Shown here: in pieces, positions 1 to 64,000 of the stretch | How positions within the stretch are numbered: position 1 is the stretch's first letter | How the letters are laid out: each line of letters opens with the position of its first letter | Assembly: GCF_902713615.1 (NCBI RefSeq) | Contig: NC_052158.1 | Coordinates: forward strand, 32,281,990 to 32,345,989 | Origin: Scyliorhinus canicula | Lineage: Eukaryota | Length of the DNA stretch: 64,000 bases | Reading direction: 5' to 3' | Made by a program: the position numbers and the translations under genes | Notes under the pieces: generated by a model | Told to the model about the DNA's origin: nothing | Database searches by the model: none | What the model saw: only the letters and a program-made list of their open reading frames with translations

Positions 1-2106
1 TATTTGATTGGTCAACAATTTCTCATTGTACATTCTGTTTGATTCTTCACATTTGGTCAGTCAGATATCTGAATAATAACACCAGCTCATTGTGGTTCTG
101 TAATGTCATTTAGGGAAGGAAATCCGCCCACTAACCTGTCTGGCCTACATGTATTTCCAGACTTACAGTGATGTGGTTAACTCTGAACTGCCACTTTGTT
201 CAAGAGCAATTAGGGATGGGCAATAAATGCTCCCTCGCCAATGACACCCTCATTCCATTAAAGAACAAAGTTTAAAAAACAACTTGGAGATTTGAAGAGC
301 TGAGGAGTGACGCTGTGAATTCTAATACATGGAGGTGTGACATGAGGAAGGTTTGACATCCGCAGGGACGCAGTCTGAGGAGAAATGCCCCAAGGGGCGA
401 CAACATGAGGGTGAACGCAGAATCTGGTACATGGAGATGGGACTGGGTCTTGTTGGGTGTATCTGTGACTCATTCTCTGTGACCGTGAGTGAGCTGCTCA
501 ATGTGATCTTTATGTGGTCATGGACTGAAAGTGAAATAAGCTGGACTGTAGCCAGCGTACGGACTGTGACAGGATGATTATCAGGAATGTGTGACAGATT
601 TCACTGACATCACCGATCAGGATTCAGCCCCTGATACTCAGCTACCTGAAACAGTGTTTGTCTTTGAAACAACAGTGACTGTACCTCAAATAATTCACAG
701 GCTGTCAGGTACTGTGGGGGATCCTGGGACACGAGCTGTGTTGCATGGGTATGAGAATGATCAACAACTCTGTAAAGTTACTTCAGGGACTTCCCGACAG
801 ATAAGGGAAGAGTAAATGGAGCAAACATCAACAATTGTGGGTCCTGTGTGAAGTAGATAAGCAGCCAGAGTGATGGTGAAATGTGGGTGGGTTGAATTAC
901 AGAGACTGTGTTACAGGGCATTGAGATCTCTGAAAGAATTTTCTCCCAAGGTCCATTTATAATAATAATCGTTATTATTGTCACAAGTAGGCTTACATGA
1001 ACACATTTTCAACCCTTTCTCCATTCTCCCTCACGCTTCTGCCCCCTACCCACAAATAAACCAAAATCCCAGATAGAAATGGTAAACCCAATAACTTACC
1101 ACAAGTCCAAAAATCAAAACAACGTCCTAAACATATCACACACCCAACCACAAACCCTCACACCCAGCACCCTACCCTCTCTGTAAACTCCTCCAGCTCT
1201 ACACCCTCCGAGATACCTCAGCTCCTCTAATACTGACCTCCTGTTCACCCCAATTTAAATCACTCCACTACTGGGATTGTGTCTTCAGCTTCCAGAACTG
1301 AGCTCTGGAATTCCCGCCCTAAAGCTCTCCGCCTCTCGTCTCACTTTCCTCCCTGAAGACACTCTCTGAAACCAGTCTCGGACCAATCATTTCTTCAATG
1401 GCCTCACATCTCGCTGTGAGGCTCAATGTCATATTTTCTTTAGAAAGATCGTGTGAAGTTCCTTGGGGATGTTTTATTACATGATAGTAATTTAAGTTGT
1501 GCTTTTCACCAATGAAAATACAAACTAAATATTAGAAATAGAGGGAAATGGAGGGGCAAATAAGAATGGGAAAATTAACATAATTGATATGTCGAGAAAA
1601 TGCATTAAAGAAATGTGAGGGATTTAAATCCAACAAAATCCCAGGACAGAATGGACAACATCCCGGGATTCTAAGAGAGGTGGCTGCAGAAATAGTTTTA
1701 CTTTAAATTAGTTTATAGAATGTAGGCATCGCTGGATAGGCCAGCACTTATTCCCCATCCTTACTAACCTTCCTGAAGGTGGTGGTGATCTTCTTTCTTT
1801 AACCAACACAGTCCCTGTCAACGCACAGTGCTGTTAGGCAGGGAGTTCTGGGATTTTGACAGTGAAGGAATGACCATCTCTTTCCAAGTCAGGGTGGTGT
1901 GTGGCCTGAGGTGGAGCTTGCAGCTGGGGATGTTCCCAGATATCAGCTGCCCTTGCTCTTCGAGATGGTAGTTGTTGTGCGTTTGGAAGGTGCTGCCTCA
2001 GGAGCACCTTGGTAAGTTCCTGCAGCGCATCTTGTAAATGGTACACATGGCTGCTACTGTGCGCTCGAAGGTGGATGGAGAGACTGTTTGCGCAAGGAGG
2101 AGCAAT

Positions 2107-2415
2107 AGAACATACAGTGCAGAAGGAGGCCATTCGGCCCATCGAGTCTGCACTGGCCCACTTAAGGTCTCACTTCCACCCTACCCCAGTAACCCAATAA
2201 CCCCTCCTAAACTTTTTTGGTCGCTGAGGACGATTTATCATGGTCAATACACCTAACCTGCATGTCTTTGGACTGTGGGAGGAAACCGGAGCACCCAAGG
2301 AAACCCACGCAGAGAACGTGCAGACTCCGCACAGACAGTGACCCAGCGGGGAATCGAACCTGGGACCCTGGCGCTGTGAAGCCACTGTGCTAACCACTTG
2401 TGCTACCGTGCTTCC
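2107..2415 (-). mobile_element. HE1/V-SINE-type tRNA-derived SINE, absent from duplication copy 2
   Basis: tRNA-like head, central GGGTTTCCTCCGGGTGCTCCGG-like domain and CR1-like tail; copy 2 has the empty site agcaat|caagttg. Confidence 0.88.
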
Positions 2416-3393
2416 TATAAATCAAGTTGTCTCCGTTGTCCTGGATTGTATCAAGCTTCTTGCACGCTGTTGAAGCTGCTCTCATCCAGGCAAGTGGGGA
2501 GTATTCCACAACTCTCCTGACTTGTGCCTTCTAGATGCTGGACAGGCTTTGATAAATCAGGCGGTGAGTTACCTGCTGGAGAATTCCTAGCCTCTGACTT
2601 GCTTTTGTAATACATTTATATGCCAGTCCAGTTCCGTTTCTGTCAAAGGTAGCCTCCAATACGTTGATAGTGAGGGTTTCAGCGACAATGCCACGGAACG
2701 TCAAAGGGTGATGATTAGATCCTCTCATGTAGGAGATGGTCATTGCCTTGCCCTTGTGTGGCGTGAACGTTACCACTTTTCAGCCCAAGCCTGGATATTG
2801 TCCAGGTCTTGCTCTATTTGGACATGGACCGCTTTAGGATCTGAAGAGTCACAAATAGTACTAAACATTATGCAATCGTCAACATAATATCCCCACTTCT
2901 GAATTTATAATGGAAGGTCATTGATGAAGCAGCTGAAGATGGTTGGGCCGAGGACACTACCTGAGAAATTCCTGCAGTGATGTCCCGGGACTGGGATTAC
3001 TGACCACTAACCACTGCAATCATCTTCCTTTGTTCCAGGTATGACTCCAACCAATGGAGGGTTTCCCCCCCAATTCCCAATTACTCCAGTTTTGTGAAGA
3101 CTCCTTGCCTTGATGCCACTCTTGGTCAAATGCTGTTTTGATGTCAAGGATGGTCACTCTCACCTCATCTCGAGAGTTCAGATGTTTTGCCCATGTTTGA
3201 ACCATGGCTGCAATAAGGTCAGGATTGGAGTTATCCTGGTGGAACCCAAAAGGAGTGTCAGTGAGCAGGTTATTGGGAAGGGCCGCTTGATCGCACTGGT
3301 GATTACTCCTTCCATCACTTTACTGATGATCGAGAGTAGGCTGATTGGACATAATTGGCTGGGTTGGATTTGTCCTAGTTCTTGTGTACAGGA

Positions 3394-3789
3394 TGTCGTG
3401 TTAAGCACAGTGATAACACAGGCTGCAACTGGACGCAGCTTTACGTGAGAGATACACCGCACCTTGAAGTTAATTCAATATGATTTATTGAACCTGTCAG
3501 TTAGCTCAATCCTCTGTGAGTTCGACTCTCTGCTAACCTAGTGTGATTAATCTGTCTGACTGAACCAGACTAGCTCTTAGCCACGTGCTCTAGGAGTTAT
3601 ATGACATGTACACCCTGACTCTCACTGTAGATATCACCAGTGGAAAGAGGCGGAATGTGAGTGCCTTGTGCGTTTTATAGTGGGAAACCACCCCCAAGTG
3701 TTCTGCCTGCTGATTGGTTATGTCCTGTTCTCTGTATTCATTAGCTGTCTGTTTGTCTCTCATTATGTGCATGTCTGCATATCTTGACA
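3394..3789 (-). mobile_element. Solo LTR (396 bp)
   Basis: TGTC...GACA termini, 5-bp TSD CAGGA (3389-3393 and 3790-3794), minus-strand TATAAAA and AATAAA; absent at the matching site in copy 2. Confidence 0.85.
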
Positions 3790-4260
3790 CAGGACACGCC
3801 TGGGCAATTTTCCACATTGCCATGTTGATGCCTCTGTTGTAGCTGTGCTGGCACAGCTTGGCTAGGGGTGCGACAAATTCTGGAGTTCGATTGCTGGAAT
3901 ATTTCAGGGCTCTCTGCATTTTCCAGTTCCTTCAGCTATTTCTTTGTATCATGTGGAGTGAATCAAATTGGCTCTCAACAGGCAACTGTGATGGTGGGGA
4001 CCTCTGGAGGCGACCGAGATGGACTCAGCACTTCTGACTAAAGATTGCTGCAAATTCTTCAGCCTTGTCTTTTGCACTGATATTCTGGGCTCCTCCATCA
4101 TTGAGGATGGGGATATTCGTGGAGCCTCCTCCTCCAGTGAGTTGTTTAATTATCCACCACCATTTACAGCTGGATGGAGGCAGGACTGCAGAGTTTATAT
4201 CAAATCTATTAATTGTGAAATCGCATACCTCTGTCACTTTATGCTTATGTTGTTTGGCAT

Positions 4261-5014
4261 TGCTGCCTTCTTTCCTTTGGGGTGAACCACAAGCTTGTTT
4301 CTTATATCGAGAAAATTACCACACAACCAATATGTTAGCTCAAAAACACAGTTTACTGATAACACAAGACTTGTATCTCTGTGTAATAATACACGCGGCT
4401 CCGTACTAAACTACACCTAACGACGAAGATGGCCTTCACTTAACTTCGAGTGACCCGCACTGTGCGAGATAAGGCCTTTATCCGGTCCATGTAGTCGGTT
4501 TGGAAGTGGTTGGATTCGTCTCAGCTGGGCTCGTCCGACAGGAATGGTCGCTGGGTCCTTGAACTTGGTTGTTCTGCTGAAGTTAATCGCACACAGGCCA
4601 GACGCAAGATCGATCTCTAGTGGGCAGGGCTTTTTATCCTTAGCCTCCTTCGCACTCTTTTGGGCAGTCCTTATTCCGGGTCCAACGGATCGAGAGGGTT
4701 TCACTCACCCTCATCGATCTCAGCCAATTAGGAGGCGGTTACCTCAATGGCTGGGTGGGTCCTAGCTATCATTGTCCCAGGCACATAGGCCTTTCCAAAT
4801 AAGAGGGGGATGGTGCCGGTTCGTCTGCTACTGTTGTAACTCCTTTATTCAAACTCCATTGTCCTGGGGGAAATGGTGATCGACTCTTAATGGATACAAG
4901 TTTCAGCCAAGTCTGGTTTCTTTGCACAATACACAGAGGCTGTGTACCCGTCTGTGTCCTAAATTGACCACAATTCCCATGGTCCTTTGCAGGTGGCCAT
5001 TTTACATGGCTACA
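4261..5014 (-). mobile_element. Solo LTR (~750 bp)
   Basis: Interrupts the old LINE; TG...GGCTACA termini; near-TSD GCAT/GCTT; end resembles that of the LTR at 32108-33054. Confidence 0.65.
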
Positions 5015-5559
5015 GCTTGCAAATGGACCTGTGCTGTAGCTTCACTAGGTTTAAATCTCATTTTTCGGTATTCCTGCTGTGGTTCCTGGCATGCCCTCCT
5101 GCACTCTTCATCGTACCCCTGGATTGAGTTAATCCCCTGGTTTGGTGGGAATGGGAAAGTGGAAGATATGCCAGGCAATGAAGTCATGTTTATGGTTGAA
5201 TAAAATTCTGCTGCTGCTGATGTCCTGCATACATCATGGATGCCTATGCTCGAGTTGCTAGGTATTTTCAAAATCTATCCCTTTGAGCACAGTGGCAATG
5301 CTCCATGGGATAGATAGTTGGATGCAACGCTTGCGATTTGGTTGTGATTTTCCAAATTCTCTCACCACCCCCTTCCCCCCATGTACTGAACAGGTCTGTC
5401 CCGTTGATGATGATAAACTAAGACACAGCTGCTTTCTTTCCTAGAGTTTATTGACTTAGTTCACAAGCAACATTACTCAAAACCCTCAACGGTATCCGCG
5501 CTGTCCCCATTGATAGTTGTTCACATACCCATCATCTATTTAATGATGGAATAGTCATC

Positions 5560-5812
5560 AAATGTTAACAACGAGATCATCATTGGTTCTGTTGAGGGAT
5601 TGTACCACCATTTATGTCCTTTTTCAAAGACCTAGACACCATCACTTGTTGGGGATTTGTGGTATAGATTTTAAGTTATTTGTATTATTTGAAAACATTA
5701 TTATATTTTCAATAATTCTTGTGTCCTATATCTGTTTTGCACCGAAAATGTTGTTTGTTGTTTTATTTGAAAAATATATGAAAAGCTTAATAAAAACATA
5801 TTTTAAAAATAC
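5560..5812 (+). mobile_element. 3' end fragment of an L1-like LINE
   Basis: T-rich 3'UTR, AATAAA and A-rich tail. Confidence 0.4.
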
Positions 5813-5857
5813 AATATTATTAGGAGTAACATTTATTCACATAATACTTATTAAACC

Positions 5858-6034
5858 AATGGTTTAACACACTGGGCTAAATCGCTGACTTTTAAAGCAG
5901 ACCAAGCAGGCCAGCAGCATGGTTCGATTCCCGTACCAGCCTCCCCCGACAGGCGCCGGAATGTGGCGACTAGGGGCTTTTCACAGTAACTTCATTGAAG
6001 CCTACTCGTGACGATAAGCGATTTTCATTTTTTC
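5858..6034 (+). mobile_element. Short tRNA-derived SINE (second family)
   Basis: B-box GGTTCGATTCC, (TTTCA)n-like tail, flanking ATTAAACC duplication; near-identical copy at 23811-23980. Confidence 0.8.
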
Positions 6035-6380
6035 ATTAAACCTTATCCATGTGATTAAATGTTAACAATATGATTAACACCAGGGACGGTCCTGAGGATC
6101 AGAACTCTCACTCCGCATGCCGATTCCACCTCTTAGTTAATGCAGTGAGTGAATTGGCCGTCAATGATTATGATTCCTGGTGTCTGTACAGGTTAAACAG
6201 AGCAGATCAGCTCAGATTAAAAATACAGCAAGAAAGAGAAATCACAGATATGCACAATTTCATTTGCACAAGCACATATGTATTGATGGCAGCGAATCCA
6301 CATCAGTCACTCGCTGTCTCCTCGAGGAAATAAAAGCTTCCCTGATTCCCTCATCCACTCCTTCCACTGACGGCCCTGGA

Positions 6381-6394
6381 TCACCAGGAAGTTA
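6381..6394 (-). CDS. MHC-I exon 8, coding part (VTSW-stop) at the start of the terminal exon
   Basis: Strong acceptor tttctttctcttccccag at 6395+ and phase-1 continuation to TGA. Assignment is inferred; no transcript evidence. Confidence 0.6.
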
Positions 6395-9300
6395 CTGGGG
6401 AAGAGAAAGAAATATGTAGTTAGAGAAAGAGGAAAACCCAGCAGACACAGAACACCCCCAACAAAACCCATCAGACCCACCAGATGCCCGATACCTAAAG
6501 CGGCAGAAAGCATACGGAATGCTTGCCTCCATTGGATGAGGCATAGAGTATAAAAACTGGCAAGTCATGGCTATAGTTGTATAGAATCATGGTAAGGCTG
6601 CACTTGGAATATTGCGCACAATTCTGGTCGCCACACTAACAGAAAGCTGTGGAGGCTTTGGAGAGGGTGTAGAGGAGGTTTACCAGGATGTTGCCTGGTC
6701 TGGCTATGTGGAGAGGCTGAATAGACTTGGACTGTTTGCATTAGAAAGATGGAGTTTGAGATTTGATCTGATAGAGGTCTACAAGATTATGAGGGGCATG
6801 GGTAGCGTCGATTGGGCAAGCATTCTTTCCCAGGGTGGAGGGGTCAGTCACCAGGACGCATAGGTTTAAGGTCCATGGAGCAACATTTAGAGGAGATGAG
6901 CGAGGCAGTTTTTTTTACGCAGAGGGTGGCGAGTGCCTGGAGCACGTTGCCAGCGGATGCTGTGGAAGCAGATACATTAACAGCATTCAAAAGGCATCTC
7001 GACAAAAGCATGGATAGGATGGGATACGGTACAAGGAGGTGCTGAGGGATTTGGTAAAGGTTGGTATCGTGACCGGTATAGGCTTGGAGGGCCGAAGGGC
7101 CTGTTCCTGTGCTGTATTGTTCTTTGAAGAGAACAGAAAGTGGAGGGGGTGGAGTTTAAAGAGAAATTTGTAAATCAACCCGAGCATAAAAAGATACAGG
7201 GGGCGATTCTCCGATATGGAGGCCAACTGTTCACGTCGTTGTAAAACGTGACGCCGGCGTGAACGGGACCCGCAAAATCGGCGCTGCGCCAACCCGGGCA
7301 TGGGCAGTTGGGCCAGCTCAATCCTGCACATGCACAGTTGGGCCGCGCCATCATGCGCATGCGCGGGGAACTTGTTACGGCTCCGACCCAACATGGGGTC
7401 GGTGTTCAGGGACTGGCCGCGGTGCCGGGAAGTAGGCCCGGGAGGATGGGGGGGGGGGGGGGGGGAGGGGGGGAGGGGAGAGGCCGGCCCGCCGATCGGT
7501 GGGCCCCGATCGCGGACCGGACCCCATCGGAGGCCCCTCCCGGTCAGGAGCCCCCCCCCCCCACAGGCCACCCCCCGAGCGTTCCCACAGAGTTCCCACT
7601 GGCAGCGACCAGGGTGGAACAGCGCCGGTAGGACCCTCTCGTGTCGGAGTGGCCGCTCGGCCCATCCAGGCCGGAGAATCGGTGGCCGATTCCAGCAGCC
7701 TGCGGCTGGTGCCGCATCAGCGCAAATGGCGTCGATTCTCCGCACCTCGGTCAATTGCACAGGGGCGTCGAGCCATCATGGCGCAGTTGCTCCTATTCTC
7801 CAGCCTGGCGCGGGGCTCGGAGAATCGCCCCCATAATATTTGAAAGAGAACAAAATCAAGGAGCATAAAGAGGTAACAGAGGGCCAATTGGAGACTTAAA
7901 AGTTAACCTGTGTGAGGATGCACAGGTTGTGGTCAGGTTCTCAATGATTTCTTGGCAACTGAGTACAAAGAACAGGGAGCTGATGATGACACACTGATGT
8001 CATACAGGAAGATGATCACAGAGGTTTTAATCCTATCAATGGGTTTGATGGCCAAAATCTTCCGTTCTCAATCGCAGCTGAGATTTTCCGGTGCCACTCA
8101 AAGTGAATTGATCTTTTGCCGGAAAACCAGATTTTCCGGTATCGCTCGCAATGGGTCCGGCCAGGGACGAGATCGGCAATCCCGTCCGATGTCGTTCAAA
8201 GTAGAAGTTAGAAGAAGCAAGGGAGGAACTTGCAGAGGCTTTGACCATCATTACAATCCCTCCCTGGCAACAGGAGTGGTGGAAGAAGATTGAGGGACTG
8301 AGGAATGATTGACCAGCTAATATAACATCAGTGATGGGAAAATTATTGGAATCCATTTTGAGGAACAGTAGACAACTTTCATTCAGAAAGGCACAGATTA
8401 ATCCAGGAAAGTAGCATGGATTTGTTAAGGGAAGATCATCCCAGACTAAACGTACTGAATTTCTTTGAAGAGGAGAAGGAGGGTTGATGAGGGTAGCGTG
8501 GTGGATGTTGTCAACATAGATTTGAACAACACTTTTGACAAGGTTCCACATGGCACTTACTCTTCGTGGTTTATAGAAATTATTTAGATTCCAATGTTGG
8601 GGTAATGATAAAAGAAGTTTGAAGATGTACAAACCCTGTCCATGTGGCTGACAGTGATGGGAAAAGGTTCAGACTGCAGGAAGATAGAGATGGTCAGATC
8701 AGTTGCGGGGAAAAGCAGAAAATGCAATTCAATGCAGAGAAGTGTGAAGTTTTAGGTTTCGGAAGGTGCAACAAAGCAAAGGGAATCCACAATAAATGGG
8801 AGGATAGTGAGCAACATGGAGGGATAGTGGGCCCTTGGAGTGTATGTCGATAAATTGGGAAAGGTGCCAGGACAGGGAAACAATGTGGTTAAGACACTGT
8901 ATAACATGTTTTCCATTATTATCAGAGGAGCAGAGCACAGTGCTTTTGCTGGAACTGTGAACAACACCAGATAGACCACAGCTGGAGCACTTCAAAAAGT
9001 CTGTCAGCACATTACAGAAAAGATGGTACTGGCGAGAATGCAGAGGAGATTGTTTAATGTGGACAGGACTGGAGAATGTTCATTGGGTGAAAAGACCGGA
9101 TAGGCTAGAATAGGAATCTTTAGAATGGAGGAGGCAAGAAGGGAATTTTAATTGAGATGTATATATTCTGAGAAGCCATGGTAAACAAGGATAATCTATA
9201 CCTTAGTAAAAGGATCCAAAATCAAGAGGGCACACATTTAAAGTAACTGACGGAAGCAATAGAGGAGAGATTAGGAAACAGTATTTCATTCAGTAGGTGG

Positions 9301-12300
9301 TAGGGATCTGGAACTCTCTGCCTGAAGGATGGGAGAGGCAGAAACTCCCACCACATTTAGCAAATTCTTGGATGTTGACTTGAGGAGCTGTGATCTGCAG
9401 GGCTGCAAACTGAGGACATGAAGTTGAGATTGGGCTGGGGAATCTCTTCATTAATCTGCAGGGACATGATGGGCTGAATGGCCTCTTTCTGTGTTGTAAA
9501 TTTCTAACATTCAATTTCCAATCCTCAAATCAGCTATCAAACCCCAGCAGACCTTCAAACACCAGCAAACCCCATCAGACCAGCAAAATTCACGAAAACA
9601 CCTGACACCACAAACATTCAGAAAAGATCAGACCCATGACAAAACATGACACATGTTAAATCCTGGGGGAGTGATACACCCCAGTGAGCAACACTGAGGG
9701 AAAACTCTGGGAATTCCAATTTCCTTAAGAAAATTCAGCAGCATAGAGGAGTCTGTCCAGGGTGAAATGTTTCTGGATGTCTCAACACCCACAATATCTC
9801 CATCCTCAGACCATAGAGGACCAACCATTTCCAGAAGACCAGTCTCAATGCTCAGTGCTGAATTGGATGAGTTTCACTTTAGTGACGATACATGGAGAGA
9901 CAGACATGGAGCTCGCACTCCACCCACCAGATTATGCAGTTAACACCAGCAGGAATATCCCCGTTAGAATGATCCACTCCCAATTTTGATCATCAATGTT
10001 CATACCTCAAACATCAACTTATACCGATAAGTTCGGAGGAGCTGGATGAAGAACCCCCTTTATCAGAAGCTGTTAAAGGAAGGAGAGGCATTAAAAAAAT
10101 TATTAGAGAGTATCAGGCACAGAATGCAGAATGTTTCACACAGTTACACACAGATCCAGAGGGTGTTTGCTGATCAGCTTACTGTTTGTAGGATTGTAGT
10201 CGCTCTTCCCTCTCCCTGTAAAACAAGGAATGTTTAGTGAGTGACAAAACTGACAGAAAATCAGGGAGAGTCTGAAACTCCGAGTGAAAAGGACAGATGG
10301 ACCGTTCCTCAGTCCCCCGCCCGTACACGGTACCCACGCTCCCGCCCGGACACGGGATTCATACTGATCCCTAAACTCATTGTCCAACCCGGGACCCTTT
10401 CCCACATTTCTGACTCTCTCTGTTTATCATGAGTCCCTTACTCTCCCTGTCTCAACCCTGGGGCTCTTTCGCCCACTGTATGCTCCCTGCACCAACCTGA
10501 GAACCACAGACAGCCATCCTCACACTGGAATATTCCCTCAGGATCCCAGTGTGGAGCTGCTGTTTTCCCTCCAATTCCTACCTTTCTTCTTGTAGATGAC
10601 GACAGCCACAATGATGAGAGCGATGAGCAGCCCCAGGATCCCGAGCACAATCCCAATGGTAACCTGGGAGTGAGACTTTGGCACTGTTAGAGAGAAAATC
10701 AGAGACAGTGAATCAGGGAGAGAGAAAATGTTAGCATCTGAATTTCAAAGGCCTCAATTTGACCAACCCCAGCCTCTGTTTTCCTGAGAACAGAGACCCA
10801 GCCTGTCAACCCTTCCCTGATACGTACACCCACTCATTTCTGGTACCATCTCTGGAATTCATCTCTACAACCTCTCCTTGGCAGCACGGTAGCACAGTGG
10901 TTAGCATTGTTGCTTCACAGCTCCAGGGCCTCAGGTTCAAGATCCTGGATCACTGTCTGTGCGGAGTCTGCACATTCGTCCCATGTCCGTCCGGGTGCTC
11001 CGGTTTCCTCCCACAAGTCCCCAAAGACGTGCTGATAGGTAATTTGGACATTCTGAATTCTCCCTCAGTGTACCCGAACAGGCGCCGGAATTTGGCGACT
11101 AGGGGCTTTCCACAGTAACTTCATTAAAATGTTAATTTAAGCGTACCTGTGATAATAAAGATTATTATTATTGTACAAGATGGTGACTGGAACTGCACAC
11201 GGTATTCTAAATGTGGTCTAACCAAGGTTTGATACAGGTTTAGCATAATATTCCGAATTTAAAATTCTACCCCTCGAGAAATAAAGCCTGGTTTTCGGTT
11301 TGCTTTATTGTGACCTTGTGCAAACAGTTACGTCAAGTTTATTGATTGCTTGTACACGGAGATCCCTTTGTTCCTGACCCCATCTAGACTTGCGCCTTTC
11401 AAGTACGATGTGACCTCCCTATTCATCCTCAATGAAAACTACCTTACGTTTATCTGTGCTGAACTTCATTGACCAATTATTTGCCCATCCTATAAGTTTA
11501 TAATGTCTATTCATTTGTTGCAATCCTGCTCAGTATCGACTAATCCCACCCAATCCGGTGTCATCTGCAAATTGAGAAATAGTGTTTTGGATTCCCTGTC
11601 CACATCATTGAGTGTAAGTTGTGAACAGCGGTGATCCCAGCACTGATCCTTGTGGATCACCACTTTCCACCTTCTGCACTCTGAATAATGCTCCATCACT
11701 CTCGCGCTCTGCTTTCGATCTTCAAGATGTGGAGATGCCGACGTTGGACTGGGGCGAGTACAGTAAGAAGTCTCACAACACCAAGTTAAAGTCCGACACG
11801 TTTGTTTCGGAGAGCAGCTCCTTCATCAGCAGAGTGAATAGGTGGGTTCCACAAACACAAATATAGACAAATTCAATGATGCAAGACGACGACTGACATC
11901 CAAACAAAAATGTAATGTTTGAAGGATATGTCTTTCGTATGCAGTCACAAAAATCGGGCACAGATTTTGTAACAGACTTGCGTCTTAAAGCACAATCCTA
12001 CAATTTTGCAGAACTGCAGGATTCTATAATAAAGGACCATTTGTTTATTGACTAAAAAGTGCCACGTTACGCAAACGAATGTGATGTGACTTTATGAAAT
12101 ACGGATATGCAAGGCCAGCGAAGTTGATTTGCAACAACCCACTGGAATTCAAGCACAGGGAAATGGCGTGAAACAAGAAAGCGAGACCGACGCCATCCTT
12201 GCAGTGTTGCAGCAAAACTAAAACGTGGTCAGCATGTTGACCGCCATGTTAGAGGACCATCAGAGCATGCCACTGTGTCCCAGGTGTGACAGAATGCACA

Positions 12301-15300
12301 GCCCAAGTAAATACTCTGCACACGTTAAACCTGCAGCCGATGTGCCAGAATAAGTCACTTTGTGCCGATCTATGCTCACTGAAACAGGCCAGCAGCTCAA
12401 GAGCATTGACGTAGGAAACCGACATGCTGGACCTACAGGAGCACTTGGAATTAACATGGTGAAGACAGTGGATGAGTGGACCACGCCGCTCAACATCAAC
12501 GGCACAATAATACAGGTAATGCTCGATACAGGGGCTCAAGCAAGTCTAATTAACAAAGCCGATTGCTAAAAGCCAATCACCAAAAAAAACCAAATGCATC
12601 CTCGGTGTCTATAGCGGACAGCGTATAGTGACTCTAGATGTGTGTCACCTGATGTTAACAGTTAAAGGCAAAGAACACATGATCGGATTCATAATAGTGC
12701 AGTCGGCAAGAAAGTCGCTACTGGACACAGAGGCCTGCGAGCAGTTACAGTGAGTGCAGCATGTCCACAGGGTAATGGAGCAGCCGCATGACGCCAGCAT
12801 CGACCAAATTCTCAGTCACTTTCTGGAGGTGTTCCAGGGAATCGAGGTGCTGCCATCACAATACAAAATTCAGCTGCAGGATGATGCCCAGTGATCTATC
12901 CGCCGAGACGAGTACCTGCACCACTTCGAGAACGCCTTAAGACCGAAGTGGACAAGACTCTATCAGATCCCCAAAAAAGAGGAGGTGACCTGCAAAGTGA
13001 AAAATGCCACAGCATTCAGCTAACTGGATGCATCCAAGGGCTTCTGGCAGCTGAGACTGGACAAGGACAGCACACGTCGTACACTTTCGACACAAGGTTT
13101 GGGCAATATATTTTCCTCAGAATGACGTTTGGTTTTGTTACAGCTGGGGGTGGGGGGGGGGGGGGGGTGTTGGTTATATTGTTTGTTCTTGTTGACATCT
13201 GATGTTTAAAAATAGTTAAAATTATAAAAGCCTCAATAAAACATTTTCTAAAAAAATAGAATTCTGTTTGGCGTCATCTCAGCGTCTGAAACCTTCCACC
13301 ATGGAGCATAGAGTAGATAACCTGCCTGGAGTTCGGGTGTATGTCACTGACATTATCATCTGGACATCAAACTTAGCGGAACAAAATGAGTAACTATGTC
13401 TCAGTACAGGCTCAAACGCAACAGGGGGAAGCGCCAATTCGATGACGGGGAATGCGGCCTGATCCAGAGAAACTCTGAGCCATCATCAGCATGCCTTGTC
13501 CGCTGGACAAAAATGCAATGCTACATCTGCTGGGAATGATAATCTTTGTCGGAAAATGTATCCCAACTAAGCCTCGAAGACCGTAAACTTAAGGAACCTA
13601 ATCAGGGAAACTGTTCCTTTTCAATGGACAGTCAGCCATGAAACTGAGTGGGCCAACCTAAAACAGGCATTGACCACTGCACCAGTGTTGGCGTTCTTCG
13701 ACCCAACAAAAAAAGGAAGATATGAACCATCGTCAGGCAGAATGGGCTAGGAGCAGTCCTATTACAGGAGAACGTTGACAGGATCTGGCAAACAGTGGCG
13801 TCTGCATCCAGGGAAATGACGGAGCTCCCAGCAAAGGTATGCCCAAGTAGAAAAGGAATGTCTTGGGCTGGTGGAGGGCATTGAGAAATTCCATACTATG
13901 TCTTCGGTCTACCAACGTTTAAGGTGGAGACCGATCATCGACCACTGGTCTTCATAATTCGGAGGAACCATTGTGAGATGTCACCTCGCATCCAGAGACT
14001 AATTATGAAGCTACAGAGATATAACTTCAACCTTGTGTACTTGCCGGGCAAATATGTTGTGGTGGCGGGCGCCCTGTCCAGAGCCACAAACAACAAGGAA
14101 CGTCTAGACAAGGCCAAAATCGTACAGGGACAGGTCGATCTGAGCGTGGAAACGCTGCCAGTATCAGATACCAAGTTCGAACTGATAAAGGCTGAGGCAT
14201 TGAAAGATGTGACCTTGGAGAAAGTAATCCACCACATGCAACATGGATGGCCCACCAATGCATGTTCCAAATTCTGGTACGTCATGCATGAGCTAAGCCA
14301 CACCAATGGCTTTCTGCTTTGAAAAACAAGAATTGTTATTCCACATTCCATACACAACATGATCCTCGTCCAGATCCACAAATGGCACCTGGGGATCGAG
14401 AAATGAAAGAGATGGGAAGGGAGTCGGGTACTGGCCAGGCATCGACCAAGACATACAACGCACAATGGAGCACTGCCAGAGGTACCAGAATAGTCAACAA
14501 AAACAACCAATGACGGAAAGTGAGTCAGACAACAAGCCATGGCTGAAGGTCGGGGTTGATCTGCTCTAAATGAACGTCAATGAATACATGGTAATGGTAG
14601 ACTACTACTCCAACTACCCGGCGGTAATGATGCTACCAAGCTCCAGCACTGCCAGCGCCATCAGGGCTGCAAAAGAGATCTTTGCTCGGATGGTGTACTG
14701 TAAACCAGGGGTGGGCAAACTACGGCCCGCGGGCCGCATGCGGCCCGACAAAGGTTTTTATGCGGCCCGCCAATGAGGTGCCCGGAATCATTTTTTTTTA
14801 ATATAATTTTTATTGGAATTTTTTACAGAAAATATAAAACATAACGAGAAACAATGAAATGCAACAAAATAACCAATAATAGCTGTACCACCCCCAGACC
14901 GTATCGACGCATGTATCCCATCCCCCACTGCCCCAACCCCAATGAACAACAAAAGAACTTAAAAATTAATTTAATTGAAATAAACAAACATAGTCATCGT
15001 CCGCCCCCCCCCACCCACCTTTTCCCTCCCCCCACCTTTTCCCTCCCCCCACCTTTTCCCTCCCCCCACCTTTTCCCTCCCCCCACCTTTTCCCTCCCCC
15101 CACCTTTTCCCTCCCCCCACCTTTTCCCTCCCCCCCGGGTTGCTGCTGCTACTGTCCCCGTACCCTATCGTTGAGCCAGAAAGTCGAGAAAAGGTTGCCA
15201 CCGCCTGAAGAACCCTGGTACCGACCCTCTCTGGGCGAATTTGACCTTCTCTAGCTTAATGAAACCCGCCATGTCATTGATCCAGGTCTCCACGCTTGGG

Positions 15301-18300
15301 GGCCTCGCATCCTTCCATTGTAGCAAGATCCTTCGCCGGGCTACTAGGGACGCAAAGGCCAGCACACCGGCCTCTTTTGCCTCCTGCACTCCCGGCTCCA
15401 CCCCAACCCCAAAAAGCGCGAGTCCCCATCCTGGCTTGACCCTGGATCCCACCACTCTCGACACCGTCCTCGCCACCCCCTTCCACAACTCCTCCAGCGC
15501 CGGGCATGCCCAGAACATATGGGCATGGTTCGCTGGACTCCCCGAGCACCTGACACACCTATCTTCACCCTCAAAGAACCTACTCATCCTCGTCCCAGTC
15601 ATGTGGGCCCGGTGCGGCACCTTGAATTGGATGAGGCTAAGCCGCGCACACGAGGAGGAAGAATTAACCCTCTCCAGGGCATCAGCCCATGTCCCGTCTT
15701 CGATCTGTTCCCCCAGTTCCCTCTCCCACTTAGCTTTCAGCTCCTCTACTGACGCCTCCTCCGCCTCCTGCATAACCTTGTAGATATCAGATATCTTCCC
15801 CTCCGACCCAGACCCCCGAAAGCACCCTGTCGCTCACCCCCCACGCGGGAAGCGAAGGGAATCTCTCCACCTGCCGCCTAGCAAATGCCTTTACCTGCAG
15901 ATACCTGAACATGATCCCCGGGGGGTGCCCAAATTTCTCCAACTCCCCAGGATCGCAAACCTCCCATCAATAAACATGTCCCTCAGCTGTCTGATGCCCG
16001 CTCTGTACCAACCCTGAAATCCCCCATCAATGTTCCCCGGTACGAACCTATGGTTCCCCCTTAACGGAGCCTCCATCGAGCCCCCCACCTCCCCTATGTC
16101 GCCTCCACTGCCCCCAAATCTTGAGGGTAGCCGCCACCACCGGACCCGTGGTATACCTTGTAGGAGGGAGTGGCCACGGCGCCGTTACCAGGGCCCCCAG
16201 GCTTGTATCTCCACAGGACGCCCTCTCCATCTGTTTCCATGCTGCCCCCTCCCCCTCCATTACCCACTTGTGCACCATCGACACATTGGCCGCCCAATAA
16301 TACCCCGAGAGATTGGGTAACGCCAGCCCCCCCCCATCTCTACCCCGCTCCAAGAAGACCCTCTTCACCCTCGCGGTCCCATGCGCCCAAACAAAGCTCA
16401 TGATGCTGCTAGTAACCCTTCTAAAAAAGGCCCTCGGGATAAAGATGGGCAAACACTGAAAAAGGAACAAGAACCTCGGGAGAACTGTCATTTTGACGGA
16501 CTGCACTCTACCCGCCAACGATAGCGGCACCATGTCCCACCTTTTAAATTCCTCCTCCATCTGTTCCACCAGCCTGGTAAAGTTAAGCTTATGGAGAGTC
16601 CCCCAACTCCTGGCCACCTGCACCACCAGGTATCTGGGGCCGAGAAGCCCCCAAATTCCGCTAACAGCTCCATCACCCCCGGCATTCCCCCTTCTGGATC
16701 CGCCACATATAACAGCAGGTCGTCCGCATACAGCGATACACGATGTTCCTCCCCACCCCACACCAGACCCCTCCATCTCCCTGACTCCCTCAACGCCATA
16801 GCCAAAGGTTCAATCGCCAGTGCAAAGAGCAAGGGGGACAGGGGGCACCCCTGCCTGGTCCCACGGTAGAGCCTGAAGTACTCCGATCTTCCATTGGTAA
16901 CTACACTTGCCATCGGAGCCGCGTAGAGCAGCCTCACCCATTTGATGAATCCCTCCCCGAATCCGAACCGCTCCTGCACCTCCCACAGGTACCCCCACTC
17001 AACTCTATCAAACGCATTCTCCGCATCCAGCGCCACCACTATCTCCGCCTCCCCCTCCACTGCCGGCATCATAATAACATTTAGCAGTCTCCGCACATTC
17101 GTGTTGAGCTGCCGTCCCTTGACAAATCCTGTCTGATCCTCGTGTATCACCCCGGCACACAGTCCTCTATCCTGGTGGCCAGGATCTTCGCCAGCAACTT
17201 AGCGTCAACATTGAGGAGCGAGATAGGCCTGTATGATCCACACTGCAAGGGGTCCTTATCCCGCTTTAGGATCAGAGAGATCAGTGCCCGCGACATCGTT
17301 GGGGGAAAAGCCCCCCCCCTCCCATGCCTCATTGAAGGCTAGCACCAACAGGGGGCCCAACAGATCCACATACTTTTTATAAAATTCCACCGGGAACCCG
17401 TCCGGCCCCGGCGCCTTACCTGACTGCATTTGTCCAATCCCCCTGACTCGCTCCTCCAACTCTATCGGCGCCCCCAGCCCCTCTACCAGCTCCTCTTGAA
17501 CCCTTGGGAACCATAGCCTGTTCATGAAGCTCTCCATCCCCCCTCTCCCCATCGGAGGTTCTGACCGGTACAGTTCCTCGTAGAAGTCCCTAAAGACCCC
17601 ATTTACTTCTGTCCCCTTCTGCACTACATTCCCACCCCATCAGTCACTCCACCAATTCCCCTAGCCGCATCTTGCCTGCGGAGCTGATGCGCCAACATCC
17701 TGCTCGCCTTCTCCCCAAACTCATACCGTGCCCTGCGACCTCCTCCACTGTGTCTCCGCCTTTCTGGTGGTCAACAAGTCAAATTTGGCCTGGAAACTAC
17801 GCCGTTCCCCCAGCAACCCCTCCTCCGGTGCCTCCGCGTATCTCCTGTCCACATCCAGGAGCTCCCCCACCAGTCTCTCCCTCTCCTTCCTCTCCCTCCT
17901 TTCCCTATGGGCCCGGATGGAGATCAGCTCCCCCCGGATCACTGCTTTCAGAGCCTCCCAGACCATCCCCACCCGGACCTCCCCCATGTCGTTGGTATCA
18001 AGATACCCCTCAATACTTCCCCGGACCCTCCTACACACCTCCTCATCAGCCAGCAGCCCCACATCCAGGCGCCAGAGCGGGCGCTGGTCCCACGCCTCCC
18101 CCATCTCCAGATCAACCCAGTGCGGAGCATGGTCTGAAATCGCTATGGCCGAATACTCTGCATCCTGCACCTTCGGGATCAATCCCCTGCTCAGGATGAA
18201 AAACTCTATTCGGGAATAGACCCTATGGACATGGGAGAAAAAGGAATAATCCCGCGCTCTCGGTCTCCCAAACCTCCAGGGATCCACCCCTCCCATCTGG

Positions 18301-21300
18301 TCCATAAACCCCCTCAGCACTGGCCGCCACCGGTCTCCTACCCGTCCTTGAACTGGACCGGTCCAGTGGGGGATCCAGCACTGTGTTAAAGTCTCCCCCC
18401 ATGATCAGGCCCCCTGCCTCCACGTCCGGAATGCGGCCCAACAAGCGCTTCATGAAGCCGGCATCATCCCAATTCGGGGCATATACATTAACCAGCACCA
18501 CCTTCTCTCCCTGCAGCCTACCCTTCACCATAATATATCTGCCCTCCTTGTCCGACACCACCTCAAACGCCACCCTCTTCCCCACCAGAATCGCCACCCC
18601 CCGGTTCTTCGCGTCCAATCCTGAGTGAAAAACCTGCCCCACCCACCCCTTCCTCAGACGAACCTGGTCCGCCACCTTCAAGTGGGTCCCCTGGAGCATA
18701 GCCACGTCCGCCTTCAGCCCCTTCAGATGAGAAAATACCCTAGTTCTCTTAACCGGCCCATTCAGCCCCCTCACGTTCCAAGTAATCAGCCGAATCAGAG
18801 GGCATCCTGCCCCTCTCCTCCGCCGGCTAGCCATAGCTTATCGACTGCTCGCCCCAGGCCAGCTCGCCGCGCCTGACCAGTTCCCCATGGCGATAACGCC
18901 TCTCCTCTACCCCCCCGGCCCACGCCAGCTCCTTCCTAGCCAGAGGTGCCCGGAATCATAACCGGCATTTTTGAAAAGCCGCCGGGGAAAAGCCACTGAA
19001 GTAAATGCGCTTATTCAATAAGCGCATTTACTTTAGCGGCTTTTCCCCGGTGGCTTTTCAAAAATGCCGGTTATGATTCCGGGCACCTCATTGGCGGGCC
19101 GCATAAAAACGCGCGTAGTGGGGTGGATGAGTGGGGCTGTCTCATTGGTCGGTTTAGTTGGGTGTGCGACCAATAGGAGTCCAGGTTACAAACGATAAGC
19201 CTTGTTATTGTTTGTAACCTGGACTCCTATTGGTCGCACACCCAACTAAACCGACCAATAAGGCAGCCCCACTCATCCACCCCACTACGTGCGTTTTTAT
19301 CGTTGACTCGGCTAGGCTGTGCTTCTGTCAGTGTTAAGGATCAGCACAAGCAACTTGACACCTGATTTCAACAAACTGGTAAATGACTGCAGTCAGATGC
19401 ATCATTCTCATTGACATTGTTCTGTTACTGAGGTACTTTGTTTTTCAAATAAATGTGCTTTTTTTTCTTTAAAGACCTTTTATTTTGGCTATTTAAAATA
19501 TTAATTATTTTACTTAATATACTATGCGGCCCTTTAAAATTGTGAATTTCTGAATGTAGCCCTTGCACGGAAAAGTTTGCCCACCCCTGCTGTAAACGGT
19601 CATGAGCCACAACGGTTCCTGCTTTGCCAGCTGGGAATGGCAGCAGAACACAAAGAAATGTGACTTCAAGGTCGTGACCTCTAGCCCGCACTACCCTCAA
19701 TCAAATGGGCAGGTAGAGAAAGGGGTCCACATTGTCAAAACCCTGCTTAGAAAGGCTATGGCATTACACAGTGACCCGACCTAGGTCTGTTGGCACACCG
19801 CACCACGCCACTGAGTTGTGGATTGGTTCCAGCCCAATTACTCATGGGGAGGAGACTGTGGACAACACTCCCCACCATGCTGGAAAAAGTCGACGAGCCA
19901 ATTGTGCAGAGAATCGCGGCACAAAAACAAAAACAGGTTCAGTATTACAGCCGATCCAGCAAGATGTTGGACGGCTTGGGACCGGACGACATTGTCAGGT
20001 TGCAGACAGCACAAGGATGGTCCAACACTGCAAGGTCATGAGACAGGCAGGTCCCCAATCATTTGTCATCCTCACGGATCAAGGATCCATACTGAGATGG
20101 AATCGGAAGGCATTGATGCAGCCATTCACCATACAGCCCAGGCTGGACGAAGGGGTTGCTCATCCTCGCATGCCTGAGCCTGAGCACGCTACCAAAGAAG
20201 GGCCAGCAACAGCGACAAATACTGAGCAAGTGAGGCTACCCGACCTCAACACAAGCACTATGAAGGTCCACAAGGGTTCGAGGGCGACCTGACAGACTGG
20301 ATCTGTGAACAGTACTGGACTTTTTAAAACACTGGACCCTATTGGAAAAAAAAGAAAACATTTGCATGCCTTCAATTTGACCCATTTAAAATTTTTATAT
20401 CTGTAAATAGCTCATATGTGCATGTCAATGATTTAAGGATCATTTTGAAAAACAGAAGGTGATGATATGTGAACTATCATCTATGTATATAATATAATAA
20501 CCAAATTGTATGCAAACATAAGTGCCTGTATGTATAGATTAGTATTCGAGCATCCGACCACAGGTGGCGTGACGACAGGAGAAGGTTACAGGAAGCCATC
20601 CACATCGAGAGACAGGATGTATTCTAGCATCCAGTCACAGATCGAGCAGCTCCTGAGCACCAACTACAAAGTCCTCGCCCTCCATCCATGCAGAAAACAT
20701 TACAACTGGATCCTGTCCCTCCTGTGATTTCCAAGAATACACCAGGCCATGTCCCTCCTGTGATATGCCAGGATACATCATCTCCATCCCCTCCTGTTAT
20801 ATCCCAGGAAACACCGGCCCTGTGCCCCTTGTAATATCCTAACATACATTGGGTTCTGTCGTACTGCAATATATCAGAATACTCCTGACCTACTATACTG
20901 TCCAAAGCTACATCAGATACTGGTCGTACCATAATATTACTGGATACATTGGATCCCACCACCCTGAAATATCCCAGGATACTCGGCCATGTTGCACTGT
21001 AATGCCCCAGGATAAACCAGGCCCTGTCTTACCGTAATATCCCAGGCTACACTGGGCCCTGTCATACTGTGGCGCGAACAATTACACTCAAAGATGAGAG
21101 ACAAGGACAATAGAGACTTTATTGCTGCAAGATGCTATTCCTCCATCTGCAACTATAGATTAGGGTCTGAGTGACTCACACGCATATTTATGCACAAGCT
21201 CCCTGTGGACGGAGCTAGCCGGCAGGGGCTTACCGGAGGAACCTGTATTACAGGTACAGGCATACATCCTCCTACTGCAAGTACACATCACTACAGTGGT

Positions 21301-24300
21301 TATATCACCACACATACGGAAATATCCCAAGATACACAGGCCATCTTGTACTGTAATACCCCAGGATAAACCAGGCTCTGTCCTCCCGTTATATCCCAGG
21401 ACACTGGGCCCTGACCCTTCTGGCATATCACAGGAAACACTGGCCTTGTCCCTCCTGTAATATCCCAGCATACACCGGGCCCTGACCATCTGGAGTAAAA
21501 TATTGTCGTATTGAAATATCCCAGGATACACTGGGCCATGTTATACTGTATTTTCTCAAGTTACACTGGGTCACTGTCTGTGTGGAGTCTGTACATCCTC
21601 CCCGTGCCTGCGTGGGTTTCCTCCGTATGCTCAGGTTTCCTCCCATAAATCCCGAAAGACGTGCTGTTATGTAATTTGGACATTCTGAATTCTCCCGCCG
21701 TGTACCCGAACAGGCACCAGAATGTGGTGATGAGGGGCTTTTCACAGTAACTGCATTGCAGTGTTAATGTACTTATGACAATAAAGATTATTATTGTTAC
21801 TGTAATATCATAGGATACACTGGGCCCTGTCGTACCCAAAATACACCAGGACATGTCGCACTGCAATATCCCAGGATATTCTGAGCCCTGTCATACTGTA
21901 ATATCCCAGGATAGTGTGGGCCCTGTCATACTGTAATATCCCAGGATACTCTGAGCCCTGTCATACTGTAATATCCAAGGATAGTGTGGGCCCTGTCATA
22001 CTGTAATATTCCAGGATAGTGTGGGCCCTGTCATACTGTAATATCCCAGGATAGTGTGGGCCCTGTCATACTGTAATATCCCAGGATACACTGGGCTCTG
22101 TCATACTGTAATATCCCAGGATAGTGTGGGCCCTGTCATACTGTAATATCCCAGGATACACTGGGCTCTGTCATATTCTAACATCTCAGGATACACTGAG
22201 CTGTCTTACTGTAATGTCCCAGTATATATTGGACCCTGTTGCACTGTAATATCCCAGTAAGCACTGGGTGGTGTTGTATTGTAATAGCCCAGGATACACC
22301 GGGCATGTTCTACTGTAATATCCCAGGATACACCAGGCCCTGGTTCTCCTATAATATCCCAAGGTGCTCTGGACCCTGTCACACGCATATCTCAGGGTAC
22401 ACCGGCATGAGCTGGGATACACCAAACCTTGCCCTTCTAATAATAATAATCATCACTTATTATCACAAGTAGGCTTCAATGAAGTTACTGTGAAAAGCCC
22501 CTAGTCGCCACATTTCAGCCCCCCTCTCGCAATATCCCAGGATACATCCCAGGAAACTACAAAAGGTCATGAATGTAGCACAATCCATCACAGAAACCAG
22601 CCTCCCATCCATTGACTGTCTACAATTCCCGCTGCCTCGGAAAGGCAACCAGCATAATTAAGGACCCCATGCACCCCGAGCATACGCTCTTCCACTTCAT
22701 CTGTCAGGAAAAATATACAAAAGTTTGAGGTCACGCACCAACTGACTGAAGAACAGCTTCTTCCCTACTGTCATCAGGCTTTTGAATGGACCTACTTCGC
22801 ATTAAGTTGATCTTTTCTCTGCACCCAAGCTATGACTGTAACTCTGCTGTCCCTCCTTCTTTCCCTATGTACAGTATGTGTTATCTGTACAGCATACAAT
22901 AAACTATACTTTTCACTATATACTAATACATGTGACAATAATAAATCAAATCAAATAAGGAAACACCAGGCATTGTCCATCCAGCAAAATCCCAGATACA
23001 CCAGACACGGTCCATCCTGCAACATACCAGGTTACATCAGACCCTGTCGTACTGTAATATCACTGGACATACCAGGCCTGTCCCTCTGTAGTATCCCAGG
23101 ATACTCTAGGCCCTGTCCCTCCTATAATACCCCAGGGTACTCCAGATACTGTCACACTAATATCACAAGGTACACTGTCCCTAGAGGATACACCAGGCAC
23201 CGCCATTTCAGCAATATCCCAGACACACCAGCTACTATACCTCCTACCATACTCCAGCACACACCAGGCACTATTCCTCCTTCAATATTCTAGATTACAT
23301 CAGGCCCTGTCACACAGCAATATCCCAGGATATACCGGGACAATTTGTGCAGTAATTTGCCAGGATACACTGGATCCTGTCATACTGTAACATTCCAGGA
23401 TTCAATGGGCCCTGTACATCTTATAATATCCCAGGATTCCATGGGCACTGTCATGCTGTAATATCCAAAAATACCCAGGCCCTGATCTGCTATAATGCAC
23501 AAAGATACACCAGATACTGTCCTACTCTAATATCTCATGATACATTGGATCCTCTCCACCTGTAATATCCCAGGACACACTGGGCCCTGTTATACCGTAA
23601 TGCCCCAGGATAAACCAGGCTCAGTCCTACCGTAATATCCCATGAAACTGAATCCTGTTGCACTGCAATACTCCAGTATTGCCCTGTCCCTGCTTTTATA
23701 TCCCAGAATACACTGGGCCCTTTCATACTATAATATGACAGGATACAACAGGCTCTATCATTCTTCCAATGTCCCAGGATACACCGGGCCCTGTCCCAGC
23801 TGTTATATCACTCAGCTAAATCGCTGGCTTTTAAAGCAGACCAAGCAGGCCAGCAGCACGGTTCGATTCCCGTAACAGCCTCCCCGGACAGGCGCCGGAA
23901 TGTGGTGACTAGGGGCTTTTCACAGTAACTTAATTGAAGCCTACTCGTGACAATAAGCGATTTTCATTTTCATTTCATTTTTAATACACTGGCCCCTGTC
24001 ATACGATAATATGACAGGATATAACAGGCTCTATCATTCTTCCAATGTCCCAGGATACACCGGGTCCTGTCCCTGCTGTAATACCCCAGCCTACACCAGG
24101 CCCTGACCACCTGGGTGTCATGTCAGAAACATGGAGGAAAAGATTGTATTTATTATGGTTATGCCCTGAACACTCCTTTTTTCCTTATCCCCTGTTTATT
24201 GTGAGATTGAAAAAAGGTAGATGTTGTGAAATCCCTCGTGGTTCTATTTTCACCTTGCCCAGAATTTGCGCTGCAGTTATTCATAGAGGATTGGAACACA

Positions 24301-27300
24301 CCAAATTTATGGGCTGGGGAAAAATGACACCATTTATAAAGAGGAATCTCAGAATATTTTAAAAATTAATGTTCTGTTTGGAAATGAGGAGTGAGCAGGG
24401 AAATCAGGGCCGTTTTCATTGACCACCCTCACCGTCCACAACATGGGGTAAACCAGGCCCTGTCCTAATGTAATACCCGAGGATACACTGCCCTGTCATA
24501 CTGTAATATCCCAGCGTACCCCGACCTATTATACTATCCAATGATACACCAGAAACTGTCCTACCCTAAATTCCCATGACTCATTGGATCCTGTCAACCT
24601 GTAATATCCCAAGATTCACTGGGCCATGTTGTACTGTAATACCCCAGGGCTGCATAGCGCCACAGTGGGTAGCACTGGTGCCTCACAGTGCCAAAGACCC
24701 GGGTTCAATTCTGTACTTGGGTGACTCTATGGGGAGCTTGTACATTAGTCCCACGTCTGTGCGGTTTCCTCCAGGTGCTCTGGTTTCCTCCCACAATCCA
24801 GATGTGCAGTCAGTGGATTGACCAGGCAAAATTCCCCATTAGTGTCCAAAGGTTAAGTGGGGTTATGGAGAAAGGGAAGGGAGTGGGCCTAGGTAGGGGG
24901 CTCTTGCAGAGAATTACTGCAGACTCGACGGGTGAATGGCCTCCTTCTGCTCTGTGGTGATTCAATGCTTCTTCTCCGATACACTGGGCCATGTTGTGCT
25001 GTAATATCTCAAGATAAACCAGGCTCTTTCCTCCCATAATATCCCAAGGTACACCGTGCCTTGTCGGATTGCAATGTTTCAGGATACACTGGCCCAGAGG
25101 GCCCCTCGCCCTGTAATAACCCAGAATATCCCAGGCCCTGACCAAATATAATGTCCAATGATATATCAGATACTGTACCACCATAATATCTTATTCTACA
25201 CTGGATCCTGTAAACCTGTAATTTCCCAGGATACAGGACAACATGGCCCAGTGTAATACCCCAGGATGAACCAGGTGCAGTCCTACTGTAATATCCTGGA
25301 GTACTCTGGATCCTGTCATACTGAAATATCCTATGAAACAATGGATACACTGCAAAATCCCAGGATAACTGAGCCCAGATGTACTGTGACATCCCAGTAT
25401 ACACTAGGCCCTGTTATACTGTAATATCGCAGGATACACAGAGCCCTGACATACTGCAATATCCCAGGACACACTGGGCCATTATACTGTTATATCCCAG
25501 GATTGAGCCCTGTCAGACTGCAATATTCCAGTATACACTGGGCCCTGTTATACTGTAATATCCTAGGATACCCCAGGCCCTACCTTCCAAAAACATTACA
25601 AAGTTGCTCTGGATCCTGTCACACAAATATCTCAGCGTACACTGGCCCTCGCTAGGATGCACCAGGCCCTGCCCCTCCAGCAATATCCCAGAAAACAGCA
25701 AGCACTGTCCATCTTGCAATATCCCAAATTCCATCAGGCACTATCCCTGCTGTAATATCCCTGGATACGTCAGTCCTATCCGACTGTACTATCCCAGGAT
25801 ACATTTATAATATCCTAGGATACTCCAGGCCTGTCCCTTTGTTCTGCCCCAGGATACTCCAGGCCCTATCTCTCTTTGCAATATCCCAGGGTACATCTGG
25901 CCTGTCCTGTTATACAGCTCCATGCCTTGCCCCTCCAACAATATTCCAGATACACCAGAAAGTGTCCATCCTGCAACACTGCAGGATACAGGAAGCACTA
26001 ACCCTCCTGTTATATCCCAGTATACGCCAGGCTCTGCTGTAATGCAACATCCAGGAATATATCTGGACCTTTCATACAGTAATTTTCCAGTAACATTCCA
26101 GTGTGACAGGATCCAGTGAATCCTGACAAATTACTGTATGAAAGGTCCAGATATATTCTTGCATGTTTCATATACATTCCAGGGGACAACAGGCCCTGTT
26201 TTACTGTAATATCCCAGGTGGGGCATGTTGCACAATAAATCCCAGGACACACAATCACTGTCCTCCAATAGTGGCTCCATGGTATGTTAGAGTTGAACAT
26301 TTATTTGCTCTGTGTCCTGGGCTCCAGCCTGAACTGGTGAACAGCTCAGCACTGACCCTCCCTCCAGGTGATCCTAATCTGAGGCTGTGTCCCTCTAACA
26401 GTGAGAAATGGTCTTACTATAAATCACCACCAGTGTCTCATTCAGTCCGCTGTGTTCCACCCGACAGGAATACTCAGCCTGGTCCTCCGGATCAAACTCC
26501 ACCCATTTCCGGATCTGGTAGGTCCTGTCGTGATTGGGTAAGATCCCACTGGACAGGGTCTCATCAATCACCACTCCATCTCTGCACAGATTCACCTCGA
26601 TGGCTTGAGGGTAAAACCCGGTGACGACACAGGGCAGCCGGTTAGAATCACCCAGACGGGTAAAGGACACGATGGGGGCAACTGAGAGAGAAAGAAAAAG
26701 GAATCAGTACAGGAAACTCGAGATAGAGAATCCTAGACATCACCCACTTTACCGACTCACAGATCCCCCCCCTCACTCACCGACTCTCAGTCCCTCCCTC
26801 ACTCAGCGACCCTCACTCCCCTCCCCTCACTCGCCGACTGTCAGCCCCCCTCACTCACCGACTGTCAGTCCCCCCCCTCACTCACCGACTCTCAGTCCCC
26901 CCCCTCACTCACCGACTGTCAGTCCCCCCCCTCACTCACCGACTGTCAGTCCCCCCCCTCACTCACCGACTCTCAGTCCCCCCCCCCCTCACTCACCGAC
27001 TCTCAATCCCCCCCCTCACTCACCGACTCTCAGTCACCCCCCTCACTCACCGGCTCTCAGTCCCCTCCTCGCTCACAGACTGTCAGTCCCTCCCTCGCTC
27101 ACCGACTCTCAGTCCACTCCCTCGCTCACCGACTCTCAGTCCCCTCCCTCGCTCACCGACTCTCAGTCCCCCCCTCACTCACCGACTCTCAGTCCCCCCC
27201 CTCACTCACCGACTCTCAGTCCCCCCCCTCACTCACCGACTCTCAGTCCCCCCCCCTCACTCACCGACTCTCAGTCCCCCCCTCACTCACCGACTCTCAG

Positions 27301-29983
27301 TCCCCCCCTCACTCACCAACTCAGTCCCTCCCTCACTCACCGACTCTCAGTCCCTCCCTCACTCACCGCCTCTCAGTCCCCCCCTCACTCACTGACTCTC
27401 AGTCCCCCCCTCACTCACCGATTCTCAGTCCCTCCCTCACTCACCGACTCTCAGTCCCCCCTCACTTACCGACTATCATTCACCCCCTCACTCACCGACT
27501 CTCAGTCCCCCCCTCACTCATCGACTCACAGTCCCCCCCCCACTCACCGACTCTCAGTCCCCCCCCACTCACCGACTCTCAGTCCCCCATCACTCAGCGA
27601 CTCTCAATCCCCCATCACTCAGCGACTCTCAATCCCCACTCACTCACCGACTCTCAGTCCCCCTGTCACTCACCGACTCTCAATCCCCCCTCACTCAACA
27701 AATCTCAGTCCCCCCGTCACTCACCGACTCTTAGTCCCCATCACTCACCGACTGTCAGTTCCCTCTGTCCATACTCCAGGTATTTCCTCAGCCACTCGAT
27801 ACACTCCACCTCCAGGTAATGTTTCCAGCGCTGGTTATTGACGTTGTTCTTGTCCCACCTGTTTTTGAAGCTCTCTCCCCAGGGGACCGGGGTCACCCAC
27901 ACCATGTTACTCTTGTCGAAGCTGATGAAATCTCGTCCATCCCAGCCGTATTGGGCGAATGCACTTGTGCTCCCATCATCCCTCAGGTCACAGCCATTCA
28001 TCATCTGGTAAACGTGGATCCCTGATGATCAAAATCACAATCCGCCAATCAGATCCTTTCATTCCAACAGGCCCCATTCAAATACAGACAGCCAATCAGA
28101 GGCTGGCCCTTGGGGTCGCTGCACGTGCCGTGCACACATCCAATCAAAGGAGGCCTCACGAGAAACCTTCCCTCCCCACATTGAGATTTACCTCCACATT
28201 CACAAACACAGCCAATCAGCCACTGGCATCAACATCTCTATCAACTCTGGGCTTCAAGTGATGGGAGCTGGAGGACTCACCTCCTGACTGGTTGGTCCTG
28301 GACATCAGGGTCAAAACATAAGCTTTGAAATAATTCTCCTGCTCCCGTGCGAGAAACTTCTTCCGTTCCCAGAACTCACGCCCCTCACTGAAGACCATCC
28401 ATTGCTCTCTGGGAATCAAGTCCTTCCGATCGCCGTCATACAGAATGAACTGGACATTGTCCACAGAACCGACACCCACAAATTCCCGGAATCCAGGCAT
28501 TGGAGTCATACCCGTGAGGAAATACCGCAGAGAGTGAGAGCCTGAAAAACACACAGAGAGACATCAGGGTCTGAACCCCTAACCAGCAGCACCGACATTT
28601 GCAATGTTCCTCAGAACGTCAGATCGGGAATTGCACAAATGCTGGAGTTCCCAGCCAGGTCTGATCTCTCGCTGCCTCCCTTATCCTCTGTGGCTGCTGG
28701 AATCTCTAACCCAGTCTGTGCTGTGTGGCTGCTGGAATCTCTAACCCAGTCTGTGCTGTGTGGCTGCTGGAGTATCTAACCCAGTCTGTGCTATGTGGCT
28801 GCTGGAATCTCTAACCCAGTCTGTGCTATGTGGCTGCTGGAGTATCTAACCCAGTCTGTGCTATGTGGCTGCTGGAATCTCTAATCCAGTCTGTGCTATG
28901 TGGCTGGAGTCTCTAACCCAGTCTGTGCTATGTGGCTGCTGGGGTCTCTAACCCAGTCTGTGCTATGTGGCTGCTGGAATCTCTAACCCAGTCTGTGCTC
29001 TGCGGCTGCTGCAGTCTCTAACCCAGTCTGTGTTATTTACTCCACTCTCTCTTAGTTTTGGCTGGTGTGTGTATCCAGGAACTTCTTCACCTAAAATAAT
29101 TGTGGTATTCTGAAACTCTCTCCCTCAAATAGATGTAATTGCTGGGGTCAACTGAAACTTTCAAAGTAGAGATGGATTTTTGTTGGGGAAGGAATATGGA
29201 GCACACGGCATGGGGGGGGGGGGGGGGGGAGGAGTTTAGATACAGACCAAGAAGGATCTAATTGCAGGAAAGATGGACAGGATTGTCTCCTCCTGTATTC
29301 TTCCATCTCCTTCCTCTCTGTCTCTTCAGCTCCATGTCCCTGCCCTCAGTTCCCTCACAACTCACAACCTCCCTCTTCTGCAGGCTCAGTACCTGGCCTG
29401 GCTCTGCCCCTTTCACATCCCGTCACTCACTGACCCAGGGTTAATGCCCCAGTACCCAGTCTGGCAGTGCCCCTCTCACACTCCATCACTCACTGACCCA
29501 GGGTTAATGCCCCAGTACCCAGTCTGGCTGTGCCCCTCTCACACTCCATCACTCACTGACCCAGGGTTAATGCCCCAGTACCCAGCCTGGCTCTGTCCCT
29601 CTCACACCCCATCACTCACTGACCCAGGGTTAATGCCCCAGTACCCAGCCTGCTTCTGCCCCTCTCACACCCCATCACTCACTGACCTAGGGTTGATGCC
29701 CCAATACCCAGCGTGGCTCTGCCCCTCTCACACCCCATCACTCACTGACCCAGGGTTAATGCCCCAGTACCCAGCCTAGCTCTGCCCCTCTCACACCCCA
29801 TCACTCACTGACACAGGGTTAATGCCCCAGTACCCAGCCTGGCTCTGCCCCTCTCACACCCCATCACTCACTGACCCAGGGTTAATGCCCCAATACCCAG
29901 CCTGGCTCTGTCCCTCTCACACTCCATCACTCACCTGCAGACACCTCTCCACACAGAAGGAGCAGCGCCATCAGTCCAATCAT
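6381..29983 (-). CDS. MHC-I: MHC class I heavy chain (8 coding exons, 346 aa), probably non-classical, elasmobranch UBA-like lineage
   Basis: Exons of 49+261+273+264+102+33+45+14 = 1041 nt join in frame over GT-AG phase-1 introns: leader MIGLMALLLLCGEVSA, alpha1 GSHSLRYF..RTNQSG, alpha2 with a C..C pair, IgC1 alpha3, TM, cytoplasmic tail. The lineage label is from recall of shark class I sequences, not a search. Confidence 0.95.
6520..7130 (+). mobile_element. CR1 LINE 3' fragment
   Basis: YVERLNRLGLFALER..DLIEVYKIMRG and the tail GGGCCGAAGGGCCTGTTCCTGTGCTGT. Confidence 0.85.
7199..7832. mobile_element. PIF/Harbinger-like MITE
   Basis: TIR GGGGGCGATTCTCCG...CGGAGAATCGCCCCC; flanks ACA/ATA; GC-rich interior. 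Confidence 0.8.
7950..9490 (+). mobile_element. Degenerate CR1 RT fragments
   Basis: KRFRLQEDRD..MQFNAEKCEVLGFG and ..DVVNIDLNNTFDKVPH-like remnants, ending in a CR1-type tail. Confidence 0.65.
10025..10069 (-). CDS. MHC-I exon 7, Ser-rich cytoplasmic (45 bp)
   Basis: TSDKGGSSSSSSELI; ctccttcctttaacag acceptor, g|gtataa donor. Confidence 0.8.
10183..10215 (-). CDS. MHC-I exon 6, cytoplasmic (33 bp)
   Basis: GRGKSDYNPTN with the class I cytoplasmic Tyr; ttttacag acceptor, gtaagc donor. Confidence 0.85.
10582..10683 (-). CDS. MHC-I exon 5, connecting peptide and transmembrane helix
   Basis: (M)PKSHSQVTIGIVLGILGLLIALIIVAVVIYKKK(G); ctctctaacag acceptor, g|gtagga donor. Not shown in frame by the ORF track. 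Confidence 0.9.
10880..11172 (+). mobile_element. V-SINE-type SINE with (ATT)n tail
   Basis: tRNA head GGCAGCACGGTAGCACAGTGGTTAGC and the central conserved domain. Confidence 0.85.
11175..11700 (-). mobile_element. CR1 RT fragment
   Basis: Minus-strand remnants of PQGSVLGP, ..ADDTRLGG.. and MKFNTDK motifs. Confidence 0.65.
11714..11835 (-). mobile_element. Penelope terminal-repeat fragment
   Basis: Shares CACAACACCAAGTTAAAGTCC..TTTGTTTC with the Penelope end at 37222-37330. Confidence 0.6.
13133..13257 (+). mobile_element. Short L1-like 3' end inserted in the Gypsy RT
   Basis: G-run, T-rich UTR, AATAAA, poly(A); degenerate 14-bp TSD AGAATGACGTTTGG/AGAATTCTGTTTGG. Confidence 0.65.
14792..18942 (-). 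mobile_element. 5'-truncated L1-clade LINE (ORF2 EN-RT-CCHC), disrupted
   Basis: RLITWNVRGLN endonuclease, RQGCPLSP and LYADD RT motifs; poly(A) and AATAAA at about 14792-14813; 17-bp TSD GAGGTGCCCGGAATCAT (14775-14791 and 18943-18959). Confidence 0.95.
15005..15137. repeat. 17-bp tandem repeat in the L1 3'UTR
   Basis: (CCCCCCACCTTTTCCCT) x about 7.5. Confidence 0.9.
21068..21312 (-). mobile_element. Solo LTR (245 bp) in the satellite
   Basis: TGTGG...CCACA inverted termini; 5-bp TSD CATAC. Confidence 0.85.
21565..21797 (+). mobile_element. 5'-truncated V-SINE-type SINE
   Basis: Central domain and (ATT)n tail as at 10880. Confidence 0.75.
23811..23980 (+). mobile_element. Short tRNA-derived SINE (same family as 5858-6034)
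   Basis: Near-identical sequence. Confidence 0.8.
24116..24443. mobile_element. Solo LTR (328 bp) in the satellite
   Basis: TGT...ACA termini; 4-bp TSD TGGG. Confidence 0.7.
24647..24968 (+). mobile_element. Older HE1/V-SINE copy
   Basis: tRNA head, diverged central domain and tail. Confidence 0.7.
26300..26305 (-). terminator. Candidate intronic poly(A) signal AATAAA after the alpha3 exon
   Basis: + strand tttatt at 26300-26305, about 90 nt past an in-frame TAG at 26397-26395. Confidence 0.35.
26418..26681 (-). CDS. MHC-I exon 4, alpha3 (IgC1) domain
   Basis: VAPIVSFTRLGDSNRLPCVVTGFYPQAIEV..GILPNHDRTYQI..YSCRVEHSGL; long pyrimidine tract plus cag acceptor, a|gtaaga donor; 88 codons. Confidence 0.96.
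26762..27760. repeat. ~26-bp minisatellite filling MHC-I intron 3 (about 37 units)
   Basis: Unit CTCACTCACCGACTCTCAGTC(5-8); the last unit overlaps the exon 3 donor junction. Confidence 0.95.
27749..28021 (-). CDS. MHC-I exon 3, alpha2 domain
   Basis: GIHVYQMMNGCDLRDDG..QYGWDGRDFISFDK..KNRWD..HYLEVECIEWLRKYLEYG; catcag acceptor, tcg|gtgagt donor; 91 codons. Confidence 0.96.
28045..28219 (-). promoter_or_regulatory. Cluster of four CCAATCA (NF-Y/Y-box-like) motifs in intron 2
   Basis: + strand CCAATCA at 28045, 28092, 28140 and 28212, all in one orientation. Confidence 0.5.
28281..28541 (-). CDS. MHC-I exon 2, alpha1 domain
   Basis: GSHSLRYFLTGMTPMPGFREFVGVGSVDNVQFILYDGD...EGREFWER...LMSRTNQSG with the N-glycan sequon NQS; tttttcag acceptor, gtgagt donor; 87 codons. 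Confidence 0.96.
28684..29030. repeat. 35/36-bp minisatellite in MHC-I intron 1 (about 10 units)
   Basis: Unit TGTGGCTGCTGGAATCTCTAACCCAGTCTGTGCTA. Confidence 0.93.
29380..29934. repeat. 63-bp minisatellite at the 5' end of MHC-I intron 1 (about 9 units)
   Basis: TTAATGC recurs at 29441, 29504 and onward; the array begins at the exon 1 donor. Confidence 0.95.
29935..29983 (-). CDS. MHC-I exon 1, signal peptide MIGLMALLLLCGEVSA
   Basis: ATG at 29983-29981, hydrophobic core, ends CAG|GTGAGT in phase 1 and joins in frame to GSHSLRY. Confidence 0.9.
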
Positions 29984-30089
29984 TGTTGCTTTCGTCCGGT
30001 TAAAGGAAACATTGAAGGGAAATCTTTTCCTGAAGGGACATTTTCAACTCGTTATTTCCGTCTTGTCCGATTCACAGTGACTTAATCGG

Positions 30090-30175
30090 ATTGGACCCAA
30101 AATATAATTGAACCAATCAGAATAAGGAGAGTCTGTGAATCATCGGTATCCGGCAGAATAGACACAAAACAGGTT
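30090..30175 (-). promoter_or_regulatory. MHC-I proximal promoter: S(W)-X1-X2-Y module plus forward CCAAT box
   Basis: Gene strand reads AACCT (30175-30171), CCGGATACCGA (30153-30143), TGATTCA (30142-30136), 18 bp, CTGATTGG (30120-30113), then CCAAT (30094-30090), about 110-190 bp upstream of the ATG. Confidence 0.75.
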
Positions 30176-30650
30176 CTGAACCAAACTCTTCCGCAATATT
30201 GTGAACCATCCAATCAACTAAATACAACTTGTTCCATTCTCAGTTGCCGGGTAGAATGAGCTGAAAGGAGTTTGATAAAGAGTGACAGAGGGAAGGACAT
30301 TAGGAACAGGAGGAGATCTGTGCTAACCATTAAATCAGATCACTGCTGATCTGAACTTCAGTTTCTGACTTTTGCTCCATATCCTTTTTTTAAAAAATAA
30401 TTTTTATTGGAATTTTTTACAGAAAATATAAAATATAACGACAAACAATGAAATGCAACAAAATAACCCATACTAACTGTAACACCCCCAAACTGTATCA
30501 ACGCATGTATCACATCCGCCCCCCCCCCCACCCCACCAACCCCAATAAACAACAAGAGAACTTACAAATAAATTAAAATTAAATAAACAAACATAGTCAT
30601 CGTCCGTCCCCCTTCCCCCCCCCCCCCCCCCCCCCCCCCGGGGGTTTAAT

Positions 30651-30993
30651 AGATTGTCATAGAATTTACAGTGCAGATGGAGGCCATTCGGCCCATAGAG
30701 TCTGCACCGGCTCTTGGAACGAGCACCTTACCCAAGCCCATACCTCCACCCTCTTCCAGTAACCCCACCTAGCACTAGGGTCAATGTGGACACTGAGGGC
30801 AATTTATCATGGCCAATTCACCTAACATGCACATCTTTGGACTGTGGGAGGAAACCGAAGCACCCGGAGGAAACCCACACACACACAAGGAGAACGTGCA
30901 GACTCCACACAGACAGTGAACCAAGCCGGGATTTGAACCTGGGACCCTGGAACTGTGAAGCTTTTGTGCTAACCACTATGCTACTGTGCTGCC
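30651..30993 (-). mobile_element. HE1-type SINE inserted in the L1 3'UTR
   Basis: Absent at the equivalent position of the other L1 copy (about 15137). Confidence 0.85.
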
Positions 30994-32107
30994 TGCTGCT
31001 GCTACTACTGTCCCCGTACACTATTGTTGAGCCAGAAAGTCGAGGAAAGGTTGCCACCGCCTCAAGAACCCTTGTCCCGATCCTCTCAGGGCCAATTTGA
31101 CCTTCTCTAGCTTAATGAAACCCGCCATGTCATTGATCCAGGTCTCCACGCTTGGGGGCCTCGCATCCTTCCATTGTAGCAAAATCCTTCGCCGGGCTAC
31201 TAGGGACGCAAAGGCCAGCACACCGGCCTCTTTCGCCTCCTGCACTCCTGGCTCAACCCCCACCCCAAAAATCGAGAGTCCCCATCCTGGCTTGACCCTG
31301 GATCCCACCACCCACGACACCGTCCTCGCCACCCCCTTCCAGAACTCCTCCAGTGCCGGGCATGCCAGAACATATGGGCATGGTTCGCTGGACTCCCCGA
31401 ACACCTGACACACCTGTCTTCACCCCCAAAGACCCTACTCATTCCAGACCCGGACATGTGGGCCCGGTGCAGCACCTTGAATTGGATGAGGCTAAGCCGC
31501 GCACACGAGGAGGAAGAATTAACCCTTTCCAGGGCATCAGCCCATGTCCCGTCTTCGATCTGTTCCCCCAGTTCCCCCTCCCACTTAGCTTTCAGCTCCC
31601 CTACTGACGCCTCCTCCACCTCCTGCATAACCTTGTAGATATCAGATATCTTCCCCTCTCCAACCCAGACCCCCGAAAGCACCCTGTCACTCACCCCCCT
31701 CGCGGGAAGCGAAGGGAATCCCTCCACCTGCCGTCTAGCAAACGCCTTTACCTGCAGATACCTGAACATGTTTCCCAGTGGAGCCCAAATTTCTCCTTCA
31801 ACTCCCCCAGGCTCGCAAACCTCCCATCAATAAACAGGTCCCTCAGCTGTCTGATACCCGCTCTGTGCCAACACTGAAATCCCCCATCAATGTTCCCCGG
31901 GACAAACCTATGGTTCCCCCTTAACGGAGCCTCCATCGAGCCCCCCACTTCTCCCCTATATCGCCTCCACTGCCCCCAAATCTTGAGGGTAGCCGCCACC
32001 ACCGGACTCATGGTATACCTCGTGGGAGGGAGCGGCCACGGCGCCGTTACCAAGGCCCCCAGGCTTGTATCTCCACAGGACGCCCTCTCCATCCGTTTCC
32101 ATGCTGC

Positions 32108-33054
32108 TGTTGCACGTTTTACTATGGGCGCAAAACGCGTTTATTGGAGTGTATTAACACGCCTCCGTATTCGACGTGTGCTTAACACTACTAGGCTCTG
32201 TTGTATGTAATTATTCAGCTCTGGGAGTCGCCAGTTGCCGTATAGACAACGTCACAAGTATTCCAAGGTCAAGTTCAAAGTAATAAAGACGATACACCGA
32301 TTAGTAAGGTTCAAACGATCAATATTTATTATACAGTTATAATAAATACTCATGCACACACTAAGAGACTAAGCTATAACTAAACTTAAGTGAACAGAAT
32401 ACTTATCTAACAGGAACAGGCAAGGTCAGAGAACGAGGCCTTCGTCCTGGTCTTGTACTGCAGCCTTCAGCAAGCGTTCTGGTACTGGGAGTCTAGTGGG
32501 CTTGGATCGCGTAGCGAGCGTTGAACTTACGGTTTCGGCGGCTGGTGCTCAACGGCTGGAGTCAGGATGCAAGATGTCTATCAGAGCCGGAGCACGGGTT
32601 TAACAGACCGGACAACACGAGGTCCCTATCTTTTATAGGGGTTCCATTGTCCTTCCCTCTTCTCGGGCGGGCTCTACCTATTGGATCAATTTCTTATCGA
32701 TACTGGATTAATTCCCCAATGCGAGGGGGTCTCCGTGATGGAGGGGGCGTTTCTTATGTCCTTTTGTTTGGAGGTTTCTGGTGCCTCGATGTCTGGGCCT
32801 TGATTAGAATGTGTCCATTCAGAACCAAATGTATCTATTGTGTGGGTGTTCAAGTCTGATGGCCTCATTAGCATGCAAAGCGTTTTGCCATTTGCACCTA
32901 GCTAAGGTCTTCTCACCTGAGCCCAAACTGGTTTCTGCTGCTGCAGAATGCAAACTGCTCTTTGCAGACTGCTGTTCTGGCTAAACTGTCTGTTTCCCAG
33001 CAGTCTTAGCGGTTGACCTATTTTGTAGCTCAGCATCCATTTTAGGTGGCTACA
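32108..33054 (-). mobile_element. Solo LTR (947 bp) inserted in L1 ORF2
   Basis: TGTTGC...GCTACA termini; 4-bp TSD CTGC; empty site visible in the other L1 copy (about 16240). Confidence 0.9.
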
Positions 33055-46831: not shown

Positions 46832-47866
46832 TTTGTCTATCAAACGGAGAATTACTCCCAGGATTTCTCGTCCAGATACAAATTCCCACCTCAAAGAGTG
46901 GAGTCATTTTTATGCTTTAATAGTGTAAATTAGATTTCAGGAGCTCAATTTAAGGTGATTATTCATGGATTATTCTTATGTTAAAAACTCGACTCAAAAG
47001 CTAAACTCCTTGGGGAACAACTGGAATCTTCTCATCTGTTTTGCTCCAAGGTTTTATTCAGAAGTAACCGGTTTGAATTGGTGTGCGCACAAAATTTGAA
47101 GAAATATCTTTGTTCTACTGAAACCGCGATTTCTCTGAGAACGTTTTGCCCCTTTTTGAAACAGAGCAGACAGTTCATTCCATCACCAAACGACTTTAAG
47201 TTTGGAATTAACCCATTCGATTCCCAGCAGGATGAACATTTCATCTTCATTTTTAAAATAAATCACACAGTGACGATGGTATCCAGTACTGCAAAGTGTA
47301 ACAACATTTCCAGCCGCTTCCTGCAGACCCTCTCTGGATTCTTCCGCCCCGCCCACCACAGGCAGGACGCAGACCATGAAAAGGTCCATTGACGTTGGGA
47401 GGGAATTTCCCGTCGGCAGGTGGGTCCGGCCGGAGAATTCCGCCCTTGTGACACAGCGCGGTGACAATTTGATCCAAAGACTCTGCTGTTTCAAAATGTT
47501 TTGTTATTTCCTGAGCCATATACTTGGGAATGGAAGATCTGAGATAAACACACGAACTAATTAATGACAATCATTTAAAAACCATCAACAAAAAGGGAAG
47601 AAGACATTGGAATTAATGAATTGGATATACGTGAATTAATATTCTAAACAGCTAAATGAGAAATTTCCTGGGATTTAAAATACACTTCAGCTCATTTCTG
47701 TGAAGATTAAGAAATAAACTCTACGTGGAGTTCTCTGAATTTGAGACGATTTGGAAATTATCATTTTTTCTTCTGCTTAAGTAATGAGATGTCAGCAAAG
47801 ATAAAGAGCAATGAATCAAATTGAATGATATCTTATTTTGTTAAATAAGAAAATATTGTATTGGAC

Positions 47867-48655
47867 TGTAAAGATTCTCCAGGGCTCATGAACGATATGT
47901 ACGTTCAATTCCAGCCCCACTTGACCCGGAGTTGCAACACAATTGGATTAAGCAATAATTCTTCAAAAAGTACCCAAAGTCTTTGGCCCTTGGTTGCCCA
48001 GTAATTACAGTTACTAGGTTTGTATATTTTAAACACAATTACCATTTATTTATAACAGAAGTACAATGAAATATGCAGCAAATACAACTGGTTAACTATT
48101 ATCTAATCCCTAATTCCCCACTTTAACAGACCCCACCTTCTACATACACACACAAGAGAGACTCACTCAGAAGAGAAGAGAGTGGTGAAAATAATAAGAA
48201 CAAAAGTTTTTAAAAAGTGTCATTGTTTCAGATGGCTGTTTCTTGCACTGCTCTTCTCTTCAACCTTTGCATTCAGTTCGAGGTTTTCACTGCCGTTTGA
48301 GAAAAAGAGCAGCGTTCCTAGAGAGAACATGAGGGAGCAAGAGAGAGAGAAGGTCCTTTCCTTTTAGCATCCAGGGTTCAAACACTGCTTTCCTTAGGTC
48401 TCTGGAAATCATCCCACTCAGGCAGGATCAAATCACCACCTGTTACCGGGCAGAATACGGGCTTTGGCCAATTCATTGGCCACCAGCCAATCAATCGAAC
48501 TGAGTCCCACGCCATCTCTCAGGTGCCACAATGTCTGAGTTTTGCTGTCCACAGCAAGCAAGTTGTTCTTTTTTGTAACTATGAATTCTTCATTTCCCTT
48601 GCTTGATTAAATATATATATCCATTAAGTATCCATTTATCAACATGATGACAACA
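47867..48655 (-). mobile_element. LTR-like repeat
   Basis: TGTAA...ACA ends and LTR-like composition; no TSD found. Confidence 0.35.
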
Positions 48656-49465
48656 AAGCTAAAGAAAGGGAAAACAAGGGAATCAAAATGAATGATCCTT
48701 ACAGATAGAATGGAATCTAATAAGATGTTTAACATTGTCCGGGGGCGTGGGGAGTGGGGGTCATACGATAAGAGCATGGGGGCCCTGCATTTTCAGAAGC
48801 ACAGGCTCTGCTCATCTTTTAATCCTTTATTTTATCCCGGTGCATATTATATAATTGATGTTTTGGGGGGATATGTGTCATGCACTGAGTCCCTTGTTGA
48901 TCCGCACTGGAGTTTTGCAATGAGGAGCCGAATTAAATCATAGAGAATCCTCGTTTGGTCACGACAGTTGGCTGGGGTGGGACCCATTTCGCAGTGGCAT
49001 TGTTGCTGGTGTGTGGGTATTCGCCCTGGCGTTGCTGTGGACACCAGGATGTTGACCGTCAATGAGAATGTTGTTCTGGATGAGGATCGTGGCTCCGCGG
49101 TGCAGGTCTTTGGATCTCACTTTGAGGAATTGTGAGGGATCCATGAGAGAATGGTGGAGGCACAGGAGAGAATCCTGGTATTTAACAGATAACTTTCCCT
49201 GGTGAGGGTCCACTTTAGATTCGTTGAGGTCCTGCTGCACGGTGTGTCATCGAGCCTGATGGGTTCGAGAGGTGGTGGCTGAACAAAGAGTGTCTGTGAG
49301 TCCGGTCCTGGTGAGAAGTGAGGGCCGCAGCTTGAAAGAGAACTGGGATGTTCCTCCACAAAACTACAGAACACTGGAATGGCAAATCTGACTACTCGCC
49401 TGCTGAAGTCAACGCGACTGGAACCTTTAGTGGTAATGGCCGGACCGCTTAATCATCTCCTCCTC

Positions 49466-52400
49466 ACATAGAACATGGAACATTATAGTGCAGTACAGGC
49501 CCTTTGGCCCTCGATGTTGCGCCAACCTGTGAAACCAATCTAAAGCCCATCTACACTATTCCATTATCATCCAAATGCTTATCCAAAGACCGTTTAAATA
49601 CCCTTAACGTTGGTGAGTCCACTACTGTTGCAGGCAGGCAATTCCACGCCCTTATTACTCTCTGAGTAAAGAATCTACCTCTGACTTCTGTCCTATATCT
49701 ATCCCCGCTCAATTTAAAGCTGTGTCCCGTCATGCTATCCATCACCATCCAAGGAAAAAGGCTCTTACTGTCCACCCTATGTAATCCTCTGATCATCTTG
49801 TATGCCTCTATTAAGTCACCTTCTCCTCTCTAACAAAAACAGCCTCAAGTCACTCAGCCTTTCCTCATAAGATCTTCCCTCCATACCAGGCAACATCCTG
49901 GTGAATCTCCACTGCACCCTTTCCAATTCTTCCACATCCTTCCGATAATGCGGCGACCAGAACTGCACGCAATATTCCAAATGTGGCCGCACCAGAGTTT
50001 TGTATTGCTGCAATATGACCTCATGGCTCCAAAACTCAATCCCTCTACCAATAAAAGCTAACACACCGTACGCCTTCTGAACAACCCTATCAACCTGGGT
50101 GGCAACTTTCAGGGCTTCATGGACACCGAGATCTCTCTGCTCATCCACACTACCAAGAATCTTACCATTAGCCCAGTACTCTGTATTCCTGTTATTCCTT
50201 CTAAAATGAATAACCTCACACTTTTCTGCATTAAGCTTCAGTTGCCACCTCTCAGCCCAGCTCTGCAGCTTATCTATGTCCCTCTGTAACCTGCAACATC
50301 ATTCCGCACTGTCCACAACTCCAACGACTTTAGTGTCATCCGCACATTTACTCACACATCCTTCTACGCCCTCCTCCAGGTCATTTATAAAACTGGCAAA
50401 CAACAGTGGCCCCAAAACAGATCCTTGTGGGACACCACTAGTAACTGAACACCAGGCTGAACATTTCCCATCAACCACCACCACCTGTCGTCTTACAGCT
50501 AGGCAATTTCTGATCCAAACCGCTAAATCACCCTCAATCCCATGCTTCCGTATTTTCTGCAGTAGCCTACCGTGGGGAACCTTATCAAACACTTTACTGA
50601 AATCCATACACACCACATCAACAGCTTTACTGTTGTCGACCTGTTGGTCACCTTCTCAAAGAACTCAATAAGGTTTGTGAGGCGCAACCTACCCTTCACA
50701 AAAACGTGTTGACTCTCTAATCAAATTATTCCTTTCCAGATGATTATAAATCCTGGGTGGGATTCTCCGTGAACTGGAGGGACGGGCCACTCAGGCGCCG
50801 AGGAGTGGCGTGAACCACCCCGGCGCCGGGCCGCCCCGAAGGTGTGGAATCCTCCGCACCTTCAGGGTCTAGGCCGGCTGCAGAGTGGTTTTCGCTGCGC
50901 CAGCCGGCACGGAAGGGGCTTGGCGCCACGCCAACTGGCGCCAAAGGGCCTCCGCCGGCCGGTGTGAGTTGGCGCATGCACGTGAGCGCCAGCCTGTGCT
51001 GGCGTCAAGCTAGTGCATGCGCAGGGGGCTGGTTCATCTCCGCGGCAGCCATCGCGGACTATTACAGCTGCTGCCGCTGAGGAATTGAGTGCCCCACGGC
51101 ACAGGCCCGCCCATGGATCGCATGGCCCCGATTGCGGGCCAGGCCATCATGGGGCTACCCCCCTCCCCCGGGGCTAGATCTCCCTGTGCCCACCCCCGAG
51201 GATCCAGGAGGCTGCCCTCAGAGCCAGATCCCGCCGGTAAGTACCTGCTGTAATTTACACCGGCAGGACGGGCCACAAATGGGCGGCCACTCGGCCCATC
51301 GCGGGCCGGAAATTCACCAGGAGGTGGGGCCGCAGCCAATGGCCCCAGACCGGCGTGGCGTGATTCCCGCCTACGCCAAATCCTTGGCGCCGGACAATTC
51401 GGCAGCCGGTGGGGGCTGGATTCACGCCGACCCCGGCGATTGTTCGACCAGGCGGGGGTCGTAGAATCCCACCCCCTATCTCTTATAATTCTTTCCAAGA
51501 CTTTGCCCACAACAGAAGTAAGGCTCACTGGTCTATAATTACCAGGGTTGTCTCTGCTCCCCTTCTTGTGCAAGGGGACAACATTTGCTATCCTCCAGTC
51601 TTCTGGCACTATTCCTGCAGACAATGACAACATAAAGATCAAAGCCAACGGCTCTGCAATCTCCTCCCTAGCTTCCCAGAAAATCCTAGGATAAATCCCA
51701 TTCGGCCCAGGGTACTTACCTATTTTCACACTTTCCAGAATTGCTAACACCTCCTCCTTATGAACCTCAACCCCATCTGGTCATGTAGCCTGTATCTAAG
51801 TATTCTCCTCGACAACATTGTCTTTTTCCTATGTGAATACTGACAACAAATATTAATTTAGTGCTTCTCCTATCTCCTCGGACTCCACGCACAACTTCCC
51901 ACTGCTGTCCTTGACTGGCCCCACACTTACCCGAGTCATTCGTTTATGCGTGACATACCTGTAGAAAACTTTAGGGTTTTCCTTCATCCTACCTGCCAAA
52001 GACTTCTCATGTCCCCTCCTGGCTCTTCTTAGCTCTCTCTTTAGCTCCTCCCTGGCTAACTTGTAACACTCAAGTGCCCTAACTGAGCCTTCATGTCTCA
52101 TCTTTACATAAGCCTACTTCTTCCTCTTGACAAGTGATTCAACTGCTTTAGTAAACCACGATTCCCTCACACGACCTCTTCCTCCCTGCCTGACAAGTAC
52201 ATACTTATCAAAGACACGCAATAGCTGTTCCTTGAACAAGCTCCACATTTCAATTGTGCCCATCCCCTGCAGTTTCCTTCCCCTTCCTATGCATCCTAAG
52301 TCTTGCCTAATCGCATCATAATTGCCTTTCCCCCACCTATAACTCTTGCCCTGCGGTATATACCTATCCCTTTCCATCACTAAAGTAAACGCAACCGACC

Positions 52401-53735
52401 TGTGGTCACAATCACAAAAGTGCTCACCTACCTCCAAATCTAACACCTGGCCTGGTTCATTACCCAACCAAATCCAATGTGGCCTCGCCTCTTGTTGGCC
52501 TATCTGCATGCTGCATCAGGAAACCCTCCTGCACACATTGGACAAAAACTGACCCATCTAAAGTACTCGAACTATAGTATTTCCAGTCAATATTTGGAAA
52601 GTTAAAGTCCCCCATAACAACTACCGTTACTTTTGCTCCTTTACAGAATCATCTTTGCAATTCTTTCCTCTACATCTCTGGAACTTTTCAGAGGCCTATA
52701 GAAAACTCCCAACAGGGTGACCTCTCCTTTCTTGTTTCGTTTCTAATCTCAGCCCATACTACCTCAGTAGACAAGTCCTCATCAAACGTCCTTTCTGCCA
52801 CAGTAATACTGTCCTTGACTAACAATGCCACACCTCCCCCTCTTTTACCACCTTCCCTGAGCTTACTGAAACATCTAAACCCTGGAATCTGCAACAACCA
52901 TTCCTGTCCGTGCTCTATCCATGTCTCCGAAATGGCCACAAAATTGAAGTCCCAGGTACCAACCCATACTGCAAGTTCACCCACCTTATTCCGGATGCTC
53001 CTGGCGTTGAAGTAGTCACACTTCAAACCACCTTCCTGCCTGCCGGTATACTCCTGCGACCTTGAAACCTTACTCATGACCTCACTACTCTCAACGTCCT
53101 GTACACTGGAGCTACAATTCAGGTTCCCATCCCCTGCTCAATTAGATTAAACCCTCCCGAAGAGCATTAGCAAATTTCCCCCCAGTGTATTGGTATCCCT
53201 CTGGTCCAGGTGTAGACCATCCAGTTTGTATAGGTCCCACCTACCCCAGAATGAGCCCCAATTTTCCAGGTATATGAATCCCTCCCTCCTGCACCATCCC
53301 TGTAGTCACGTGTTCAACTGCTCCTACTCCCTATTCCTCGTCTCACTAGCACGTGGCATGGGTAACAACCCAGAGATAATAACTGTTTGTTCTAGCTCTA
53401 AGATTCCACCTGAGCTCCCTGAATACCTGCCTTACATCCACATCCCTTTTCCTACCTATGTCGTTGGTGCCTATGTGGACCACGACTTGGAGCTGCTCCC
53501 CCTCCCCCTTAAGGATTCCGAAAGCACGATCCGAGACATCACGGACCATGGCACCTGGGAGGCAACACACAAACCACAAGTCTCTCTCATTCCCACAGAA
53601 TCTCCTATCTGTCCCCCTAACTATGGAGTCCCCAATTACTAATGTTCTTCTCCTCTCCCCCCTTCCTTTCTGAGCAACAGAGACAGACTCTGTGCCAGAG
53701 ACCTGTACCCCATGGCTTACCTCTCAATGACTGGT
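49466..53735 (-). mobile_element. Near full-length CR1 LINE (ORF1 SGNH esterase remnant, EN, RT), disrupted
   Basis: VVVHIGTNDIG (ORF1); YFNARSIRNK..VAISETW (EN); [33 protein letters not shown] and CADDTK (RT); 3' tail at about 49470. Confidence 0.93.
50755..51474. mobile_element. PIF/Harbinger-like MITE inserted in the CR1 RT
   Basis: TIR GGGTGGGATTCT / AGAATCCCACCC; exact 3-bp TSD CCT; removing it restores IIRDRIYNHLER. Confidence 0.9.
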
Positions 53736-53751
53736 CCATATACCCTAGCAT

Positions 53752-53752
<1 letters not shown>

Positions 53753-53795
<43 letters not shown>
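53753..53795. repeat. (TA)n(GA)n microsatellite
   Basis: Directly visible. Confidence 0.95.
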
Positions 53796-53796
<1 letters not shown>

Positions 53797-54368
53797 TTTG
53801 AACTCAATTCTCCCTTCTAATATGTTTGAATGTAAATACATGTGTTTTGCCATTTCTTGCATGGAGTAATTAATAAGCTCACTCTATCTTCAACTGAAGA
53901 AAGTCTGGTTAAATTGGCTCCTTGTCCCAGATACCAATAAAAAAAATGTAAAAGGGATCGTTTTAGATTAAATCTTTTTGAGACCAACTGAGGGGTTTGA
54001 ATAAAGACAGGAAGCCAGTTCATTCCTCCTGCTCTCCGGTATTGGAACAGTTTGGGAGTGTCCCAGCCAGACTGTGACAAAGTCAGGAGTCTGCCCGGAT
54101 TAATAACTTTGCAGAACCTGGATTGAGCTGTAATATTCATGATCAGTATGTTAGTTATTATTGTTTCAGTAATTAATAAACTTACTCTTCCTTTGACTCA
54201 AGAAAGACTGGTTAAATGGGGCCATCTAAAAAGTAAATATGTTTGGACTGGGAAATAGTATCCAGAGGGGAAAGGATCACTTTTAAATTAACCATGTTTT
54301 GACCAACCAAGGGGAGTGTGAATAAAGAAGGGGAGACAGCGAGTGCCTCCTCACCTGGGGTCATAACA
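53796..54368 (+). mobile_element. LTR-like repeat
   Basis: AATAAA, ends in TCATAACA, followed by a weak TGGGG PBS-like motif. Confidence 0.35.
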
Positions 54369-54789
54369 AATTGGGGTCCTGTTCTGAAAGTTACATTGAC
54401 TGATTCCTCTTGGAGATATTTGTGTCCATGCTGATTAGCTCTTAAATTTGATAGTCTGGCCACCGCACACGGGACATTCAGAGGAGCAGAAGCAAAGATC
54501 ATGAGGCAAGATGACCAGCATTGAACTTTTAAGAAGACAATGAAAGTCTGGAAGGTTTCTCGGATGGTGCAACTGTTGTGTGATATGCATGACTTCACCA
54601 GGAAGAAAATAAGTTCAATGGGGACAGCATGGCTTCAATCATATTTGAAGACAGTGAAAGTTCGGATGATTAGCAGGATACAGCGCAAAATCCGTACGGA
54701 CCTGATAGCCTTTGACAAATGCAAAATGAGGCTTTGTGGGAAAGGGCAGAGAGGTTACCACTAAACATGATGGGTGAAATCATCAAAGC

Positions 54790-55360
54790 TTTACCAACAG
54801 GGAAAACAGTTCAGACCAATATTCTTATTTCCCTGTTTTACTGATGTTCCATTGGAAAGTACACAAGACCAGTTCTTTTTTTTTTAAATTTAGAGTAACC
54901 AATTAATTTTTTTCCAATTAAGGAGCAATTTAGCGTGTTCAATCCACCTAACCTGCACATTTTGGGGTTTTGGGGGCGAAACCATGCAAACATGGGTTAA
55001 ATGTGCAAACTCCACATGGACAGTGACCCAGAGACGGGAGAGAACCTGGGACCTCAGCGCCGTGGGACTGCAGTGCTAACCCACACAAAACTAGTTCAGA
55101 CCAGTTTTTCCCTGTTTTACTGGTGTTACATTGTAAAGTGTACTCTGCCAGCTCAGACCTGTATCCGTTTTGCAGCAGACCGTGCAGCCTTGCACGGTTT
55201 CCTGGCAGTGTGTGGAGGCTTCAATGGGAAATCCCATTGACAAGCGACGGGTGTATTGAATCCTTCCACCAGCGAAAGGCGAGTCACCGAGAAACACAAG
55301 GTTTGGGGCTCCCAGTTTTACTGATGTGCCATTTTAAAGTGTACAAGATCAGTTCAGAGC
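54790..55360 (+). repeat. Three diverged copies of a ~55-bp unit separated by SINE and MITE remnants
   Basis: CCCTGTTTTACTGATGT..AAAGT..ACAAGA.CAGTTC-like text at about 54830, 55110 and 55312. Confidence 0.5.
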
Positions 55361-55699
55361 AATAATCTTAATTCCCCATTTCGCTGTTTTTTCTTCTGGG
55401 CTGGAAAATAAATCAATGAAGAGCAATTCCAACAGATAGGAAATTATATAGAGATGACTTATGAATGTGAAAATCAAACAGAAGATTAAAGCAGGAATTG
55501 GAGCATTAGTTAGTGTGCAGAAGTGATTTATTCAGTGTCAGTGCAACACGTTACCTGACAAACAGTGTGACATGAAGCTGCTTATACAGCTTAAAGTGTA
55601 AGAAACATTTTCAGATTTTCAGGGCACTGACTTATTCTCCATGGAACAACTAACTTGAAGACAATTACAATGTTAACTGTCAGAGGGAGGAGAATCACA

Positions 55700-56000
55700 G
55701 AATCCCTTCAGTGCAGAAAGAGGTAATTTGGCCCCTCGAGCCTGCACCGACGAGCTGAAAGAGCACCCTTACCTAAGCCCACTCCCCTGCCCTCTCCTCA
55801 TAACACCACGTAATCTTTGTACAATTTATCATGGCCAATTCACCGAACCTGCAGATCTTTGGACTGTGAGAGTCAGCCGGAGCACGCGGAGGAAACCCAC
55901 TCAGAGACGGGAAGAAAGTGCAAACTCCACACAGACACAAGGAGAACGGACAGACTCCGCACAGACAGTGACCCAAGTTCAGAATTAAATCTGGCTCCCT
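55700..56000 (-). mobile_element. HE1-type SINE (older)
   Basis: Family central domain and tail. Confidence 0.75.
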
Positions 56001-56009
56001 GGCGCTGTC

Positions 56010-56352
56010 ATAGATAGAACAGTGCAGCACAGAACAGGCCCTTCGGCCCTCAATGTTGTGCCGAGCCATGATCACCCTACTCAAACCCACGTATCCACCC
56101 TTTTCCCATAACCCAACAACCCCCCCCCCCTAACCTTACTTTTATTAGGACACTACGGGCAATTTATCGCGGCCAATCCACCTAACCCGCACATCTTTGG
56201 ACTGTGGGAGGAAATCAGAGCACCCGGAGGAAACCCACGCACACACGGGGAGAACGTGCAGACTCCACACAGACAGTGACCCAGCCGGGAATCGAACCTG
56301 GAACCCTGGAGCTGTGAAGCATTTATGCTAACCACCATGCTACCCTGCTGCT
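56010..56352 (-). mobile_element. HE1-type SINE
   Basis: Near-identical to 39691-40034. Confidence 0.9.
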
Positions 56353-58132
56353 GTGAGGCGGTAGTGCTAACCACTGTGTCACTGTGCCACCAAAAACGAA
56401 TTTTGGGTTGGAACAATTGTAGACAAAGGAGATATAATAATTAATAAGAACTATCTACAAGCTGGATAAAGTTGAAGGGAGAGCTGGGGATTCTTTCAAG
56501 TCCATGGGTGTGATTCTCTGTCAGCGGGATTCTCCGCTTCACTGGCAATGCACCCACAACCACGGGTTTCCCGACGGCTTGGGCTGGCCACAATGGAAAA
56601 CCCCATTGGCCGCCTGTGGGAATGGGACTCCTGCTGCCGGTGGGAGCGCTACAGAAAACGGGCTGGAGGGACGGAGAATCCCGCCCCATATATTTTCTAT
56701 GGCTGAATTGCCATAGGGGCTAAAGTATATAATTGTCCCTCAGACGATATACAGGTTAGGTGGGGTTACGGGGTTCGGGTGGGGGAGTGGGCCGAGGTGG
56801 GGTGCTCTTTGAGAGGGTCGGTGCAGACTCAATGGGCCGAATGGCCTTATTCTGCTTTGTAGAGACTCTATGGATTCTTTGAATATATGCCGGAATTCTC
56901 CGGCCATTCCCTGATGGTGGGATTCTCTGCCACCACGAGCAGTGTACCCCTCCCACAAGTTTTCCAATGGCATTGGGTGTCCTCTATGAGAATTCCCATT
57001 GACCGTGGCAGGACCAGAGAATCTTCCCGCAATCGAATCAGGCTACCAGGAAACACGCAGCTGGGAGCCCGAGAACCCCGCCCATAATCTGGTGTTCTAT
57101 TTGAATGTAGTATATGCTGATAGCCAAAAAATTAGCAGCACTTCTGTAAAAGAATAAGAAGTTAGGGAAATGAGTTTATACTTTAGAAATAACTATGTTG
57201 GTCAAAAGTGAGTTATGAGAATTCATGAAGAATATTTCCTTCTCAAATGTGGGGAGAACTGTAAGAAATAGGGGACTTCAGAAATGGTGTTTTTTAGAAT
57301 TGTGCAGAATTCGCGTGGATTTCTCCATCCAGACTGACCTCTCTCCCTCTCAGAATAAAAAGAACAATTCTAAAGAATCAGTGACTAAGACAGAATACAG
57401 ATAAAGGTCACAAGGATTGCACTCTGCGATGAGGGCACAAGACTCTACACATATTGCTGAACAAATAGAAAAGGGCCTTTTGATGACCAGCATAACCAAG
57501 ACAGGGTGAACAGTGTCGGGAGGTGAGGACCCTGACATCTTGGATACCGGTCCTGTATCCATTGGTCAGATGGGTTTGAACAGGTGATTGAAACTGGGCA
57601 AACTGCATCAGCCCGAGAAATAAAATATGCCAATGTCTCCTCGTCAGTGGTCCTCGTCCTTCGAGGGAAGATGGACCAGGGGAGAAGGATAAAATCCAAG
57701 AGAAGAGTTCTCTAACACTTAGACTGGAGAGAAGGATGCTGTTATCCCAGATGAACATCCTTTGTAAGAGATGTCCGTTTGTGCTCTGGGATCAATGAAT
57801 TGCTCCTCACTGTCATGTGTTTATTAACATTTCCTGTCGATTGAGTTAATGCACGAGATCCAAACTGTTGCTTCTTCATAAACTTCCATAAAATTACTTA
57901 GGAATATTGGACTGTCTATCTTATATTATCTGCAGCTCCAGAACCCAAAATGATGCAAATCGGTGAAATGGGAAAACATTCAGCAACGGAATCTGATGCA
58001 GAAGGTGCTTTAAGTGATGTATTTTGTAAGCAAGGATGAGAAGAGGTAATATAAACCCAACAGTGCAGGTTTAAAGGGATTGCAGGGACAGAGAGACCTG
58101 AGTCTGTGCTTTATAAATTTAATTTACAGGTA

Positions 58133-58445
58133 GGTCGGCATGGTTGCACAGAGGTTAGCAGTGATTCCTCACCATGCCAGGGGCCTGGGTTCAATTCTGG
58201 CCTTGGAATTTGCACGTTCGGCCTGTTTGTATTTCCTACAAGTGCTCTGGTTTCTTCCCAGTCCATAGGTATGCAGGTTAGGTGGACAGGCCGTGCTAAA
58301 TTGCTCCTTATGTCCAGAAGGTTGGGTGGGGCTACGGGAAGTGGTTGGGGCGTGGGCCTGCGTGGGGTGCTCTTTCAGAGGGTCTGTGCAGACCTGATGG
58401 GCTGAGTCGCCTCCTTCTGTACTGTAGTGGTTCTATGATTCTATC
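58133..58445 (+). mobile_element. Diverged HE1/V-SINE copy
   Basis: tRNA head and tail recognisable. Confidence 0.65.
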
Positions 58446-59029
58446 TGTGTGTTGCTGACTAAGCCAACATTTATTTCTCATTCTTAATTGCCCTTATGCA
58501 GGTGGTGGTGAGCGGCCATCTTGAACCGTTGAAGTCCCTGTGCTGTAGGTACACCCACTGTGCTGTTCGGAATGGTGTTCCAATATTTCGACCCAGCGAC
58601 AGTGAAGCAACAGGAATACATTTTGTGATGACTGGTTGAAGTTGGGGAGTGGGCCTAGGTGGGGTGCTCTTTCACCGCACCAGATTATGGGCAGGTTTCT
58701 CGGGCTCCCAGTTGCGTGCTTCCTGGTAGCGTGATTCGTTGGCGGCAAGATTCTCTGGTGCTGCCACGGTCAATGGGAATTCTCATAGAGGCCACTCAAT
58801 GCCTGCGGGAGGGGTGCACTGCTAGTGGTGGCAGAAAATCCCACCATCAGAGAATGGGCGGAGAATTCTGGCGTATATCCAAAGAATCCATTGAGTCTAC
58901 TATGCAAAAGAAGGCCATTCGGTCCATTGAGTCTGCACCGACCCTCTGAAAGAGCACTCCACCTCGGCCCACTCCCCCACCCTAACCCCGGAAATTGGAT
59001 CGAAGATGGGTGGTCAAATTAGGAGCTAA

Positions 59030-59786
59030 CAGTGTGAGTAAAACTGCTAGCACTAAGCCAGAGGCATACGGCCACACCTGGCCTGGGTTACATTGTCTCA
59101 TTCAAACCTAACCTCTTTAATGACAATAAACAGGATAACCCTATTCAACCAGGGTGATTCATTCAAGATCCATTGTCCTAACGGACACTCTTATCTGGCC
59201 AGCCATTAGCCCATTATAGTCTAATGTCTTCCTTTGTCCATAAATTGGAGGTTAGTTGCATAATGATACCATGGCTCCTGTGTAAATGGAGTGAGTAATC
59301 AAAAACCCAGAATGAGTTCACGTCTGCACACATCTGGACAGAAACATCTTTGAGTGGCTGAGCTGAGCTCAGAGAGTTAAAAGAATCCTGTTCGAAAAGA
59401 TGGGGAGAAGGATTTGGAGAACTTCCCGAAGAGGCCATGAAAACAGAGACAGACTTTCTTACAGGGTCTGAAAGAATCTCACTACCCGCAGGAATATGGT
59501 CTGCAATGCAAATATCTTTTTTGTCTATCTATGTAAGTGGAGTTGAGAGCTGTATGTTCATTTTGCATTTACATTTGCCATTAACATTTCCTGTTTAATG
59601 GGTAATAATGTGTTTGGCTTTTCTTTTGTTATAATAAAGTTTTCTTTATAAAAAATAACCAAACCCTATTTCTCGTATAATCACTCCTGGGAGGAATCAG
59701 TCTTTCCGCACAGTTTTAAAAATAAAAAAGTTGCGGTTCTGGTCCAGTATCTTAGCCATTGCTGGGATCTGGTCTGACGCCCGTAA
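59030..59786 (+). mobile_element. LTR-like repeat
   Basis: AATAAA; ends in CCCGTAACA like other LTR-like repeats here; no TSD verified. Confidence 0.35.
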
Positions 59787-60420
59787 CAATTTCCAAGTCA
59801 GGATTGAGAGTGGCTGGGCAGCATGGTGGCGGTGGTTAGCACTGCTGCCTCACGGCACGGAGGACACGGGTTTGATCCCGGCCCTGGGTCACTGTCCATG
59901 TGCAGTTTGCAAAATCTCCCTGAGACTGCGTGGATCTCACCACACAACCCAAAAAGAGCAGGATAGGTCGGTGCAGGGTAGGTGAATTGGCCAGGCCGAT
60001 GGTGATGGTGTTCCCATCTGTCTGCTGCTCTTGTGCTTCCAGATGGTAGTGGCCCTGGGTTTAGAAGGTGCGGCCTAATGAGCAATGCTATCTGAAGGCA
60101 GCAGCACAGTTTGATCCTTGGCTTTCTAGATAGGAACATAGAGCAATAAAGCAAAGAGGGTTTGCCAAATACTTATAAAATATTAGTTAGACTCCGCTGG
60201 AGCAGGGAGGATGTCAAGGCCTTGGAGAGGGTGCAGAGAGATTTTCTGAAATATTATAGGGAATGGGGAGATTCTGTCTCAATGACAAGAGTTTGTGGAT
60301 TTATTTTTCAGGTACGCATGATTTATTTAATGTTGTTTCCAGTTCTGCACTGGTGTGTTTCTGACAACCAAATGTGGGAATGATTTGATGAATTTTCTAG
60401 ACTTTGAAATAGAATTGACA

Positions 60421-63400
60421 TATTTGATTTGTCAACAATTTCTCATTAAACATTCTGTTTGATTCTTCACATTTGGTCAGTCAGATGTCTGAATAATAAC
60501 ACCAGCCGATTGCGGTTCGTAATGCCATTTAGGGAAGGAAATCTGCCCTCTAACCAGGTCTGGCCTACATGCAATTCCAGACTTACAGTGATGTGGTTAA
60601 CTTTGAACTGCCACTTTGCTCAAGGGCAATTAGGGATGGGCAATAAATGCTCCCTCGACAATGACACTCTCATTCCATTAAAGAACAAAGTTTAAAAAAC
60701 AACTTGGAGATTTGAAGAGCTGAGGAGTGACGCTGTGAATTCTGATACATGGAGGTGTCATATGAGGAAGTGTTGTCATCCGCAGGGATGCAGTCTGAGG
60801 AGAAATGCCCCAAGGGGCAACAACATGAGGGTGACCGCAGAATCTGGTACATGGAGATGGGACTGGGTCTTGGGTGTATCTGTGACTCATTCTCTGTGAC
60901 CGTCTTTGGGGCAGCAGGGTAGCATGGTGGTTAGCATAAATGCTTCACAGCTCCAGGGTCCCAGGTTCGATTCCCGGCTGGGTCACTGTCTGTGTGGAGT
61001 CTGCACGTCCTCCCCCTGTGTGCGTGGGTTTCCTCCGGGTGCTCCGGTTTCCTCCCACAGTCCAAAGATGTGCGGGTTAGGTGGATTGGCCATGCTAAAT
61101 TGCCCGTAGTGTCCTAATAAAAGTAAGGTTAAGGGGGGGTTGTTGGGTTACGGGTATAGGGTGGATACGTGGGTTTGAGTAGGGTGATCATGGCTCGGCA
61201 CAACATTGAGGGCCGAAGGGCCTGTTCTGTGCTGTACTGTTCTATGTTCTATGTTCTATGTTCTATGACCGTGAGTGAGCTGCTCAATGTGATGTTTATG
61301 TGGTCATGGACTGAAAGTGGAATAAGCTGGATTGTAGCCAGCGTACGGACTGTGACAGGGGATTGTCAGGAATGTGTGACAGAATTTCACTGACATCACC
61401 GATCAGGATTCAGCCCCTGATACTCAGCTACCTGAAACAGTGTTTGTCTTTGAAACAACAGTGACTGTACCTCAAATAATTCACAGGCTGTCAGGTACTG
61501 TGGGCGATCCTGGGACAGGAGCTGTGTTGCATGGGCATGACAATGATCAACAACTCTGTATAGTTAGTTCAGGGACTTTCCGACAGATAAGGGAAGAGTA
61601 AATGGAGCAAACATCAACAATTGTGGATCCTGTGGGAAGTAGATAAGCAGCCAGAGTGATGGTGAAATGTGGGCGGGTTAAATTACAGAGACTGTGTTAC
61701 AGGGCATTGAGATCTCTGAAAGAATTTTCTCCCGAGGTCCATTTATAATAATAATCTTTATTATTGTCACAAGTAGGCTTACATGAACACATTTTCAACC
61801 CTTTCTCCATTCTCCCTCACCCTTGTGCCCCCTACCCACAAATAAACCAAAATCCCAGATAGAAATGGTAAACCCAATAACTTACCACAAGTCCAAAAAT
61901 TGAAACAACGTCCTAAACATATCACACACCCAACCACAAACCCTCACACCCAGCAACCTACCCTCTCTGTAAACTCCTCCAGCTCTACACCCTCCGAGAT
62001 ACCTCAGCTCCTCTAATACTGACCTCCAGTCCACCCCAATTTAAATCACTCCACTACTGGGATTGTGTCTTCAGCTTCCAGAACACTGAGCTCTGGAATT
62101 CCCGCCCTAAAGCTCTCCGTCTCTCATCTCACTTTCCTCCCTGAAGACACTCTTTGAAACCAGCCTCGGACCAATCATTTCTTCAATGGCCTCACATCTC
62201 CCTGCGAGGCTCAATGTCATATTTACGTTACAACGGTCCTGTGAAGTTCCTCGGGCATGTTTTATTACATGACAGTCATTTAAGTTGTGCTTTTCACCAA
62301 TGAAGATACATATTAGAAATAGAAGAAAACCAAGGGGCAAATAAGAATGAGGAAATTGACATAATTGATATCTGTGGAGAAAATGCATTGAGTTAAGGGA
62401 TTTAAATCCAACGAAATCCCAGGACCTTATGGATGACATCCCAGGGTTCTAAAAGAGGTGGCTGCAGAAATAATTTTACTTTAAATTAGTTTATGGGATG
62501 TTGGCATCTCTGGCTAAGCCAGCACTTATTTCCCGTCCCTAATTGCTTTCGAGAAGGTGGTGGTGACCTGCCCGACACAGCCCCTGTAGACACACAATGC
62601 TGTTAAGGAGGGAGTTCTGTGATTTTGACAGTGAAGGAATGGCCAACTCTTTCCAAGTCAGTGTTGTGTGTGGCCTGAAGTGGAGCTTGCAGCTGGTGGT
62701 GTTCCCAGGTATCAGCTTCTTTCAGATGGTAGTTGTTGTGGGTTTGGAAGGTGCTGCCGTAGGAGACTTGGTGAGTTCCTGCAGCGCATCTTGTAGATGG
62801 TACACATGGCTGCTGCTGTGTGGTCGAAGGTGGAGGTAGTGAATGTTTGTGCAAGGGGGAGCAATCAAGTTGTCTACTTTGTCCTGGATGGTATCAAGTA
62901 TCTTACACGCTGTTGTAGCTGCTTTCATCCAGGCAAGTGGAAGGTACACCACTACACTCCCAACTTGTGCCTTGTAGATGGTGAACAGGCTTTGGTAAGT
63001 CAGGCGGTGAGTTACCTGCTGGAGAATTCCTAGCCTCTGACTTGCTTTTGTAATACATTTATATGCCAGTCCAGTTCCGTTTCTGTTCAAAGGTAGCCTC
63101 CAAAATGTTGATAGTGAGGGATTCAGCGGCAATGCCACTGAATGTCAAAGGGTGATGATTAGATCCTCTCGTGTAGGAGATGGTCATTGCCTTGCCCTTG
63201 TGTGGCGTTAACGTTACCACTTTTCAGCCCAAGCCTGGATATTGTACAGGCCTTGCTCTATTTGGACATGGACCGCTTTAGGATCTGAAGAGTCACAAAT
63301 AGTACTAAAAATTATGCAATCATCAACATAATAACCACACTTCTGAACTTATAATGAAAGGAAGGTCATTGATGAAGCAGCTGAAGATGGTTGGGCCGAG

Positions 63401-64000
63401 GACACTACCCTGAAAAGCTCCTGCAGTGATGTCCCGGGACTCAGATTACTGACCACTAACCACTGCAATCATCTTCCTTTGTTCCAGGTATGACTCCAAC
63501 CAATGGAGGGTTTTCCCCCTGATTCCCAATTACTCCAGTTTTGTGAAGACTCCTTGCCTTGATGCCACTCTTGGTCAAATGCTGTTTTGATGTCAAGGTC
63601 AGTCACTCTCACGTCATCTCGAGAGTTCAGCTCTTTTGCCCATGTTTGAACAATGACTGCAATAAGGTCAGGATCTGAGTTACACTGGCGGAACCCAGAC
63701 CGAGTGTCAGTGAGCAGGTTATTGCAAAGTGCTGCTTGATAGCACTGGTGATTACTCCTTCCAACATTTTACTGATGGTCGAGAGTAGGCTGATTGGGCC
63801 GTAATTGGCCAGGTTGGATTTGTCCTGTTTCTTGTATAGATGACATACTTGGGCAATTTTCCACGTTGCCTGGTCGATGCCAGTGTTGCAGCTGTACTGG
63901 CACAGCTTGGCTTGGGGTGCTGCAAGTTCTGGAGCACAAGTCTTCAGTAGTATTGCCAGGATATTGTCAGGGCCCTTTACAGTATCCAGGTCCTTCAGTC
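60421..64000 (+). repeat. Segmental duplication, copy 2 (matches 1-3936; runs off the window)
   Basis: Colinear with copy 1 apart from copy-specific SINE and LTR insertions. Confidence 0.93.
60904..61265 (+). mobile_element. Young HE1-type SINE, absent from duplication copy 1
   Basis: 7-bp TSD TGACCGT (60897-60903 and 61266-61272); the empty site at about 480 has a single TGACCGT. Confidence 0.93.

Follow-up and report, generated by a model that had tools for sequence, protein, structure and literature searches.

A minisatellite of reiterated splice donors fills intron 3 of a transcribed MHC class I gene from the catshark Scyliorhinus canicula

Intron 3 of the one class I gene present in the window (the whole 64-kb stretch of Scyliorhinus canicula DNA analysed here) is built almost entirely from copies of its own 5' splice site, which raises the question of which donor the spliceosome selects and whether the surplus copies influence the output of the gene. 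The best explanation, which we regard as probable, is that the array is an exon-boundary splice-donor minisatellite, the first, genuine donor being used alone and the copies being carried as passengers. Coordinates are those of the window; the gene and the features described lie on the minus strand unless stated otherwise, and a slash within a sequence marks a splice boundary.

Tandem Repeats Finder reported a single array at 26751..27763 (period 26, 38.7 copies, 87% matches, score 1391), and a unit table resolved a minisatellite of 38 full units and a decayed 39th at 26738..27763. Read on the gene strand, the units are 24–30 nt long, typically 26–27 bp, and the array occupies ~95% of the 1067-nt intron. 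Unit 1, ACTGACAGTCG/GTGAGTGATGGGG, joins the final 11 bases of exon 3 to the real donor, and its overlap with exon 3, which ends at 27749, amounts to 11–15 nt. The authentic 5' splice site is TCG/GTGAGT at 27743..27751, cleaved between 27749 and 27748 as placed by the RNA joint. The consensus unit reads ACTGAGAGTCG/GTGAGTGAG and is followed by 6–11 G. Unit 1 and the consensus agree with the original prediction that the array arose by amplification of the last 11 exon 3 bases plus the donor, and the peptide encoded by the consensus, ELRV, strengthens it. Beyond the array, a unique 3' tail of 56 nt (26682..26737) carries a candidate branch site, TACTGAT, a polypyrimidine tract and the AG acceptor, the last supported by the RNA joint.

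The composition of the array is strongly skewed, with 55% G on the gene (non-template) strand, where 47 G-runs of three or more and 23 of six or more were counted. A 406-aa open reading frame on the plus strand (26621..27841) was rejected as a gene, being an artefact that translates the repeat.

Units differ along the array. The proximal part (units 2–11, 27481..27735) averages 1.8 differences per unit and includes four units without GT; the distal part (units 12–38, 26765..27480) averages 0.9, with many identical units and G-runs of 7–11. When differences from the consensus were compared between units 2–12 and units 13–38, the proximal units proved about twice as diverged (1.8 vs 0.9 differences per unit, Mann-Whitney p = 0.03), which points to a 5' edge that is old and a body whose expansion or homogenisation is recent. 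The variants are also ordered internally, with a diverged 5' part and blocks of GAGC and ACA variants. This order bears on whether mis-assembly of a short repeat produced the array or its copy number. G-rich tandem repeats are hard to assemble; however, an ordered variant structure and unit lengths spread over 24–30 nt are unlike collapsed or inflated repeats, and both flanks of the array are supported by RNA joints. We consider an assembly artefact extremely unlikely.

The gene that hosts the array is an intact, complete and expressed class I gene. Exon 1 (29935..29983), the leader, is defined by the model translation, with an ATG at 29983 and the donor CAG/GTGAGTGA; a contig of run X2 covers 29934–30050 and then continues into the letters of exon 2. 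Exon 2 (28281..28541), to which RNA depth is confined, encodes the alpha1 domain (Pfam MHC_I, 1.8e-16). It is connected through a joint present in RNA (28020/28280) to exon 3 (27749..28021, 273 nt), which encodes the alpha2 domain (MHC_I, 4.1e-24), is delimited by RNA depth and joints and terminates in ...GAA CTG ACA GTC G. Exon 4 (26418..26681), also supported by RNA depth and ending in the donor ATA/GTAAGA, encodes alpha3, an Ig C1-set domain (Pfam C1-set, 2e-15) that is 100% identical to residues 196–282 of the S. canicula protein P0173. Exon 5 (10582..10683), for the connecting peptide and the transmembrane helix, lies 15.7 kb downstream of exon 4; it is placed by the loose ends of X1 and X2 contigs past 26419, which match 10655–10684 exactly, and by the match of the model to P0173. 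Short cytoplasmic exons follow it in the gene model. The 346-aa model corresponds to P0173, with 100% identity from alpha3 through the cytoplasmic tail and 27 differing residues upstream of alpha3. The MHC_I domains of alpha1 and alpha2, the C1-set domain of alpha3, the transmembrane exon and the phase-1 exons identify it as MHC class I.

The nearest protein relatives of the gene are shark class I chains without exception. It is probably a non-classical, multicopy MHC-Ib gene, because the family closest to it has multiple copies in Mustelus and Scyliorhinus and shares only ~55% identity with the classical UAA chains of Triakis. Its lineage may be UBA, one of the shark class I lineages, as described in PMC10751288.

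Where the units came from can be read from their coding part. The consensus (GA)A CTG AGA GTC G encodes ELRV, and ELRV (in the context GQRELRV/VAP) is the end of alpha2 in nearly all the relatives listed, a comparison that covered S. canicula, S. torazame, Mustelus, Heterodontus, Carcharodon, Cetorhinus, Hemiscyllium and Ginglymostoma. The array-bearing gene itself now ends alpha2 in ELTV, with the codon ACA, a variant also found in a few distal units. Since the unit consensus encodes the family-wide motif, the copies appear to derive from coding sequence, the exon having changed from Arg to Thr afterwards. The codons thus support a direction from exon to array, in which the units are amplified copies of the coding exon end and its donor, and suggest that the repeat keeps an older state of the exon 3 coding end. 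The proposed course begins with a segment of 26–27 bp, comprising the last 11 exon 3 bases, the GTGAGT donor and the following G-run, of which slippage during replication, or unequal exchange, would have made tandem copies; these would then have expanded to 38 units within intron 3 of an expressed, membrane-bound and probably non-classical class I gene.

Intron 3 is not the only intron of this gene with a donor-reiterating array. In intron 1, a second array (29387..29934; Tandem Repeats Finder, 63-bp unit, 8.7 copies) starts at the exon 1 donor; the intron begins G/GTGAGTGATGGAGTGTGAGAG, and the array holds eight copies of TCA/GTGAGTGA by count. The core common to the two arrays is GTGAGTGATGGGG..GAGAG. 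Intron 3 of a bamboo shark gene of another class I lineage (L001, in which alpha2 ends KRELKP) is 642 nt long and begins A/GTGAGTGAGTGAGGGGG...TTGAGAGAG, with a G-run after the donor. No tandem repeat was found in this intron, from a lineage different from that of the array-bearing gene, and a mismatch scan of it for decayed units returned GA-rich, chance-like matches and nothing else. From these sequences, the seed of the array looks like a donor of the GTGAGTGA type followed by a G-run.

A wider generalization would be that splice-donor minisatellites are recurrent and lineage-specific in the catshark, seeded at GTGAGTGA plus a G-run, and that class I intron 3 arrays act as hotspots of exchange or conversion or make output dependent on array length. 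We hold this to be quite unlikely. Were the arrays hotspots, groove-coding exons would be shuffled against the alpha3 and transmembrane exons; were output affected, the class I level would follow array length through rare pseudo-donor use and nonsense-mediated decay (NMD). If class I intron 3 arrays prove homologous and length-variable, they would provide haplotyping markers for the shark MHC-Ib cluster and a place to seek exchange between paralogs.

The preservation of the donor within the copies gives the question of splice-site choice its force. The 9-mer TCG/GTGAGT, identical to the real site, occurs in 22 of the 37 full pseudo-units; a further nine keep GT with one flanking change, so that 31/37 retain the dinucleotide, and six have lost it (CT in three, and TT, AT and GC). 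The earlier count of about 37 units with more than 20 keeping TCG/GTGAG proved correct, the shorter motif being kept by 25 pseudo-units. At the 11-mer level, 21 sites, the real one included, are identical, each with a computed U1 duplex energy of -10.2 kcal/mol. The 22 pseudo-sites carry the same 9-mer as the real donor and therefore receive an equal score in any 9-mer scorer, such as MaxEntScan.

Use of a downstream copy would have a defined consequence. Across the end of exon 3 the frame reads GTC GGT GAG TGA, that is V G E stop, as had been predicted from the first intronic codons. The TGA (27741..27743) lies 7 nt into the intron, closes an open reading frame at 27741..28004 whose translation ends TVGE, and would be met upon either downstream pseudo-donor use or intron retention; at least four exon junctions lie downstream of it. 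On these features rested the proposal of a VNTR-encoded splicing rheostat, in which the share of pseudo-donor use, varying with copy number and the balance of SR and hnRNP proteins, sets class I output through the in-frame TGA, either by NMD or by yielding a chain of alpha1 and alpha2 only. The 31 retained GT dinucleotides, 22 of them in sites identical to the real one, speak for it, and the position of the TGA would make the resulting isoforms NMD targets, hard to see at steady state.

The transcript evidence comes from four runs mapped on 26200–30050, namely X15, X1 and X2, which are contig sets from three different studies, and X20, which is raw-read RNA. The contigs of X15, X1 and X2 lie on exons, without introns, and these sets therefore act as transcriptomes. 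In all three, the sole exon 3–exon 4 joint is 27749/26681 (depths of 181, 68.5 and 16.5); it removes 1067 nt, bounded on the gene strand by GT..AG, and the predicted pairing of donor 27749 with acceptor 26681 is hence actually present in RNA. Coverage in the array was zero in all eight bins for these contigs. Within the three contig sets, none runs from exon 3 into intron 3, and none joins any pseudo-site, including 27724 or 27673, to 26681. Transcripts lengthened by one or two units, of the type described for IFI6 and CBS, were not found among the contigs, from which rare isoforms could escape, and when sequencing runs were searched for the seven units that open the array, none was listed. 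Among 23 placed reads of X20, mostly from a paralog, 11 come from one whose own junction reads ...CAACTGAGACCCG/TTGCTCC; one falls on the joint of this gene and is canonical.

Two features of the data govern how these results are read. Contigs drop rare variants, and NMD was active and would remove isoforms bearing a premature termination codon. In addition, X15 and X1 transcripts have a different leader exon, located outside the window, so that a near-identical paralog, or a read-through transcript, could contribute part of the exon 3–4 contig depth; the listed X15 contigs for exon 2 and exon 3 show no mismatches to the gene. As far as contigs of steady-state RNA can show, splicing relies on the genuine donor alone, and pseudo-site use of a few percent may still be compatible with the contig data under active NMD. 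The logic of the premature stop therefore stands in principle, given the position of the TGA and the four or more junctions beyond it, but no such isoform occurs in the contigs. With NMD active, mapping exon 3 onto the 26681 acceptor returned donor 27749 only and no pseudo-donor joint. The rheostat itself found no support in contigs that hold the 27749/26681 joint alone and show zero depth in the array, and neither did the chain limited to alpha1 and alpha2 in the contigs of the three studies.

Selection on the copies was assessed from departures from the consensus across the first 20 unit positions. Of the 43 unit variants, 6 are GT losses, where an even spread of changes would give 4.3. This gives no signal of purifying or disruptive selection on the GT dinucleotides, which are no more conserved than other unit positions. 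Losses are more frequent among proximal units (4/11) than among distal ones (2/26; p = 0.05), an excess that follows from the generally greater divergence of the proximal units, two of the four losses representing one duplicated event. The GT dinucleotides probably persist because the array is young and homogenised, and not through selection. Conservation of the alternative site, as in regulated unproductive splicing, was seen neither in the GT-loss test nor in bamboo shark L001, a gene of another class I lineage and the one relative whose DNA was read, which has no array. Set against the joints and the coverage of three transcriptome contig sets and against this pattern of GT loss, control of class I output through pseudo-donor share appears very unlikely, and a regulatory role of the intron 3 array is unsupported.

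An effect of the array through its composition was also weighed. As a 1-kb block of G-runs, the repeat could act from within the intron as a splicing enhancer for the exon 3 donor. Alternatively, as an R-loop or G-quadruplex-prone tract, it could influence elongation, or else favour unequal exchange and gene conversion among class I paralogs where alpha2 meets alpha3. G-runs beside 5' splice sites are known enhancers, and the array offers many of them (the 47 and 23 runs counted above), together with 11 four-tract G-quadruplex motifs when loops of up to 21 nt are allowed. The relation to P0173, equal from alpha3 on and different at 27 residues before it, fits an exchange near intron 3, as it fits a mis-modelled transcript. 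However, the array yielded no canonical G-quadruplex motif (loops of at most 7 nt), and an enhancer would need no more than one G-run behind the donor, such as the bamboo shark gene has, which makes 37 more superfluous. Nor does the computed fold favour this explanation: the minimum-free-energy structure is weak and scattered and the centroid nearly unpaired, with a fold z-score of -3, as expected for a repeat. The same fold contains no RNA structure that hides the pseudo-sites. On balance, an action through composition is unlikely.

We therefore return to the passenger minisatellite and to the reasons why its first donor would prevail. In the proposed mechanism, the spliceosome removes the whole array as intron, starting from the first donor. 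That site is the first donor met downstream of the exon 3 acceptor and would define a normal 273-nt exon under exon definition, in comparison with the exons of about 300 to 1240 nt that the pseudo-sites would yield. It is also transcribed first, and may be favoured by a 5'-to-3' rule under which the most upstream site wins, by analogy with human F7. Finally, every pseudo-site lies downstream of G-runs, which might contribute a mark of intron identity; intronic G-triplets were reportedly identified as a mark of exon-intron borders by McCullough and Berget in 1997. A passage of PMC1802585, citing that work, states that intronic G-runs help to mark these borders. The donor TCG/GTGAGT is a good, but not perfect, match to the consensus. 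When strong donors are duplicated in vitro, the site nearest the 3' splice site often wins; these outcomes differ from the one proposed here, and donor choice therefore depends on context.

Minisatellites in which the first monomer straddles an exon-intron boundary form a defined class (PMC1557585), and a literature search found no paper linking sharks, class I introns and minisatellites. The closest relative of the catshark array within this class is the 37-bp VNTR in IVS7 of F7, which shares the boundary-spanning first monomer, pseudo-sites identical to the real one and exclusive use of the upstream donor in normal transcripts. In F7, the pseudo-sites are functional yet silent (Borensztajn et al. 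2006; PMC1557585); the most upstream site alone is chosen, whatever the monomer number, and competition is limited to sites with a perfect consensus (PMC1557585). This best-studied analogue, without any competition from identical pseudo-sites, further weakens the case for a rheostat. The two arrays differ in dimensions. That of F7 comprises 5–9 monomers of 37 bp that carry 4 exon bases, and its donor, UGG/gugggu, is weak; the 38 units of the shark array measure 26–27 bp and carry 11 exon bases, the GTGAGT donor is stronger and every unit includes a long G-run. The two arrays differ also in the evidence available, pseudo-site function and length polymorphism having been demonstrated for F7, while the shark array is known from one assembly and from transcripts. 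The traits that define the F7 type, a boundary-spanning first monomer, a donor reiterated unchanged and use of the authentic donor alone, were all found in the shark, the last at contig level with NMD active.

Other members of the class behave less uniformly. The relevant passage of PMC1557585 describes use of the first two pseudo-sites, besides the real donor, in IFI6 (6-16) intron 2 and in the 31-bp VNTR of CBS intron 13, and these resemble the shark array in having 15–26 reiterated donors that start at the exon boundary. IFI6 is interferon-induced and thus immune-related, like the shark class I gene. Constitutive use of proximal pseudo-sites in these two genes, as reported in that passage, would favour a rheostat; yet use stops at the first two, and 37 copies would accordingly add little tuning range. 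Pseudo-site use in the shark would, moreover, meet an in-frame TGA rather than add codons, and none was seen in the contigs.

Seen against these cases, the catshark locus offers a natural experiment in how a 5' splice site is chosen, in which 22 identical pseudo-donors, spaced ~26 nt apart, are unused in vivo in a cartilaginous fish at the sensitivity of the contigs. It would extend the rule of human F7, that the most upstream site wins, across the some 450 million years of vertebrate divergence that separate humans from cartilaginous fish. For annotation, splice-donor arrays of this kind are not to be taken for alternative splicing or for open reading frames. The remaining examples given in the same passage of PMC1557585, LMNB2 (100-bp unit, 10–15 copies) and PDGF intron 4 (81-bp unit, 16–18 copies), use the real donor only; their units are much longer and fewer, the shark unit barely exceeding the splice signal and its G-run. 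The shark array differs from the known cases in degree: its copies are more numerous, its unit is shorter and carries more exon sequence, and every unit has a long G-run. Its setting is an immune gene of a cartilaginous fish, outside the mammals.

The gene carries a second array that reiterates a donor, in intron 1 (29387-29934, minus strand), comprising 8.7 copies of a 63-bp unit and starting with the exon 1 donor itself, CAG|GTGAGTGATGG. Eight copies of TCA|GTGAGTGA lie within it and, as in intron 3, it contains the in-frame G|GT GAG TGA; the core GTGAGTGATGGGG..GAGAG is common to this array and the intron 3 junction. In a contig from X2, one of three transcriptome-like sets (X15, X1 and X2), exon 1 (ending at 29935) is spliced to exon 2, indicating that the real exon 1 donor is used, as at intron 3.

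The same X2 transcript carries the window's own exon 1 as leader. In transcripts from X15, X1 and the raw-read RNA run X20, exon 2 (acceptor 28541) is joined to a leader ending ...GTGGAGGGGCCTCCTCGACAG, which the window lacks. The model of the S. canicula database protein P0173 spans 131 kb and equals the gene from alpha3 onward, with 27 residue differences from leader to alpha2. These observations suggest that class I paralogs give rise to joint transcripts, chimeric or by read-through, or else that gene models have been mixed.

Transcript contigs from X1 and X2 exit exon 4 at a GTAAGA donor (26418/26419) and, across an intron 4 of ~15.7 kb, resume exactly in the transmembrane exon (10683-10582); the main product of the gene is therefore membrane-bound. 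The region just past alpha3 that holds a stop and AATAAA (26300-26417) was covered solely by one X15 contig, at a depth of 2.6 and with five mismatches and five gaps. At 26418, where exon 4 ends, the window has A, giving ATG (Met) like P0173, but transcripts from X1 and X2 have G, giving GTG (Val); this variation at position -1 of the donor is either allelic or between paralogs.

Further tandem arrays occur in the window, including 34-36 bp arrays in intron 4 (21860-22381 and 25349-25894, both of ...GGGATATTACAG... units) and intron 1 (28689-29036). RNA contig depth over the latter reached 12-20 in X15 with fits to multiple places, so some genomic copy of this array family is transcribed. An array of 36 copies of a 39-bp unit (40039-41429, plus strand; TRF score 2003) lies directly 3' of a SINE-like, tRNA-derived element (about 39880-40030); its unit includes CAGTC(T/G)GTGAGC, a loose likeness to the intron 3 unit, and no exon was seen adjoining it. 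A 406-aa, PPHSPTLSP-rich plus-strand ORF (26621-27841) was rejected as a gene, being the reverse-strand translation of the intron 3 minisatellite, and ORF finders could miscall it as a proline-rich gene.

A class I gene of the bamboo shark Chiloscyllium punctatum (L001), a distant relative, has no tandem array in intron 3, which begins A|GTGAGTGAGTGAGGGGGAAGGGGTGGGG...TTGAGAGAGAG (7287-7360 of L001). This start represents a single-copy form of the motif GTGAGTGAG plus G-run plus GAGAG, which the window holds in amplified form.
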